This document shows positions 1 to 64,000 of a stretch of DNA of 64,000 nucleotides, in pieces. The position numbers and the translations under genes were made by a program. This DNA comes from a bacterium. Lineage in GTDB: Bacteria; UBA8248. The stretch is from contig CBDBEV010000001.1 in assembly GCA_965204535.1 (NCBI GenBank), forward strand, positions 1,312,001 through 1,376,000. Reading direction: 5' to 3'. Under the pieces are notes generated by a model that was not told the origin of the DNA, ran no database searches, and saw only the letters and a program-made list of their open reading frames with translations. Every line of letters begins with the position of its first letter. Position 1 is the stretch's first letter.

Positions 1-22
1 CTTCATCGGGCGGATCTCTTGT

Positions 23-92
23 GTAGGGGTCGCATATATGCGACCCGGCCTTTTTGCCTTCCAACGACGGGCCGCATATATGCGGCCCCTAC
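23..92. repeat. GTAG-type REP doublet (REPIN-like)
   Basis: GTAGGGGTCGCATATATGCGACCC (23-46) and inverted GGGCCGCATATATGCGGCCCCTAC (69-92); an inverted copy of the doublet lies at 56430-56497. Confidence 0.85.
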
Positions 93-122
93 ACTCCCTT
101 CGCCAAGGCGTAATCCCATTGC

Positions 123-205
123 CGTCATTCCGGCATTGCAAGATTTTTTCAACAGCCCCATATTCGTGTCCCTTTTTTCTGATTCTTGGATTCGCCGGAA
201 TGACG
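123..205. repeat. CGTC-type palindromic repeat enclosing an IS/MITE-like end
   Basis: CGTCATTCCGGC (123-134) and GCCGGAATGACG (194-205) are perfect inverted arms; the interior contains TTTTTTCAACAGCCCC. Confidence 0.6.
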
Positions 206-239
206 ATGTGATGAATTCCAAGGTGGGAGAGAACCCACG

Positions 240-267
240 GTAGGGACAGGTCGCGACCTGTCCCTAC
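240..267. repeat. GTAG-type REP, perfect 28-bp palindrome
   Basis: GTAGGGACAGGTCGCGACCTGTCCCTAC. Confidence 0.8.
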
Positions 268-514
268 AGGTCAGAGACCCACACCACAGTTCGCGAACCG
301 TGGAACGAAAACGCAGGTACACCCACGCTACCTGATTTGACCCATGAAAAGGCTACGAGAAACCAGTTGGCTCGACCTTACCCGCCCTTATGAAAGCCCT
401 CTTCATTGCGGCTCACCTTCCTTGCCCCTACAATGTCAAACCCGACTGAGAAAGGAGGGTTTGCGTGATTCATATTGCCGGACAGGTTCGTAATTCGTTT
501 GGGAGCGCAGGTTC

Positions 515-1495
515 GTGGCCGACGTAGCGACGCTGAAAGAGGGTGAGCGGTTCGACGCTTTCTTCAAGATCCGCGAATACGAGGCGCGCCAGAGCCGCGC
601 GGGCCGGGCGTATCTCGATTTGACCCTCGAAGACGCCACGGGCGATATCCCCGCCAAGGTCTGGGAGCCCGCGACGCAGGTGCAGGGCGAAATCGGGGCG
701 GGCGATTTCATCAAGGTGCGCGCCATGGCGGAGAACTACCAGGGCCGCCTGCAGCTCCGGGTGGAGCGCGTCCGCCGGGTGAACGAGCAGGACTACGAGA
801 GCGGCTTCAAGCCCGAGGACTGCGTGCAGCGAACGCCCTATGACATCGACGTCATGTGGGAGGAGGCGAAGCGCATCGCGGGCGGCTGCCACCCGCTCGT
901 GGCCGCCTACCTCACCGCCATCCTGGACGCATATGAAGAAAAATTCCGCGAGTGGCCCGCCGCGCAGCGCATCCACCATCCCTACCTGGGCGGCCTGCTG
1001 GAGCACACTCTTTCTGTTACGAAAACGTGCCTGTATCTGGCGGATAAATACGACGTCTCGAAAGACCTGCTCGTCGCGGGCGCGCTCTTGCACGACATCG
1101 GAAAGCTGGAGGAACTCTCCACCGAGGGCGCGACGCACTACACTCCTGCAGGCCGCCTCCTCGGTCACATCGTGCTGGGGCGCGACATCGCCCGCGAGTG
1201 GGCGGGGCGCGAGGGCGTGTTCCAGGATGGAGACGCGCTGCCCGGGGATTTTCTGCTGCATCTGGAGCACCTCATCCTCTCGCACCAGGGCCAGCCCGAC
1301 TGGGGAACCGTGAAGGTGCCCATGTCGGCGGAGGCGCTCCTGCTCCACTACGCGGACGACATGGACGCGAAGTTCAACATCGTCAAGCGCGCGGTGGCTG
1401 AAGACAAAGGAGATGAGGAATTCACGGCCAGAAACCACGTGATGGCGCGCGTCTTCTACAAGGGCGGCCCGCCGCTCCCGCCGGAGAATGGATAG
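515..1495 (+). CDS. 3'-5' exoribonuclease YhaM family (OB fold + HD domain)
   Basis: N-terminal OB fold (YLDLTLEDATGDIPAKVW), HHPYLGGLLEHT, LLHDIGK, LLGHI, ILSHQG, LLHYADDMDAK. Confidence 0.88.
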   Translation: MADVATLKEGERFDAFFKIREYEARQSRAGRAYLDLTLEDATGDIPAKVWEPATQVQGEIGAGDFIKVRAMAENYQGRLQLRVERVRRVNEQDYESGFKPEDCVQRTPYDIDVMWEEAKRIAGGCHPLVAAYLTAILDAYEEKFREWPAAQRIHHPYLGGLLEHTLSVTKTCLYLADKYDVSKDLLVAGALLHDIGKLEELSTEGATHYTPAGRLLGHIVLGRDIAREWAGREGVFQDGDALPGDFLLHLEHLILSHQGQPDWGTVKVPMSAEALLLHYADDMDAKFNIVKRAVAEDKGDEEFTARNHVMARVFYKGGPPLPPENG

Positions 1496-1578
1496 AATGT
1501 TTGCTCGTGCGGCCATTCTCGTCTCCTGCGTACTCCCTAACGCGGCCCGCCCCGGGCCACTGCCGGAGAGACCAGAAA

Positions 1579-2466
1579 ATGTCTAGCCATATGAAAATCA
1601 TGAACGAGAAGACGGGGCGCATCGTCATGCTGGCGGTGGACCACGGCTATTTCCAGGGACCTACTTCGGGGTTGGAAGAGCCCGCGAAGACCATAAAACC
1701 CCTTTTGTCCTGGTGCGACGCGGTGAGTCCCACGAAGGGTGTTTTCCTGCGCTGCATGCCGCCTGAGAGCAAGACGCCGGTTATCCTGAGGGCATCGGGC
1801 GGAAACGCCATCGTCTATTCGGATCCGCTGGAGCTAGAGCGTGAGCTCAGCATCCGGGGGGCGGGGATAGAGGATGAGGCGTCGCGCGAAGCGCTGCGTG
1901 AGCGAATCGCCGATGATATCGTGAACCGCGAACTCTCGAACGAGTCCATCACCGTCTCGGCGGCGGAGGCCGCGCGCCTGGGCGTGGCGGGCGTTTCGGT
2001 TTCGATCTACGTGGGCGCGCGCTACCAGAAAGAGTCCATCCTGAACCTGGCGAGGATGAGCGATGAGGGCCGCCGGGAGGGTTTGATCGTTTTGGGCATC
2101 ACGGCGGTGGGCAAGGAGATGACCAGGGATGCGCGCTATCTGGGTCTTGCGACGCGCATCGCCGCCGAACACGGGGCGGACGTCGTGAAGACCTATTACT
2201 GCGAGGGCTTCGAGCGTGTGGTGCGGGGCTGTTTCGCGCCCATCGTCATCGCGGGGGGCAAGAAGGTGCCCGAGCGCGAGGCGCTCGCGTTCTGCAGGCG
2301 CGCGATTGACGAGGGCGCCGCGGGCGTGGACATGGGCCGGAACATCTTCCAGAGCGCGGATCCGGCCGCCATGGTCCGGGCGGTGCGCGCCGTCGTGCAT
2401 GAGGATTCAAGCCCGGAAGCGGCCTATGAGATGTTCGAGGATTTGAGCGCGGAAGCCCGCGTATGA
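1579..2466 (+). CDS. lsrF: LsrF-family thiolase / class I aldolase
   Basis: VMLAVDHGYFQGPTSGLE, ELSNE, ATRIAAEHGADVVKTYY, PIVIAGGKK, GVDMGRNIFQS; start chosen after GGAG, alternative 1591. Confidence 0.88.
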   Translation: MSSHMKIMNEKTGRIVMLAVDHGYFQGPTSGLEEPAKTIKPLLSWCDAVSPTKGVFLRCMPPESKTPVILRASGGNAIVYSDPLELERELSIRGAGIEDEASREALRERIADDIVNRELSNESITVSAAEAARLGVAGVSVSIYVGARYQKESILNLARMSDEGRREGLIVLGITAVGKEMTRDARYLGLATRIAAEHGADVVKTYYCEGFERVVRGCFAPIVIAGGKKVPEREALAFCRRAIDEGAAGVDMGRNIFQSADPAAMVRAVRAVVHEDSSPEAAYEMFEDLSAEARV

Positions 2467-2500
2467 TGGAGTTTCGGCTCGCGACGCAGGAAGTATGAAC

Positions 2501-3529
2501 ATGGCGGAAACCATGCGGGCGGCGGTGTATTACCGAAACGACGACGTGCGGATCGAGGAGATGGCGAAGCCCCGCGCCGGGGCGGGCGAGCTTTTGGTCG
2601 AGACGCGCGCGAGCGGCATCTGCGGCAGCGACGTAATGGAATGGTACCGGGTGAAGAGCGCGCCGCGCGTCTTGGGCCACGAGGTGACGGGCGTCGTCGC
2701 GCAAGCGGGCGAGGGTGTGGCGGGTTTTCGCGCAGGCGATCGCGTCTGCGTCACCCATCACGTGCCCTGTAATGCCTGCGCGCATTGCCTGCGCGGCGAC
2801 CACACGGCTTGTGAGATGCTGAAAGCTACGAATTTCGACCCGGGCGGTTTCGCCGAGTTCATCCGCTTGCCCGCCGTCAACGTGGATCGGGGGACGTTCC
2901 GCCTGCCCGATGAGGTTTCGGACGATGCGGGCGTGTTCGTCGAGCCGCTGGGCTGCGTCCTGCGCGGCTGGCGGCGCTTCCGGATGACGCCGGGCCTCTC
3001 CGTCCTCGTGGTGGGAAGCGGGATGTCGGGCCTGTTGCATGTGCAGGCGGCGCGCATCCTGGGAGCGGGAGCCATATTCGCGGCGGACGTCCATCCCTGG
3101 CGTCTCGAAGCCGCCGAGCGGTTCGGCGCGCATGCGCTGCCCCCGTGCGAAGATATGGCGGAGGCCTTACGGGAGGCGAACGAGGGCCGCCTGGCGGATC
3201 GCGTCATCCTGTGCGCTGGCGTGCCCGAGGCTCTTAAGACGGCCCTCGCGTGCGTCGCGACCTGCGGCGTCTTGCAGCTTTTCGCCCCCACACCGCCGGG
3301 ATACCGTCCTGAAATCGACCTCAACCGAATCTGGAGCGAGCAGATCGCCATCACCACCACCTATGGCGCGGCGCCGCTCGATCTCGAAGAAGCGCTCGCG
3401 CTCATACGCGCCGGCCGCATCGAGGTCGGGGAGATGGTCACCCACAGGCTCCCGCTCGCGCAGGCGCAGGAGGGCTTCCGCCTCGTCGCCGAGGCGGGCG
3501 AATCACTGAAAGTTGTGCTCAAACCCTGA
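2501..3529 (+). CDS. Zn-dependent dehydrogenase (MDR family, L-iditol/threonine dehydrogenase-like)
   Basis: GICGSD, GHE, structural-Zn CNACAHCLRGDHTAC, GSGMSG nucleotide-binding loop, C-terminal ESLKVVLKP. Confidence 0.9.
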   Translation: MAETMRAAVYYRNDDVRIEEMAKPRAGAGELLVETRASGICGSDVMEWYRVKSAPRVLGHEVTGVVAQAGEGVAGFRAGDRVCVTHHVPCNACAHCLRGDHTACEMLKATNFDPGGFAEFIRLPAVNVDRGTFRLPDEVSDDAGVFVEPLGCVLRGWRRFRMTPGLSVLVVGSGMSGLLHVQAARILGAGAIFAADVHPWRLEAAERFGAHALPPCEDMAEALREANEGRLADRVILCAGVPEALKTALACVATCGVLQLFAPTPPGYRPEIDLNRIWSEQIAITTTYGAAPLDLEEALALIRAGRIEVGEMVTHRLPLAQAQEGFRLVAEAGESLKVVLKP

Positions 3530-3544
3530 TCGCAAGCCCGAATC

Positions 3545-3573
3545 TTGCGGGGGAGCGCGAAAGAGATTAGTAT
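3545..3573 (+). promoter_or_regulatory. sigma70-like promoter of unit 1
   Basis: TTGCGG-N17-TAGTAT. Confidence 0.7.
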
Positions 3574-3664
3574 TTTTCCGAGAAAGCGAGCAACGCAGGG
3601 CAGGGCGCTCTGGGTCCACGAGGTTGTTCGGTTTTTTGTTGGTGGACTCGCAAGGAGGAAGGAA

Positions 3665-3871
3665 GTGACGACTTTTCAAATCGCGACGCTGGTTGCATTG
3701 GGCATTCAGAGCGCAATAGCTCTTGGTGTGGGAAGCGTTCAGTGTATCCTGATATGGAAGGGCTTGCGACAGATGGAGCGCGCCTCGGAGTTCAGGGAAA
3801 GAGAGAGCGCAAGACGGCACGAGGAATCCATGACCGCGCTCAAGGCGCTCATCGAGCGGACGGCGAAGTAA
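3665..3871 (+). CDS. Small membrane-anchored coiled-coil protein, copy 1 (68 aa)
   Basis: GTG start after AAGGAGG; hydrophobic N-terminus then charged helix; four paralogues downstream. Confidence 0.85.
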   Translation: MTTFQIATLVALGIQSAIALGVGSVQCILIWKGLRQMERASEFRERESARRHEESMTALKALIERTAK

Positions 3872-3895
3872 CTTCTACTTCCCGCCGGCCAACCC

Positions 3896-3925
3896 GCCCC
3901 CGTCTTTCGGGAAGGGGGCTTTTCT
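3896..3925 (+). terminator. Intrinsic terminator of unit 1
   Basis: GCCCCCGTCT-TTCG-GGAAGGGGGC then TTTTCT. Confidence 0.7.
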
Positions 3926-4011
3926 GTTGCTCGATTGTTCTCTGCCCATCATCTGTTTTGGGAATCTCTCCAGGTGGCGTTTAGACCTTGGGTCGCGCGA
4001 AGAACCGGATA

Positions 4012-4040
4012 TTGCGGGGGAGTGCGAAAGGGGATAGTGT
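4012..4040 (+). promoter_or_regulatory. sigma70-like promoter of unit 2
   Basis: TTGCGG-N17-TAGTGT. Confidence 0.65.
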
Positions 4041-4120
4041 TATATCCAGGATTGCGGGCCATGGGACGCGAGGCTGTGGCGTTTCGCATTTGAGAGTCAA
4101 GGACCCGGGAGGAGAAGGAA

Positions 4121-4423
4121 GTGACGACTTTTCAAATCGCGACGCTGGTGGCATTGGGCATTCAGAGCGCAATAGCTCTTGGTGTAGGAAGCGTTCAGTG
4201 TATCCTGATATGGAAAGGCTTGCGACAGATGGAGCGCGCCTCGGAGTTCAGGGAAAGAGAGAGCGCTAGACGGCACGAGGAAGTCATGATGGAGGGTGCG
4301 AGGCGGCACGAGGAGGTTATGAAGAATCACGCCGAGAACATGAAAAATCATGAGGAAAACATGAAAAAACATGAGGAGTCGATGACCGCGCTCAAAACGC
4401 TCATCGAGCGGACAGGGAAGTAA
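4121..4423 (+). CDS. Small membrane-anchored coiled-coil protein, copy 2 (100 aa)
   Basis: Same N- and C-terminal blocks as copy 1 with a 32-aa (11+7+7+7) insertion of HEE-type repeats. Confidence 0.88.
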   Translation: MTTFQIATLVALGIQSAIALGVGSVQCILIWKGLRQMERASEFRERESARRHEEVMMEGARRHEEVMKNHAENMKNHEENMKKHEESMTALKTLIERTGK

Positions 4424-4448
4424 CCTCTACTTCCCGCCGGCCAACCCG

Positions 4449-4476
4449 CCCCCGTCCTCCGGGACGGGGGTTTTCT
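4449..4476 (+). terminator. Intrinsic terminator of unit 2
   Basis: CCCCCGTCC-TCCG-GGACGGGGG then TTTTCT. Confidence 0.8.
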
Positions 4477-4562
4477 GTTGATCGATGGTTCTCTGCCCAC
4501 CATCTGTTTTGGGAATCTCTCAAGGTGGCGGTTAGGCCTTGGGTCGCGCGAAGAACCGGATA

Positions 4563-4591
4563 TTGCGGTCGGTTGCGAAAGAGATTAGTAT
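4563..4591 (+). promoter_or_regulatory. sigma70-like promoter of unit 3
   Basis: TTGCGG-N17-TAGTAT. Confidence 0.7.
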
Positions 4592-4681
4592 TTTTCTGAG
4601 AAAGCGAGCAACGCAGGGCAGGACGCTCTGGGTCCACGAGGTTGTTCGATTTATTGATGGTGGACTCGTAAGGAGAAAGAA

Positions 4682-4942
4682 GTGACGACTTTTCAAATCG
4701 CGACGCTGGTGGCATTGGGCATCCAGAGCGCAATAGCTCTTGGTGTAGGAAGTGTTCAGTGTATCCTGATATGGAAGGGCTTGAGGCAGATGGAGCGCGC
4801 CTCGGAGTTCAGGGAAAGAGAGAGCGCAAGACGGCACGAGGAAGTCATGAGGGAGGGCGCGAGACGGCACGAAGAGAACATGAAAAAACATGAGCAGTCC
4901 ATGACCGCGCTCAAGACGCTCATCGAGCGGACAGGGAAGTAA
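4682..4942 (+). CDS. Small membrane-anchored coiled-coil protein, copy 3 (86 aa)
   Basis: Paralogue with an 18-aa (11+7) insertion. Confidence 0.88.
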   Translation: MTTFQIATLVALGIQSAIALGVGSVQCILIWKGLRQMERASEFRERESARRHEEVMREGARRHEENMKKHEQSMTALKTLIERTGK

Positions 4943-4967
4943 CCTCTACTTCCCGCCGGCTACTCCG

Positions 4968-4998
4968 CCCCCGTCCTCCGGGACGGGGGTTTTCTTTT
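4968..4998 (+). terminator. Intrinsic terminator of unit 3
   Basis: CCCCCGTCC-TCCG-GGACGGGGG then TTTTCTTTT. Confidence 0.8.
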
Positions 4999-5081
4999 GT
5001 TCGATGGTTCTCTGCCCACCATCTGTTTTGGGAATCTCTCAAGGTGGCGGTTAGGCCTTGGGTCGCGAGAAGCACCGAATC

Positions 5082-5110
5082 TTGCGGTCGAGCGCGAAAG
5101 AGATTAGTAT
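5082..5110 (+). promoter_or_regulatory. sigma70-like promoter of unit 4
   Basis: TTGCGG-N17-TAGTAT. Confidence 0.7.
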
Positions 5111-5200
5111 TTTTCCGAGAAAGCGAGCAACGCAGGGCAGGGCGCTCTGGGTCCACGAGGTTGTTCGGTTTTTGTTGGTGGACTCGCAAGGAGGAAGGAA

Positions 5201-5428
5201 GTGACGACTTTTCAAATCGCGACGCTGGTGGCATTGGGCATTCAGAGCGCAATAGCTCTTGGTGTGGGAAGCGTTCAGTGTATCCTGATATGGAAGGGCT
5301 TGCGACAGATGGAGCGCGCCTCGGAGTTCAGGGAAAGAGAAAGTGCGAGACGGCATGAGGAAAACATGAAAAAACATGAGGAATCGATGACCGCACTCAA
5401 GACGCTCATCGAGCGGACAGGGAAGTAA
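5201..5428 (+). CDS. Small membrane-anchored coiled-coil protein, copy 4 (75 aa)
   Basis: Paralogue with a 7-aa insertion (NMKKHEE). Confidence 0.88.
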   Translation: MTTFQIATLVALGIQSAIALGVGSVQCILIWKGLRQMERASEFRERESARRHEENMKKHEESMTALKTLIERTGK

Positions 5429-5453
5429 CCTCTACTTCCCGCCGGCTACTCCG

Positions 5454-5481
5454 CCCCCGTCCTCCGGGCCGGGGGTTTTCT
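5454..5481 (+). terminator. Intrinsic terminator of unit 4
   Basis: CCCCCGTCC-TCCG-GGCCGGGGG then TTTTCT. Confidence 0.75.
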
Positions 5482-5567
5482 GTTGCTCGATTGTTCTCTG
5501 CCCACCATCTGTTTTGGGAATCTTTCAAGGTGACTTTTAGGCCTTGAGTCGCGCGCAGAGCCGGATA

Positions 5568-5596
5568 TTGCGGGAGTACGCGAAAGGGGATAGTGT
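5568..5596 (+). promoter_or_regulatory. sigma70-like promoter of unit 5
   Basis: TTGCGG-N17-TAGTGT. Confidence 0.65.
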
Positions 5597-5676
5597 TATA
5601 CTCAGGATTGCGGGCCATGGAACGCGAGGCCGTGGAGTTCGCAGGGTGAATACGAAAGACCCGAGAGGAAAAAGAG

Positions 5677-5871
5677 ATGACGACTTTCCAAATCGCAACG
5701 CTCGGGTTCTACGCCGTGCAGTCCCTCATCGGCCTCGCGCAGTGCGCCCTCATCCTGATGGGCTTGAGGCAGATGAGCCGCGCCTCGGAGTTCAGGGAAA
5801 GAGAGAGCGCTAGACGGCACGAGGAATCCATGACCGCGCTCAAGACGCTCATCGAGCGGACGGCGAAGTAA
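5677..5871 (+). CDS. Small membrane-anchored coiled-coil protein, copy 5 (64 aa, divergent TM segment)
   Basis: MTTFQIATL start and RASEFRERESARRHEESMTALKTLIERTAK tail are shared; the hydrophobic segment differs. Confidence 0.85.
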   Translation: MTTFQIATLGFYAVQSLIGLAQCALILMGLRQMSRASEFRERESARRHEESMTALKTLIERTAK

Positions 5872-5896
5872 TCTCTACTTCCCGCCGGACAACCCG

Positions 5897-5927
5897 CCCC
5901 CGGCCTCCGGGATGGGGGTTTTTCTTT
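5897..5927 (+). terminator. Intrinsic terminator of unit 5 (its T tract is the IS target site)
   Basis: CCCCCGGCC-TCCG-GGATGGGGG then TTTTTCTTT. Confidence 0.7.
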
Positions 5928-5961
5928 GGGAATTATATACTAAGTTACCCAAGCGGCATGT

Positions 5962-6111
5962 TTAGGCGTGCTTTTTCTTGAGGTAGCGCCAGTTCTTTTT
6001 GGGCGGTCGCTGCATGATCGCGCGCGCTACATTCTCCGGTGTGTCATGTATCGGTTTAGGCATTGGGTTGGATGGTCGACCTACTGGTTTCTTGTTAGTT
6101 TCTTCTCTCAT
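5962..6111 (-). CDS. Small basic hypothetical protein at the IS end (49 aa)
   Basis: ATG after GAAGGGGG; GRPSNPMPKPIHDTPENVARAIMQRPPKKNWRYL; stops just inside the TIR. Confidence 0.55.
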   Translation of the reverse strand: MREETNKKPVGRPSNPMPKPIHDTPENVARAIMQRPPKKNWRYLKKKHA

Positions 6112-6358
6112 ATGAAGCCCCCTTCTAGGCATACTAGCGAACGCACACTCATCCTTCAAATTAAAATTTGACACAACTTACCCAACATTGCATTATCGTA
6201 TGAGCCAAACATCTGCATGTGGTCCTGAAAGTCGGGCCGCCTGCTGAATACAAAACCGCTCCCAGCGGAAATAAGCAGGGTCTCACCCAAAACGTGCAGA
6301 TGTTTGGCGACCGACCCGGCCTCGCGGTGAGGCCAGGAAACTCCAAGGAGAAGTCGTC

Positions 6359-7750
6359 ATGTTTACCAAACACATCGCAGTGGTTCTTTTCCTGTTGGTT
6401 TTCACGTTCGGTTGTGGTGGTGGGTCAATGCAGAGTGAACTGCCGGTTCAGAATTACTCAAGGCCAGCTTACCAAAACCCGAATTACCATCCCTATTTAA
6501 CGCCATCCAATGCTTACAGGTGGGAAAACACAATACATGTAGGTGGCGACGTTGAACCCCGCGATAAATTACGCCGGGTCGGAACTTTTGGCAGTATCAA
6601 GGTTTTCCAAGGAGCATCGCGTGATGGCGTCGGAAAGAAACGTCTGGAAAACTACGAACATGACCTGCTGACTCAAGACGATTCGACATCATCTTCGCGT
6701 GATGGATTCTATCCATTCAGAGTGGCTCCAAAGATTTGGCTTGAAGATGATTTTTACAGACTTCTCAGGGCAAATGATGAAAAAGCGGAAGGTCTTATAC
6801 AAGCATTGTTCGGAAGCGTTCGGATTCTCAACGATGCCCTTCCGCCTGAATTTCAAATCGACTTCACTACCGAAGATTCACCCCAAGTCGAGGGAACAAT
6901 CGCTATCGCATTTCGTTCCCCTGGTAGGATTGCGGAAATTTGCGGTAGTGCTGGGACTGTCGCATGCGCATCATCGGATGTTTTAAATTTGCACAACAAG
7001 ACGAATTCAGCCGTTATTTATTTTCCCGACAACCTGGACACATCAAAGAGGCAAACGACCCAAACGATAATACTCCATGAACTTTTGCATGCTCTTGGCA
7101 TTCAGGGACATGTGGACAGTATTGAATTTCCCGACTCGCTTATGGGCGCATACGGCGATTTTTTCCCGAACCCAGGGTTCGTATTGCACCGCATTGATCG
7201 AGAGATTTTACAAATTATGTACATGTCTCAACGGACGGATGACTACAATGATTGGGGTGAATGGAGTGATACGACCCTGCACATAACCGGAGAGTCTGTC
7301 GATGGGCACGTCAATTTCGGGGTGGCGCTGTTCAATGGTCTGCCACAACCTTGGGCGCGTGGCGTGGCACCTCGAAGTATGTTGAGCTTCGAGTCAAAAC
7401 CATCTTACTTGTTCGGGTCCGTTTCATGGAAAGGCTCTCTGTTAGGGTTCTCGGGGATATCTCCGGTTTACGGGGAAACCACACTCACTGTTGACATGGA
7501 CAACCTTGATGACGAACAAGACCTGAATTTCAGGAACCTGTTCTTCCTCAGTCGGTTCGAAGAAAGCGGAGCCGAAAGGTGGTTCCCTACTAGGAACATA
7601 GCCTACAAGGTGAAAATGTCACAACAAGGATTTTATCGTTCCGAAGATGACGGCCAAATTAGAGGCGTTTTCATCGGTCCAAGGCACGAGGGTATGGCAG
7701 GAACGCTCAAGCGCACAGACCTGGTCGGAGCATTCGGGGGGAAACGATAA
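6359..7750 (+). CDS. Lipoprotein, metzincin Zn-protease domain plus C-terminal TbpB-like beta-barrel
   Basis: Lipobox TFGC, HELLHALGIQGH (HExxHxxGxxH), Met-turn DSLMG, C-terminus GVFIGPRHEGMAGTLKRTDLVGAFGGKR; RBS AAGGAG. Confidence 0.8.
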   Translation: MFTKHIAVVLFLLVFTFGCGGGSMQSELPVQNYSRPAYQNPNYHPYLTPSNAYRWENTIHVGGDVEPRDKLRRVGTFGSIKVFQGASRDGVGKKRLENYEHDLLTQDDSTSSSRDGFYPFRVAPKIWLEDDFYRLLRANDEKAEGLIQALFGSVRILNDALPPEFQIDFTTEDSPQVEGTIAIAFRSPGRIAEICGSAGTVACASSDVLNLHNKTNSAVIYFPDNLDTSKRQTTQTIILHELLHALGIQGHVDSIEFPDSLMGAYGDFFPNPGFVLHRIDREILQIMYMSQRTDDYNDWGEWSDTTLHITGESVDGHVNFGVALFNGLPQPWARGVAPRSMLSFESKPSYLFGSVSWKGSLLGFSGISPVYGETTLTVDMDNLDDEQDLNFRNLFFLSRFEESGAERWFPTRNIAYKVKMSQQGFYRSEDDGQIRGVFIGPRHEGMAGTLKRTDLVGAFGGKR

Positions 7751-7751
7751 A

Positions 7752-8225
7752 ATGCTTAAACGAATTTTCGCAACTATAAGTATTTTTGTTCTGGGCATTT
7801 CAGGATGCGTTTCCGTTGAGGAATTGGCGCGGCAGGACTTGGGAACCATCGTCGAGCACAAGAGAATTTTCGTTGAATGCAAGGGAAAGCGATTTGCATT
7901 TAAGGAGTGGCTCGAAAAGGAAAAGAAGCATCTCCTGACAAAACATGAAATATCCACCAAATCAACCCAGACATACGCGAAATGCCTTGAAGAAAAGCTG
8001 GGTGTAATGTTCTGGGATCAGGTTCCTACGACCAGTCTTGATATTTTCTCCAAGACAACCTTGAGGTTCTACACCGGTGGAGACCATACCCTGGAAAGGT
8101 ATTTCGAGCGAGTCCGAAAGTGGCAACGAGTAATTCATGAAGGCGGCGAGCCGTGGAAGGGCTTCTGGCATGAACACAACGAAGTGATAGACAAGTGGCG
8201 AGCGATTTACAAGGACGCGAACTAG
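7752..8225 (+). CDS. Hypothetical lipoprotein (157 aa)
   Basis: Starts 1 bp after the protease stop; signal MLKRIFATISIFVLGISGC with lipobox. Confidence 0.7.
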   Translation: MLKRIFATISIFVLGISGCVSVEELARQDLGTIVEHKRIFVECKGKRFAFKEWLEKEKKHLLTKHEISTKSTQTYAKCLEEKLGVMFWDQVPTTSLDIFSKTTLRFYTGGDHTLERYFERVRKWQRVIHEGGEPWKGFWHEHNEVIDKWRAIYKDAN

Positions 8226-8235
8226 GAAGTTCATA

Positions 8236-8475
8236 TTAGACGGGAAGTGGAACGCCCCTTGAAAGCGCATCAGCTTCAATTCTTTTTATGCGGGTTTTCG
8301 TTTCTTTTATATCCACATCAAGGTTTTCTATTTCTACTATGGTTGGCCATCCACTTATGATGCGCTCTGGAAGAGGCACCTTGACCTCAAAACTATCGGT
8401 ATCATACTCCCATGAAAGAAATTCTATTGCTTCCTTTAGAATTTCGACTGTTGTTTCCTTCTTTTTTTCAAGCAT
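8236..8475 (-). CDS. Hypothetical protein, possibly frameshifted (true start may be GTG 8549)
   Basis: 79-aa ORF directly downstream of the transposase; adding one A to the A7 run (8462-8468) joins it to an upstream frame with an AGGA RBS. Confidence 0.4.
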   Translation of the reverse strand: MLEKKKETTVEILKEAIEFLSWEYDTDSFEVKVPLPERIISGWPTIVEIENLDVDIKETKTRIKRIEADALSRGVPLPV

Positions 8476-8560
8476 GCAAGGTGTTGTCTGACCTTTGCAT
8501 ATTCAATTATCGTTTGATCGGCTTGTTCTTCTTTTTCTTTCTCATTCACGCCATCAATCC

Positions 8561-9587
8561 TTAAAGTGGATACAGCCCCTTTCTCGGGAGCCTTTTCGTC
8601 AATTCTCGATACGTCAACCGCTTGTGGTCAAATCCTTGTGCCATTCTCTGCATTTGATCGGCAGTGTCAAGGGGCCGCTGGTTGTGGCGCCCCTCGAACT
8701 CGTTCACATAACGCTGTAGGTACTTGAACTCATCTTGTGGTAGGTGCCCATGTAACCGCGCTTGAGGAGCGCCCAGAACGATTCGACCCCGTTGGTGTGC
8801 GCTTGTTCCCTCACGTATTCTCCCGCGCTGTGTTTCACGGATTCATGTTCGAAATCGACCATACCCCGATAGGACGGATTATCGTCTATGTAGAGCGTCG
8901 CGCCCATGGCGGCGTTCTCTCGCACAAAGCCTTGCAAGGTGGGCTTGTCTGGTGAACCACCCCATTCCTCGCCAAGCTTCACTACTTCGGCGGAAATCCT
9001 GTTTGTTCCCGATCCTTCATCCCGATAACGGCGGTCTTGCCCACCGGTTCGCGTCCCGCTCGCAGCTTCTTGTTCGCGTGCTTGTTTCTCTCCTTGCCGC
9101 CGATGTAGGTCTCATCAACTTCTACTGGCCCTGTCATGGCATCGCCATCATCGAACAGAAACATACCTCCGTCCCATGTATCTTCTTCATCCTCCCACGC
9201 TTCCCTGATTCTGTGGCCTAGATGCCATGCGCTCTTTTGCGTGATGCCGAGGTCGCGGTGTAGCTTCATGCTGGAATGACCCTTGAAGTTGGTCGTCATG
9301 ATGTATATGGCAAATAACCACGTCTGGTAGCCAAGGGGGGAGGCGTGCATGAGAGTATCGGTTTTCACCGAGAAATCCTTGCGGCAATCACGGCAACGAT
9401 AGGGCTGAGGCTTGCGGGTCTTTCGTTCCTGCACATTCAGGCTCCTGCACTTCGGGCAACACACGCCATCCGGCCAGCGCGTCTTGATGAACCATTGCTC
9501 CGCCGCGTCATCATTGGGAAACATGCGGGTCAATTCGATGAGGGAAATGCCTTTGCGGTAATGTTTACCTGGGGCTTTCTGTGTCAT
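8561..9587 (-). pseudogene. IS1595-family transposase with two frameshifts
   Basis: Zn ribbon CPKC..CRDC, VEVDETYIGG, LYIDD, HTNGVESFWALLKRG, and in a third frame YLQRYVNEFEGRHN; single-base losses near 9006 and 8727. Confidence 0.9.
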
Positions 9588-9693
9588 GTAATTACCTCCT
9601 TTATTTTGGAAGCAATTTACCCTAACGGTATGAATTTGTCAAGTGGGTAACTTAGTATATAATTCCCTTTTCTTTTACACCGCTGATTGTCCG

Positions 9694-12174
9694 CTATTCA
9701 TCTACGGGGTGGTAGTTCAGTTCGCTCCCGGGCGGGGAATCGCCCTCGGTCGCTTCGTCCTCATAAAGAGCATCCGGCGGGGCGTCTTCCGTGAACTGCG
9801 TGTCATCCGCGTCCGCATCCTGCGGGGCGGGGGCGGGCTCCTTGAGAAGCGGGGCGAGTTTCGCCTCGCGGCGGATTCTTTCCGGCAGGCCGCTCCAGCG
9901 CCTCCTCACGCGCGCGTTTCCTATCGCCATGCCGAGCGCCTTTTTCGCCCCGACGAACACCGCCAGACGCTTCGCCCGCGTGAGGGCGGTGTAGACGAGG
10001 TTTCTCTGCAGCATCGGGAAGTGCTGGGTGTGGAGCGGGATGACGACGGCGGGGTATTCGCTCCCCTGGCTCTTGTGGACGGTGATGGCGTAGGCGTGCA
10101 TCACCTCATCGAGCGCGCCGCGCGTGTATTCGACGACGTTCGAATCGAAAGCGGCGCGAATGCTTCCCTCCTCCGGGGACACGCTCTTGACGACGCCGAT
10201 GTCGCCGTTGAACACGTCCTTGTCGTAGTTGTTGCGCACCTGGATGAGCTTGTCCCCGGTGCGGAACGTCCGGCCTCCGCTCTGGAGCGCGGGCGCGCTT
10301 CCGGCGGGGTTGAGCGCTTCCTGCAGGCGCGCGTTCAGGCTCTGCACGCCGAGCACGCCGCGCTGCATGGGGGAGATGACCTGGAGGTCGGCGATGGCGT
10401 CGATCTGGAACCGATCGGGAATGCGCTCGCGGCACAGTTCGATGATGAGGTCGGCGCAGCGCTCCGCCTCGCTCTCCTCGATGAAGTAATAGTCGAGCGG
10501 GGCGTCTTCTTTTTCCCCCTTGCCGTTTCGGGGCATCTCGCCGCGGTTCACGCGGTGGGCGTTCTCGACGATCAGGCTCTCCTGCGCCTGTCGGAAGACC
10601 TCCGTGAGCCGCGCCACGGGCAGGGTTTCCGACGTGATGACGTCGCTTAAGACGTTGCCGGGCCCCACGGAGGGGAGCTGGTCCACGTCGCCCACCAGGA
10701 CAAGCGTCGCCGGGTCGGGTACCGCGCGCAGCAGGTGGGCCGTCAGGTGTACGTCGAGCATCGAGGCCTCATCAATAATTACGATGTCGCCGGTGAGCGG
10801 GTTTTCCGCATCGCGGGTGAAGCCGCCCGAGTGCCAGCTGTATTCGAGCAGTCTGTGGATGGTGGCCGCCTCGTGGCCTGTGACTTCAGAAAGACGCTTG
10901 GCCGCCCGGCCCGTAGGGGCGCCGAGGATGACCTGGAGGCCGAGTTTCGTGTAGAGGTTCGTGACGGCGCTCACGATGGTCGTCTTGCCGGTGCCGGGGC
11001 CGCCCGTGACGATGAGCACTTTCTGCGTGAGCGCGCCCTCTATCGCCGCCCCCTGATCCTTCGTCGCCTTGCCGCCCTCGAGCGCGCGCCGGGCGAGATG
11101 GCCGAGACGCTCTTTCGTCGTGCTCCCGGGCGCTCCCTGTCCCCGCATGGCGGCTTCGAGACGCGCCTCGTCGCGCGGCGTGCGGATGAGCGCGGCGAGA
11201 CGGCGGGCGACCTCGCATTCCGCGGCGTAGAGCGGACGCGCGTAGACGCGCTTGCCCTCGGCCGAAGCGAGGTTCTCGACCATGTTCGCCGATTCGATCA
11301 CCACCGAGCCGCCCTGGCCCAGGTTCTCGAGAACGGGAGCGAGGGCGTCGGCTTCGGTCTCGAGCATCTCGGCGGCCGTCTCCATCAGGTCGCCGTAGGG
11401 CAGAAAGCAGTGGCCCTCGCGCTCGGCGAGCTGGTTTAGGACGTAGACGGCTCCCGCCGCCAGGCGTTTGGGAGAGTCAACGGGAATTCCCAGCTTCTGC
11501 GCGATGCGGTCCGCGCTCTTGAAGCCCACGCCGTGAATCTCTGACGCCAGGCGATAGGGGTCTTCGCGCAGAATCCGTATGGACGCCTCGCCGTAGGTTC
11601 TCAGGATTTTCTCGGATAGATGGAGCGGGACGTCGTATTGACGGAGAAAAAGCATGATCTCCTTGACCTCGCTCTGGCTCTTCCAGCTCTCGACGATGGC
11701 TTCGAGCTTCTTCGCGCCCAGACCGGCGACTTCCGTGAGGCGCTCGGGGTGGTTGTCGAGGATTTCGAGGGATTTCTCCCCGAAGCGCGTAACGATTCTC
11801 CTGGCGAGAGCGGGGCCGATGTTCTTCACGATGCCGGACGCCAGGTACTTTTCGATTCCCTCGATTGTCGTGGGTGTCAGCGGGCGGGCGAGCTCGGCGT
11901 GGAACTGGCGGCCGAACCTGGGGTGATCCTTCCAGCCGCCCTCGAAGCGCGCGCGCTCGCCCTCGCGGATGGAGGAGAGATAGCCCACAACGGCCACGCG
12001 GGGGAAATCCTCGTTGTCCGGCTGGACGAGCAGGACGCTGTAGCCGGTGTCCTCCGCGCGGAAGCGGATGCGCTCGACCGCGCCGGTCAGTTCGGTCCCG
12101 TCTTGCGGGAAGAGGCCCGCCTGGGGAGGAGGGGTCCTTCTTCCGGGGCGTGGTGTTCTCGGTTTGCGCGTCAT
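9694..12174 (-). CDS. recD2: ATP-dependent RecD2-like DNA helicase
   Basis: HhH region, TGGPGTGKTT, APTGRAAKRL, IIDEASM, VGDVDQLPSVGPG, AYAITVHKSQGSEY. Confidence 0.95.
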   Translation of the reverse strand: MTRKPRTPRPGRRTPPPQAGLFPQDGTELTGAVERIRFRAEDTGYSVLLVQPDNEDFPRVAVVGYLSSIREGERARFEGGWKDHPRFGRQFHAELARPLTPTTIEGIEKYLASGIVKNIGPALARRIVTRFGEKSLEILDNHPERLTEVAGLGAKKLEAIVESWKSQSEVKEIMLFLRQYDVPLHLSEKILRTYGEASIRILREDPYRLASEIHGVGFKSADRIAQKLGIPVDSPKRLAAGAVYVLNQLAEREGHCFLPYGDLMETAAEMLETEADALAPVLENLGQGGSVVIESANMVENLASAEGKRVYARPLYAAECEVARRLAALIRTPRDEARLEAAMRGQGAPGSTTKERLGHLARRALEGGKATKDQGAAIEGALTQKVLIVTGGPGTGKTTIVSAVTNLYTKLGLQVILGAPTGRAAKRLSEVTGHEAATIHRLLEYSWHSGGFTRDAENPLTGDIVIIDEASMLDVHLTAHLLRAVPDPATLVLVGDVDQLPSVGPGNVLSDVITSETLPVARLTEVFRQAQESLIVENAHRVNRGEMPRNGKGEKEDAPLDYYFIEESEAERCADLIIELCRERIPDRFQIDAIADLQVISPMQRGVLGVQSLNARLQEALNPAGSAPALQSGGRTFRTGDKLIQVRNNYDKDVFNGDIGVVKSVSPEEGSIRAAFDSNVVEYTRGALDEVMHAYAITVHKSQGSEYPAVVIPLHTQHFPMLQRNLVYTALTRAKRLAVFVGAKKALGMAIGNARVRRRWSGLPERIRREAKLAPLLKEPAPAPQDADADDTQFTEDAPPDALYEDEATEGDSPPGSELNYHPVDE

Positions 12175-12254
12175 GGGCCGTTCCTGATCGCATCCGGCCG
12201 GGCGGAGCGGTGCGTCACCGGTTGCGCGTGGCCGGGGTCAGAGCGAGCGTCAGT

Positions 12255-13058
12255 TCAGCCCCCGCTCCTTCCGGTTTTTTTCGCTTCATTCCAGAGCGTT
12301 TCCAGCTCTTCGAGCGTCACGTCCTCGGGCGAGAGTCCCCGGGCGCGCAGCGCTTGTTCCATATGGTGAAAACGCGCGGTAAAGCGCGCGATGCAGGCGC
12401 GGGCCGCTCCCTCGGCGCTCACCCCGAGCTTCCGGGAGAGGTTCACGGCGGCGAAGAGAAGATCGCCCATCTCTTGTTCGATCGCTTCGCGGTCTTCTTT
12501 CCGCATCGCCGCCTTGAGTTCCGCCCATTCTTCTTCCACCTTGTCCGCCGCTCCGGCCGGGTCCGGCCAGTCGAAGCCCACGCGCGAAGCCTTTCCCTGA
12601 AGTCTCTGGGCGCGCTGGAGCGCGGGCATGGCGGCGGGCACGCCGTCGAGAATGGAGGCCGCGCCGTTCTCATCCCCCGCGCGGGACTTTCGCTTGCTGA
12701 TCTCCCAGTTCCGGAGCACCTCGCCACTGGTCTCGGCCAGAGCGTCCTCGAACACGTGGGGGTGGCGGTCGATCATCTTCTGCGCGAGGGCGCGGGCGGT
12801 TTCCTCGGCGTCGAAGAGGCCCTTCTCCTCGGCGAGTCGGCAGTGGAAGAGTACCTGAAGCAGGAGGTCGCCCAACTCTTCTTTGAGCATGGCGGGGTCG
12901 CCCGCCTCGATGGCCTCCATCACCTCGTAGGCTTCCTCAATGAGGTAGGGCTTGAGGCTCTGGTGGTCCTGCTCCTTGTCCCAGGGGCAGCCGTCCGGCG
13001 CTCTGAGGCGGGCCATAACCTCCACCGCGCGCTCGAAACCGCTTTTGTTCTCGCTCAA
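12255..13058 (-). CDS. mazG: Nucleoside triphosphate pyrophosphohydrolase MazG
   Basis: LRAPDGCPWDKEQ, EEAYE, EELGDLL, RHPHVF, GFDW. Confidence 0.95.
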   Translation of the reverse strand: MSENKSGFERAVEVMARLRAPDGCPWDKEQDHQSLKPYLIEEAYEVMEAIEAGDPAMLKEELGDLLLQVLFHCRLAEEKGLFDAEETARALAQKMIDRHPHVFEDALAETSGEVLRNWEISKRKSRAGDENGAASILDGVPAAMPALQRAQRLQGKASRVGFDWPDPAGAADKVEEEWAELKAAMRKEDREAIEQEMGDLLFAAVNLSRKLGVSAEGAARACIARFTARFHHMEQALRARGLSPEDVTLEELETLWNEAKKTGRSGG

Positions 13059-13246
13059 TGCCTGGCCTCACGATTGGGAATCCCGACGCCCGCAGTATAC
13101 GCGCAACGTCCCCGGAGGGGCAACGATCCTCCGGGGGGCCGCCGCATGATATGGGCGGATCGGATACGGGCGAGCGCGGTATGTCTTGACGGGAGACGAC
13201 GCCGAGGGGGGAGATCGTCGTCTGCACCAGTTTCGTCGAGCGTTTC

Positions 13247-14305
13247 TCAGGAAACAGTCGTTTGCGTCCCGATATTTTCCCGTTTCTCCAATGGAAAATG
13301 GCAGGCGGCCTCGGTTCCGCCGGGATAAGACGTCAGCATCGGCATTTCGACTCGGCACCTCTCTTCTCTTTGGGGACAACGGCTGTAAAAACGGCAAAGG
13401 TGCGGGGAAGGATCGATGGGGCTCATCGGCTCGCCGGTCAATCGCACCCGTTCGGTGCGCTCGTTCGTGTTGATGGCGGGTATGGCGGAGAGGAGCGCCC
13501 GGGTGTAGGGATGGCGGGGGTGACGCAGAATTTCCCGGGTGGGACCGGCCTCCACGATTTTGCCGAGATACATCACCAGAACCCGTTGGCAGAGCAGCCG
13601 GACGACGTTCAGATCATGGGAGACGAACAGATAGCTCATCCCGAGGCGGTTCTTCAAATCTTCGAGAAGATGCAGGATGACCGCCTGAACCGAAACGTCC
13701 AGGGCGGAGGTGGGCTCGTCCAGAATGAGGAGCGAGGGTTCGAGCGCTATCGCGCGGGCGATTCCGACCCGCGCCTTCTGACCGCCGGAGAGCTGGTGCG
13801 GATAACGGGTCAGGAATTCGGGGGCGAGACCCACCAGAGCGCAGAGTTCCTCCACGCGCTTCGCCAGTTCGGGGCCGCTCCGCATCCCGCCCAGACGCAA
13901 GAGCGGATCGGCGACCGCCCGAAAAGTCGTGAACCCGGGATTCAGGCTTTCCGTGGGGTCCTGGAAAACCATCTGGATTTTCCGGCGCTTCTCGCCCTGG
14001 ATGAAGCGGCTCGCCGGAATCCCCCCGATGTTCCTGCCCTCGAAGGCGATGGCGCCCGATGTCGGGTCCTGCAGGCGGGCGATCAAGCGGGCGAGGGTGG
14101 ATTTCCCGCAGCCGGACTCGCCGACGAGGCCGACGCTCTCTCCCGCTTGTATCGAGAAGGTCACGCCGTCCACGGCGTGGAGATGGCCCGCTTCGCCTCG
14201 TTCTTCGGCCCCCATGCCCCGCAGCGAATTCCAGATCCTTGCCATCGCTCCGCTTCTGCGGATCGGGAACTTCTTCAGGAGGTCGACGGTTTGGAGCAAT
14301 GCCAT
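13247..14305 (-). CDS. Dpp/Opp-family ABC ATPase (DppF-like)
   Basis: GESGCGKST, LSGGQ, LILDEPTSALD, HPYT; ATG overlaps the upstream TGA. Confidence 0.92.
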   Translation of the reverse strand: MALLQTVDLLKKFPIRRSGAMARIWNSLRGMGAEERGEAGHLHAVDGVTFSIQAGESVGLVGESGCGKSTLARLIARLQDPTSGAIAFEGRNIGGIPASRFIQGEKRRKIQMVFQDPTESLNPGFTTFRAVADPLLRLGGMRSGPELAKRVEELCALVGLAPEFLTRYPHQLSGGQKARVGIARAIALEPSLLILDEPTSALDVSVQAVILHLLEDLKNRLGMSYLFVSHDLNVVRLLCQRVLVMYLGKIVEAGPTREILRHPRHPYTRALLSAIPAINTNERTERVRLTGEPMSPIDPSPHLCRFYSRCPQREERCRVEMPMLTSYPGGTEAACHFPLEKRENIGTQTTVS

Positions 14306-15276
14306 CAGAGCGGATACCGGCAGGCGACGAGATGGCCCGCTTCGGTCTCCAGGCGGGGAAGCGGCGGCTCGAGGCAATCCTCTTTGAGGTGTTCGCACCG
14401 CTCGCTATAGCGGCAAGCCGGGAGTTCCGCGCGCAGATCCGGCAGGTTGCCGGGAATCGAAGAAAGCTCGGCGAGGTCTCTGCTCGCATTCGGCGTGGCC
14501 CCGATGAGTTTCGCCGTGTAGGGATGCCGCGGACGCATGAACAGGTATTCGGTATCGGCCACTTCGACCACGTGTCCCGAGTGCATGACGATTATCCTGT
14601 CGCAGTATTCCGCGGCGAGTCCGAGGTCGTGGGTGATGAGGATCGTTCCCATGTTTCTCTCACGCGCCGCGTCCTTGACGAGGTCCATGATCGCCGCCTG
14701 GGTCGTTACGTCCAGACCCGTTACGGGTTCGTCCGCTATCAGGAGCCAGGGGTTGGAGGAGATGGCGATTGCAATCATCACGCGCTGGCACATGCCGCCG
14801 GAGAGTTCGAACGGATAGGCGCGATAGCGTTTTTCCGGGTCGGGGATGTGGACCTGGTTGAGCAGATCGAGTGCGCGCTCCCGAATCTGCCGGCCGCGGA
14901 AACTGCTGTGGCGATAGATGACGTCCTCCAGCTGGCTGCCGATGGTCCGAATGGGGTTCAGCGCCGTTCTCGGGCTTTGGAAGATCATGGATATCTCGCG
15001 CCCGCGCATCTCCTGTAGTTCCTGCCCGGATTTTTCGAACAAAGAGATGCCCCCGAAAACAATCCGGCCCGAGGTGATTCTCGCCGCCGGATCGGAAATC
15101 CCCATGATGGCGTATGACATCACGGATTTTCCCGAACCGCTCTCGCCGACGACGCCGACCGTCTCCCCCTTTTCAATCTCGAAGCTGACGTTCTCGAGCG
15201 CCTTGACGACGCCTGTGCGCGTGCGGAATTCGAGCGAGAGATTATCGACGGCGAGAAGAGGGTTCCGGGATTCCAT
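14305..15276 (-). CDS. Dpp/Opp-family ABC ATPase (DppD-like)
   Basis: GESGSGKS, LSGGMCQR, LIADEP, ITHDL, HPYT. Confidence 0.92.
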   Translation of the reverse strand: MESRNPLLAVDNLSLEFRTRTGVVKALENVSFEIEKGETVGVVGESGSGKSVMSYAIMGISDPAARITSGRIVFGGISLFEKSGQELQEMRGREISMIFQSPRTALNPIRTIGSQLEDVIYRHSSFRGRQIRERALDLLNQVHIPDPEKRYRAYPFELSGGMCQRVMIAIAISSNPWLLIADEPVTGLDVTTQAAIMDLVKDAARERNMGTILITHDLGLAAEYCDRIIVMHSGHVVEVADTEYLFMRPRHPYTAKLIGATPNASRDLAELSSIPGNLPDLRAELPACRYSERCEHLKEDCLEPPLPRLETEAGHLVACRYPL

Positions 15277-16121
15277 CACGTCCTCATTCTCGGGTCGATC
15301 AGATCGCGGAGGCCGTCGCCCAAGAGGTTGAAGCACAGCACGGCGAGCATCAGGGCGGCTCCGGGAAAGATGGCCAGCCACCACTCGCCGGAGACGATGA
15401 ACTTGGCGCCCTCGGCCACCATGATGCCCCACTCGGGAGTCGGGGGCCGGACGCCGAGGCCGATGAAGGAGAGTCCCGCCGCGTTCAGTATGGCGTAACC
15501 CATGTTCAGCGATATCTGAACCATCATGGGCGGCATGATGTTGGGTCCCATGTGAAATAACAGGATCCGGCCGTGTCCATTCCCCGAAAGGCGCGCCGCC
15601 TCCACGAACCCCGCTTCACGGCGCGAATTCGCCTCGGCCCGCGCCACGCGCGCATAGAAGGGGAAGTTGATGACCGCCGTCGTGTAGACGATGTTCTCAA
15701 TCGTGTTCCCCAGAGCCGAAACGATGCCCATGGCCAGCACGAAGAGGGGAAACGCCATGATGGTGTCGGTGAGACGACTGATGAGCTTGTCCGTCATCCC
15801 TCCGAAGTAGCCTGCGCATACGCCGGCGACGCTTCCCGCGACGAAGGAGAGCGAAACGGCCGCCACGGATATCGCGAGGTCGAGCCGCGTGGCCGTGATG
15901 ACGCGGCTGAAAACGTCTCGCCCCAGATTGTCGGTGCCGAACGGGTGCGCCCAAGAAGGCGGCTTGAGAGCGTTGGCCGTGTCGCTGGCGAGGGGATCGT
16001 AGGGCGCGAGCCAGGGGCCGAACAAACCGAGGGCCAACAGCAAAAAGAAAAGGACGAACGAGAAAAGCGTGACGGGATTCTCCCCCATCACGTAGCGCAG
16101 GTGACGGAAATAGGCCTTCAT
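15276..16121 (-). CDS. Dpp/Opp-family ABC permease (DppC-like)
   Basis: HPFGTDNLGRD, FVEAARLSG, LSFIGLG, PEWG, FNLLGDGLRD. Confidence 0.93.
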   Translation of the reverse strand: MKAYFRHLRYVMGENPVTLFSFVLFFLLLALGLFGPWLAPYDPLASDTANALKPPSWAHPFGTDNLGRDVFSRVITATRLDLAISVAAVSLSFVAGSVAGVCAGYFGGMTDKLISRLTDTIMAFPLFVLAMGIVSALGNTIENIVYTTAVINFPFYARVARAEANSRREAGFVEAARLSGNGHGRILLFHMGPNIMPPMMVQISLNMGYAILNAAGLSFIGLGVRPPTPEWGIMVAEGAKFIVSGEWWLAIFPGAALMLAVLCFNLLGDGLRDLIDPRMRT

Positions 16122-16125
16122 TCAC

Positions 16126-17154
16126 TTAGCCTTCCAGCCCGATACGCGGGTCGACCACCGTATAGAGAATGTCGATCGCCAGGTTCAGGAGCACGTACAT
16201 CAACGCCATGGCCAGAACGAAACCCTGCACGGCGGCATAGTCCGAGGCGATGAGGGCCTCGATGGCGAACGAGCCGATGCCCGGCCAGGCGAAGACTTTC
16301 TCGACCAGAACGTTCGCCCCCAGCAGGAACGAGAACACCATCCCAAGCGTGGTGAGGACGGGGAGAATGGCGTTTTGAAAGGCATAGACCCACAGCACCG
16401 TCCGGCGCGACAAACCGCTCGCCCGCGCCGTGCGAACGAAGTCGCTCGAGAGAACCCCCAGCATCGCGGCCCTTGTCATCCGCGCGAGCGGGGCCAGGGC
16501 GAAAATCGCCAGTGTCGAGGCGGGGAGAATCATCTGGGAAAATGATGCGCGAAAGATATCCAAATCACCCGCGATGAGGCTGTCGATCAGGTAGAAACCC
16601 GTGACGTGTTCGGGGGCGATGTGGATGATGCTCAGGCGTCCGAGGGGAGCGGGCGAGAGTCCCAGCAGAAAATAGAAGATATAGACGAGGAACAACCCGG
16701 TGAAGAAGGTAGGCAACGAAACTCCGATGGTCACGACCAGCCGGCAGAGGTGATCGACGAGTGAGTTGGGCCGCGTGGCCGCCAGTATTCCCAGAGGGAT
16801 GGCGATGGCGACGGCGAGAAACAGGCCCATGAGCGTGAGTTCGAGCGAAGCCGGAAGGCGCGTGGCGAGTTCTTCCATGACGGGCTGGCCCGTGCTGATG
16901 GATTTGCCCAGGTCTCCGCGTGAGAGATTCTGGAGGTAGACCCAGAATTGCTCGGGCCAGCTCTTGTCGAGGCCCAGAGAGGCGCGTATCTCGGCGATGG
17001 ATTTCTCATCCGCCGCAGGCCCGGCGAAGAACACCGCCGGGTCGCCCGGCAAGGCTCGCGTCAGGATGAACGTCACCACGATGATGCCCATCACGACCGG
17101 CGCCGCCTGCAGGAGACGCCGGCCGATCAGGAGCAGGGAATCGCCTTTCATCAC
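16126..17154 (-). CDS. Dpp/Opp-family ABC permease (DppB-like)
   Basis: LPGDP, GDLGKS, DFVRTARASG, VEKVFAWPGIG, DPRI. Confidence 0.93.
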   Translation of the reverse strand: MMKGDSLLLIGRRLLQAAPVVMGIIVVTFILTRALPGDPAVFFAGPAADEKSIAEIRASLGLDKSWPEQFWVYLQNLSRGDLGKSISTGQPVMEELATRLPASLELTLMGLFLAVAIAIPLGILAATRPNSLVDHLCRLVVTIGVSLPTFFTGLFLVYIFYFLLGLSPAPLGRLSIIHIAPEHVTGFYLIDSLIAGDLDIFRASFSQMILPASTLAIFALAPLARMTRAAMLGVLSSDFVRTARASGLSRRTVLWVYAFQNAILPVLTTLGMVFSFLLGANVLVEKVFAWPGIGSFAIEALIASDYAAVQGFVLAMALMYVLLNLAIDILYTVVDPRIGLEG

Positions 17155-17200
17155 ATCGTCCCCCCCTTCAAAGGACGCACTGCATTGCTGCGAACCGGCT

Positions 17201-18862
17201 TCAGGCCTGTTTCGGCAGTTTCTTGAACGGCCTCACGTCGAGTTGACGGTGGAACCAGTACTCGTAACCTTCGATGTGCTTTTGCATGGCGACATCGAGA
17301 TAGGGCTGCCAGAGCGGGATGAGGGGAACGTCCTCAAAGGCGATTTTGATGAACGCCTTGACGCGCTCCGCGTAGCCGGGGCTGCCCACCGGCATGTGCA
17401 GGGTTTCGTCGACCAGCTTGTTCAGCTTCGGGTTGTCGTAGTTCATCGAGTTGAACAGGCGCTTGGGCTGGTAGGCCCAGAAGAAATAATACTCAGGGTA
17501 ATTCAGCCAGCCCCCGAAGTTCTTGAGGTGCATCGGGAGCTTTTTCTCGACGAGCGCCTTCGTCCGCCAGCCCGAGCCGGGGATCTTGTCGAGCTTCGCT
17601 TCAATCCCCACCTTGCCGAGCCCCTCCTGGATGAGGAGCGCCGTCGGCTCCGTCCAGTAGGCGAGCCCGAGGTTGAACGACAGCGTGACCTTGAAGCCCT
17701 CCGCGTAGCCGGCCTCCTTGAGCAGCGCCTTCGCCTTCTCCGGGTCGGTGTCGTAGGGGAAGGGCTGGGGCCACAGCGTGCCGGCGGGATCGGCGGATTT
17801 CGCTCCCCAAAGCGGCAGGCCGCGCTCATAGGCCGCCGCCTTGAATATCTTCTCATAGGGCATGGCGTAGGCCATCGCCTGGCGGACCCGCACGTCGGCG
17901 AAGGGCTTGAAGTTCAGGTTGAGACCTACGGCGTGGATGCAGTTCTCGATGGGGACTCCTGCGATCTTGAGCTTCTTGTTGCTCGTGAGCTCCTTGGTGT
18001 CTTTCGGCGGGAGATCGAGAGAGACGTCGGCGTCGCCCCGAAGCAGGAGGGCGCGGCGCGTGGAGGCGGACGCCACCTCGCGGACGATCACCCGCTTCAC
18101 GCCGGGCAGGGGACCCGACTTCCACTCGTCGTTGCGAATGTAAACGGTCTGCTGGCCGGGCTTCCAACGCCCCAGCTTGAAGGCCCCGCCCCCTTGCGGG
18201 TTCTTGTGCAGATACTCCGTCGCCCACGGGTCGGCCTTCGTGGCTTTGGCCTTTGCGGCGGCCGAATTGATGATGAGGGGTACGGGAACGCCCAGGTCGG
18301 GCAGCGTGAGCTTGCTCTTGCGGATGAAATTGATCTTGAAGGTGTACTTATCCACGGCGATGAACTGTTCGGGCTTGATGAGCGAGCCCGCCTTCATCTG
18401 CACGGCCGGAAAACCGCCGAGCGAGACCGCGCGGTCGAAAGACCATTTCACGTCATGGGCGGTGACCGGTTTTCCGTCGTGGAACTTGGCGTCTTTGCGG
18501 ATATTGAAGGTGACGGACATGCCGTCGGGCGCAAAGCTCCAGGACTCGGCCAGTTCCGGTTCGATCTTCTGATAGTCGTACATGACGTTGCCGTCGGGCA
18601 GCTTCTTGCGCCCATAGGTGACGAGGCGGTCGTAGATGTTCACGGCGACCTGATAGCTCGGACGGTTGGTTCCCTTCCTGTGGATGTCCATGCTGTTGGG
18701 GCCGTTACCGATCACGACCACGAGCGTGTCGCGGCCGGCGGCAGCCTCGGCGGGCAGGTATTTCAGGAGCGGCAACAACCCCGCCCCGGCGGCGGCACCT
18801 GCCCCGATTTTCAGAAAATCACGGCGCTTGAACTGCTTGTTATCCGGTACGTCCCTGTTCAT
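17201..18862 (-). CDS. Family-5 ABC substrate-binding protein with Tat signal
   Basis: KRRDFLK twin-arginine signal, PELAESW, FHDGKPVTAHDV, VRVRQAMAYA. Confidence 0.92.
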   Translation of the reverse strand: MNRDVPDNKQFKRRDFLKIGAGAAAGAGLLPLLKYLPAEAAAGRDTLVVVIGNGPNSMDIHRKGTNRPSYQVAVNIYDRLVTYGRKKLPDGNVMYDYQKIEPELAESWSFAPDGMSVTFNIRKDAKFHDGKPVTAHDVKWSFDRAVSLGGFPAVQMKAGSLIKPEQFIAVDKYTFKINFIRKSKLTLPDLGVPVPLIINSAAAKAKATKADPWATEYLHKNPQGGGAFKLGRWKPGQQTVYIRNDEWKSGPLPGVKRVIVREVASASTRRALLLRGDADVSLDLPPKDTKELTSNKKLKIAGVPIENCIHAVGLNLNFKPFADVRVRQAMAYAMPYEKIFKAAAYERGLPLWGAKSADPAGTLWPQPFPYDTDPEKAKALLKEAGYAEGFKVTLSFNLGLAYWTEPTALLIQEGLGKVGIEAKLDKIPGSGWRTKALVEKKLPMHLKNFGGWLNYPEYYFFWAYQPKRLFNSMNYDNPKLNKLVDETLHMPVGSPGYAERVKAFIKIAFEDVPLIPLWQPYLDVAMQKHIEGYEYWFHRQLDVRPFKKLPKQA

Positions 18863-19177
18863 GCTCGTCTCCTTCGTTGTGCCCGGCGGTGCGGGCTCTG
18901 GGAAAATAGTGACCTGTACGGATGAAGATTCGAGCCGATTGAACGCTGCCGCCCCATTGCTGCATACATCAGGCTACGGGCAAGACGTGTCTTGCAGGTT
19001 TCGTGATAGTTAATTGCGGGTTTCCGATTTGTTTCCTGAATGTTTCCTGGATGTCGTGGATATCCCATGATATGGCGTAATTATGCGATTATAGGCACAA
19101 AATGTTGTGGTTATCACTTGACAACTCCCCCTGAATGCGGGACATTGGACGGCGACGGGCAACAACACGAGGACCCC

Positions 19178-21055
19178 ATGAGAAAAGAATCCCGAATACG
19201 CATACTTCCCGAATCGCTCGCGAACCAGATCGCCGCGGGCGAGGTGGTGCAGCGCCCCGCCTCCGTCCTCAAGGAGTTGGTGGAGAACAGCATCGACGCG
19301 GGCGCCGAGCGGGTGGAAATCGACCTGGAATCGGGCGGCGCGGCGCGCGTTCAGGTGGTCGACGACGGGCACGGCATGAGCGAGGACGACGCGCTCTTGT
19401 GCCTGGAGCGCCACGCGACGAGCAAGATAGCCACGGATTGGGACCTGGGCCGCATCGCCACGCTGGGTTTCCGGGGCGAGGCGCTGCCGAGTATCGCCGC
19501 GGTCTCGAAGATGGCCATCACCACCAGAAGGCCGGAGGACGCTCTGGGAACGGAAGTACGCATGGAGGGCGGCAAGCTCCAGCGCGTCACCGAGATGGGC
19601 GCCGCGCCCGGCGCGAGGGTCGAGGTGCGCTCGTTGTTTTTCAACGTGCCGGCGAGGCGCAAGTTCCTGAAACGTAAAGAGACCGAGCTCGCCCGCTGCC
19701 TGGAAGTGGCGAATCAGGCGGCCATGGCGAACCCGAACGTCTCGTTCGTCCTGCGCCACGGGAAGAGGACGCTGCTCGACCTCGACGCCTCGGGAGGGCT
19801 CATGGCGCGCGCGGCGCAACTCGTGGGCGAGGCGGCGGCCTCCCATCTGCTCAAGATTCCCCGCGCCGCGTCTGGGAACATGACGTTCAGCGGCTGGGCG
19901 GGCGCGCCCGGGCTGAACCGCTCCACGCGCGACGCGCAGTATCTGTTCGTGAACGGACGCCCCATCCGGGACCGTCTTTTCGTCCACGCGGCGTATGCGG
20001 CCTACCGCAGCTTCCTGCCGGTGAAGCGCCACCCCGTCTTCATCCTCTTTCTGGACATGCCGCCCGAGGACGTGGACGTGAACGTCCACCCCGCCAAGCA
20101 GGAGGTGCGCTTCCGCTTCGCGTCGAGCGTCTACGATCTCGTGCGCGACAGCGTCGCCGCCGTGCTGGGCGCGCGGCCCGAAAGAGTGCGGCGCGATTTC
20201 GCCCATCAGGGAGTGAGCCAGGCGGCTCCGGGTGCTGCCGCAGAGGAAGGCGCCGCGCCGGCCCTGCTGGGCGGCGGGGGATATTTTGGCGATCGCGCCG
20301 CCGCCGGGGATTACGGCGCCACCCCGGATGAGTCCGCATCCGGCGCGCAGCGCCCCGAATCGGACCCCGAGGCGATGGACCCCGCTCCGCCTGCGCCCAT
20401 GACCCCGCCCGAATCGACGGCGCCCTCGCCGATCGAGCGCATGCTCGAGCCGCCCCACCCGGCGGACCCGGTGGTTCTTTCCCAATGCCGCTACCTCGGG
20501 CAGTGGGAGGAGTGCTTCTTGTTGTTCGCCTCCTCGCAGGGTCTGGTGCTCGTCGATCAGCACGCCGCGCACGAGCGGGTGCTCTACAACCGCTTCCGCG
20601 ACCAGTTCCGGGAGGGCCGCGTGGACACTCAGGCGTGTCTCGTGCCCGAGGAGATTCGCCTCCGGCCCGAGGAGGCGCTGAGCATCGAGGCGCATCACGA
20701 CGATCTGCTGCGCTCGGGCTTCGAACTAGAGTGCGCGGGCCCCGGCGAATACCGGATTCAGGCCGTGCCCGCGCTTATTGCGGACCGCGATCCCGCAGGC
20801 GCAGTGCGCCAGATCGTGGAGGGTCTGGCGGATATGGAGCAGCCCGTGAGCTTCGCGGATCTTATCGACGGCATCATCGCGAGGATGAGTTGCAAGGGCG
20901 CGGTGAAGGCGGCGCAGGCCATGCGGCCCGAGCAAGTGGCCGCCCTCGTCGAGGAACTCGAGAAAACGCCGGGCAGATGGACCTGTCCGCATGGGCGGCC
21001 CGTCATGCTCGTGATGGGCGCAGACCCCGTGAGAAGGCGCTTTTTGCGAAGCTAA
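19178..21055 (+). CDS. mutL: DNA mismatch repair endonuclease MutL
   Basis: ANQIAAGEVV, ELVENSIDAG, GFRGEALPSI, DVNVHPAK, DQHAAHER, CPHGRP. Confidence 0.97.
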   Translation: MRKESRIRILPESLANQIAAGEVVQRPASVLKELVENSIDAGAERVEIDLESGGAARVQVVDDGHGMSEDDALLCLERHATSKIATDWDLGRIATLGFRGEALPSIAAVSKMAITTRRPEDALGTEVRMEGGKLQRVTEMGAAPGARVEVRSLFFNVPARRKFLKRKETELARCLEVANQAAMANPNVSFVLRHGKRTLLDLDASGGLMARAAQLVGEAAASHLLKIPRAASGNMTFSGWAGAPGLNRSTRDAQYLFVNGRPIRDRLFVHAAYAAYRSFLPVKRHPVFILFLDMPPEDVDVNVHPAKQEVRFRFASSVYDLVRDSVAAVLGARPERVRRDFAHQGVSQAAPGAAAEEGAAPALLGGGGYFGDRAAAGDYGATPDESASGAQRPESDPEAMDPAPPAPMTPPESTAPSPIERMLEPPHPADPVVLSQCRYLGQWEECFLLFASSQGLVLVDQHAAHERVLYNRFRDQFREGRVDTQACLVPEEIRLRPEEALSIEAHHDDLLRSGFELECAGPGEYRIQAVPALIADRDPAGAVRQIVEGLADMEQPVSFADLIDGIIARMSCKGAVKAAQAMRPEQVAALVEELEKTPGRWTCPHGRPVMLVMGADPVRRRFLRS

Positions 21056-21088
21056 AAGTCGATTTTTCACGCGAAGCCGGTAACGCTC

Positions 21089-21117
21089 TTGACACCCGCG
21101 CCCGCGCGCAACACAAT
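21089..21117 (+). promoter_or_regulatory. sigma70 promoter for guaBA
   Basis: TTGACA-N17-CACAAT. Confidence 0.65.
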
Positions 21118-21228
21118 GGCGAGGCAAGAAAAAGGAGGGCCATCGAGGGAGGCCTCTGATGCCGCATCCTTTTGAAGCAGCCTTTCGGTCCCGATTTCTT
21201 GCAAAAGCCATCGCCCGTCGGTGGCTGA

Positions 21229-22854
<1,626 letters not shown>

Positions 22855-23091
22855 CAGATAGAGCGTCATCCGGTGCGGCGCCCGTCGGCGCCGCGGCGGG
22901 TGGGGATAGGCGCCCGCTCCGCGTGGGCGCTTCGTCCGGCGCCCGCAAGGACGGCCGCGCCGGTTTTCGAGGGATGCGGGGTCCAGGTTCATTCATCCGG
23001 CGCGTGAAATGCCGGCCGACGGCCCGGCCGGGAGCGGGCCCGAGAGGGGAGGGGGGTGAGGCGGTTCGTTTCGCCTCGGCCTGAACAGAAG

Positions 23092-24621
23092 ATGCGCGAT
23101 CAGATACTCATCCTCGATTTCGGCTCGCAGTACACGCAACTCATCGCCCGGCGCGTGCGGGAGTTGAACGTGTATTGCGAGATACAGCCCTGCACACGCG
23201 ACTGGCGCGAGATTACGGGTCCGCACACCAAGGGCGTCATCCTCTCGGGCGGGCCGAGCAGCGTGTACGATAACGGCTCTCCCTCGGTCGACCCCTCGCT
23301 GTTCGAGAGCGATTTCCCCATCCTGGGGATTTGCTACGGCATGCAGCTCATGACCCACCTTCTCGGCGGAAAAGTCGGTCCTTACGCCAAGAGGGAATTC
23401 GGACGCGCCGAAGTGGTGATTGAGGATCCCGTCGGCATCTTTCTCGGTTCTCAGGGCAACGAGACCGTCTGGATGAGCCACGGGGACACGATAGAAGCGC
23501 CGCCGCCCGGCTACAGGTCGCTCGCGCGCTCGGAGGGTTCCCCCGTGGCGGCGATGATGTCCGAAGACGGGCGGCGCTACGGCATCCAGTTTCACCCCGA
23601 AGTGGCGCATACCCCGCGCGGCAAGGAGATTCTCCATAACTTCGTGCACCGGATTTGCGGGTGCGCGGGCGATTGGACGATGCACTCCTTCATCGAGGAG
23701 GCGGTCGGGCGCATCAGGAGCCAAGTCGGGGACAGGCGCGTGGTGTGCGGCCTCTCGGGCGGCGTCGATTCCTCCGTCACGGCGATGCTCGTCAAGGAGG
23801 CGATAGGCGAGCGGCTCACCTGCATCTTCGTGGACAACGGCCTGCTCCGAAAGGACGAGGCCGAGCAAGTGGTCGCGACCTTCGGCGAAAGGCTCAAACT
23901 CGTGCACGTGGACGCGAGCGGGGAGTTTCTGAGCGCGCTGCGCGGCGTGACGCACCCCGAAGCCAAGAGAAAGAGAATCGGCGAGATATTCATCCGCGTG
24001 TTCGAGCGCGAGGCGGGGCGGCTGGGCGACGTGAAGTTCCTCGCCCAGGGGACGCTCTACCCCGACGTCATCGAGAGCGTCTCGTTCAAGGGTCCCTCGG
24101 CGACCATCAAGAGCCACCACAACGTGGGCGGGCTGCCCAAATGGATGCGGCTCGCGCTCATCGAGCCCCTGCGCGAGTTGTTCAAGGACGAGGTGCGCGA
24201 GGCGGGCCAGGAGTTGGGACTGCCCCGCGAGATGCTCTGGCGGCACCCCTTCCCGGGGCCGGGGCTGGCCGTGCGCGTCCTGGGCGAGGTGACGGAAAAA
24301 CGCGTGAAGACCTTACAGGATGCGGACGCCATTTTCATCGATACGCTCCGCAAGCACGATCACTACTACAAGGTATGGCAGGCGTTCGCCGTATTGCTGC
24401 CCGTCAACACCGTGGGCGTGATGGGCGATGCGAGAACGTATGAGAACGCCCTCGCGCTGCGGGCCGTCACCAGCCAGGACGGGATGACGGCGGACTGGGC
24501 GAGGCTTCCTCCCGATTTGCTCGCCGAGGCCTCCTCGCGCATCATCAACGAGGTGCGCGGCGTGAACCGCGTGGTCTACGACGTCTCCTCCAAGCCGCCG
24601 GGCACGATCGAGTGGGAGTAG
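23092..24621 (+). CDS. guaA: GMP synthase (glutamine-hydrolysing)
   Basis: [49 protein letters not shown]. Confidence 0.98.
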
Positions 24622-24657
24622 AATAAGACAAGAAAAGTCAATGGATTAAGCAGAAAT

Positions 24658-25407
24658 TCACTTTTTCTTCCTCTCCACCAGCCATATCTTGTCGACATCC
24701 AGGATGGAGATTCTTTCGCCGGCGGCCTCTTCGTCGCCGGGCCGGTATATTCCGAACTTGAAATGCGGCTCTCCGCATGACTCAACAGCAAAATCTCCCT
24801 CGTCTACGATCTTTTCTGCATTGAAATACAGGCTGTAATACGATTCCGTTAAATAAACCTCAAGCTTCACGTCTATCCATTTCCCCAGAACCTCATCGAT
24901 GTGGACCTTTCTCGTAAAACGCTCGTTCGAGATTTTGCTTATCAGGCGGCCGGTCGAAAATTTGAACATCAAGGGAGGGCCGACTCTGCAACCTTTGACG
25001 CTTTGGTGCATTTGAAAAAAGTCTTCTCTTTCGTAGGTAAATCCCTTCACGAACCGGACCCTGAAGGTGAGCGTATAGTCCGTATCTTTTTTCAAGGTGG
25101 TCGTCTGTTTTATTTCCGCCCGCTCCCAGTATGGCGCGCCGTGCCTGGCCCCGGCATCGGTGCCGCATCCTCCCACCTGTTTGTTTTTCAGTGTAAAGCG
25201 CAGGAAGGTCTCTTTTCCCTCCGTTACCCATCTTGCGGAAGAGGATTCCGGGAGACCGCAGTTGTCGTAAAACTCGACGTTCCAGTCCTTGTCCTGGTAA
25301 GTCGTTCTTCCGCCCGTGTCGAAATACCCGGCGGATGAAATCCCGTCTGATGAAGTTTTACATCCCGCCAAAAAGACGATAATAATCAGGAGCAGGAATT
25401 TGCGCAT
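24658..25407 (-). CDS. Lipoprotein, polysaccharide-lyase-like jelly-roll fold
   Basis: Lipobox LAGC; WERAEIK, FFQMH and FKFGIYR resemble the conserved strands of PL7/heparin-lyase-like families; lower GC. Confidence 0.65.
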   Translation of the reverse strand: MRKFLLLIIIVFLAGCKTSSDGISSAGYFDTGGRTTYQDKDWNVEFYDNCGLPESSSARWVTEGKETFLRFTLKNKQVGGCGTDAGARHGAPYWERAEIKQTTTLKKDTDYTLTFRVRFVKGFTYEREDFFQMHQSVKGCRVGPPLMFKFSTGRLISKISNERFTRKVHIDEVLGKWIDVKLEVYLTESYYSLYFNAEKIVDEGDFAVESCGEPHFKFGIYRPGDEEAAGERISILDVDKIWLVERKKK

Positions 25408-25604
25408 TTTTCTCTCTTTTCATCGAGTATCCAGGGTGGGAATACAATCCTGAATTTTACATGTCTTGGATGAAAATGCAAGAAAACGATGGAGTGGTTA
25501 TAGATGTAATGCTTTTATATTCAATTAGTTACAATAAACGTCCCGTTCTTTCCTTTGTGTGACTTGTCGCCGTGTCTAAAGTGTTCCAGAGGAGTCGGCA
25601 GAAT

Positions 25605-25883
25605 ATGTATCGCAAATTCAAGACCTCGCACGCCGTGGTTCCGCTCATTTTCTTGGGTTCGCTTCTCCTGGGAGCGAGCGCCCATGCCCATGAGGCGGAT
25701 TATCCCCACCTGCACATCGCCCAAAGCGGCCACGGGGAGAAAGGCCATGGGCATCGGATGAGCAGGCCCGACGGGCATGAGATGAAACGAACCGACGGGA
25801 CGAAGAAGGTCAGTGGCGCGATGAAGCGCTCCGAGGAGGCGCTTCCCGAGAACTACAAGAACCCGCTGGACGCGGGGAACTGA
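25605..25883 (+). CDS. Small secreted His-rich protein (possibly truncated)
   Basis: RBS GAGGAG, signal peptide ending AHA, HLHIAQSGHGEKGHGH. Confidence 0.5.
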   Translation: MYRKFKTSHAVVPLIFLGSLLLGASAHAHEADYPHLHIAQSGHGEKGHGHRMSRPDGHEMKRTDGTKKVSGAMKRSEEALPENYKNPLDAGN

Positions 25884-25887
25884 AGCC

Positions 25888-26253
25888 TTGCTCATCTGGA
25901 CGCATTTCATTCTGGCCGTTTCGGCGATAGGGCTCGGCGCCGTCAATCTCGCGTCCGCGAAGGGAACGCCCAGGCACCGGGTCATCGGCTGGTGCTGGAT
26001 GGTCGTGATGACCTACGTCACGGTCTCGTCTTTCTGGATACGCGAGCTCAACGACGGCGCGTTCAGCTGGATACACCTGCTGACGGTCTGGACGATGATT
26101 TCCATGGTGGCCGCCATCGTCTCGATACGCCGCGGCAGGGTGAGAACGCACGCGGCGTTCATGACGGGCACGATGATAGGCGCCCTCATTGCGGGCGGGT
26201 TTGCCATGATGCCCGGCCGGTTCATCAGCCACCTGTTCGGGTACGGCGGGTGA
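25888..26253 (+). CDS. DUF2306-like membrane protein
   Basis: KGTPRHRVIGW, FSWIHLL, H...M, F...PGR; four hydrophobic segments. Confidence 0.75.
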   Translation: MLIWTHFILAVSAIGLGAVNLASAKGTPRHRVIGWCWMVVMTYVTVSSFWIRELNDGAFSWIHLLTVWTMISMVAAIVSIRRGRVRTHAAFMTGTMIGALIAGGFAMMPGRFISHLFGYGG

Positions 26254-26430
26254 AGTCGCGGGCGGGAATGCGTCTTCCCTCGGTAAGCAGCGGGGGATAT
26301 GGCGGCGGCGGGCTTCAAGCGAGAGGCAGAAAGAAGTAAACTGAAAGGGCTTCACCGTAAGCAGTAAGCCGATAAGAGCAGGCCAGTATTAAAGTACGCC
26401 CCTATTAAAATCCGCCCCCGGGGAATCGAC

Positions 26431-29854
<3,424 letters not shown>

Positions 29855-29862
<8 letters not shown>

Positions 29863-30556
29863 ACCCTCCATCGGAGCCGCCTTCCTGGGGCGGGTGGGGT
29901 TCCACGAGGCCTGGGACTTGCAGAAACGCCTGTGGACCGAGCGTGCCGAGGGCCGCCTCGGGGAGGACGTTTTTCTCTTTCTGGAGCACGACCCGGTGAT
30001 GACGCTGGGCAAGGGGGGCAGCGAGGCGAACGTGCTTCTCAGGCGCTCGCCCGTCGACGGCGCGGAGGTTCCCCTCGTGCGGATCAACCGGGGCGGCGAG
30101 GTGACCTTTCACGGTCCGGGCCAGTTGATGCTCTACGCCATTTGCGACCTGCGCGAGTGGGAGCGCGACGTGCACCTCCACTGCAGGAGGCTCGAGGAAG
30201 TATTTCGGCGCTATCTGGAGAAGAAGGGGTTTCATGCCGAGAGAAGACCGGGGAATCCGGGCCTTTGGGTGAATGACGAGAAAATTCTCGCTTTGGGCGT
30301 CGGCGCGAGACGCTGGGTGACGATGCACGGGGTTTCGTTCAACGCATCGCCGGATCTCAGATATTTCGAGATGATGTACCCATGCGGCGAGGTGGGCGGA
30401 CGCACGACTTCCCTCGAAAAACTCCAGGGAGGTTCGCCGCCGTTGCCCGAACTCGCGGGGGATTTGATCCCCGTTTGCGCGGAAGTGTTCGATGCGCACA
30501 TCACGATGGAAACCGACCCGGCGCGGGTCACAGGAGTTCTCCCCGGTGTTTCATGA
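29855..30556 (+). CDS. lipB: Lipoyl(octanoyl) transferase
   Basis: LEHDPVMTLG, RGGEVTFHGPGQL, KILALG, HGVSFN, PCG; start approximate. Confidence 0.93.
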
Positions 30557-31370
30557 ATCCAGAAATTCGAGTCGCGGAAAGTGGGCTTTCGCTGCGAGCC
30601 TGACGGGTGTTTTCCTGTTGCTCGCCGCAGCGCAGGCGTTCGCGGCCACGAGCTTCGCCGAATGGGGCTTTACGACCAAGGCCTGGGATCTCCTGAAGAA
30701 AGGGGGCTATACGATGATCCCCCTGGGGCTGTGCTCGGTCGTCGCGCTCATGGTGACGCTCGAGCGGCTCGTTTCTCTCAGGCGAAAGAAAGTCCTGCCC
30801 GATGCCCTGGTGAGCGCTTCGGAGAGATACTGGCGGGGTGGTGATTTCGAGGGAGCCGCCGGCGTCTGCGAGCGGTTCGACTCACCGCTCGCGCGCGTGC
30901 TCAAGGCGGGGCTGGCGCGGAGGAGGCTGGGGATCGGCGAGATGGAGCGCGCCATGGTCGGCGCGGGCCAGCACGAATCGACCGTCTTGTCGCGCAACCT
31001 CCGCGGTCTGGGCGTCATCGCGAACCTGGCGCCGATGCTGGGCCTTTTCGGCACCGTCGTCGGCATGATTCGCGCCTTTGACGTCATCAGCCGCGCTGGG
31101 ACGGGAAACCCGAATCTCGTGGCGGAGGGGATATCCGAAGCGCTCTTGACGACGGCGGCGGGCCTTATGATCGGCATTCCGGCTCTAGCGGCGTATCACT
31201 TTTTCCGCTCGCGCAGCGGCCGCCTCCTGTTCGAGATGGAATCGGTCGCTCTGGCGCTTTTGCAGAGCCTGGCGGCGCAATCCGGCGAACCCGGCGGGAA
31301 CACGAATGATGCGCTCCAGGACGAGGCGCAAGGACTGGAGAGCGTGAGACCGCAGGGCGAGGATATGTGA
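30546..31370 (+). CDS. MotA/TolQ/ExbB proton channel protein
   Basis: APMLGLFGTVVGMIRAF, GISEALLTTAAGL; GTG after AGGAG. Confidence 0.92.
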   Translation: MFHESRNSSRGKWAFAASLTGVFLLLAAAQAFAATSFAEWGFTTKAWDLLKKGGYTMIPLGLCSVVALMVTLERLVSLRRKKVLPDALVSASERYWRGGDFEGAAGVCERFDSPLARVLKAGLARRRLGIGEMERAMVGAGQHESTVLSRNLRGLGVIANLAPMLGLFGTVVGMIRAFDVISRAGTGNPNLVAEGISEALLTTAAGLMIGIPALAAYHFFRSRSGRLLFEMESVALALLQSLAAQSGEPGGNTNDALQDEAQGLESVRPQGEDM

Positions 31371-31771
31371 TGCGCTTTCAGGGCGATTCGGAAGAAGACT
31401 ACAGCCTCCAGCTCACCTCGCTCATAGACGTCGTTTTCTTGCTCCTCATCTTTTTCATGGTTTCGACCTCTTTCGTGGATTTCACCCGCAGGCTCGACAT
31501 CGAATTGCCCGAAGCCAAATCGAGCGCCGAGGTGGTGGAGAAAAAATCGTTTCTCATCGAGGTCGGCGTGGAGAAGCGAATCACCCTGAACGGAAAAACG
31601 GTGCTGCTCGATGACCTCGAAAGCCGGTTGAAGGCGGGCGTCGAGAGCGGGAAGTTCAAGCCCTCCCTCACGATCAAGGCGGACAAGCGCCTCGATTACG
31701 GCTATGTGATCAAGGTAATGGGCCTCATCTCCGTGGCGGGCGTTCGGGACATCTCGCTGGCCACGAAATAG
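31370..31771 (+). CDS. ExbD/TolR family protein
   Basis: LTSLIDVVFLLLIFFMV, IELP, IKADK. Confidence 0.92.
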   Translation: MRFQGDSEEDYSLQLTSLIDVVFLLLIFFMVSTSFVDFTRRLDIELPEAKSSAEVVEKKSFLIEVGVEKRITLNGKTVLLDDLESRLKAGVESGKFKPSLTIKADKRLDYGYVIKVMGLISVAGVRDISLATK

Positions 31772-31826
31772 CGCTGAAGCGGGTTTCAAGCGGTCAAGCG
31801 GGGTGTGAAACATCCGGCATGTTTTC

Positions 31827-32504
31827 ATGTGGGAGAAAAGAGTGAACCAAAGGCGGGCCGATTCCACCGTTTCGATGCCGCGTGGGGCCGAAGCCACCAC
31901 GCGCGTTCTACTGCTCAGGCACGGCGCGGCGGAAGGCTCGAAAGAGGGGTTTTTCTACGGCAGCACCGACGCGCCGCTCCTCCCTGAGGGCGAGGAGCAG
32001 GTGCGGGAAGCGGCGGGGCGCGTCCGGGGCTGGCTCATGGAGCGTGAAACCGCCCTTTACGCCAGTTCGCTCACCCGCTCCGTGAAAACGGCGGAGATTC
32101 TTTCCGGCGCGATGGGGTTGGGCCTCAAGCCCGTGATCGTTCCCGATATCGCCGAGCTTCACCTGGGCGATTGGGAGGGGGAGACGTATGCCAGCCTCAA
32201 CGAAAAAGAACCCGAGCGGCTGGACGAGCATTACAGGAATTTCGTCCACTCCAAACCGCCGGGCGGCGGGGAGTGCGTGGCGGAACTCGCCGCGCGTGTC
32301 TTGCCCGCGTTTCGCGAAATCTGCGCCCGGGAGAAGGACAAAAACGTCATCGTCTGCGCCCATGCGGCGGTGAACCGGGTGATCCTGTGCGATGCGCTGG
32401 GCGCCCCGCTCGAGAGCTTTTTTCGGCTGGAGCAGGATTTTGCTGCCCTGAACGTGATTGATCTGCGCGAGAATGCGCCCCTCGTCCGCGCAATGAACGT
32501 CTAA
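31827..32504 (+). CDS. Histidine phosphatase (CobC/phosphoglycerate mutase-like)
   Basis: LLRHG, ELHLGDWEG, PPGGGE, AHAAVNR; start may be 31875. Confidence 0.88.
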   Translation: MWEKRVNQRRADSTVSMPRGAEATTRVLLLRHGAAEGSKEGFFYGSTDAPLLPEGEEQVREAAGRVRGWLMERETALYASSLTRSVKTAEILSGAMGLGLKPVIVPDIAELHLGDWEGETYASLNEKEPERLDEHYRNFVHSKPPGGGECVAELAARVLPAFREICAREKDKNVIVCAHAAVNRVILCDALGAPLESFFRLEQDFAALNVIDLRENAPLVRAMNV

Positions 32505-32573
32505 CGCGCCGCGCGCCTCGGGTGTGGGGCCTCGAAAGAGACGCTTCTAACGACGCTTACCCAGAAAAATCGC

Positions 32574-32996
32574 TCAGGTATTTTCTTCTCTGGCCGCTTC
32601 GTCCATGGCCGATAAGATGTCCGTCTGGGAGAAGTCATCCCCCTTGAACAGGAGCGGCGCATCCAGATACTTGGCCAGGGCGTAGGAAAAGCAGTCGCCA
32701 TAGTTCAGGGCGGCGCTATGGCCGGTACCTTTACCAAAACGCCTGTAAGCGTCAAAAGCAATATCGGCGATTCGAGGCGACACTTCCATGACTGTCGTGC
32801 CGCTCTTTTGGAAAAAAGCGTCCAATGCCAAGGTGGCGCTGTCATTGAATCGGGCAAATAAAATGATGCGGGTTTCGAGCAGGTTTGCGGCGCTGATGCA
32901 AGTGACCGCCGCCTTTTCAATCAGTTCATTGAAGGCGCGTCTTTCGGGCTCATTGCCCATGATGGCGATGAGCGCCGATGTGTCGACGACAATCAC
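32574..32996 (-). CDS. vapC: Type II toxin VapC (PIN domain)
   Basis: MIVVDTSALIAI, LNYGDCFSYALAK, LLFKGDDFSQTD. Confidence 0.95.
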   Translation of the reverse strand: MIVVDTSALIAIMGNEPERRAFNELIEKAAVTCISAANLLETRIILFARFNDSATLALDAFFQKSGTTVMEVSPRIADIAFDAYRRFGKGTGHSAALNYGDCFSYALAKYLDAPLLFKGDDFSQTDILSAMDEAAREENT

Positions 32997-33247
32997 GCGG
33001 GCAAACCGCTTTCGTCATACCCGATGATCTCATCGTTGCTTCGCCCGTCACGCCTTGGCAGACTGGCGCAATACAGGGCGATGCGGTCCAGTTCATCGGC
33101 AAGCGGTGTCCCGCCTTGGCTCTTCTCCACCTGCGCCAGCTTCTCCTGTATGGCGCGCTTGACGGCCTTGGCGATGGATTCTCCGGTCAGGCTCGCGAGC
33201 CTCTTCGCCAGCGCATGGGTGTCGTCATCTTTGATGTTCAGTGGCAT
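32993..33247 (-). CDS. vapB: Type II antitoxin VapB
   Basis: LNIKD...LASLTGES...DEIIGYDESGLP; 4-bp overlap with vapC. Confidence 0.92.
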   Translation of the reverse strand: MPLNIKDDDTHALAKRLASLTGESIAKAVKRAIQEKLAQVEKSQGGTPLADELDRIALYCASLPRRDGRSNDEIIGYDESGLPA

Positions 33248-33358
33248 GGCTTATTCCTCCATAAAGTAATTATAGGAGGAATGGAGGAAAACGTCAATTC
33301 TGATTCACAATTTATGTTGAGAGCCAAGTCCTCTCATTGAGGGGAAGCTCTCGAAACC

Positions 33359-34327
33359 TTACTTCCCCCTGAAGGCTTTGATGATCGCCGCCCCCTCGGC
33401 GCCTGCGGCCTTGGTCCATTCGGCGGACATGGTTTCGCCGATTTTGGCCAGATCGGCGGCGAGTTGCTCACCCGGCTTCTCCACGCTCATGCCGCCCGCG
33501 GCGAGTTGTTCGAGATAAAAGCCGGTCAACTCGCGCGCCCGCGCCGTTCCCGCCGCTTCGGCCAGCAGCGCCGAGGAGCGCAGGCAGTTTCGGGCGTGTG
33601 CGTCGAGCGCATCGAAGACGCGCTTGCCCGCGAACACGTAGTTGCGCGGCAGCCAGGCGCGCAAATCGTAGAAATGGCTCATGCGCTTCCAGAGCTTGTG
33701 GTAATAACCGGTCGCGCTCGAAGTGATGAAGGCCTCCACCTTCCCGCTTGCGAGCGCCCGGTCGAGTTCGGCGAGTTCGATGTGCACCGAGGGCATTCCG
33801 GCGAGAGCAGCGAAACGCGCCGTCGCGGCGTTGTAGGCGCGGAACTTGATCCCGCGCATGTCGGCGACGCCGCCGATGGCGCGCTTGAAATACATTCCTT
33901 GCGGCGGCCAGGGCACGGAGTAGAGCAGCACGAGGTTCTGCGCGGCGAGAATCTTCGTCAACCGGCCCTTTGCCGCACGCCAGAGCTTCTCGGATGCCTC
34001 GAAGGACGTGGCCAGCAGCGGCACGGAGTCGAAGCCGAAGACGGCGTTTTCGTTCTGGTGCGCGCTCAGCAGCCGCTCGCCGATGGGCGCTTTGCCGTCC
34101 TGTACGGCGCGCTTGATCCCGCCGCCCTTGATGAGGGAACCGCCGGGATGCACGGCGATATCGAGCTTCCCGCCGGTGCATACGCCCACCGCCTCGGCGA
34201 AGAGTCTGGCGTTTTGCGTGTGGTAGTTGGCGTCTCCATACGCTGTCGGCATGTTCCATTTTTCCGCCGCATGGGCCGCGCTCGCCCAGAGGAGCAGGCC
34301 CGCGGCCAGTCCCGTCAACCATTTCAT
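33359..34327 (-). CDS. TRAP transporter solute-binding protein (DctP family), orphan
   Basis: Signal peptide, WNMPTAY, HPGGSL, LLYSVPWPPQG, GIKFRAYN, AWLPRN. Confidence 0.9.
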   Translation of the reverse strand: MKWLTGLAAGLLLWASAAHAAEKWNMPTAYGDANYHTQNARLFAEAVGVCTGGKLDIAVHPGGSLIKGGGIKRAVQDGKAPIGERLLSAHQNENAVFGFDSVPLLATSFEASEKLWRAAKGRLTKILAAQNLVLLYSVPWPPQGMYFKRAIGGVADMRGIKFRAYNAATARFAALAGMPSVHIELAELDRALASGKVEAFITSSATGYYHKLWKRMSHFYDLRAWLPRNYVFAGKRVFDALDAHARNCLRSSALLAEAAGTARARELTGFYLEQLAAGGMSVEKPGEQLAADLAKIGETMSAEWTKAAGAEGAAIIKAFRGK

Positions 34328-34512
34328 GCTCGATTCTCCCGTTGTCCAAACGCCGTGATGGTCGTCGATTGAAGCAGACGATGTGCAGAAATGCTTCTCG
34401 TTGTTTTATACTGATGAGCCGCCGGAAGACTGTCAATCGGCGTGGCGGGCGACTCGTCGGCACGTCGGTGGTCTAACGGATATATATTTGTTGACCTGCT
34501 GTTCGATCCTTT

Positions 34513-35394
34513 TCAATTTCTCAAGCCGAGGGCGCGCAACCAGGTATCGACCTGCCCAAAGGCGTCTTGCTGCCATTGATCGGGTGTCCGTTCTTGTAGA
34601 ATTCGGGTCTCTTCAACGAAGCGACGCACGGATGTCGGGCCGAAACTTTCGACGGTCTCGAACTTCGCATTGATATGTTCGTAACCGGCGACGGCGTCTT
34701 GGTACTCGATCAGTGGACGGCAGGCTTCGGCCAATGCGCCGTGGCCACCCGGAAAATTGCGAACGCAATAGTAGACATCGTAGGCATCTTTTTGTTTGTA
34801 GCGTCCCTCGAGCGCGAAACCCTTCATCGCGAGTAACGCGGGGATTGACGCGACGGCGATGCGGACGCGATTGTGGCCACCTCCGGGCATCAAACCCTCG
34901 ATCTGGATCATTTCGTAAAATCTCAGGGCGAGTTCAGCACCGTCGGCGCGGATGACGGCGAATTTGTCGATGATCGCTGGCCGGTTTTTCACGATTTTGG
35001 CATTCCGCGGCATCAGAAAATCAACGAAGATGGGAATCGGTGGTCCGTCATCTGTTGCTGATACTTGCCGCACAAGCTGAAATTTCTGCTGATTATCGCC
35101 TTGGGCGTAGCCGTGCCGGAGCAGAGCTTCGACGAGGTGAGCGTATTCACCATCGCCTAGGGCCTCGGCGTCGAGGCCGAGGTCGACATCAAACGTGCCC
35201 GCATGACGCATTGCTTCATTGTCGAGAAGAAGCCAAGGAACAGCGCCTCCGACGACGGTGAATCTGCCTTTGAAACTGCCGAGGATTTGTCCGATTTCAA
35301 TGAGAACGGATTTTACCGCTTGGGTTGTTTCGTTCGCGTAGTCGGACGCCGATTGCGGTTCGTTTTTATCGGGTCCCGCGTCGCTCAGCGCCAT
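34513..35394 (-). CDS. Nucleotidyltransferase, putative type IV (AbiEii-like) toxin
   Basis: VVGG, GTFDVD, VDFL, LAMK, KDAYD; overlaps the 3' end of the upstream gene. Confidence 0.75.
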   Translation of the reverse strand: MALSDAGPDKNEPQSASDYANETTQAVKSVLIEIGQILGSFKGRFTVVGGAVPWLLLDNEAMRHAGTFDVDLGLDAEALGDGEYAHLVEALLRHGYAQGDNQQKFQLVRQVSATDDGPPIPIFVDFLMPRNAKIVKNRPAIIDKFAVIRADGAELALRFYEMIQIEGLMPGGGHNRVRIAVASIPALLAMKGFALEGRYKQKDAYDVYYCVRNFPGGHGALAEACRPLIEYQDAVAGYEHINAKFETVESFGPTSVRRFVEETRILQERTPDQWQQDAFGQVDTWLRALGLRN

Positions 35395-36467
35395 GTCAGA
35401 GTCTCTCGCCTTAGATGATCGGCTGATTCCGTCCCCCGCTCTCCTGATATTGTGAGGTCGAGGTAGGTCTGTACCGGACTCGTGCATATCACGCCGGATG
35501 AGGGTTCGATCGTGTCTTCCAGGATGTTCCTGTCTTTCAAAATGAGGACTTCGACGTTCTCGCCCTTCTCAACGCTCGATGTCCTCAACGCATCTGCTAT
35601 TCGCGCCATGCCTTTTTCGTCGGCGTAGAAGTATTCGGTGCCTGTCCTGAGATAAGGCGCAAGCCGACGCGCCGCCGAAAATGACGCGAAAACCGCAGAC
35701 TGTTCAGACGATTGCAATGAAAAAACATTTTTAGCGGCATTATCGAATGCCGGACCGTGGAGGCTGGTGTAGAATTTTATTATGTCACCGGCCGGGCGAC
35801 GATATACATCGCGCCAGGAATCCATCAGTGCGTCAGGGTCGGCAAGAGCCACGCCATTTTCCCGTTTTTGCGCCCATTCTCGGTTCAGCAATACTTTACG
35901 AATCCTGCTTACATGACCAATACTTGCATTGGCGGCATCGGCGAGTTCCGTGATGCGCCACGCACGCTTTGGGTTGCGCAGCATAACGCGCAGAACGTGT
36001 GCCGCCTTCGGACGGAACAACGATCTCAAATCTCGCCGTTCCGGGGGAGGTCGGTCCGCGACGCTTGTATCGATTAAGATGCCGGGTGCCTGGAAGAGCG
36101 CATTGCCGTAGAGATCGAGATAGCCGACTCCATGCTCGACACAGATCGCGCGTGATTTTTCCGATAGAAAGGGCGCGATGAGGATTGGTTTCGCGGCGGA
36201 ATTTATGCGATTCACGTAATCACGGAGTTGCAGCGCGGCGAAGCGTACGTGGCGGGGTTGCCCGTCGCTCTTTACTTCGCAAACGAGCTTGTATGGACGG
36301 CCGAATATGCTGACCGATACAAGAAAATCCATTCCTCGGTCGGGAGCTATCCAGGCTTCAGACTCGACCTCCCCGATTTCAATTTCGGGACTGCGGTCGA
36401 ACAGTCTCTGCAAGGCTTCGATAGCGCGAGTTTGCAATTCTTTTTCCGAATAATGTGATTTCATCAT
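35385..36467 (-). CDS. AbiEi-like antitoxin / transcriptional regulator
   Basis: CEVK nuclease-like N-terminal domain, YLDLYGN, HTH (WRITELADAANASIGHVS), SPVQTYLDL...RG. Confidence 0.75.
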   Translation of the reverse strand: MMKSHYSEKELQTRAIEALQRLFDRSPEIEIGEVESEAWIAPDRGMDFLVSVSIFGRPYKLVCEVKSDGQPRHVRFAALQLRDYVNRINSAAKPILIAPFLSEKSRAICVEHGVGYLDLYGNALFQAPGILIDTSVADRPPPERRDLRSLFRPKAAHVLRVMLRNPKRAWRITELADAANASIGHVSRIRKVLLNREWAQKRENGVALADPDALMDSWRDVYRRPAGDIIKFYTSLHGPAFDNAAKNVFSLQSSEQSAVFASFSAARRLAPYLRTGTEYFYADEKGMARIADALRTSSVEKGENVEVLILKDRNILEDTIEPSSGVICTSPVQTYLDLTISGERGTESADHLRRETLTWR

Positions 36468-36483
36468 CTGGTGAAGATACTAT

Positions 36484-36515
36484 TTTTAGTGAAATTTGTC
36501 AAATTTTCACTAAAA
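36484..36515. promoter_or_regulatory. Operator-like inverted repeat upstream of the AbiE-like operon
   Basis: TTTTAGTGAAA-N10-TTTCACTAAAA, 16 bp upstream of the start codon. Confidence 0.6.
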
Positions 36516-36854
36516 TATATAATTTTATCTTTCGGTGAAAATACTTTTTTAATGAAATATATAAATAGCTCCCATTCAGAAGCCCTTCGTGTTGAAAATC
36601 CAAAGCTCGGCTACATGGACGGGAAGAGAGCTGTCGAATTTCTGGAACCCTGAGAGTCGCCTTCGAAAATTATCTGGTTTCTTCTATCCAGACCGAGCTT
36701 TAATAAAAAGAAAAATCCGGTTATTCTTCCACTTGAAAAGTGAAGGTTTTGTGAACTTTTCTTTGCCGTTTCTGCAAGAAAAGGATTCGGCGAACCACGA
36801 GTCGTGGAACGCTTGTTCTCAGAGGACCCTCATATCTTCCTTTTGGAGGGTCCC

Positions 36855-38153
36855 ATGCGTCTCATCGAAAAAATCCAAAAGAAACAGGTTCGCGCATGCG
36901 TGATGGGTTTGGGGTACGTCGGTCTCCCGCTCGCACTGGAGTTCGTGCGCGCAGGCTACCGGGTCGTCGGGCTGGATTCAGACCCCCGCCGCGTTCGCGA
37001 TCTACGAGAGGCGAAGAGCCACATCCTGGACGTTCCCTCTCAAAGCCTGGCGGAAGGGCTGGGGACGGGTCGGCTCGAGTTCACCTGCGATCAGCGAGTG
37101 CTTGCGGAAGTGGATACCGTCAGCATTTGCGTTCCCACGCCGTTGGGCAAGACGGGAGACCCGGATTTGTCTTTCGTGCAATCGGCGGTCGAGAGCATCA
37201 GGCGACATCGACGAAGGGGACAGCTCTACGTGCTCGAAAGCACCACCTATCCGGGGGCGACCGAGGAGATCGTTCTGCCCGTTTTGTCCGGAGATGGCTG
37301 GAAGGTGGGCGAAGATTTCCACCTCGTTTTCTCGCCCGAGCGCGTGGACCCCGGCAACGAGCGATATGCCGCGAGAAACATACCGAAAGTGGTGGGCGGC
37401 GTAACGCCGAAATGCGCCGAATGCGCCTGTGCCTTGTATGAGCGCGCCGTCGCGCAAATCGTGCGGGTCGCCTCGCCGCGGGTCGCGGAGATGGTGAAAC
37501 TGCTCGAAAATACGTTTCGCAGCGTCAACATCGCCCTTGTGAACGAGGTGGCGAAGATGTGCCACCTCCTCGAGGTGGATGTATGGGAGGTGATTGAGGC
37601 GGCGAAAACGAAGCCTTTCGGCTTCATGCCCTTTTACCCCGGGCCGGGTCTCGGCGGGCACTGCATTCCCGTGGACCCGGTTTATTTGTCCTGGAAGGCG
37701 CGGCAGGCGGGATTCGAGGCGAGGTTCATCGAACTGGCCGATGAGGTGAATAACTCGATGCCGCGGTTCGTCGTGGAACTCACGTCCAAGGCGCTGCGCA
37801 AGACGGGCAAGGCGATCGAGGGAGCGAGGATCCTGCTCGCGGGGGTGACGTACAAGGCGGACGTGTCCGACATCAGGGAGAGCCCCGCCCTCGACGTCTG
37901 GGTCGGTCTGGAGCACCTCGGAGCGGTCGTTTCCTATTCGGACCCTTATGTGCCGGCAATCGACGCTCCCCCGATAAGGGCGCATTCGCGGCCCGTCAGC
38001 GCCGATTCGTTGCGTGAATACGATTGCGTGGTTGTGCTCGCGAACCACAAATCACTGGATAGAGAGTGTATCCACGCCCATGCAAACTGCATCGTGGATA
38101 CACGCAACGCCTTTGCGGATTTCCGTCAAAACGGCCGTTTGTTCAAACTTTGA
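36855..38153 (+). CDS. Nucleotide-sugar 6-dehydrogenase (UDP-GlcNAc/UDP-ManNAc type)
   Basis: GLGYVGLPLA, ICVPTP, ESTTYPG, SPERVDPGN, KLLENTFR, GPGLGGHCIPVDP. Confidence 0.93.
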   Translation: MRLIEKIQKKQVRACVMGLGYVGLPLALEFVRAGYRVVGLDSDPRRVRDLREAKSHILDVPSQSLAEGLGTGRLEFTCDQRVLAEVDTVSICVPTPLGKTGDPDLSFVQSAVESIRRHRRRGQLYVLESTTYPGATEEIVLPVLSGDGWKVGEDFHLVFSPERVDPGNERYAARNIPKVVGGVTPKCAECACALYERAVAQIVRVASPRVAEMVKLLENTFRSVNIALVNEVAKMCHLLEVDVWEVIEAAKTKPFGFMPFYPGPGLGGHCIPVDPVYLSWKARQAGFEARFIELADEVNNSMPRFVVELTSKALRKTGKAIEGARILLAGVTYKADVSDIRESPALDVWVGLEHLGAVVSYSDPYVPAIDAPPIRAHSRPVSADSLREYDCVVVLANHKSLDRECIHAHANCIVDTRNAFADFRQNGRLFKL

Positions 38154-38354
38154 TGCGCTCTCTTTGTGGCGATGATTTCGCATCGACGGGGTCTTTAGGC
38201 TTAGGCTGTTCAAAAACAATTGGATGCGCAGTTTGTCGTCCGCATTGAAAATTCCGCCCGAGGCGGTTGACATCGCCCGGCCATCTGGGGTTTATATACT
38301 CCTTCGTCTTCTCCAGAGAAGATTATTTGTGAGCAAAACAAGAGAAGAGAACCA

Positions 38355-38804
38355 ATGAGAATGTACCAGAAGACAGCGAGCCTCACGAAAGAGCAGGCCA
38401 ACGCCCAGCGCGGCTGGGTGCTGGTGGATGCGAAGGATCAGACCCTGGGGCGTCTCTGCACGCGAGTGGCGACGCTGCTGCGCGGGAAGCACAAGCCCGA
38501 CTGGACGCCCCATGTCGACAATGGCGAGTATGTGGTCGTCATCAATGCGGAGCGCATCGTGCTCACGGGCCGCAAACTTTCGGACAAGAAGTATTACCGC
38601 CACTCCGGCTACCCGGGGCATCTCAAGGAAATAAGCGCGGGGCGCATGCTGGAAACGCACCCCGAGCGCGTGATAGAACGCGCCGTGCGGGGCATGTTGC
38701 CCAAAAACAAGCTGGGGCGTTCCTTGCTGCAAAAGCTCAAGGTATATGCGGGTGACAAGCATCCGCATGAGGCGCAGCAGCCCGAAGCGATTCAGTTGGA
38801 CTGA
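38355..38804 (+). CDS. rplM: 50S ribosomal protein L13
   Basis: [35 protein letters not shown]. Confidence 0.98.
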
Positions 38805-38829
38805 ATTCCAAGAGGTTGATGAAGCAGAC

Positions 38830-39225
38830 ATGGCCACGATACCGAAGCACTACGCCACGGGAAAACGCAAAACGGCCGTCGCGCGCGTCTGGATAGAGCC
38901 CGGCGACGGCAGGATCCTGGTAAACAACACGCCTGCGGACGAGTATTTCCTCCGCGACACCTCGCTCATGGTGATCAAGCAGCCCTTCGAGTTGACTGAA
39001 ACCTGGGGCAGCTACGACGTGCGGGCAACCGTGAAGGGCGGGGGACTCACCGGTCAGGCGGGCGCCGTTCGTCACGGGATTTCAAAAGCCCTGCTGAGCG
39101 TGGACCCCGCATTTCGGACGATTCTCAAGAAAGCGGGTCTCATCACGCGCGATTCCCGTGTCAAAGAGCGTAAAAAATATGGTTTGAAAGGCGCGCGCAA
39201 GAGCTTCCAGTTCTCCAAGCGCTAA
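38830..39225 (+). CDS. rpsI: 30S ribosomal protein S9
   Basis: [32 protein letters not shown]. Confidence 0.98.
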
Positions 39226-39245
39226 CCACTGCGGTGGTCGATTCG

Positions 39246-39273
39246 GGGGCTGGCTTTGCCGGCCCCTTTTTTT
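39246..39273 (+). terminator. Intrinsic terminator after rpsI
   Basis: GGGGCTGGC-TTT-GCCGGCCCC then T7. Confidence 0.8.
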
Positions 39274-39355
39274 GTGCGAAAAAATGAATTGTGGTGGATA
39301 CTTGCTCTGATGAGGGTTGGACGCGAAGAGCTTAAGGATTCTGGAGGATAAGGAG

Positions 39356-40393
39356 ATGCCGAAAATCGCCGTGGTGGGCGCCACGGGATATACGGGTTTC
39401 GAGTTGTTGAGGCTCCTCGGATCGCACGGGGGCGTGGAGGTGATGGCTCTCACGTCCGAAACCTATGCCGGTCAGGGGGTGGATGAGGTGTTTCCCGCGC
39501 TCTCTTCCGTTCATGGCGGTACGCTCGTGAAGTTCGAACTCGCCGTCTGCGAGGGAGCCGACGTCGTATTCTGCTGCCTGCCCCACCGGGTGGCGATGAA
39601 CACCGTGCCTTCCCTGCTGGAGGCCGGTCATCGGGTGGTGGATTTTTCCGCCGATTACCGCCTGCGGGATTTCGGCGTTTATGAAGCCTGGTACAAGACG
39701 GAGCACACTTCGCCTGAGAGGATAGCGGATGCCGTATACGGGGTGCCCGAACTATACCGTGAGGAGATCAAAAAAGCGCGCCTCGTCGCGAACCCGGGTT
39801 GCTACCCCACGGGAGCGATTCTGGCCCTGGCCCCGCTGTTGAGGGCGAGACTCATCAGGCCCGACTCCATCATCGTGGATGCAAAATCAGGCGTTTCGGG
39901 AGCAGGAAGAAAAGCCGATTTGAGCCTTCAGTTCGGCGAGGTGAACGAGGGCTTCAAGGCCTATGGGGTGGGAAACCATCGCCATACGCCCGAGATCGAG
40001 CAGGAGTTGTCCGTCGCTCTCGGGGAGGCCGTGCAGGTTTCCTTCACGCCGCATCTGGCGCCCATGACACGGGGGATTCTCTCGACTATTTACGCCGAGG
40101 GCGAGGGCGGCGCGGACGCCTCGGCGGTTCGGGCGGCGCTGCGCGACGCCTATGCGGATGAGCCGTTCATCCGCCTGATGCCCGAGGGCGCGTTTCCCAA
40201 CGTGACGCAGGTAGCCGGCTCGAACTATGTGGACATCGGCCTGGCGCACGATGAACGTACCTCGCGCTTCATCATTGTCGCGGCGATAGACAACTTGGTG
40301 AAGGGAGCATCGGGGGCGGCGGTGCAGAACATGAATCTGATGCTGGGGCTTCCCGAGACGCAAGGTCTCCTGCATCCGGGATTTTGGATGTAA
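39356..40393 (+). CDS. argC: N-acetyl-gamma-glutamyl-phosphate reductase
   Basis: GATGYTG, ANPGCYPT, SGVSGAGR, HRHTPEI, DNLVKGASG. Confidence 0.97.
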   Translation: MPKIAVVGATGYTGFELLRLLGSHGGVEVMALTSETYAGQGVDEVFPALSSVHGGTLVKFELAVCEGADVVFCCLPHRVAMNTVPSLLEAGHRVVDFSADYRLRDFGVYEAWYKTEHTSPERIADAVYGVPELYREEIKKARLVANPGCYPTGAILALAPLLRARLIRPDSIIVDAKSGVSGAGRKADLSLQFGEVNEGFKAYGVGNHRHTPEIEQELSVALGEAVQVSFTPHLAPMTRGILSTIYAEGEGGADASAVRAALRDAYADEPFIRLMPEGAFPNVTQVAGSNYVDIGLAHDERTSRFIIVAAIDNLVKGASGAAVQNMNLMLGLPETQGLLHPGFWM

Positions 40394-40416
40394 GCGAAAA
40401 AGAAGGGGTCTTGGTT

Positions 40417-41631
40417 GTGAGTGAAAAAGACTACATTCAGGCGATTGAGGGCGGTGTTTGCGCGGCCGAGGGAGTCCGCGCCGCCTCGGTGACGGCGGGC
40501 ATCAAGCCCTCGGGCAATCCGGATATGGTGCTGCTCGCTTTCGACCCCCCGGCCGCCGCCGCGGGCGTCTACACCCGGAACAAAATGTGCGCCGCTCCCG
40601 TCACCCTGTGCAGGGAGCGGGTCGGAAAGTCGCCTTTGCGGGCGTTTCTCGTCAACAGCGGCAACGCGAACGCCTGTACGGGCGAGCGGGGCTATCGAGA
40701 CGCCGTGAGCCTTTGCGGCGAAGTGGCGGATGCGCTCGACTGCCCGGAAGCGCAGGTCGCCATGTCCTCCACCGGACTCATCGGCGCTCCGCTCCCGGTG
40801 GAACTCATGAAGTCCCAAATTGCCAACCTGGTGTCCGGTCTTTCGGTGGAGGGCGGACACGATGCGGCGGTGGGCATCATGACGACCGACACGCGGCCCA
40901 AGGAGTACGCCGTTCGGGTGAACGCAGAAGAAGGCGTTTTCCACGTCGGCGGCATCACCAAGGGGGCCGGCATGATCGCCCCCGACATGGCGACCATGCT
41001 CGCATACGTCGCCACCGACGCCGTGGTTGCGCAAGGCGACCTCCAGGCCATCCTGCGGGCCGTCGTGCGCAAGACGTTCAACTGCGTGACGATCGACGGC
41101 GACACCTCGACAAACGACACGGCGATTCTGGCCGCCACGGGCGCATCCGGCGTGGCGCTTGAATCGGAGGAAGCCCTGACGCGGTTCGAAGCGGGGCTTT
41201 ACCGGGTATGCAAGGAATTGGCCCTGGCCATCGTTCGCGACGGCGAGGGAGTGAACAAGGTGGTGGAGGTGAAAATCACGGGCGCGGCCAGCGAGGAGCA
41301 GGCGCATCTGGCCGCGAAGTCGGTTTCCGAGAGCCTGTTGGTGAAGACGGCCATTCATGGCGAGATGCCCAACTGGGGCCGGATGTTCGCGGCGGCCGGC
41401 TACAGCGGCGCGGATGTGGCGCCCGAGAAGATGTCGTTGAAATTCGAGGAGGTGGAAGTCATGCGCGACGGCGCGCCCGTTCCGGGCTGGGCCGATTCCC
41501 TGGCGCCTCTGCTCAAACGGCCCGAATACGGCCTCGAACTGGGTCTGGGAGTCGGTGATGCGGAGGCCGTTTTCTGGACGACGGATCTGAGTGCGGATTA
41601 CGTGCGCTTCAACGCGGACTACAAGACGTGA
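40417..41631 (+). CDS. argJ: Ornithine acetyltransferase / N-acetylglutamate synthase
   Basis: NSGNANACTG, IMTTDT, KGAGMIAPDMATML, DGDTSTND, DGEG. Confidence 0.97.
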   Translation: MSEKDYIQAIEGGVCAAEGVRAASVTAGIKPSGNPDMVLLAFDPPAAAAGVYTRNKMCAAPVTLCRERVGKSPLRAFLVNSGNANACTGERGYRDAVSLCGEVADALDCPEAQVAMSSTGLIGAPLPVELMKSQIANLVSGLSVEGGHDAAVGIMTTDTRPKEYAVRVNAEEGVFHVGGITKGAGMIAPDMATMLAYVATDAVVAQGDLQAILRAVVRKTFNCVTIDGDTSTNDTAILAATGASGVALESEEALTRFEAGLYRVCKELALAIVRDGEGVNKVVEVKITGAASEEQAHLAAKSVSESLLVKTAIHGEMPNWGRMFAAAGYSGADVAPEKMSLKFEEVEVMRDGAPVPGWADSLAPLLKRPEYGLELGLGVGDAEAVFWTTDLSADYVRFNADYKT

Positions 41632-41827
41632 ACGCTTTTGATTCGGCGACTTGAATCGTCCGGGTTCTTGTGAGACATTCCATCCGCCGAACGATGGCGG
41701 ACGCCGTGGCGGTGGAGCCGGTCGGCGAATTACTCGAATAAAATCAATTGCTTGAAAATTCGGCCTCATCCGCCATGAGGCCGGCAGGGCCCCCCTCGAT
41801 GAAAGGCGGGGCAAAAGGAGTCTTGTC

Positions 41828-42622
41828 GTGAACCCGATTACATTGCGAGAGTTGCTGGAAGCCGGCGCCCACTTCGGGCACCAGACCATCCGGTGGAACC
41901 CCAAGATGCGCCCTTATATTTTCGGCGCGCGAAACGGGATTTACATCATCGATCTTCAGAAAACCCTCAAGTTGTTCAACGCGGCCCGGGAGGTGATTCG
42001 GGACATCGCGGCCAAGGGCGGCAAGGTGCTTTTTGTAGGAACGAAGCAACAGGCTCAGGAAATCGTGATGGAAGAGGCCCGGAACGTAGGGATGCCCTTC
42101 GTCACCCAGCGCTGGCTCGGCGGGACGCTCACGAATTTCCAGACGATTAAAAACTCCATCGCGCGCCTTCTCGATCTGGAATCAATGAAGAATGACGGCA
42201 CCTTCGAGCTCTTGGCGAAAAAAGAGGCCGTCAGGCGCGAGAAGGACATGGCGCGGCTCGAGAAGTTTCTCGGCGGCATCAAGCATATGGACAAGCTGCC
42301 GCAGGCCATGTTCGTCATCGATACGGGTCATGAGTACAACGCCATTCGCGAAGCCAAAAAACTGGGTATTCCCGTTATCGCCGTAGTGGACACGAATTGC
42401 GACCCCGATGGGGTGGACCACATCTTGCCGGGCAATGACGACGCTTTGCGCTCGATTCGCTTCTTCGTGTCGCGGGTGGCGGAGGCTATCGCCGAAGGAG
42501 TCACCTTGCGCAAGGAGACGGGGGCCGAGGACGTCGAAGCCGTCGTCGCCTCGGGCGACGCGGTAGCGGCCGAAATGATGGCGGCGGCTGCAAGCGAAGC
42601 GGAAACGAAAGCGGAAGGATAA
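41828..42622 (+). CDS. rpsB: 30S ribosomal protein S2
   Basis: [33 protein letters not shown]. Confidence 0.98.
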
Positions 42623-42668
42623 CCATTACTTTTTCGACAGCCGGATTTCATGAGGAGAGATTCAGGGC

Positions 42669-43538
42669 ATGGAAGTAACCGCTCAGATGGTCAAGGAATT
42701 GAGGACCCGCACCGGTGCGGGCATCATGGATTGCAAGGAAGCCCTCAAGGAGAATGAGGGAAATTTTGAAGAGGCGGTCCGCTATTTGCGGGAAAAAGGG
42801 CTTTCCAGCGCCGCCAAGAAGGCGGGGCGTGCGGCGAGCGAGGGCCAGGTATACGCTTCTCTCGGAGAAGGCGGACGCATGGGCGTCATCGTCGAGGTGA
42901 ATTGCGAGACCGATTTCGTGGCGCGGACGGAGGATTTTCAGGCGTTTCTCGACACCGTCGCGAGCCACGTGAAAGACAATGGGGAGGGCAATCTCGCCGA
43001 AGCGCTCAAAGAGGTGACGACGGAGGCAATCGCCAAGCTGGGCGAGAACATCGTCGTTGCTCGCGGAGAGCGCATCGCTTTGGGAGATAACGACTCGGGC
43101 AAGGTGGTTTCCTATATCCACCCGGGGGGGCGGATCGGTGTCTTGCTTGAGGTGGGCTGTGAAACGTCCGAGAGGGCGGACGATGCCGCATTCGGCGAAA
43201 CGGCGCGCGATCTGGCGATGCACATTGCGGCGAGCAGCCCCCAGTTCCTCTCCGAAGATCGGATACCGGAGGTGGTTCTTCAAAGCGAGCGTGAGATTCT
43301 TCTGGCCCAGCAGAAGGATTCCGGAAAGCCCGAGAACATTTTGGAGAAAATCGTCGAAGGACGCATCAACAAATACAAAAAAGAGATTTGCCTGCTCGAT
43401 CAACCGTTCGTCAAGGACACCGACAAGACGGTTCAGGCGTATCTCAAGGACAAGAGCGCGGAGTTGGGCGAGGAAATCCGGGTTTCTTCCTGGTCTCGCT
43501 TCCAACTCGGCGAGCTTTCCGCGTCGGAGGAAAGGTAA
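42669..43538 (+). CDS. tsf: Elongation factor Ts
   Basis: [41 protein letters not shown]. Confidence 0.98.
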
Positions 43539-43600
43539 GCCCCTCCAACGCATCAATTGCGCCGCCCGCTGTCATTGGCTTGAATATTCTGGGGATGTCC

Positions 43601-44329
43601 ATGTGCGGCGACCTTCGATTCAAGAGAATCCTGCTTAAACTCTCGGGAGAGGCCCTGGGGGGAGAACTCAAGTACGGGATCGACCACAACGTCGTTGACG
43701 ACATAGCGCAGGAAATCAAAGAAATCCACCGGATGGGAGTCGAAGTCACCATCGTCGTGGGTGGAGGGAACATCTTTCGGGGGGCCGCCGCCGCCGCCGC
43801 CGGAATGGAACGCACCAACGCAGACTACATGGGCATGCTCGGCACGGTCATCAACGCCCTGGCTCTTCAACACGCGCTCGAAAAGGCGGACCTCGCCACA
43901 CGCGTCCAAAGCGCCATTCACATGGCCGAATTGTGCGAGCCCTACATCAGAAGGCGTGCGATACGCCACATGGAAAAAGGACGGGTCGTCATCTTCGCCG
44001 GCGGCACCGGAAACCCCTACTTCACGACGGATACCACCGCCAGCCTCAGAGCCATAGAGGTGGGCGCCGAATGCATTCTCAAGGCCACGAACGTGGATGG
44101 CGTTTTCTCCGCCGATCCCCATCAGGACGATACGGCCGAGTTCATCGGCCAGTTGACGTATATCGAGGTGCTCAATCGCCAGCTCGCCGTCATGGACACC
44201 ACCGCCGTGAGCTTGTGCATGGATAACAATTTGCCCATTATTGTCTTTAACCTGCTCAAGCCCGGCAACATTCGCCGTGTCGTGGAAGGAGAGCAGGTAG
44301 GGACTTTGGTGAGGGCCGCTGAAGGTTGA
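43601..44329 (+). CDS. pyrH: UMP kinase
   Basis: [26 protein letters not shown]. Confidence 0.98.
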
Positions 44330-44401
44330 TGCGACGCGAATGAGACTTCGGCGAAGGGTGTATAATGATCATGTTGAGCTTCCAGCAGGGAGAGATGGTC
44401 G

Positions 44402-44956
44402 ATGGATGAGGTTCTAGCTGCGCTAAGGAAGAGAATGCAGTCCACGGTGGAATCATACAAGTCAGAAATCGCCCGCGTGCGAACCGGCCGCGCTTCCACG
44501 AATCTCATCAGTGGCGTGATGGTCGACTACTATGGAGCGCCCACGCCGCTGAATCAACTCGCCACCCTGAACGTACCCGAGCCCCAACTCATCATCGTTC
44601 AGCCTTTCGACATCAACTCGTTGGGCGACATTGAAAAGGCGATTCAATCGGCGGAGTTGGGCCTGAACCCATCGAACGACGGCAAAATCATCCGCGTGCC
44701 GGTGCCGGCGCTCACGGAGGAGCGCCGCAAGGAAATGGTGAAACTGCTCAAGAAGATGACCGAAGAGCATAAGGTCGCGCTTCGCAACATCCGACGCGAT
44801 GGCAACGATGACATGAAGAATCTCGAGAAAAACAAAGAGATTACCGAGGACGACCTCAGGAAAGGGCAGGGAGATGTCCAGAAGCTGACGGATCGGTTCG
44901 TCTCGGATTTGGATGATTTGCTTTCAGCCAAAGAGAAAGAGATTCTGGAGGTCTAG
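44402..44956 (+). CDS. frr: Ribosome recycling factor
   Basis: RTGRAS, LGLNPSNDG, LTEERRK, RNIRRD. Confidence 0.98.
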   Translation: MDEVLAALRKRMQSTVESYKSEIARVRTGRASTNLISGVMVDYYGAPTPLNQLATLNVPEPQLIIVQPFDINSLGDIEKAIQSAELGLNPSNDGKIIRVPVPALTEERRKEMVKLLKKMTEEHKVALRNIRRDGNDDMKNLEKNKEITEDDLRKGQGDVQKLTDRFVSDLDDLLSAKEKEILEV

Positions 44957-44974
44957 TTTTTCAACGGAGCGCCT

Positions 44975-45733
44975 ATGGAACCCCGCATCGACCCACACAT
45001 CGATCTTGAGCGGCTCCCCCACCATATCGGCATTATCATGGATGGCAACGGCCGTTGGGCTCAGAAACGGTTTCTCCCCCGGGTCGCCGGCCACCGTGAG
45101 GGCGTGAAGTCGGTCGACAAGGTCGTGGCGCATGCGCGCCGCATCGGCATCAAAGCCCTTACTCTCTACAGCTTCTCTCTGGAAAACTGGAACAGACCCA
45201 AAGACGAAGTCGAAGCGCTCATGGACATTCTGGCGGATTACCTCGGGCGCGAGCTTCAAAGGATGCTCAGGGAGGGTATCCGTTTCAATACAATCGGGCA
45301 CGAAGAGGATTTGCCCCTGTTTGCGCAGGAGATTGTTCGTCGTGTAAGGGAGCAAACGGCTGATCAGGACGGAATGGTTCTGACGCTGGCGCTTAGCTAC
45401 GGCGCGCGGCGCGAAATCACCGACGCGGCGAGGGCCGTATCCAAAGAAGTTCAAAAGGGAATTCTGCAGCCCGAGGAAATCGATGAGAGTGACATCGAGC
45501 GCCATTTGTATACGGCGGATTTGCCCACACTCGACCTCTTGATTCGAACCAGCGGCGAACTGAGGCTCTCGAACTATCTGCTCTGGCAGGCGGCGTATGC
45601 GGAGCTTTATTTCACCGATATCAAATGGCCGGAATTCGGAGAGCGCGATCTCGAAGACGCCATTCTCGCCTATCAGTCCCGGGTGCGGAAATTCGGCCTC
45701 ACCGAGGAGCAGTTCACGACTCGGAGAAACTAG
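44975..45733 (+). CDS. uppS: Undecaprenyl diphosphate synthase
   Basis: HIGIIMDGNGRWA, FSLENWNRP, IRTSGELRLSNYLLWQ. Confidence 0.97.
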   Translation: MEPRIDPHIDLERLPHHIGIIMDGNGRWAQKRFLPRVAGHREGVKSVDKVVAHARRIGIKALTLYSFSLENWNRPKDEVEALMDILADYLGRELQRMLREGIRFNTIGHEEDLPLFAQEIVRRVREQTADQDGMVLTLALSYGARREITDAARAVSKEVQKGILQPEEIDESDIERHLYTADLPTLDLLIRTSGELRLSNYLLWQAAYAELYFTDIKWPEFGERDLEDAILAYQSRVRKFGLTEEQFTTRRN

Positions 45734-45736
45734 GTT

Positions 45737-46528
45737 TTGACCCGCCTCCTGAGCGCCCTGGTGCTTGCGGCGCCCATCCTCGCCGTTTTGTTTTTCGCTT
45801 CCTCTGCGGTATTTCTCTGCGTGGTGGTTCTGCTCGTTTTTCGCGCAGGCTGGGAATTCCAGACCCTTATCAGCCTTTGCGGGTGGCGCGTGAGAGCATG
45901 GGAAGGAGCGCTGGATGCCGGTGCTTTTGTGCTCGCCGTGTGGGTGGGCGGCGTTTTGCCGGTGTTGGTCCTCTTGGTGATTCTGTTTCGTGTTTTCCTC
46001 AAGGCGTTTTCGAGAGAGACTTTTCGGGAAAGCCTCGCCATGACGAGTGTGTCGCTTCTCGGTGTGATTTGGGTGGGTGGCGCCGGTGGCTTGATCGCGC
46101 TTGTCAGAACTTTCCCGGGTGGTGTAGAGGCCATCTTCTTTTTGTTCGTCGTCGTCTGGGCGAATGATATCGCGGCGATGTTCACCGGCAAGACGTTGGG
46201 AAAAAGAAAGTTGGCGCCTAAAATCAGCCCCGGAAAGACGGTGGAAGGGGCAATCGGAGGAATCGTCGCCGGTACCCTCGTGGGTGTCCTCACGACGTTC
46301 TATATGGATGTTCCCGGGATTGACCCGTGGCTCGCGATTCCTGTTTCGGTATGTATCGGGCTGTTCGCCCTGACAGGGGATTTGGGTGAATCGATCTTGA
46401 AGCGCGCGGCCGGAGAGAAAAACGCGTCCGACATCATCCCCGGCCATGGGGGTCTGCTCGATAGAATTGATGGTTTGCTCGTGGCGGGTCCTGCGTTTTA
46501 CTGTTACTTGTACTGGGTACGGTTCTAA
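45737..46528 (+). CDS. cdsA: Phosphatidate cytidylyltransferase
   Basis: ISPGKTVEG, GDLGESILKR, PGHGGLLDRID. Confidence 0.96.
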   Translation: MTRLLSALVLAAPILAVLFFASSAVFLCVVVLLVFRAGWEFQTLISLCGWRVRAWEGALDAGAFVLAVWVGGVLPVLVLLVILFRVFLKAFSRETFRESLAMTSVSLLGVIWVGGAGGLIALVRTFPGGVEAIFFLFVVVWANDIAAMFTGKTLGKRKLAPKISPGKTVEGAIGGIVAGTLVGVLTTFYMDVPGIDPWLAIPVSVCIGLFALTGDLGESILKRAAGEKNASDIIPGHGGLLDRIDGLLVAGPAFYCYLYWVRF

Positions 46529-46557
46529 GTCACCGCGAATCGGGAGTGAGCCGGAAA

Positions 46558-47727
46558 ATGGCGCCGCGAAAAATGGCCATACTGGGTTCTACAGGCAGCA
46601 TCGGGGCAAACGCCCTTGATGTCGTGGCGCAATTTCCCGAAAGAATCGATGTGGTGGCGCTTGCCGCCGGCAGAAATTGGAAGCGGCTCGTGGAGCAGGC
46701 GAGGCAGTTTCGGCCCGAGGTTGTATCCGTGGCCGAAGATGCGGACGCGGCGCGTATTCAGGATGCGCTCCCTCCCGAAACCAGGTTGCTTTCGGGGGAG
46801 GAGGGTTTGCGGGAGGTGGCAGCGGGCGCGGGCGCAAGCCTGGTGGTTTCCGCGTTGGTGGGCGCAGCAGGACTCCCGCCGACGCTGGCCGCCATCGACG
46901 TGGGCGCCTCGATTGCGCTGGCGAACAAGGAAGTGCTCGTCATGGCGGGAGAGCTGGTGACGTCGCGCGTTTCGGATCGGGAAGTCGAACTGCTCCCCGT
47001 AGACAGCGAGCATGCGGGGGTGGCGCAAGCGCTGGCCGACAGGCCGCATTCCCAGGTGGAGCGGATCGTGCTTACGGCATCGGGCGGTCCTTTTCGGAAC
47101 CATTCGATAGAGGCGATGAAGAACGTATCCCTGGAAGAGGCGTTGAACCATCCGAACTGGAAGATGGGCCCCAAGATTACGATTGATTCCGCATCCATGA
47201 TGAACAAGGGCCTTGAGATCATCGAGGCGCGCTGGCTCTTCGGGCTGGAGCCGGAACAGGTGGACGTGCTGGTTCACCCGCAGAGCATCGTGCATGCCAT
47301 GGTGGAGTTCGTCGACGGGAGTTTCGTGGCGCAAATGAGTATGCCCGACATGCGGATTCCCATCGCGCAGGCCATTTTCTCTCCGGATAGGTTGGCCATC
47401 GAGGCGCCGAAGCTTGATTTGGCGCAAGTCGGCTCCCTGACTTTCGAAGCGCCGGACCCGGAGCGTTTTCCCTGCCTCACTCATGCGAAAGACGCGATGC
47501 GCGAAGGGGGCACGGCGCCCGCCGTTCTCAATGCGGCGAACGAGGTGGCCGTCGCCTCGTTTTTGTCGGGCGCGTCGCAATTCATGGATATTCCCGATGT
47601 CGTGGGGGCTGCGCTGGAGGCGCACGAAAACATGGATGCGGATGATTTGGGGGCGATCCTGGAAGCGGATCGGTGGGCGAGAGAGTACGCCTCCTCGCGT
47701 CTGAACGGAACCGCCGCAAGCCACTAG
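46558..47727 (+). CDS. dxr: 1-deoxy-D-xylulose-5-phosphate reductoisomerase
   Basis: LGSTGSIG, LANKE, PVDSEH, HPNWKMGPKITIDSA, NAANE. Confidence 0.97.
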   Translation: MAPRKMAILGSTGSIGANALDVVAQFPERIDVVALAAGRNWKRLVEQARQFRPEVVSVAEDADAARIQDALPPETRLLSGEEGLREVAAGAGASLVVSALVGAAGLPPTLAAIDVGASIALANKEVLVMAGELVTSRVSDREVELLPVDSEHAGVAQALADRPHSQVERIVLTASGGPFRNHSIEAMKNVSLEEALNHPNWKMGPKITIDSASMMNKGLEIIEARWLFGLEPEQVDVLVHPQSIVHAMVEFVDGSFVAQMSMPDMRIPIAQAIFSPDRLAIEAPKLDLAQVGSLTFEAPDPERFPCLTHAKDAMREGGTAPAVLNAANEVAVASFLSGASQFMDIPDVVGAALEAHENMDADDLGAILEADRWAREYASSRLNGTAASH

Positions 47728-47732
47728 AATCC

Positions 47733-48203
47733 ATGAACCGTCAAGACGAGTGCGAGGCCTTGCCCCGGCTTGTCGCTACGTTGGGTGGTCTTGGGCTGGT
47801 TCCCCTGGCCCCGGGTACGGTCGCTTCTCTCATCGCCGTTGTTGCGTATTTTCTGCTCTATCAGATCAACGCCTATGTTCCCCTCTGGTTTTTGATTTTC
47901 CTGATACCCGTCGCCATATGGGGCGCCGGCAAATATGAAGCGAGCGTGAACCGGCAAGACCCGCCGGAAATCGTCGTGGATGAATGGGTGGGCCAGTTCA
48001 TCTGCTTCATCGGGATCGAACCGAGCCCAGGCGCTCTGGTAGCGGGCTTTTTCCTTTTTCGTATTTTTGACATTATCAAGCTGCCGCCGGTCCGGCGTCT
48101 GGAAAGGCTCCCGGGCGGCGTGGGCGTCGTGGCGGACGACGTTGCCGCGGGAATTATCGGCTGGGCCATCTTGTTCGTTCTGTCGCAATGGGGAGTCGTC
48201 TGA
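47733..48203 (+). CDS. pgpA: Phosphatidylglycerophosphatase A
   Basis: APGT, DPPEIVVDEWVG, FRIFDIIK, GVVADDVAAG. Confidence 0.95.
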   Translation: MNRQDECEALPRLVATLGGLGLVPLAPGTVASLIAVVAYFLLYQINAYVPLWFLIFLIPVAIWGAGKYEASVNRQDPPEIVVDEWVGQFICFIGIEPSPGALVAGFFLFRIFDIIKLPPVRRLERLPGGVGVVADDVAAGIIGWAILFVLSQWGVV

Positions 48204-48223
48204 TTTCTGGGGAGTACAGGAAA

Positions 48224-48715
48224 ATGGCGGAATCCGTAGAAGAGTGGCTCGGGGCGTATCTGAGTGATAAAGGCTGGCGCATCGCCACGGCGGAGAGCTG
48301 CACGGGCGGCCTCATCGCCAGCCGCATCACGGATGTTTCCGGCAGTTCCGCTTATTTCGAGCAGGGTTTCGTCACCTACAGCAACGAGGCGAAAATGGCG
48401 CTTCTGGGCGTATCGAAAGATATTGTGGCGACCGAGGGCGGGCCGGGGGCGGTGAGCGAGGACTGCGCGCGCGCGATGGCGGAAGGCGTTCGCGCGTCGA
48501 CGGGGAGCGAAGTCGGGCTGTCCGTCACGGGCATCGCCGGACCCACGGGCGGAACGCCCGAGAAGCCGGTGGGCACGGTGTATATGGCCATCGCCACGCC
48601 TTCGGGCGCCGTCTGCCGGCATCACCTGTTCGAAGGCTCCCGCCTGGAGGTGAAGGCCCAGACGGCGGAAGCCGCCCTCGAGATGACGCGCGATGCCCTG
48701 GAAAGGTTGGGCTGA
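48224..48715 (+). CDS. CinA C-terminal domain protein (NMN deamidase PncC-like)
   Basis: AESCTGG, GSSAYF, GAVSE, TGIAGPTGG, KPVGTV; lacks the N-terminal MocF domain. Confidence 0.92.
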   Translation: MAESVEEWLGAYLSDKGWRIATAESCTGGLIASRITDVSGSSAYFEQGFVTYSNEAKMALLGVSKDIVATEGGPGAVSEDCARAMAEGVRASTGSEVGLSVTGIAGPTGGTPEKPVGTVYMAIATPSGAVCRHHLFEGSRLEVKAQTAEAALEMTRDALERLG

Positions 48716-48804
48716 CGAACCGGTGCATGAAAGCGCTTGGACCTGGATGAACGGGTGTTATTCTGTTCCGGGAGATGTGGCCGGCCCTGTGAAGGAGGTT
48801 CTCC

Positions 48805-49380
48805 ATGCGCGCGTTTTTGGCGATTCCGTTCAACGCGGATGAGCACGAAAAGCTGGAATCGCTTCAAAAATCGCTTGCCACCATGCCGGCTCTTGATGAT
48901 TTCCGCTGGATGAGGCCGCAGAACATCCATATCACGCTGCGTTTTCTGGGCGACATTGAGGATGCGCGGGCCGGGGCCGCCGCAGAGGCGCTGCGCCGCG
49001 CGGGTGAGGGTGCCTCTGCTTTCGATATTCCGATCGATCGTTTCGGCGTTTTCCCGCATCTCAAGCGTCCGGGCGTGCTCTGGGCGGGGCCCTCGGAATT
49101 GCCGGAACCACTGGCGGAACTCGAGGCGAATCTTTCTCGTTATCTAACCGAAGCGGGGTTCCCCCTCGGCGAAGGACAATTCCGCCCGCATCTGACGATC
49201 GCCCGCCGCCGGTCCCGTGACCGCCCACCCGCGGGGCTTGAAGGAGAGCTCGAGATCGCCGAGCAGCGGTGGCTGACGCCCCCTCTCGTCTGCCGCGCGC
49301 GCGAGGCGGTTTTATTCAGAAGCGAACTCAATCCCTCGGGCGCCATTCACACCGTGCTGGAAAAAGTGACTTTTCACTAG
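48805..49380 (+). CDS. thpR: RNA 2',3'-cyclic phosphodiesterase
   Basis: MRAFLAI, HITLRFLG, PHLTIAR (two HxT motifs). Confidence 0.94.
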   Translation: MRAFLAIPFNADEHEKLESLQKSLATMPALDDFRWMRPQNIHITLRFLGDIEDARAGAAAEALRRAGEGASAFDIPIDRFGVFPHLKRPGVLWAGPSELPEPLAELEANLSRYLTEAGFPLGEGQFRPHLTIARRRSRDRPPAGLEGELEIAEQRWLTPPLVCRAREAVLFRSELNPSGAIHTVLEKVTFH

Positions 49381-49605
49381 GCGCGGCCGGCGGTTCACCT
49401 GCTTCGTGGCGTCTCATACCACCCGGAACTACAAGCGCTGAAAATCCGGCAACTTGTATGGAAAATTCTTTCTCGATGAGGAGATGGGTCAGCCTTGACG
49501 ATGTGTGGAACCCACGAAAGAATTGTATTTTGCTCATAAACACCCCATTCTCGCCCGCAATTTGAGGGGAAAATAGCTTTCCGTGAGAATTTTCGCTTTT
49601 TATAC

Positions 49606-49634
49606 TTGATCCCAAAGGTCGTTTCACGTATATT
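49606..49634 (+). promoter_or_regulatory. sigma70-like promoter upstream of recA
   Basis: TTGATC-N17-TATATT. Confidence 0.6.
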
Positions 49635-49823
49635 TAGCGAAAATTAACTACCGCCGCTGTTGGGAACCATGGACGGGCAAGGGGATGGGGCCTGCTCCTT
49701 ACGAGCCGGCATAAAAGTAAAGGCACATGCCGTATTGCAGAAAACGGGTCGATCCCCTACATTCATTCTATGTCCGCCATCGCCCGAACCGGTGCGCATT
49801 CCTCCATCCAAGGGAGTTTTCCG

Positions 49824-50924
49824 ATGAACCTCAAAAACGGGTCACCCTCCGAGAAATCCGAGAACCCGCAAGGGCGTGAGCGCCGCGAAAAGGCGCTGGA
49901 CATGGCTTTCAACCAGATCAACCGCCAGTTCGGCAAAGGCTCCATCATGCGCCTGGGCGAAGGGCCGGGCGTGGAGGCGATTCCGGCCATTTCGACGGGT
50001 TCGGTATCGCTCGACGCCGCCTTGGGCTGCGGCGGCGTGCCGCGGGGGCGAATCGTCGAGATATTCGGGCCCGAGTCCTCGGGCAAGACGACCATCGCAT
50101 TGCAAATCATCGCGCAGGTGCAGCGGGGCGGCGGGATGGCCGCCTTCGTGGATGCGGAGCACGCGCTGGACCCGACCTACGCCAAGGCGCTCGGGGTGCA
50201 GACGGACAACCTCATCGTCTCCCAACCCGATACGGGCGAGCAGGCCCTGGAGATCGCCGAGATTCTGACGAGCAGCGGTTCGCTCGACGTGGTCGTCATC
50301 GACTCCGTGGCCGCTTTGGTGCCCAAGGCGGAACTCGAAGGAGACATGGGAGACCACCACGTCGGCCTCCAGGCGCGGCTCATGAGCCAGGCGCTCCGCA
50401 AGCTCACGGGCGTGGTGCACCGCAGCAACACGTGCTTCATCTTCATCAACCAGATCCGCATGAAGATCGGCGTGATGTTCGGCAACCCGGAAACGACTTC
50501 GGGCGGGAACGCGCTCAAATTCTACTCCTCCGTGCGCCTGGACATCCGCCGCATCGCCTCCATCAAGGAAGGCGAGAACAACGTGGGCAACCGGACGCGG
50601 GTGCGCGTGGTGAAGAACAAGCTCGCCCCCCCGTTCCGCACGGCGGAGTTCGACATCATGTTCGGGCGCGGCGTATCGCGGGAGGGCGACGTGCTCGATC
50701 TGGCCGTCGAAAAAGGCATCGTCGCCAAGACGGGGGCGTGGTATTCCTACGGCGAGGAGCGCATCGGCCAGGGGCGCGAGAACGTGAAGCGGTTCTTGAG
50801 CGAGAACGCGGATCTTTTCTCGGAAATCGACTCCCAGGTGCGTGCCGCCGTCGGAATCGGCGCAGGCGGGCCGAATGTGGCGGCGGAGGAGAAAGAAGCC
50901 CCGCGGGCGGCGGCGCCCAAATAA
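49824..50924 (+). CDS. recA: Recombinase RecA
   Basis: [49 protein letters not shown]. Confidence 0.99.
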
Positions 50925-51480
50925 GGGCCTGAAACGGCGTAACCTCATAAAATTCAACAGGATAAATTGCCGGGAATTTACCGGAAAACCCCGTGAATTT
51001 ATCGATATTTACCGTATTTTTTGGAAATTCGAGACGGGGGTTTTCCCCGGTCGACGGGAGTGTCCGTGGCCGCCCGTTTGCGCGATGATCACCGCGCTGG
51101 AGACGGTCATTGGCATGGTGCGCCGTATTCGGTCGGAGCGGCGCATTCCTGATGATCATAGCCCCGCGTCCGAACGTACCCGGGATGTTCCATCGTTTCC
51201 AGGTCTTTGTCCTCGCTTCACTTTTCCTGCGTCCAAGAGAACGCCTCCTCGCGGCGGATTCTGCCGCATTCCGGCTGAAACGCGGTGACGGCAAATGCGG
51301 GGAGATGCGCATCGCTCCGGGAGATGAGCGTTCAGGTGAGAGAAGCCCACGAGCGCGCTAGCAAAGCGCCCCGGCTCTCTTTTTGTTCTGCGAACCTGCA
51401 ATTTCCTTTTTCCCTCTGTATGCAATTCCTCCGGCAGGAAGAATCATCCCCTGATTACCCAGGGCGAACCCCCTCTCCCC

Positions 51481-51733
51481 GGGGTTGTTGAAGAAGCCGA
51501 GGAGAGAGGAATCACTCCCCCCTTGAGGGGGAGTCGATGAAGCCGAGCGGTTTGTGCGAAGGCTGAATCGGTGGGGGGTAAAATGCGTTTTATCGCCAGT
51601 CCGAATTATACCCCCCACCGAATCGCTTTCGGGCTTACGCCCTCAGCTCTTCGACTCCCCCTCAAGGGGGGAGTGAACTTCAATAGCGTGCGCTCAACCA
51701 AAATCGCTCCACGGGGGTTTTTCAACAAGCCCC
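51481..51733. mobile_element. MITE-like element with an internal long palindrome
   Basis: Ends GGGGTTGTTGAAGAA / TTTTTCAACAAGCCCC; internal arms TCACTCCCCCCTTGAGGGGGAGTCGA (51512) and TCGACTCCCCCTCAAGGGGGGAGTGA (to 51676) plus TCGGTGGGGGGTA/TACCCCCCACCGA. Confidence 0.65.
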
Positions 51734-51847
51734 CCTGAATCGAGATTGACCTCCAGAATTTGATTCCGCACTCCGGATGGGTTACATGATGAAAAACCGC
51801 CCCGGCGGGCGTGACCCCGGCGCGTCGATTTCACCGGAGAACCCCTG

Positions 51848-52357
51848 ATGGCCGTTCTGGAAATCCTCAAATATCCGGCCCCGGCCCTTCGCCGGAAATG
51901 CTCCCCCGTCGAGCGCGTCACGGAGCAGACGGCCGAACTCGCGCGCGCGATGCTCGACACCATGCACGATGCGCCCGGCGTCGGCCTCGCCGCCCCCCAG
52001 GTGGGGGAGAACGTCCGGCTCATCGTGGTCGACGTCTCGGTCGGGAAAGACCCCAAGCAGGTCCATTTTCTCGTCAATCCCGAGATCGAAAGCGCCTCCG
52101 GCGAGCGAATCGTGGAGGAGGCCTGCCTCTCGCTTCCGGGGGTCACCGAGAAAATCCGCCGCCGCGAATCGGTGCGCGTGCGCGCGCTGAACTTAAACGG
52201 CGAGGAAGTCGTTCTCGACGCGCGCGAGGTTCTCGCCTTCGTCTTACAGCACGAGATCGATCATCTCGACGGCAAACTCATCCTGGATCACCTCAACAAG
52301 ACGAAGCGCGACCTCGTGAAGCGCCGCCTCAAGAAACAGGCCAGGGCCGCCTCTTAG
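51848..52357 (+). CDS. def: Peptide deformylase
   Basis: GVGLAAPQVG, EACLSLP, QHEIDHLDG. Confidence 0.97.
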   Translation: MAVLEILKYPAPALRRKCSPVERVTEQTAELARAMLDTMHDAPGVGLAAPQVGENVRLIVVDVSVGKDPKQVHFLVNPEIESASGERIVEEACLSLPGVTEKIRRRESVRVRALNLNGEEVVLDAREVLAFVLQHEIDHLDGKLILDHLNKTKRDLVKRRLKKQARAAS

Positions 52358-52441
52358 AAAATCCCGTTTCGCTCGTGCTATATTTTTTGCGTTGATGCAC
52401 GCGCGGCTTCATCGGCGCGCGGTTTTTATCGGGAGGAATCC

Positions 52442-53389
52442 ATGCGGGCGGTCTTTTTCGGCACATCCGAGTTCGCCGTGCCCACGCTTCGCGCGCTGCT
52501 GGCCTCACCCGTCGAGGTGGCGGCCGTCTTCACGCAGCCGGACAGGCCCGCGGGCAGGGGCCGCAGGCTGGCGCCGCCGCCTGTGAAGACGCCCGGGTTG
52601 GAAGCGGGATTGCCCGTCCTCCAGCCCGAGAAGATCCGCTCGACGGACGTCGCGGAATTCCGGCCCGACGTAGGCGTGGTGGCGGCCTACGGACAGATTC
52701 TGAGCAGAAAACTCTTGAACGTTCCCCGGTTGGGGCTGTTGAACCTGCACCCCTCGCTTCTTCCGCGCTGGCGGGGCGCCGCGCCGATCCAGCGCGCCCT
52801 TTTAGAAGGGGACGCCGAGACCGGGGTCTGCGTGATGCGGGTCGCGCCCGAACTCGACGCGGGTGCGGTGCTCTCGCGCCGCTCGCTGGCCATCGGGCCG
52901 AGAGATACTTCGGGCGCGCTGCACGACAAACTGGCCGCCATAGGTGCCGAGCAGATGGTGGCGACCCTGCTCGCGCTCGAAAAAGGCGAGGTCACTGAAG
53001 TTCCCCAGGATGAATCCCTGGTCACCTATGCGGAAAAACTCCAGAAAGATGAGGCGAAACTCGATTGGCGCCTGCCCGCGAGCCGCATCGACAGGCTGAT
53101 CCGGGGACTCAACCCCTGGCCCGTGGCGCAGACCGCGTGGCCGGAGATAGAGAACGGCCCGGTGCGGATATGGCGGGCCTGGCCGATCTCCGGGGGGTCC
53201 GGCGGAGCCGCCGGTGAGGTTCTGGGACTCGGTGATTCGCCCGAGGGTGCGGGAATCCGCGTGGCGACGGGTGAGGGGGATTTGGTGATCCTGGAAATCC
53301 AGCCGCCGGGCAAGAAGAAGATGGACGCGGAGGCATTCGCCAGGGGATACCCGTGCCGGCCCGGTTTCGTTCTCGGAGGCGGCGCGTGA
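52442..53389 (+). CDS. fmt: Methionyl-tRNA formyltransferase
   Basis: FFGTSEFA, TQPDRPAGRG, NLHPSLLPRWRGAAPI, LDAG. Confidence 0.97.
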   Translation: MRAVFFGTSEFAVPTLRALLASPVEVAAVFTQPDRPAGRGRRLAPPPVKTPGLEAGLPVLQPEKIRSTDVAEFRPDVGVVAAYGQILSRKLLNVPRLGLLNLHPSLLPRWRGAAPIQRALLEGDAETGVCVMRVAPELDAGAVLSRRSLAIGPRDTSGALHDKLAAIGAEQMVATLLALEKGEVTEVPQDESLVTYAEKLQKDEAKLDWRLPASRIDRLIRGLNPWPVAQTAWPEIENGPVRIWRAWPISGGSGGAAGEVLGLGDSPEGAGIRVATGEGDLVILEIQPPGKKKMDAEAFARGYPCRPGFVLGGGA

Positions 53390-54756
53390 GCCGGAACCTC
53401 GCGGTCGGCGGGAAAAGCGCGCGTTCCGCCGACCTCGTTCGCCGGGCGGCGCACGCCGCTCTGCTTTCTTTCGAAAAGACACCCCTCGCGGCCGACCTGC
53501 TGGTCGAGCGGTTCACGTCGGCGGATTTCGACGCGCGCGACCGCGCCTTCTTGCGCGAGTTGGTCTACGGCGTCCTGCGGTGGCGGGGGCGTCTCGATTT
53601 CGTTTTTGGCCATTTCCTCGAAAAACCGAAACTTGCCCCTCCCGTGCGCGAAGCCTTGCGGCTGGGGACTTATCAGCTCTTGTTCATGGACCGCGTGCCC
53701 GCGCACAGCGCGGTGGACGGCGCGGTTTCCCTGCTGAATCGCCCGAACCTGGGCTGGGCGAGAGGGCTGGTGAACGCGGTGTTGCGCAAGGTGGCGGCGC
53801 ATGAGGTCGCACCGCCCGAAAATCCGGAAGACTACCTCACGATCTGGGAGTCCCACCCGCGCTGGCTGGTGAGGCGCTGGATGCGCACGCTCGGCGAAGA
53901 GGAGGCGCGAAGAAGATGCCGGGCGGACAACGAGGAGGCCCCGGTCGTCTTTCGCGTAAATCCGCTGGCGTCGAACGCCCGGAGTCTGATGGCCGAATTA
54001 AGAAGCGAAGGCGTCGCGACGCGGCCCGGATGCGTAGATCCGGATTGTCTGGTATTTCTGCCGGATGAGGGTGCGCCGGGCGTGCGCTTCAGCGATTCGG
54101 CGGCCTGGCGGGAGGGCAGGTTCGTCGTCATGGATGAGAGTTCGAGCCTGGTGTCGCGTTTCGCAGGCGCCGCCCCCGGAGAGCGGGTTCTCGATGCCTG
54201 CGCGGCCCCCGGCGGGAAAACGGCTTGCCTCGCCTGGGCGGCAGGAGAGAACGGGCGCGTCGTGGCCGGGGATGAGGCGTCTCGCCGCCTCGCTCTTCTC
54301 GAGCGCAATTGTGTTAGGATTCGGGCGGATGTGCGGCTCTTGCGGATGGACGCGGCGAGGCCGCCTTTTCACCAAAAATTCGACCTCGTTCTCGTGGATG
54401 CGCCGTGCAGCGGACTGGGGGTTTTCAGGCGTCATCCCGATGCGAGGTGGCGGCTTGAGGAAGAAGACCTGGTCGCGCAGGCTGGGCGGCAGCGGGCGAT
54501 TTTACGGGGTGCTGCCCGCGCGGTGCGCCCCGGCGGCAGGCTGGTGTATTCGGTTTGTACGAACGAGCCGGAGGAAACGGAAGAGGTGGCGGCTTCGTTT
54601 CGAGAGCCCGGCTTCGTCCCCATATGCGGTGGAGGCGCTCTCCCCGAAGGCGCGAAAAGGTATCTGAAGGCGGACGGGAGCTTGAGGATAACGCCGGGAG
54701 ACGGACTTGACGGTTTTTTCGCCGTGAGTTGGCGCAAAGAGGGCGGGAATTGCTGA
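53386..54756 (+). CDS. rsmB: 16S rRNA m5C967 methyltransferase
   Basis: NusB-like N-terminus, SHPRWL, LDACAAPGGKT, DAPCSGLG, YSVCT. Confidence 0.95.
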   Translation: MSRNLAVGGKSARSADLVRRAAHAALLSFEKTPLAADLLVERFTSADFDARDRAFLRELVYGVLRWRGRLDFVFGHFLEKPKLAPPVREALRLGTYQLLFMDRVPAHSAVDGAVSLLNRPNLGWARGLVNAVLRKVAAHEVAPPENPEDYLTIWESHPRWLVRRWMRTLGEEEARRRCRADNEEAPVVFRVNPLASNARSLMAELRSEGVATRPGCVDPDCLVFLPDEGAPGVRFSDSAAWREGRFVVMDESSSLVSRFAGAAPGERVLDACAAPGGKTACLAWAAGENGRVVAGDEASRRLALLERNCVRIRADVRLLRMDAARPPFHQKFDLVLVDAPCSGLGVFRRHPDARWRLEEEDLVAQAGRQRAILRGAARAVRPGGRLVYSVCTNEPEETEEVAASFREPGFVPICGGGALPEGAKRYLKADGSLRITPGDGLDGFFAVSWRKEGGNC

Positions 54757-55688
54757 AAGGGATACTGAAGGGCATTTTCTGGTTCGTGTTCCTGGTCGCC
54801 TTGGGCGGCGCCGGCGGCGCTGCGGGCCTCTACGTCTTCCGGGGGGGAGAGGGTGTCTTCCTGCCCCGGGTCACGGGCCTCGACGTGGTTCGCGCGCTGG
54901 AACTGCTGGGCGAGAAGGGGATTCCCATGCAGGTCACCGGGCGCGCCTTCAGCGATTCGGTGTCCATGAACCACGTCGTGCGCCAGAACCCACCCGGTGG
55001 GCGACGCATCCGAAAGGGAAGAATCGTATCGCTGATTCTCAGCAAGGGCCGGCGGGACGTGACGGTGCCGGCGGTGGTGGGGGAGAACCTGGTTCGCGCG
55101 GAGACTCTCATCCGCCTGGAAGGCCTTCGCGTCCGGCTGGTGGAGCGGTTGTACGATCCCGGGAAACCCATCGATCAGGTTCTGGGCGTCTGGCCGAACG
55201 AGGGTGAAAACATCCGGCGCGGCGAGGGCGTGGTGCTCGTCGTGAGCCAAGGTCCCCGTGAGCGCGCCTACGTCATGCCTGCCCTGATCGGGGAGCCCGT
55301 CAACAACGCCCTCGACAAGGTCCGCGCGCTCGGCCTGAACGTCGGGCGCGTGCGCTACGTGGACCGCCCGGGATCGCTCAGGGGTTCCATCGTCTCGCAG
55401 ATTCCGCCGCACGGGCGGCGCGTTCTGGCGGGCCACCGGGTGCACGTGGACGTGGCGCGCGGGGCGGACCAAATGGCGGGGAATTTCATCGTCCTGCGCT
55501 ACCGCGTGCCGCACGGGAAACCCAGGCGCGCGCTTCGCGTGGAACTCGAATCGAACGGCGAGAAGCGCGAGGCGCTCTCGCGCGAGGTAAGCGCGGGCGA
55601 GGAGATTCACCTGCTCGTGCGGGTGAAGGGCGCGGCGCGAGCGCGCATATTCCTGGACGGCCGTCTGGTCGAAGAACAAACGCATTAG
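54750..55688 (+). CDS. PASTA-domain membrane protein
   Basis: N-terminal TM helix then three repeats (LPRVTG..QNPPGG, VPAVVG..VWPNEG, MPALIG..QIPPHG). Confidence 0.88.
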   Translation: MLKGILKGIFWFVFLVALGGAGGAAGLYVFRGGEGVFLPRVTGLDVVRALELLGEKGIPMQVTGRAFSDSVSMNHVVRQNPPGGRRIRKGRIVSLILSKGRRDVTVPAVVGENLVRAETLIRLEGLRVRLVERLYDPGKPIDQVLGVWPNEGENIRRGEGVVLVVSQGPRERAYVMPALIGEPVNNALDKVRALGLNVGRVRYVDRPGSLRGSIVSQIPPHGRRVLAGHRVHVDVARGADQMAGNFIVLRYRVPHGKPRRALRVELESNGEKREALSREVSAGEEIHLLVRVKGAARARIFLDGRLVEEQTH

Positions 55689-55701
55689 GGAAGGAATCGA
55701 C

Positions 55702-56379
55702 ATGGCGAAGCCCGATATGGCGCCCGGCGAAATCCGGGTCGCGCCCTCTCTGCTCTCGTGCGCTTTCGAGCGGATGGGCGAGGAGATAGCGGCGGTGCGC
55801 GAAGCCGGGGCCGACTGGCTGCATTTCGACGTGATGGACGGCCGTTTCGTGCCGAACATCTCCGTGGGGCCGCTGGGCGTCGAGGCGGCCAGAAGAGCCG
55901 CGCCAGACATGGTGCTCGACGTGCATTTGATGATCGCGGATCCGGATCGCTACATCGAAGCCTTCGCGGATGCGGGCGCGGACATCCTGACGGTTCACGT
56001 GGAGGCGCCGAGGCACGTCCACCGCACCCTGCAGCGCATTCGCGCGCGCGGCCTGGGCGTCGGGCTGACGCTGAACCCCGGAACGCCGCTTTCGGCGGTG
56101 GAGGGTCTGCTCCCGGAGGTGGACATGGTCCTCGTCATGAGCGTCAACCCGGGTTTCGGCGGCCAGAAATTCATCCCGGCTTCGCTGGAGCGGATTCGCC
56201 GCCTGAGAGGGATGATCGAGGCGGGAGGCCTGTCGGTGCTGATAGAGGTCGACGGCGGCGTGACGCCGGAGAATGCGGCGGAAATACGCGCGGCGGGCGC
56301 GGAAGTGCTGGTGGCCGGCTCCGCCGTATTCGGGGCGGAAGACTACGCCGAGGCCATACGCGGCATCCGGGGCGGGTGA
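55702..56379 (+). CDS. rpe: Ribulose-phosphate 3-epimerase
   Basis: APSLLS, HFDVMDGRFVPN, DVHLMI, MSVNPGFGGQ, EVDGG. Confidence 0.98.
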   Translation: MAKPDMAPGEIRVAPSLLSCAFERMGEEIAAVREAGADWLHFDVMDGRFVPNISVGPLGVEAARRAAPDMVLDVHLMIADPDRYIEAFADAGADILTVHVEAPRHVHRTLQRIRARGLGVGLTLNPGTPLSAVEGLLPEVDMVLVMSVNPGFGGQKFIPASLERIRRLRGMIEAGGLSVLIEVDGGVTPENAAEIRAAGAEVLVAGSAVFGAEDYAEAIRGIRGG

Positions 56380-56429
56380 AAAGGCCTGATGAATGAGAGT
56401 CTCACGCGATTAGGGAGGGGACGGTTTTT

Positions 56430-56497
56430 GTAGGGGCCGCATATATGCGGCCCGTGTCGTGGGTAAAAAACTAGGGTCGCATATATGCGACCCCTAC
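56430..56497. repeat. GTAG-type REP doublet (inverted copy of 23-92)
   Basis: GTAGGGGCCGCATATATGCGGCCC ... GGGTCGCATATATGCGACCCCTAC. Confidence 0.85.
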
Positions 56498-56597
56498 ACA
56501 TAAACAAATTTTCCCTCTCCGGCTTTTCAACAACCCCTTCAAAGGGGAGTGAGAAAAACCCGAGCGGGAGAGAGTGGCCACCCCCATCCACACGCGG

Positions 56598-56627
56598 TTG
56601 ACACTCGCCGCATAAAATCCTTATAAG
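56598..56627 (+). promoter_or_regulatory. sigma70 promoter for the ffh operon
   Basis: TTGACA-N18-TATAAG. Confidence 0.55.
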
Positions 56628-56699
56628 TTGGGTTTCCGCACCCGGCCTGGCGGGTGGAAAATCGAAAACATATTGAATATCAACCAGTTGGGGTGTTCG

Positions 56700-58034
56700 A
56701 TGTTCGACGGCTTGAAAGAGCGCCTGGGCGGGGTCTTCAAGGACCTGAGAAGCCGGGGCGTTTTGGGAGAAAAAGAGGTCGATTCCGCGCTTCGCGAGAT
56801 TCGCCTGGCGCTTCTCGAAGCCGACGTGAACTTCCGGGTCGCGAAGGATCTGGTGGCGAAAATCCGCGAGGATCTCCTCGGCGCCGAGCGCGTCGCGCAC
56901 CTGGACCCCTCCCAGCAGGTCATCAAGGCGGTCCAGGGGCGTCTCACCGAACTCATGGGGGCGAAGAGCGCGCCGCTCGAGCGCGCCGCGAGCGGCGTCA
57001 CCACGGTGATGCTCGTCGGTCTCCAGGGTTCGGGGAAAACGACGACGGCCGGCAAGATCGCCCTCAGGCTTAAAAGTAAGGGAATGCGCGTACTGCTCGT
57101 CCCTGCGGACGTCGCGCGCCCTGCTGCCATCGCCCAGCTCAAGCGGCTGGCCGAGCAGACGGGCGCCGACGCGTTCGATTCGGAAGGTATGCCGGACCCC
57201 GTGGAGATCGTCCGGCGCGCCACGGAACGCGCCCGGCTCGAGCATTTCGATTACTGCATCGTGGACAGCGCGGGCCGGCTGCACGTCGATGACGCCTTGA
57301 TGGACGAGTTGAAGCGGATGAAAGAGGCGGCGCGGCCCGATGAGGTGCTCCTGGTCGCGGACGCCATGACGGGCCAGGAAGCGGTGAATCTGGGAGAAGC
57401 CTTCTCCGAGCAAATCGGCATCACGGGCGTCGTGCTGACGAAGCTCGACGGCGACGCCAGGGGCGGCGGCGCGCTCTCGCTTCGCTCGGTGACGGGCGTG
57501 CCCGTCAAGATGGCCGGGGTGGGCGAAAAGCTCGACGCGCTCGAGGATTTTCATCCCGAGAGAATGGCCTCGCGTATTCTGGGGATGGGGGACGTCATGT
57601 CCCTCATCGAGAAGGCCGAAGCCGCCATCTCCCCCGATGACGCGCAATCCATGGTGGAATCCCTCGGCAAGGGGAATTTCACCCTCGTGAGCATGAAAGA
57701 GCAGATCCTCCAGATGCGGAAGATGGGCTCGATGGGTGATGTCCTGTCCATGATACCGGGGCTGGGAAACAGGATGTCCGACGTGGATATCGACGAGAAA
57801 GAACTCACGCGCACGGTGGCCATCATCGATTCGATGACGCCCGCCGAGCGGGTGAAGCCCGAGATCATCAAGGGCAGCCGCAGAAAGCGCATCGCCGCCG
57901 GGAGCGGAACCCGGGTGCAGGACGTGAACCGGCTGCTCAAGCAATTCGCGCAGACACAGAAGCTGATGAAACAATTTTCCAGGGGCGGCAAGAAAAAACA
58001 GATGCAGAGAATGCGTCAAATGCTTAATTTCTAG
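56700..58034 (+). CDS. ffh: Signal recognition particle protein
   Basis: [49 protein letters not shown]. Confidence 0.98.
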
Positions 58035-58045
58035 GGAGAGAGACT

Positions 58046-58291
58046 TTGGCCGTAAAAATCAGACTTGCCCGCGGGGGTATGAAAAAAGCGCCGCGCTACC
58101 GCGTCGTCGTCCAGGACGAGCGCATGCCGCGCGATGGCCGTTTCATCGAGAGCATCGGCCGCTACGACCCGTCGGAAGACCCCGCATTCGTTCATATCGA
58201 TCTCGAGAAGGCGAAGGCCTGGATGGAAAAGGGCGCCATCCCGACGCGGACGGTCAGGAACCTTCTCGACAGGGCGGGCATCGACGATTAG
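58046..58291 (+). CDS. rpsP: 30S ribosomal protein S16
   Basis: [27 protein letters not shown]. Confidence 0.97.
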
Positions 58292-58300
58292 GAAGGCTCC

Positions 58301-58807
58301 GTGAGCGGCAGGGTGGCCGTGGGCGTCGCGCTCAGGCCGCACGGCATCAAGGGCGCCGTTCGGGTGGAGCCCTGGCTCGACGACGCAGGCGTCTACGGGC
58401 GAATCGAAGAAGTGTTCTCCCGAGACGAACCTGCGCGGAGGTTCGAGGTGGCGTCCTGGCACCAGGGCGGCAAGGGAGCCATCGTCTGGAAACTCACGGG
58501 AATCGACACCCCCGAAGACGCCGAGGCGTTGCGGGGGACGATTTTTTTGGCGGACAGGAAATTCCTCGACGGCCCCGATGAGGGCGTTCTCTATTTCGAG
58601 GATTTCGAGGGCTGCGAGATCATCGACGAGGCGGGAAGCCCTCTCGGGCGCGTGGTGGACATGTTCGGTGCCGGCGGCAACGACGTCATCGTCATCCGTA
58701 CGCCGGGTGGCGAGGAGTTGCTCGCGCCCGCGACGCGCGAAGTCGTGTTGCGGCGCGATGGGGATCGCTGGGTTTTCCGACTGCCGAAATTCGACCACGA
58801 GGATTGA
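58301..58807 (+). CDS. rimM: Ribosome maturation factor RimM
   Basis: PHGIKG, AEALRG, GGNDV, position between rpsP and trmD. Confidence 0.92.
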   Translation: MSGRVAVGVALRPHGIKGAVRVEPWLDDAGVYGRIEEVFSRDEPARRFEVASWHQGGKGAIVWKLTGIDTPEDAEALRGTIFLADRKFLDGPDEGVLYFEDFEGCEIIDEAGSPLGRVVDMFGAGGNDVIVIRTPGGEELLAPATREVVLRRDGDRWVFRLPKFDHED

Positions 58808-58816
58808 GGAGGCGTG

Positions 58817-59545
58817 ATGCGCATCGACGTTCTTTCCGTGCTGCCCCGCATGGTGGAAGAGGCGTTCCGGGAGGGCGTCGTGGGACGCGCGGTCGAGGGG
58901 GGCCTTCTGGAGTTCAAGGTCTGGAACCTGCGCGATTTCGCCGAGGGGAAATATCAACAGGTCGACGATGCTCCCTTCGGCGGGGGGGCGGGCATGGTGA
59001 TGAAGCCCGAACCCATCGTGAAGGGCGTCCGGGCGGTTCGCGAAGACGCCGATGCCGAGCCGCTCAAGGTGCTGCTCACCCCGCAGGGGCGGCTGTTCGA
59101 TCAGGAAACGGCCGTGAGGTTCTCGGAAGCCCCCCGGCTGCTCCTCATCTGCGGGCGATACGAGGGCGTGGACGAGCGGGTGAGCGAGTTGTGCGTGGAT
59201 GAGGAGATATCGGTCGGCGATTACGTGCTCTCGGGCGGAGAGATACCGGCCATGGCTGTTATCGACGCGGTCGGCAGGCTCATCCCCGGCGTCCTGGGCA
59301 ACGATGCTTCCGCCGCGCAGGACAGCTTCACCGACGGCCTTCTCGATCATCCCCACTATACGCGGCCGGCGGAGTTCGAGGGGGTTCGCGCGCCGGACGT
59401 GCTCCTCTCCGGCGATCACGAGGCGGTTCGTCTCTGGAGGAGGCGGCAGGCGCTCGAGAGAACGCGGGAGAGGCGCAAGGACCTCTTCGAGCGGGCCGAA
59501 TTGAGCGATGAGGATTTGCGCCTGCTCGAATCTTCCCGGCCCTGA
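58817..59545 (+). CDS. trmD: tRNA m1G37 methyltransferase
   Basis: VDDAPFGGGAGMVM, CGRYEGVDER, SVGDYVLSGGE, HYTRP. Confidence 0.98.
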   Translation: MRIDVLSVLPRMVEEAFREGVVGRAVEGGLLEFKVWNLRDFAEGKYQQVDDAPFGGGAGMVMKPEPIVKGVRAVREDADAEPLKVLLTPQGRLFDQETAVRFSEAPRLLLICGRYEGVDERVSELCVDEEISVGDYVLSGGEIPAMAVIDAVGRLIPGVLGNDASAAQDSFTDGLLDHPHYTRPAEFEGVRAPDVLLSGDHEAVRLWRRRQALERTRERRKDLFERAELSDEDLRLLESSRP

Positions 59546-59560
59546 AGGGAGCACGGGATA

Positions 59561-60133
59561 GTGGGGGAGGTCTATCTCGCGCTGATTCACCATCCGGTGC
59601 TCAATCGTGCGGGCGGCGTGGTGACTTCTTCCGTTACCAGCCTCGATTTGCACGATCTCGCCCGCGTGGGCCGCACCTATGGCGTCTCGGGCGTATTTGT
59701 GGTACATCCTTCGGCTCCGCAGCGGGCGTTCGTCGAGCGGGTGATCGGGCATTTCACGCAAGGACCGGGCCGCGCGCTGCACCCCCAAAGGGGAGAAACA
59801 CTCGAATTCCTCGAAGTTCTGCCGTCCCTGGACGCGCTCATCGAGGATGTGGAACGCAAGGAATCGAAAAGGCCGCGCCTCGCCGCCACGACGGCGAGGC
59901 GGACGCCCGGCGCCGTGGGGTATGGAGCGTTCCGCGAGGCAGTGAGGGAGACGGACGCCCCGTACGTCATCCTGTTCGGCACGAGCTGGGGCCTTGTGGA
60001 TGAGGTTCTGGAGATGTCCGACGTGGTTTTGCTGCCCGTGGAGGCGCAGGCCGATACGGGATTCAACCATCTCTCGGTTCGCGGTGCTGCGGCGATAGTG
60101 ATGGATCGCATTTTCGGAAAAAGAGATGTATAG
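59561..60133 (+). CDS. SPOUT-type RNA methyltransferase (trmD-associated family)
   Basis: YLALIHHPV, DLHDLAR, ATTAR, LFGTSWGL, FNHLSVR. Confidence 0.88.
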   Translation: MGEVYLALIHHPVLNRAGGVVTSSVTSLDLHDLARVGRTYGVSGVFVVHPSAPQRAFVERVIGHFTQGPGRALHPQRGETLEFLEVLPSLDALIEDVERKESKRPRLAATTARRTPGAVGYGAFREAVRETDAPYVILFGTSWGLVDEVLEMSDVVLLPVEAQADTGFNHLSVRGAAAIVMDRIFGKRDV

Positions 60134-60163
60134 TGCCGTTTTTTCAGGACAAGGAGCAGGCAG

Positions 60164-60511
60164 GTGAACATTATCGACAAAATCGAGCGCGAGGGCATGC
60201 GCAAGGACGTTCCCGATTTCGAGCCGGGAGATACGGTGCGCGTTCACGTGAAAATCGTCGAGGGCGACAAGGAGCGCATCCAGGTCTTCGAGGGCACCGT
60301 CATCGGCAGGCAGGGCGGCGGGCTTCGTGAGCGGTTCCGCGTTCGAAAGCTCTCCTACGGCGTCGGGGTGGAGCGCATCTTCCCGGTGCATTCCCCGCGA
60401 GTCGACAGGATAGAAGTGACCCGGAAAGGCCGCGTGCGCCGCGCGAAGCTCTACTACCTGAGAGACCGCAAGGGCAAGGCCGCCCAGGTGAAAGAGCGTC
60501 GCTGGAGGTAG
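60164..60511 (+). CDS. rplS: 50S ribosomal protein L19
   Basis: [37 protein letters not shown]. Confidence 0.98.
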
Positions 60512-60669
60512 ATAGAAGCGGAACTTTCCGGTTTCGCGCCTCGATACTTTTTCTGGTCTATCTTTTTTGGTTCCGCTATACTTTCTTTTTGGCATACACC
60601 AATCCACGGATCAGCCTCATCGAAAATCAGGCTGTCCCCCATGCGTATGATACAAAGAAGGAGGGAGAA

Positions 60670-61509
60670 ATGGGACGAATTCCGGCGATTCTCCTAACGA
60701 CGATTCTTCTTTTCGGGTGTGGCGGCGACGACAACGGCGGCTCTCACCCTCCCATGAACGGGCCGAATCAAGACAAACTTACCTATTTGGACGATGACGC
60801 TTTGCTACTCTTGAGCGACATCAGTTATTCCGTCTCGGCCTTGGGAGGAAGAGCAAGATTCATAGCGAACAGCGACTGCGACATGGATGGTTGTACCGTA
60901 AGCAATGACCGCTTGGGTGTTTCGGAGCGATTCACCATCGAAGAGTTTGTGTCTGAGGGAGAGTCGATTGAAGAAGGTCTGGCGTTGGTTGGCGCAGGAA
61001 GCAGAAACGGCATCGACCTTTACAGAGTCTCCCAGCGCATTCCCTATCAAGATCAGGAAATCGACGTAAAGGGGTTCGGCGGGTGGATGAGGCACAGTGT
61101 TTTCGCCGCATGGGAGGGAGCCGTCACGTCTCAAGGCGTTTCCGTAGAATCTGGATTTGGGTTGTCGATAGGCAACAGGGCGGGCGGTTTTCCGGCCGTC
61201 TCGGCCGCCTATAACGGCGTCATGCTGGGAATCGACATCAGACCGGCGCAACACGGGAATCAGGTGCGCGGGGACGCGAGAATCGATTTCACGCTTTCAC
61301 AACCTGGCGATCCCAGGGTGAGCGTATCGTTCACCAACATCACCGGGGCTTCGACCGACGAGATGAATTGGCCGGATCTCCTTGTGAGCCGGGATGGAAC
61401 TGTTTTCCGCGAAGAGATCAACGTCTCTTTCTACGGGCCGAATCACGAAGAAGTGGGTGGAACGTTCAACGCTTACGAGGTAGTCGGCGCTTTCGGCGCG
61501 AGCAGGTAG
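60670..61509 (+). CDS. Lipoprotein with C-terminal TbpB-like beta-barrel
   Basis: RBS GGAGGGAG, lipobox LFGC, C-terminus FYGPNHEEVGGTFNAYEVVGAFGASR; lower GC. Confidence 0.75.
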   Translation: MGRIPAILLTTILLFGCGGDDNGGSHPPMNGPNQDKLTYLDDDALLLLSDISYSVSALGGRARFIANSDCDMDGCTVSNDRLGVSERFTIEEFVSEGESIEEGLALVGAGSRNGIDLYRVSQRIPYQDQEIDVKGFGGWMRHSVFAAWEGAVTSQGVSVESGFGLSIGNRAGGFPAVSAAYNGVMLGIDIRPAQHGNQVRGDARIDFTLSQPGDPRVSVSFTNITGASTDEMNWPDLLVSRDGTVFREEINVSFYGPNHEEVGGTFNAYEVVGAFGASR

Positions 61510-61529
61510 ATCGTTCTTCCGATCCAGAC

Positions 61530-61558
61530 GACCCGGGGGTTCGCCCCGGGTCTTTTTT
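61530..61558 (+). terminator. Intrinsic terminator
   Basis: GACCCGGGG-GTTCG-CCCCGGGTC then T6. Confidence 0.8.
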
Positions 61559-61577
61559 GTCGCCGGTTTCTCTCGCC

Positions 61578-62567
61578 TCAACCCTCCAGGAAATTCTGCA
61601 CCTCGCTGAACAGCGCCTCGCGGCACCATTCGTACTGGGCGAAATGCGTGGCGTCTCCCAGCGTGACCGAGCGCTTCCCCCGGCTGTTCACGAGCGCGCG
61701 GTAGACGGCGGCGAAGACGGGGTCGGTCGAGCTTCTGTCGTGATCGCCCCGGATGGTGAGGACGGGGCAGGTGATTCTGCCCGCGTCATAGAGCGGTTTG
61801 TTGCGCGCGCGGTCGTAGCTGTCCGCCATCGCGCCGTTGGGCACGCGGACGGCGGGGACTCTTCGCTTCGCACCCTCGGTGTCGAATTTCTGCTGTTCGC
61901 TCCAGAATCGCTTTATCGCCGTCTCCGTCCGCCACTTCGCGTGTTGCCCCCTGGGGATGCTCCCGTCCCAGCGCTCGCGCTGGTAGCTTTCCGTCACCCA
62001 GCGCCAAGCGCCCTTTCTAGGGTCCCAGCGTCCGGGGCGCGCGGGGTCTTCCCAGAGCGCCGCCGCCTGTGGGTTGTCGTATGCGTAAAAGGGCGCGTAG
62101 AGCGCGAGGCGGCGGACCCTCGCCTGTTTCCCGGCGGTGAAGGCGGCCGTGGTGGTCGTGCCCCACGACCAGCCGAGGAGGTTCAGCTTCCCGACTCCGT
62201 TTTGCCCGCAGATGAACCTCACGGCGGCGTCGATGTCGCGCACGGCGGTGATTCCCCGCACGGCGGGGGGCTGGCCGGCCGGGCTTCTCCGCATCTCCGG
62301 CGGCCGCGTGGAGGGCCCGTAGCCCCGGATGCACAGCGCGTAGACATGAAAGCCGCGCGCGGCGGCGAAGTCCATCCACGAGTAGCCGGGCAGCGGCAGG
62401 TCGAAGGCGACGGGGGCGGGCGTGCTTTGCCCGTGCACCATGAGGAGCGTATTGGCTGCTTCGCTCTTCTTCATGCCGCGCGGTTTTTTCTCCCTTAAGT
62501 GCAGCTTGACGCCGTCGTCGTGCGAGTCGATGAGGTGGTCTTTTCGGAACAGCTTGGGCTTGGCCAA
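61578..62567 (-). CDS. Alpha/beta hydrolase
   Basis: LMVHG, RGYGPS, nucleophile elbow GWSWG, IRGDHD, ATHF; TTG start after GGAG is approximate. Confidence 0.85.
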   Translation of the reverse strand: MAKPKLFRKDHLIDSHDDGVKLHLREKKPRGMKKSEAANTLLMVHGQSTPAPVAFDLPLPGYSWMDFAAARGFHVYALCIRGYGPSTRPPEMRRSPAGQPPAVRGITAVRDIDAAVRFICGQNGVGKLNLLGWSWGTTTTAAFTAGKQARVRRLALYAPFYAYDNPQAAALWEDPARPGRWDPRKGAWRWVTESYQRERWDGSIPRGQHAKWRTETAIKRFWSEQQKFDTEGAKRRVPAVRVPNGAMADSYDRARNKPLYDAGRITCPVLTIRGDHDRSSTDPVFAAVYRALVNSRGKRSVTLGDATHFAQYEWCREALFSEVQNFLEG

Positions 62568-62717
62568 CGTAGGTTCTCCAGTCAGGATATTCAGGTTCAA
62601 GGATGTCCGCATATTCTCAGATTTTGAGGCTTTGCCCAAGAGGGGCGGCGGGTTTGCCTTGAGAACTCTTGGGAGCGGCGATATATTGGAGAAATCCACC
62701 GCCCTTATTGGTCTTTC

Positions 62718-63320
62718 ATGTATTCCGTAGAACGCGAACTCGCGCGAGAAGGCGCCTCGCCCGTCGCTGGCGTGGACGAGGCCGGACGCGGCCCCCTGGC
62801 GGGGCCGGTGGTGGCCGCCGCCGTGGTGCTGGATCCGGAGAATCCGGTCGCCGGCCTTGCCGACAGCAAGAAACTCTCCCCGCGCCAAAGGGAGGTGCTG
62901 CTCACAGAAATTCTGGCGAAAGCGCGCGCCGTCGCCCTGGCGGCGGCGGGGCCGCGCGAGATCGAGAGAATCAACATCCTGCAAGCCTCCCTTCGCGCCA
63001 TGGCGACCGCCGCGGAAGGGCTTGGGCTCGCGCCCGCCCACGTTCTCGTCGACGGGAACAGGAAGATTCCCACCGCACTTCCGCAGACGCCCCTCGTAAA
63101 GGGCGATTCGCGCTGCGCCTGCATCGCCGCGGCGAGCGTGGTCGCCAAGGTCTACCGCGACCGGGTGATGGCCCGGATGGACGGGCGTTTTCCGGGCTAT
63201 GGTTTCGGCAGGCACAAGGGGTATCCCACGCGGGATCATCTGGCCGCTCTCGCGCGGCATGGCCCCTGCCGGATTCATCGGCGCACGTTCCGGGGCGTGC
63301 CTGCCGTAGCAGGAGCATGA
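62718..63320 (+). CDS. rnhB: Ribonuclease HII
   Basis: GVDEAGRGPLAGPV, DSKKL, LVDG, KGD, AASVVAKVYRD, HKGYPT. Confidence 0.97.
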   Translation: MYSVERELAREGASPVAGVDEAGRGPLAGPVVAAAVVLDPENPVAGLADSKKLSPRQREVLLTEILAKARAVALAAAGPREIERINILQASLRAMATAAEGLGLAPAHVLVDGNRKIPTALPQTPLVKGDSRCACIAAASVVAKVYRDRVMARMDGRFPGYGFGRHKGYPTRDHLAALARHGPCRIHRRTFRGVPAVAGA

Positions 63321-63327
63321 GGACGCC

Positions 63328-63687
63328 ATGAGCCGTGAGAGCGGGAAAATCGGAGAGGACGCCGCCGTGAGATTCCTGCGCCGCCAAGGCTATGAGATCA
63401 TCGAGCGAAACTACCGGGGTACCCGCTACGAGGTGGACATCATCGCGCGCGAAGGCGGGGTGTTGTCGTTCATCGAGGTGAAGACCCGCGCGCCGGGGAA
63501 GTCCTTGAGCGGGGCGGAGTCCGTGGGTCGCGAGAAACAGCGCAGAATCGCGCAGGCCGCGCAGCACTACCTCATGACGCATCCGGAGGAGCGCTCATCC
63601 GTCTGCCGATTCGACGTGGTGCTGCTCGAAGCGGATGCGGGGAGAAAGCCCAGGGCGAAGGAATTGATTCGGAATGCGTTTCAGTAG
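63328..63687 (+). CDS. yraN: YraN family (UPF0102) putative nuclease
   Basis: GEDAA, RNYR, EVDIIA, FIEVKTR, RFDVV, IRNAF. Confidence 0.93.
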   Translation: MSRESGKIGEDAAVRFLRRQGYEIIERNYRGTRYEVDIIAREGGVLSFIEVKTRAPGKSLSGAESVGREKQRRIAQAAQHYLMTHPEERSSVCRFDVVLLEADAGRKPRAKELIRNAFQ

Positions 63688-63761
63688 CGCCTCTTTGCGG
63701 CCTGCTCCTTCGGGGCCGTTGGGAAAGCCTCCGCCGGGGGTAAAGGAGATGCCCTCCCGTA

Positions 63762-63998
63762 GGGGCTGTTGAAAAAGGCCACATTTCAGGGGTAGAGGAG
63801 AAGCTCCTCTCGGATAGAAAGGCAACCCCCCCTACCCCCCTTGTCAGGGGGGTATAAAAAGGCGATGCGCTCCCGCCGGGTTGAGGGGGTTTTGCTTTTT
63901 CTTGCCCCCCTGACAAGGGGGGTAGGGGGGGTTGCTTTATGGGGTTTCCCTTTCAAGGGGGTTGCTATTACCCTCTCAGGGGCTTTTTCAACAATCTC
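63762..63998. mobile_element. MITE-like element with an internal long palindrome
   Basis: Ends GGGGCTGTTGAAAAAG / CTTTTTCAACAATCTC; internal arms GCAACCCCCCCTACCCCCCTTGTCAGGGGGG and CCCCCCTGACAAGGGGGGTAGGGGGGGTTGC. Confidence 0.65.
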
Positions 63999-64000
63999 CG

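Follow-up and report, generated by a model that had tools for sequence, protein, structure and literature searches.

The 64,000-nucleotide stretch of DNA analysed here (the window) carries, at positions 3500–5927, five tandem units on the + strand, whose intact ORFs of 68, 100, 86, 75 and 64 aa were all found as an earlier note, written from the sequence, had described them. Unit 1 consists of a sigma70-type promoter-like site read from the sequence (TTGCGG-N17-TAGTAT, 3545–3573), a predicted leader of type A starting at a putative transcription start (3580–3664), in which the inverted repeat GGGTCCAC...GTGGACTC stands immediately 5' of the ribosome-binding site (RBS), ORF 1 (3665–3871, 68 aa, the shortest tail class), and a terminator-like hairpin with a T run (3896–3926), recognised directly and by folding. 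Unit 2 has its promoter-like site at 4012–4040 (TTGCGG-N17-TAGTGT), a predicted leader of type B at 4047–4120, in which a hairpin with a conserved GCGAGG loop is followed by GACCC and the RBS, ORF 2 at 4121–4423 (100 aa, longer than ORF 1 by three insertions of 7 residues and one of 11) and a hairpin with a T run at 4448–4481; it is a mosaic, the leader of the second type being joined to an ORF of the first. Unit 3 comprises a promoter-like site (TTGCGG-N17-TAGTAT, 4563–4591), ORF 3 (4682–4942, 86 aa, an 11+7 insertion) and a hairpin with a T run (4967–5000); unit 4, a promoter-like site (TTGCGG-N17-TAGTAT, 5082–5110), ORF 4 (5201–5428, 75 aa, a single 7-residue insertion) and a hairpin with a T run (5453–5485); and unit 5, a promoter-like site (TTGCGG-N17-TAGTGT, 5568–5596), ORF 5 (5677–5871, 64 aa, a second N-terminal, transmembrane type) and a hairpin (5896–5927). 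ORFs 1 to 4 start with GTG and ORF 5 with ATG, all five terminate in SMTALK[AT]LIERT[AG]K, and their differences in length are insertions of 7 and 11 residues. The array is flanked on the left, outside the units, by a conserved Zn-dependent dehydrogenase gene (2495–3529, + strand) and on the right by a conserved recD2 (9694–12174, − strand), which adjoins the array directly in 11 relatives. Here an IS1595-family element with passenger ORFs (5928–9667) lies between the array and recD2, outside the array, and the T tract of the unit 5 terminator (5920–5927) is the target that this element duplicated.

The −35 boxes begin at 3545, 4012, 4563, 5082 and 5568, always with a 17-nt spacer, so that promoters follow each other at 467, 551, 519 and 486 nt, and a terminator-like hairpin lies 3' of every ORF, both as first reported; a terminator scan found 11 sites, those of units 2–5 among them, against 4.5±1.9 in shuffled sequences. 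The leader had been put at about 80 nt. A leader with a purine-rich RBS is indeed present, with the length now refined to 80–91 nt from the −10 box and with two types distinguished, one in units 1, 3 and 4 and the other in units 2 and 5. The array promoters are missing from a generic promoter scan because their scores fall under its cut-off. A strict promoter score is nonetheless reached by 20 of the 29 family members in this genome, against 93 of 982 control genes, and among 34 orthologous units from 12 genomes a promoter-like site is kept 107–120 nt before the start in 33. All 34 ORFs are intact and dN/dS is 0.135; the array is thus under purifying selection, and the independent expression signals proposed for it are supported. 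We infer that each unit is transcribed and translated. The array leaders are long, conserved and able to fold. A leader motif, Y-R-Y-GAG...G-R-C-Y-C, occurs in 17 of the 29 paralogs and 25 of 61 Nitrospinota-group loci, against none of 41 loci of other phyla and 20 of 1241 controls. We rejected the motif as a general promoter element, CGAG standing at the matching place in 9 of 121 controls, and rejected control of the GAGG-rich leaders by CsrA because no csrA gene was found in the genome (95.7% complete). The sequence GAGGACCC doubles as an ordinary RBS in the same genome.

Copy number between the Zn-dehydrogenase gene and recD2, the comparison proposed in the earlier note, is 1–4 in 11 congeneric genomes and 1–5 overall. 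Run X1, which may be the source sample, yielded six unit-specific contig pieces, none of them spanning the array, at a depth of 23.3–23.8 against 23.2 for the right flank. Since 11 congeners carry copies in the same slot and depth is even in this run, the array is not an assembly artefact; a misassembly of strain variants was rejected on these grounds and on that of dN/dS. In run X3, unit pieces have a depth of 18–54 against 84–154 for the flanks, and one ortholog is truncated and one absent, so the repertoire varies between strains; broken copies occur in genomes G193 and G011. The array probably expands and contracts by unequal crossing-over and gene conversion, which would tune dose and the length of the encoded rod. 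Elsewhere, two sites between unrelated genes were seen in filled and empty versions. Transposon mobility was rejected, as terminal repeats and target duplications are absent at these two sites and as proximity to IS1595/IS1 matches (1 of 23 family sites in the source genome within 10 kb) is at the chance level. Integron cassettes were rejected as well, GTTAGGC being present in only two spacers and the inverse core site absent.

A helix without interruption is predicted for the encoded protein; the structure model is a single 65-residue helix with a pLDDT of 91 and no hinge. Of 135 anchored sequences, 129 have more Lys and Arg after the transmembrane segment than before it and the other 6 have as many, none having fewer; by the positive-inside rule the protein would be anchored in the inner membrane with its N-terminus out and its C-terminus in. 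The transmembrane segment carries a Gly/Gln stripe (column profile of the anchor, G-x-x-Q-C-x-L-I-x-x-G-L-x-x-M) and is followed by a conserved Arg, His-x-Glu-x-Met repeats and an L-x-x-L-I-x-R-T tip. The conserved Gly, Gln, Gly, Met, Arg, His, Met, Leu, Ile and Thr fall on one face of the helix. In the anchor, that face is conserved at G 83%, Q 85% and M 96% (115 rows, chosen beforehand for having the anchor Gly and Arg), and in 107 tips at H 79%, M 84%, I 94% and T 97%. Distances from the Gly to the tip of up to 58 (77 of 77 sequences) take only the values 22, 26, 29, 33, 36–37, 40, 44, 47, 51, 54–55 and 58, so that length changes preserve helical phase. Repeat spacing, mostly 7, 11 or 18, gives a near-straight helix with a mean period of about 3.6.

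The array is one cluster of a family that numbers 29 genes in the source genome and has matches in all 18 congeners searched. Outside the genus its distribution is patchy and usually multi-copy (22 of 151 Binatia, 9 of 78 genomes of an alphaproteobacterial order, and also Acidobacteriota), spanning at least four phylum-level groups; several unrelated groups have it at up to about 30 copies in a genome, and its proteins measure 64–216 aa. The idea of an undescribed, expandable small-protein system thus extends well beyond the array. The host groups are likely sponge-dwelling, and we infer that the family spread between lineages that have this habitat in common. The genes next to its members are metabolic and unrelated, and none recurs as a fixed partner. 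In genome G196 a seven-copy array, most of whose spacers lack a promoter-like site, begins directly after rpoC, and other copies lie between hsdM and hsdS. The 21 longer matches, 17 of them inspected, are repeat-expanded, mis-started or read-through forms. The protein had been left without a family, and so it stays. On 77 members, Pfam (65 families matched in all, our statements resting on the 25 listed), PHROGs (at most 3 of 77 members) and NCBIfam gave the scattered weak matches typical of a transmembrane segment with a coiled coil; PADLOC gave 1 match among 50 members (E 0.003), the PDB by sequence nothing better than E 0.42, Foldseek no match in the PDB or BFVD, for which a single helix is uninformative, and the ESM Atlas nothing at or above 0.9. 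No earlier description was found in the literature, where the family may exist as an unnamed cluster in supplements on sponge metagenome-assembled genomes or in subscription journals. On these searches the family appears to be unnamed and previously undescribed. A resemblance to ATP synthase subunit b and TatA was considered and set aside, neither having a profile match among the Pfam families listed.

What might such proteins do? The reading we favour, tentatively and without regarding it as probable, falls under the exclusion or envelope factor suggested in the earlier note: an inner-membrane rod, constitutive and non-lethal, that bundles with itself and keeps DNA from entering. A stand-alone small gene in tandem copies would give a long helix, held in the inner membrane with its N-terminus out; the helices would bundle with their own copies, assembling along the conserved face, and the bundles would act as an envelope guard that makes entry harder for foreign DNA, phage genomes for example. 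Possibly, the rods jam or decoy a helical DNA-ejection conduit at its passage through the inner membrane, a guess by analogy with superinfection-exclusion proteins encoded by morons. Such exclusion cassettes have a moron layout, and the promoter-ORF-terminator design of the units supports the guard reading. PMC10883804 describes small exclusion proteins of the inner membrane that stop DNA injection, HK97 gp15 and SieA among them. Like HK97 gp15, the family is a self-contained cassette between unrelated genes encoding a small predicted inner-membrane protein. Unlike the HK97 gp15 morons, it is chromosomal, multi-copy and without a sequence match. Known exclusion genes are, to our knowledge, phage-borne, and the absence of the family from viral contigs, 50,697 phage records and 72,556 plasmid records argues against the guard. 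No enrichment near defence genes was seen in the source genome, where none of 23 family sites lies within 10 kb of a restriction-modification match, a weak result because 10 queries found only 4 such loci. The GC flanking the sites equals that of the core (0.621 for both) and PADLOC matched only 1 of 50 members, which also count against the guard. A high dose seems to be tolerated, since seven copies start right behind rpoC in G196, and this speaks for the guard, as does the strain-dependent repertoire. The tip, predicted to be cytoplasmic, is nearly invariant across phyla whatever the length of the protein; an arms race explains this less well than self-assembly or a conserved partner in the host would. 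In a broader and slightly more tentative picture, the gene would have passed between at least four phyla of sponge symbionts and then multiplied to dozens of copies, each with its own promoter, encoding a self-assembling trans-membrane helical bundle whose length is adjusted, outside and inside the membrane, by full turns of the helix. It would be a previously unrecognised system common to the niche, serving as a universal block to phage DNA entry or as a minimal His-gated channel for life inside the sponge.

A gated pore and a tethered adaptor are close rivals of the guard. The first, which we consider somewhat unlikely, would be a normally closed small pore of parallel helices around a lumen lined by polar residues (Ser/Ala, Gly, Gln, Gly), with an Arg ring and His/Met layers as its cap; a pH or metal signal would open it, relieving membrane or ion stress, with the number of repeats setting the threshold. 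Small or polar residues do recur (at −21, −18, −14, −10, −7, 0 and +7/+8 relative to the anchor Gly), and an acidic N-terminus, one transmembrane segment and a charged helix are also seen in the BhlA/TpeE holins and TatA (PMC9527704). The nearest Pfam-labelled ESM Atlas match for both queries is a BhlA-bearing cluster, at weak scores of 0.84 and 0.80. According to PMC9527704, the BhlA/UviB/TpeE family (PF10960, TCDB 1.E.27) is recognised by a TQG motif, an aromatic transmembrane segment and K/R-x-N-x-E-R-E after it; our family shares the size of about 65–70 aa, an acidic or neutral N-terminus, a single transmembrane segment predicted N-out, the charged helix and a conserved Arg (PMC9527704), but lacks the TQG and the aromatic pattern, has the corresponding Asn in only 10%, and differs in its expandable repeats, conserved tip and Gram-negative hosts. 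The likeness to small holins that the earlier note had raised did not survive comparison: hhalign against BhlA gave a local probability of 2.8% and a global score of 3.0, inside shuffled controls (maximum 5.9), and PF10960 is neither among the 25 families listed for 77 members nor present in the genome. Moreover, no cargo, endolysin or other partner gene is found in the neighbourhood, the array flanks being the dehydrogenase gene and recD2 and the 46 neighbour proteins of other-phylum loci including no endolysin; the model has no hinge to open; and a leaky pore would be costly when made from as many as 29 genes with strong promoters.

The second, which we rate as unlikely, would be a tethered adaptor or regulator that uses its cytoplasmic tip, H-x-E-x-M-x-A-L-x-x-L-I-x-R-T, to bind a conserved protein or membrane complex of the host and hold it at a distance set by the length of the rod. 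The conservation of the tip in at least four phylum-level groups at any length speaks for it, as does that of residues off the face (E 79%, A 91%), and so do native composition (GC3 0.76), location in the core chromosome and retention by every congener searched. Against it count the absence of the family from close relatives, 129 of 151 Binatia and 69 of 78 genomes of the alphaproteobacterial order, the single copies that come and go, the lack of a partner gene and, as weak evidence, the lack of a domain fusion among the 21 longer matches.

Quite improbable, in our estimate, is a membrane-tethered His/Met sponge for Cu(I), Ag(I), Zn or Ni, its capacity set by the number of repeats. Ligation of soft metals by His and Met is known, for example from SilE and PcoE, and 132 of 144 sequences contain H-x-[EA]-x-M, some as often as eight times. 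However, 60 of the 144 hold a single motif, several paralogs have Gln-Gly-Glu or other repeats free of His, and no metal-resistance neighbourhood was found.

Still less probable is a type I toxin-antitoxin array silenced by antisense RNA, an analogy drawn in the earlier note that is not supported. Like ldr-rdl and ibs-sib (PMC2887945), the array has tandem intergenic units, each with a promoter, a structured leader, a small transmembrane ORF and a terminator, and tandem intergenic repeats of such ORFs are a search criterion for type I loci (PMC2887945). The ability of the long leaders to fold also speaks for this reading, the type-B hairpin having 13 pairs, none compensatory. Type I toxins are smaller than 60–70 aa and highly hydrophobic, whereas the array proteins, at 64–100 aa, are mostly charged helix, and the family reaches 216 aa, is common to several phyla and also occurs in operon-like settings, behind rpoC and between hsdM and hsdS. 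The RBS is open (computed mean unpaired probability 0.48, minimum 0.20, against 0.38 in 150 control genes); many homologs have leaders of about 40 nt or shorter; and Rfam gave two chance-level matches only. No antisense promoter-like site is kept across the 34 units, the recurrent one (13 of 34) being the reverse of Ala-Leu-Lys codons with spacers of 16 or 19. Type I toxin-antitoxin is thus unlikely, because of the lack of a conserved antisense promoter, the open RBS and the seven copies behind rpoC. The proteins are likely to protect the cell envelope and not to be toxins. A nearly neutral gene that duplicates in symbionts prone to drift, each copy bringing no benefit, fits the scattered insertion, lack of a partner, copy turnover and broken copies, but is the least probable of all given the dN/dS, the 34 intact ORFs, the in-phase indels and the filled and empty sites devoid of terminal repeats and target duplications.

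The family is unannotated, reaches about 30 copies per genome, is kept in all congeners searched and turns up again in unrelated lineages of one habitat; this makes it a strong candidate for a role in symbiosis or defence, one overlooked by homology-based annotation of sponge microbiomes. Its profile may be used as a niche marker, and its members form a natural length series of short proteins with one conserved face; should they keep DNA out or act as gated pores, they would be a minimal membrane machine of a new kind. Expanded families of membrane-anchored coiled coils are known in CCDC90-like proteins (PF07798), Borrelia Bdr and Mycoplasma DUF16, with which the family has in common a lineage-specific expansion, small size, variable repeat number and polar core residues. 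CCDC90 and Bdr are anchored at the C-terminus, in contrast to the N-terminal transmembrane segment, 7/11/18 spacing and near-straight helix of the family. PF07798 is not among the Pfam matches listed for its members; CCDC90-like genes adjoin family copies in genome G113.

The array at window positions 3500..5927 consists, as the earlier note had stated and a re-reading of the sequence confirms, of five tandem units. Each has a promoter-like site (TTGCGG, 17 nt, TAGT(A/G)T), followed after 80–91 nt by a purine-rich RBS with a GTG or ATG start, an ORF (68, 100, 86, 75 and 64 aa in units 1–5) and a closing GC-rich hairpin with a T run (found by a terminator scan in units 2–5 and by direct reading in unit 1). 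Insertions of 7 or 11 residues immediately upstream of the shared C-terminus account for the differences among the ORFs; the N-terminal segment of ORF 5 is unlike that of the others. Pairwise, the copies show 4–15 differences at about 34 synonymous sites. There are two leader types, A (units 1, 3 and 4) and B (units 2 and 5), and because unit 2 joins a unit 5-type leader to an ORF of the type of units 1, 3 and 4, we infer that the units recombine. The type-B leader hairpin (window 4047–4120 and 5603–5676) has a GCGAGG loop that is invariant in 21 units and better conserved than the stem, and is possibly a protein- or RNA-binding site.

The array had also been thought expandable; indeed, the interval flanked, as in the window, by the Zn-dehydrogenase gene and recD2 holds 1, 2, 2, 2, 2, 2, 3, 3, 4, 4 and 4 copies in 11 congeners (genomes of the same genus). 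The 34 orthologous units (12 genomes, including the present one) on which our promoter, dN/dS and tail-length counts are based all have intact ORFs; a promoter-like site lies 107–120 nt upstream in 33, tail length fits 36+7a+11b residues in 33, and dN/dS, pooled between genomes over a 50-codon core, is 0.135. Array positions and genomes are intermingled in the unit tree (12/31 inner branches well supported), as expected under unequal crossing-over and conversion. In one congener (G004, L045:5430–6308), about 880 bp, twice the usual spacing, separate its two array copies. An assembly artefact is ruled out by the 1–4 copies at this slot in the congeners and by the single-copy depth in sequencing run X1, possibly from the genome's own source sample, where six unit-specific pieces stand at 23.3–23.8 and the right flank at 23.2. 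In run X3, unit pieces have a lower depth (18–54) than the flanks (84–154), which points to strains that differ in their arrays. recD2 adjoins the array directly in relatives; in the window, an IS1595-family element (5928–9667), bounded by 23-bp terminal inverted repeats, lies between them. Its insertion duplicated 8 bp of the T tract of the unit 5 terminator, and the empty-site joint is present in run X1. The element carries a transposase split in two (8982–9587 and 8704–8982) and three passenger ORFs without Pfam match, of 463 aa (lipoprotein-like; 6359–7750), 192 aa (7647–8225) and 79 aa (8236–8475).

An iterated profile search found 29 family genes (64–216 aa) in the 4.56-Mb genome, 24 of them outside the array, and a broader profile recovers the same 29. 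All 18 congeners searched match (2–37 profile matches each, not gene counts), as do 2 of 12 more distant genomes. At C2:1309770, some 2.2 kb outside the start of the window and 6 kb from the array on its upstream side, there is an additional member that belongs to another subgroup; G006 carries a member in a comparable position (L046:9368–9613). Two others (C2:1070160 and C2:2695541) are identical, flanks included. Stretches identical between contigs (C1:187842, C2:350234 and C2:2960896; C1:212972 and C2:12259) are compatible with contamination or redundancy, estimated at 5.3%. More widely, 117 of 1.84 billion representatives score E 0.001 or better (one evident false match excluded), and scanning 185,579 species genomes for a pattern picked out 137 stretches, 114 confirmed as family. 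The 74 loci listed are MAGs without exception, titled mainly Nitrospinota or 'bacterium' (30), Binatia (24) and Alphaproteobacteria (14), then Thermodesulfobacteriota (3), Acidobacteriota (2) and Deltaproteobacteria (1). The distribution is patchy and mostly multi-copy in the Binatia class (22/151 genomes) and in one alphaproteobacterial order (9/78). A search of 241 million metagenome records gave 173 pattern matches, just 16 of which could be confirmed, and none of the viral contigs, phage records or plasmid records searched contained a member. The window stretch is present in 23 runs (11 sponge metagenome, 1 coral, 2 metagenome, 9 coded labels), with array pieces in the one sponge run examined; we take the other family-bearing lineages to be sponge-associated as well. 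Tandem arrays also occur in other phyla, in G078 (4 copies) and twice in G196, where seven copies lie directly 3′ of rpoC, mostly with short GC-rich spacers (L174:4216–8921), and five others each have their own promoter-like site.

One homolog has a database name (hypothetical protein, Nitrospinae bacterium), and no match to the family was found in Pfam, PHROG, NCBIfam, PADLOC or PDB, or by Foldseek. The holin-like relationship raised earlier was not borne out: homology to BhlA, a lead from an ESM Atlas search, failed the profile–profile test (19 family rows vs. 35 BhlA rows), and the BhlA motifs in the accessible part of PMC9527704 are absent. AlphaFold2 predicts a single helix (residues 3–67, pLDDT 91, pTM 0.47). 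Since Lys/Arg are commoner after the TM than before it (129/135 anchored sequences), the long tail is predicted to be cytoplasmic. Relative to the TM-ending Gly, G(−10), Q(−7), L/I(−4,−3), M(+4), small residues at +7/+8 and R(+11; 120/135) are kept, followed by H-x-E-x-M repeats and the tip, A-L-x-x-L-I-x-R-T (112/144). Conserved positions map to the same side of the helix, where the residues within the membrane span are small or polar; in many members, uncharged heptads lengthen the N-terminal side. Repeat spacings are mainly 7 (29), 11 (52) and 18 (48), with a mean period of about 3.6, and the Gly-to-tip distances of 58 or less (77 sequences) all correspond to whole helical turns. We infer a straight, parallel, self-assembling bundle, variable in length and fixed in phase. 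Small proteins that cross the membrane once and bear a helical tail able to expand are a known kind of architecture. What appears to be undescribed, in line with the earlier suggestion, is the family itself, together with its expansion across phyla (probably bound to a niche) and its series of phase-locked lengths; the literature search, judged from listings, returned no description. Sponge-derived Nitrospinota genomes are mentioned in the accessible part of PMC10839748, examined for taxon and habitat terms.

A strict promoter score is reached by 20 of the 29 paralogs vs. 93 of 982 control genes (shuffled mean 0.9), the five array promoters scoring slightly under the cut-off. The signal is uneven elsewhere (8/12 alphaproteobacterial and 2/23 Binatia upstream regions), where start calls are less reliable. 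Family genes sit in DNA of core composition beside unrelated metabolic genes and, in this genome, are not enriched near restriction–modification or IS matches; two copies lie between hsdM and hsdS-like genes. Comparison of four sites with five relatives revealed filled and empty versions at two, both lacking terminal repeats or target duplication, and one truncated ortholog.

Taken together, it can be proposed with fair confidence that each unit would be expressed constitutively and monocistronically, that the protein would insert N-out into the inner membrane, that the rods would self-assemble and that array turnover would tune dose and rod length. As to role, our favoured guess, a tentative one, is that assembled rods might guard the envelope against DNA entry, because small inner-membrane exclusion proteins (PMC10883804, accessible part) offer an analogy, the gene design resembles that of morons and the repertoire varies between strains; absence from phages, no defence-island linkage and an invariant cytoplasmic tip count against it. 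A gated pore is a less probable role, a tethered adaptor comes after it, and a metal sponge is doubtful. The type I toxin analogy drawn earlier is very unlikely to hold: tandem layout is the sole feature of such loci, in the accessible part of PMC2887945, that fits the family, no antisense promoter is conserved in the 34 orthologous units, the computed RBS pairing does not exceed that of control genes, and the copies behind rpoC suggest that strong expression is tolerated. Neutrality is the least probable reading.

In G196, a fragment like a CCDC90-like N-terminus precedes the seven rpoC-linked copies. A 20-kb small-gene island in G113 (L178 and L179) holds five family copies, CCDC90-like genes, other TM-coiled-coil genes, and IS1595 and IS1 elements. 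In G193 (L176 and L177), family copies, several broken, lie among repeated 56–57 aa ORFs that resemble peptide precursors (conserved leader, variable tail) and are presumably lasso-like; the single one scanned had no Pfam match. Four other stand-alone small TM-coiled-coil genes of the present genome, at C2:1443821 (+), C2:1035476 (−), C1:65144 (−) and C1:287791 (+), have no homology to the family by profile. The first two share a GAGGACCC leader motif downstream of their own promoter-like sites, which suggests a wider class of such genes.

Follow-up and report, generated by a model that had tools for sequence, protein, structure and literature searches.

The window, a 64,000-nucleotide stretch of bacterial DNA, contains five small genes in tandem (copies 1 to 5), repeating every 450 to 560 bp; their parts, the flanking signals and the borders of the site are collected in Table 1. 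As far as the first HEE, copies 1 through 4 have the same sequence, and their C-terminal tips are almost the same, so length is almost their sole difference; over codons 2 through 51 they show 4 to 8 silent differences and 0 coding ones. Copies 1 and 5 have zero residues inserted between the ARRHEE and SMTALK blocks, and the membrane segment of copy 5 is different from the others and four residues shorter. Alignment of the ORF translations bears out the ladder of inserts described in the initial annotation (0, +11+7+7+7, +11+7, +7, and 0 for copies 1 to 5); the array that it placed from position 3790 is also real, but the genes start ∼125 bases earlier.

Table 1. Features of the five-gene array and its borders (positions in the window)
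Feature	Position	Strand	Basis
Gene for a zinc-binding dehydrogenase, forming the conserved left edge of the site	2495..3529	+	
Copy 1, promoter-like site TTGCGG-N17-TAGTAT	3545..3573	+	Relaxed sigma-70-type match; alignment across copies/genomes
Copy 1 gene, 68 aa, no stalk insert	3665-3871	+	ORF list and alignment
Copy 1, predicted membrane segment	∼3698-3766	+	
Copy 1, conserved Arg codon	3794	+	
Copy 1, tip	3827-3871	+	
Copy 1, terminator-like GC hairpin and T tract	3896..3923	+	
Copy 2, promoter-like site TTGCGG-N17-TAGTGT, then leader with predicted hairpin	4012..4040	+	
Copy 2 gene, 100 aa	4121-4423	+	ORF list and alignment
Copy 2, stalk insert VMMEGARRHEE-VMKNHAE-NMKNHEE-NMKKHEE, 11+7+7+7 (32 residues)	4283-4378	+	
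Copy 2, terminator-like hairpin	4448..4474	+	
Copy 3, promoter-like site	4563..4591	+	Relaxed match; alignment across copies/genomes
Copy 3 gene, 86 aa, used for the homotrimer model	4682-4942	+	ORF list; trimer prediction
Copy 3, stalk insert VMREGARRHEE-NMKKHEQ, 11+7 (18 residues)	4844-4897	+	
Copy 3, terminator-like hairpin	4967..4993	+	
Copy 4, promoter-like site	5082..5110	+	Relaxed match; alignment across copies/genomes
Copy 4 gene, 75 aa	5201-5428	+	ORF list and alignment
Copy 4, stalk insert NMKKHEE, 7 residues	5363-5383	+	
Copy 4, terminator-like hairpin	5453..5479	+	
Copy 5, promoter-like site	5568..5596	+	Relaxed match; alignment across copies/genomes
Copy 5 gene, 64 aa, "short" membrane-segment lineage, no stalk insert	5677-5871	+	
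Copy 5, terminator-like hairpin	5896..5923	+	
IS1595-family element, 24-bp inverted repeats, 8-bp TTTTCTTT duplication	5928..9667	.	
Helicase gene, RecD2-like by our own reading of its sequence, forming the conserved right edge of the site	9694..12174	-	

A strict sigma-70 scan returned zero promoters at the array; the promoter-like sites come from a relaxed pattern of our own, which also matches within the coding regions of copies 1 through 4. Promoter-like sites accompany 17/28 family members vs. 154/1375 long ORFs. The leader hairpin has 16 predicted pairs, and we make no claim of covariation because only one of them shows a two-sided change. On the minus strand the relaxed pattern matches at only 3/5 units, and no antisense unit with a terminator was seen in the array; an Rfam scan gave no match and no antitoxin. 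Alignment of the inter-copy spacer with the 3′ end of the dehydrogenase gene (scores of 31 to 46; shuffled maxima of 39 to 44) is only suggestive of an origin there; an origin in the recD2 tail was rejected, its score being no higher than those of shuffles.

The IS1595-family element lies outside the array system: it is inserted directly after the copy 5 terminator and is absent from 13/13 orthologous loci. The orthologous site in 13 other genomes holds 1 to 4 copies each, and across 36 copies in 14 genomes the inserts measure 0, 7, 14, 18, 21, 25, 32, and 33 residues. The gene is missing from this site in two genomes (G009 and G015) and decayed in another (G010), and is thus dispensable here.

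A patchy family with conserved ends

The genome carries 29 members of the family. Relatives, which form 664 clusters at 50% identity, are patchy and multi-copy in Binatia, Tectimicrobiota, and Alphaproteobacteria; tens of copies occur in lineages from at least four phylum-level groups, and the family is absent from most of their relatives searched. Pfam, NCBIfam, PHROG, and PDB sequences yielded no significant match to the family; across Pfam, NCBIfam, PHROGs, PADLOC, PDB, and Rfam there were scattered matches to one or two members, none listed at the curated cut-off for the array proteins. Being large, without significant match in the libraries scanned, expanded in at least four phylum-level groups and missing from most of the relatives searched, the family is a candidate common trait of co-living, at least partly sponge-associated, bacteria. 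A tree of 47 constant columns interleaves the taxa (11 changes, minimum 3); because most of its forks are unresolved, we claim neither a donor nor a direction of transfer. The constant parts are under purifying selection (dN/dS ∼0.11 over 608 pairs). Two proteins are longer, and the one inspected (P0176) is a member with an unrelated tail; fused forms did not appear among the family proteins, which counts as weak evidence.

Each protein has an acidic N terminus, one predicted N-terminal membrane helix and then a charged helix; the charge bias (K/R of 0.8 before vs. 3.7 after the membrane segment) predicts an N-out/C-in topology. Conservation is concentrated in a membrane stripe (G..Q..G[LI]xxM), an Arg seven residues past the membrane Met (116/118), and the C-terminal tip HxExMxALxxLIERT, in which LIERT is nearly invariant. 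AlphaFold2 models copy 2 as a single continuous helix (residues 3 through 99; mean pLDDT 85.6). Copy 3 is predicted to form a parallel, in-register homotrimer (ipSAE 0.69 vs. 0.00 for three controls; 87% contact agreement between runs; pLDDT 84), a score past the mark that 20/30 solved homo-pairs and 1/23 single chains reached in calibration. The multimer prediction covers the trimer of copy 3 alone, the sole stoichiometry modeled, and it points to parallel trimers as the likely state of the family proteins; the broad a/d/e/g seam with its conserved Ala could, on the same model, reflect a higher oligomer. His52, His63, and His70 all lie at the modeled interface, with an H70-H70 contact, and Met56 and Met74 touch, while Met67 is not among the listed contacts. 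In this model, the core placement proposed in the initial annotation for both residues is retained for His; Met is flanking, not central.

Stalk lengths are quantized in steps of 7 and 11 residues

The 7/11-residue register rule of coiled coils is textbook knowledge. Stalk lengths range from 14 to >120 residues. All 78 stalks of <60 residues, drawn from 118 anchored 50%-identity cluster representatives (27/145 without an anchor were dropped), satisfy 7a+11b and fall on 14 lengths; as 27 of 46 lengths qualify, P is ∼8e-5, a generous value because relatives are not independent. When record titles were used to assign loci to four taxon sets (109/119 anchored), 95/95 again satisfied 7a+11b. The periodicity of the lengths is strongest at 3.6 (R 0.74, against at most 0.30 after jittering), and the N-terminal side grows mostly by heptads (21, 28, 32, 39, 46, 53, and 60). 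HxxxM-type motifs are spaced by 7, 11, or 18 residues in 452/478 cases among 194 close sequences (shuffled mean 10%, maximum 23%) and in 171/190 among the 118 cluster representatives, where shuffling gave 8% on average and at most 43%. One 8-residue unit occurs (P0013, P0038, P0061, and L043; the total insert is 33, still 3 × 11), as does one motif spacing of 12 among the close sequences.

At the DNA level the repeat units carry common CAY-GAG anchors. Their anatomy, H(0), small(3), M(4), L/G/Q/S(7), and R(10), fits 3-4-4 packing; residues of the core return at intervals of 3-4 and 3-4-4, and length changes preserve register. The proposal that the inserts keep coiled-coil register, made originally for the five copies, is supported: the 7a+11b lengths hold across the family, and a continuous helix and an in-register trimer are predicted for copies 2 and 3. 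Such 7/11/18 periodicities are known from natural coiled coils, as passages of PMC4786415 and PMC9858780 describe. Any coiled coil should show quantized indels, and quantization alone therefore says nothing about protein function. With register kept both before and after a membrane helix, the family offers nature's own test of coiled-coil register in unusually clean form, and the five copies form a length series with identical ends, suited to work on register, on hetero-assembly, and on metal or pH effects at His/Met.

Interpretation and relation to known systems

From the observed gene structure, quantization, purifying selection and turnover, we favor, as the probable explanation, separately punctuated genes in which register-filtered repeat turnover acts on predicted trimeric membrane rods with conserved ends. 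The five genes would each encode a single-pass membrane protein whose parallel coiled coil runs on without a break, probably as a trimer; lengths would differ by gain or loss of His-x3-Met repeat units, presumably through slippage or unequal exchange. Only steps of 7 or 11 residues would be likely to survive, since with these the tip still faces the same side of the helix as the membrane segment, other sizes being disfavored because helix packing would break. The conserved membrane stripe, Arg and tip probably do the work, most likely through assembly in the inner membrane and display of the tip to a cytoplasmic partner; the neighbors yielded no candidate for such a partner, none of them is conserved across lineages, and no structural or assembly gene adjoins repeatedly. 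The stalk would then be a spacer locked in register, with its exact length a matter of tolerance and not of calibration. As His and Met lie in the seam, folding would be sensitive to soft metals or pH; such control is plausible and is not required by every member.

The initial annotation had taken length itself to be the diversified trait, a molecular ruler or a basis for hetero-oligomer specificity; a selected ruler, or a code pairing copies with same-length partners, is in our view very unlikely. The four different lengths in one array, the restriction of differences among copies 1 through 4 almost wholly to length, and the tandem arrays at 24/79 loci would suit it, but equal-length pairs within arrays match shuffles (8/39; 7.5 expected), so that copy lengths within an array are no more diverse than chance. 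Moreover, every multi-copy genome has its own set of lengths at the orthologous site, and near-identical orthologues differ in theirs (0/32/18/7/0 in G000 vs. 18/0/25/0 in G002). Molecular rulers of the tape-measure (YscP/FliK) type are encoded beside the structure that they measure and are stable in length among orthologues; the family has neither property, no measurable structure being encoded near the array. It is extremely improbable that the array reflects neutral repeat instability or mis-assembly without protein-level meaning. Tandem repeats of this size (∼500 bp) do fragment short-read assemblies, and gene loss and decay are seen at the site, but the arrays are orthologous in 13 genomes, the dN/dS is low, and quantization is also found in divergent subfamilies whose repeats are unrelated. 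Short-read contigs from run X1 span the copy 2 insert, over positions 4253-4426, without differences and at a depth of 24, like the flanks; this run is possibly the source sample, so its support is not independent, and as far as can be told the array is not an assembly artefact. We also think it decidedly unlikely that these are stand-alone defense or membrane-perturbing proteins (resembling superinfection-exclusion proteins, holins, or type I toxins) that have spread between bacteria living together. The self-contained units with promoter-like sites, the patchy, mostly multi-copy occurrence in unrelated lineages, the accessory cargo (DUF2335 and DUF429) at the orthologous site in other genomes, and a BhlA-like layout with weak atlas leads (0.84 and 0.81) are consistent with that role, as is the enrichment of defense genes in sponge symbionts described in part of PMC5649159. 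Against it stand the strong purifying selection, the lack of an Rfam antitoxin, the absence of lysins from 60 neighboring proteins, PADLOC matches that are all single-member coiled-coil matches, and zero relatives, with the queries used, in viral contigs (two alignments), IMG/VR, phages, and plasmids.

The reading that these are membrane-tethered metal sponges or sensors, in which His layers and Met bind Cu(I)/Ag(I)/Zn/Ni and unit number sets capacity, we consider unlikely. Three His per layer would line the trimer core and folding would be metal-induced; in line with this, HxxxM is present in 134/142 representative stalks, His and Met make up 5.7% and 7.3% of the stalk, and the modeled interface brings His residues together. 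Designed core-His trimers fold on Cu/Ni (as reported in part of PMC6713864), and heptad units generate MxxH, one of the SilE motifs given in the relevant passages of PMC5008109. However, HxxxM is missing from 8/142 representatives and from 3/27 scored paralogues, and the only metal transporter among the 60 neighbors (CbtA) adjoins a member that lacks HxxxM; natural trimers, moreover, commonly have polar core residues, with no metal role claimed in the passages concerned of PMC13580157. SilE is described in PMC5008109, in the part dealing with it, as a soluble, periplasmic protein of the sil operon with HxxM/MxxH motifs. The family resembles SilE/PcoE in repeating His/Met on one helix face, but as HxxxM and MxxH, not HxxM, and it is membrane-anchored with a predicted cytoplasmic stalk, stand-alone, outside any sil/pco locus, and in some members without the motif. 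A wider version, of habitat-linked trimeric rods shared across phyla in which every further heptad or hendecad would bring a His3/Met layer binding metal or protons, the unbroken helix coupling the metal or pH state of the cytoplasm to tip and membrane, is rather doubtful; if true, sponge-dwelling bacteria would carry up to ∼30 metal-switched rods of graded capacity.

The rods of the favored reading have partial counterparts among known systems. Type I toxin arrays (Ldr/Rdl and Ibs/Sib) are tandem units with small membrane-protein genes; the present ∼500-bp units likewise combine a promoter-like site, a structured leader, a small membrane-protein gene and a terminator, but the proteins are longer, have a soluble coiled coil, and gave no Rfam match. 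DUF1640/CCDC90-type trimers and Borrelia Bdr have a C-terminal anchor; the family shares with them multi-copy, membrane-anchored coiled coils of variable repeat number and differs in its N-terminal anchor, all-helix model and lack of a Pfam match. The beta-layer motif carried by DUF1640/CCDC90-type trimers is described in a section of PMC4786415; a DUF1640/DUF3782 alpha/beta coiled coil was ruled out by the missing Pfam match and the all-helical monomer model. BhlA/UviB/TpeE (PF10960), as outlined in part of PMC9527704, are small, with an acidic N terminus, one membrane helix and a charged helix, a layout that the family shares. It lacks their TQG-PFA membrane motif and KxNxERE, its stalk is repeat-expanded, and it has no lysin or cargo neighbor among the 60 proteins scanned and no members in the phage collections searched. 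The BhlA holin suggested by the atlas and by PHROG 1625/1296 leads was ruled out by comparison with 19 BhlA-like proteins (HHalign probability 1.5%; HMM E ≥0.07), of which three were checked against PF10960 and all three lay above its cut-off; a PF10960 profile search of this genome returned zero family members. Closest in periodicity are trimeric autotransporter stalks and FilP/Scy, for which passages of PMC4786415, PMC9858780, and PMC13580157 describe mixed heptads, hendecads and 18-residue periods with a polar core; going by those passages, the family has in common with them the 7/11/18 periodicity, small residues by the core, intragenic repeat gain and polar residues in its predicted trimer core. 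In contrast to these, the family proteins span 55 to 200 aa, have one predicted N-terminal membrane helix within the same register, grow on both sides of the membrane, and carry a His/Met seam, an invariant Arg and the LIERT tip.

Genomic site and turnover of the array

Between a zinc-dehydrogenase gene and a RecD2-like gene lie five tandem units of 450 to 560 bp, each with a small plus-strand ORF preceded by a purine-rich ribosome site (68, 100, 86, 75, and 64 residues in copies 1 through 5). A TTGCGG-N17-TAGT(A/G)T site, alignable across copies and genomes, lies 5′ of each ORF, although a strict promoter scan of the window did not pick it up; a GC hairpin and T tract follow each ORF (four from the first terminator scan, 5/5 on later scans). 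The stalk inserts between the constant ARRHEE and SMTALK blocks are exactly those of the initial annotation (0, 11+7+7+7, 11+7, 7, and 0 residues). Copy 5, with a membrane segment four residues shorter, represents a second lineage at the site. Short-read contigs of sequencing run X1, maybe the source sample, match the copy 2 insert without differences, and 13 further genomes from the genus hold one to four copies at the orthologous site. Codons 2 through 51 of copies 1 through 4 show four to eight silent differences and no coding ones; the constant parts of the family are under purifying selection (dN/dS ∼0.11 over 608/630 pairs, leaving out pairs whose silent divergence was very low or saturated). 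The array and its inserts are real, confirming the earlier observation.

Directly after the last terminator is an IS1595-family element that is missing from orthologous loci. It carries passengers, among them a 463-residue ORF, and loose contig ends at its left border suggest the same IS end joined to other flanks. The 5′ leaders contain a motif, C[AG]CGAG, and in many cases GACCC lies between it and the ribosome site; the motif is found upstream of 19/28 members and 260/2456 other long ORFs in the window's genome and in 15/55 cases in other genomes, where many starts are mis-picked. It is possibly a shared regulatory site or a relic of common descent.

Coordinates of features in the window and at related loci
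Feature	Position	Remark
Zinc-dehydrogenase gene	2495-3529	One border of five-unit interval
C[AG]CGAG leader motifs	3617, 4067, 4635, 5154, 5623	
IS1595-family element	5928-9667	Perfect 24-bp inverted repeats, 8-bp target duplication
Passenger ORF of element	6359-7750	463 aa; lipoprotein-like signal, no Pfam match
IS1595-family transposase, two ORFs	8982-9587 and 8704-8982	
RecD2-like gene	9694-12174	Convergent; other border of interval
Cargo of dehydrogenase-recD2 interval	L167:2627-3279, L168:2582-3215, L166:2555-3157	
Large predicted lipoproteins near paralogues	L004:235-1845, L010:4426-6087, L012:4529-6802, L016:5758-7788, L019:754-2553	
Identical paralogues, window's genome (G000)	C2:1069753-1070394 and C2:2695134-2695775	Identical upstream DNA, 1.6 Mb apart

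Across 14 genomes this site holds 36 copies, whose inserts measure 0 (13 copies), 7 (6), 14 (7), 18 (2), 21 (2), 25 (4), 32, and 33 residues. The nearest relative reads 18/0/25/0, as against 0/32/18/7/0 in the window; no two multi-copy genomes share a length set at the site, and equal-length pairs within arrays (8/39) are as frequent as in shuffles (7.5). Length had been proposed to act as a ruler or code; such a role would call for lengths that stay constant or for a structure to be gauged, and as neither was found, the proposal is unsupported.

The site is empty in two genomes (G009 and G015). In G010 (locus L164) the 258-bp slot is taken up by a decayed, frame-broken remnant of one unit that retains the promoter-like site, the leader, and the start of the gene (alignment score 172 vs. 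a shuffled maximum of 97). Other genomes hold different cargo, namely a DUF2335 gene pair (G001 and G007) or a DUF429 gene with one family member (G037), so the dehydrogenase-recD2 interval behaves as an accessory-gene slot. The DUF2335 cargo comprises a small ORF and a DUF2335 membrane protein, with a similar promoter-like site ahead in G007.

Stalk periodicity and the predicted helix

In a close set of 194 unique sequences (three dropped as truncated or mis-started), HxxxM-type motifs are spaced by 7, 11, or 18 residues in 452/478 cases, compared with 10% in shuffled stalks. The exceptions are mostly an extra His within an 18-residue unit; the true ones are one spacing of 12 and an 8-residue unit in four sequences, whose insert (11+7+7+8 = 33) equals three hendecads. 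Cluster representatives give 171/190. Of 145 newly found representatives, some of them same-genus, 118 could be anchored and 27 were dropped. The 78 stalks shorter than 60 residues show 14 different lengths, every one expressible as 7a+11b, a form open to 27 of the 46 lengths in that range (P = 8e-5, counting distinct lengths); as every integer above 59 has this form, the test is confined to shorter stalks. The rule is kept separately in four taxon sets (95/95). Members also differ by 3 or 4 residues, as expected from exchange of heptad and hendecad. Steps of 7 and 11 are known register-keeping coiled-coil periods (PMC4786415 and PMC9858780, in extract). The N-terminal side of the membrane segment grows too (21-28-32-39-46-53-60). 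One subfamily (L002, L003, L005, L007, L009, L010, L016, and L019) has its predicted outer side lengthened by up to five Gln-rich heptads such as LALQQAS, mirroring stalk growth.

Among the 118 anchored representatives, an acidic N terminus is followed by a hydrophobic segment (Gly in 96, Gln in 98, plus G[LI]xxM), an Arg seven residues after the Met of that motif (116/118), the stalk repeats, and the tip HxExMxALxxLIERT, whose Leu, Ile, Arg, and Thr are each kept in 113 to 117. An average of 0.8 Lys/Arg precede the membrane segment and 3.7 follow it, so the positive-inside rule predicts an N-out, C-in topology. AlphaFold2 returns a single helix (residues 3 through 99, pLDDT 85.6). Three chains of copy 3 are modeled as a parallel, in-register trimer with an ipSAE of 0.69 vs. 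0.00 in three controls, a mark that 20/30 solved homo-pairs and 1/23 single chains reach in calibration, counts that apply only roughly to three copies; the runs agree in 87% of contacts (pLDDT 84). The single helix, the trimer model, and the short-stalk lengths support the coiled-coil register reading. The modeled contact stripe runs through I30 and M37 in the membrane part, then R44, S48, R51/H52, V55/M56, and G59, and distally R62/H63, N66, H70, S73/M74, L77, and L80/I81 up to T84. Both His and Met had been placed in the core; His does lie in the modeled seam, whereas Met is more flanking.

Possible roles of the stalk and its ends

At the DNA level, repeat units have CAY-GAG anchors in common, and units are therefore likely gained and lost through slippage or unequal exchange. 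Selection would retain a change only if the membrane stripe, Arg, and tip stay on one helix face. Under such a filter, function would likely reside in the ends, with the stalk serving as a register-locked spacer whose length is tolerated, which we consider the probable arrangement.

Metal or pH control through a His/Met seam would draw on the HxxxM motif of 134/142 representative stalks, on the SilE-type MxxH motif that this family's heptad units also create (PMC5008109, in extract), and on designed trimers with core His that Cu or Ni folds (extract of PMC6713864). We think it unlikely: 8/142 representatives and 3/27 scored paralogues do without HxxxM, metal genes are not typical neighbors, and natural trimers often have polar cores (PMC13580157, in part). 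A defence or membrane-perturbing role, fitting stand-alone, patchy, fast-turnover genetics and the enrichment of sponge symbionts in defence (from part of PMC5649159), appears quite improbable. Most of the 60 genes neighboring scattered paralogues have unrelated metabolic functions; some encode transposases or integrases, and no lysin or structural gene is among them. Across 79 loci, no neighbor recurs beyond orthologous sites. A weak lead to the holin-like BhlA, from the atlas and PHROGs, was rejected (HHalign 1.5% against 19 BhlA-like proteins; HMM cross-searches E ≥ 0.07), and the BhlA motifs described in PMC9527704 are missing here.

Large predicted lipoproteins (LAGCGGGGG signal, no Pfam match) are encoded close to several of the scattered paralogues and seem to form a further family expanded in this genome.

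Distribution of the family

The family has no significant match in Pfam, NCBIfam, PHROGs, PADLOC, PDB sequences, or Rfam, and no relative in the viral contigs, phages, and plasmids searched. It is unnamed; searches of open-access papers by its features or hosts gave none that describes it, and a 2023 hendecad survey outside that scope could contain it. Two homologues are annotated "hypothetical protein, Nitrospinae bacterium."

In the window's genome an iterative profile finds 28 members, to which a broader profile adds one more, for 29; profile searching gave 664 clusters at 50% identity. Within the phylum, matches occur in 21/22 same-genus genomes, 0/19 from other genera of the family, and 1/9 beyond. 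The titles of the GTDB records behind the loci give Nitrospinota, Binatia/Binatota, Entotheonella/Tectimicrobiota, Alphaproteobacteria, and Thermodesulfobacteriota or Deltaproteobacteria. Occurrence is patchy and mostly multi-match (30/201 genomes in the class of one Binatia-labelled genome, 6/17 in the phylum of an Entotheonella-labelled genome, 3/49 in an alphaproteobacterial order, and 4 to 26 matches in each of five singly inspected genomes). Match numbers should not be read as copy numbers, nor a lack of matches in an incomplete genome as absence. In the JGI collection, 10/98 pattern hits are relatives. Pieces of the window locus occur in four runs labelled sponge metagenome from three studies (X4, X5, X10, and X16); the other lineages carrying the family are presumably sponge-associated.

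Longer tandem arrays exist in other phyla: a Binatia-labelled genome (G058, locus L160), with 26 matches in total, has seven or more members side by side, and an alphaproteobacterial genome (L145) has three. In the window's genome, the identical paralogues on contig C2 and identical weak tblastn hits near 187 to 215 kb of C1 and again at both ends of C2 suggest duplicated or overlapping assembly segments.
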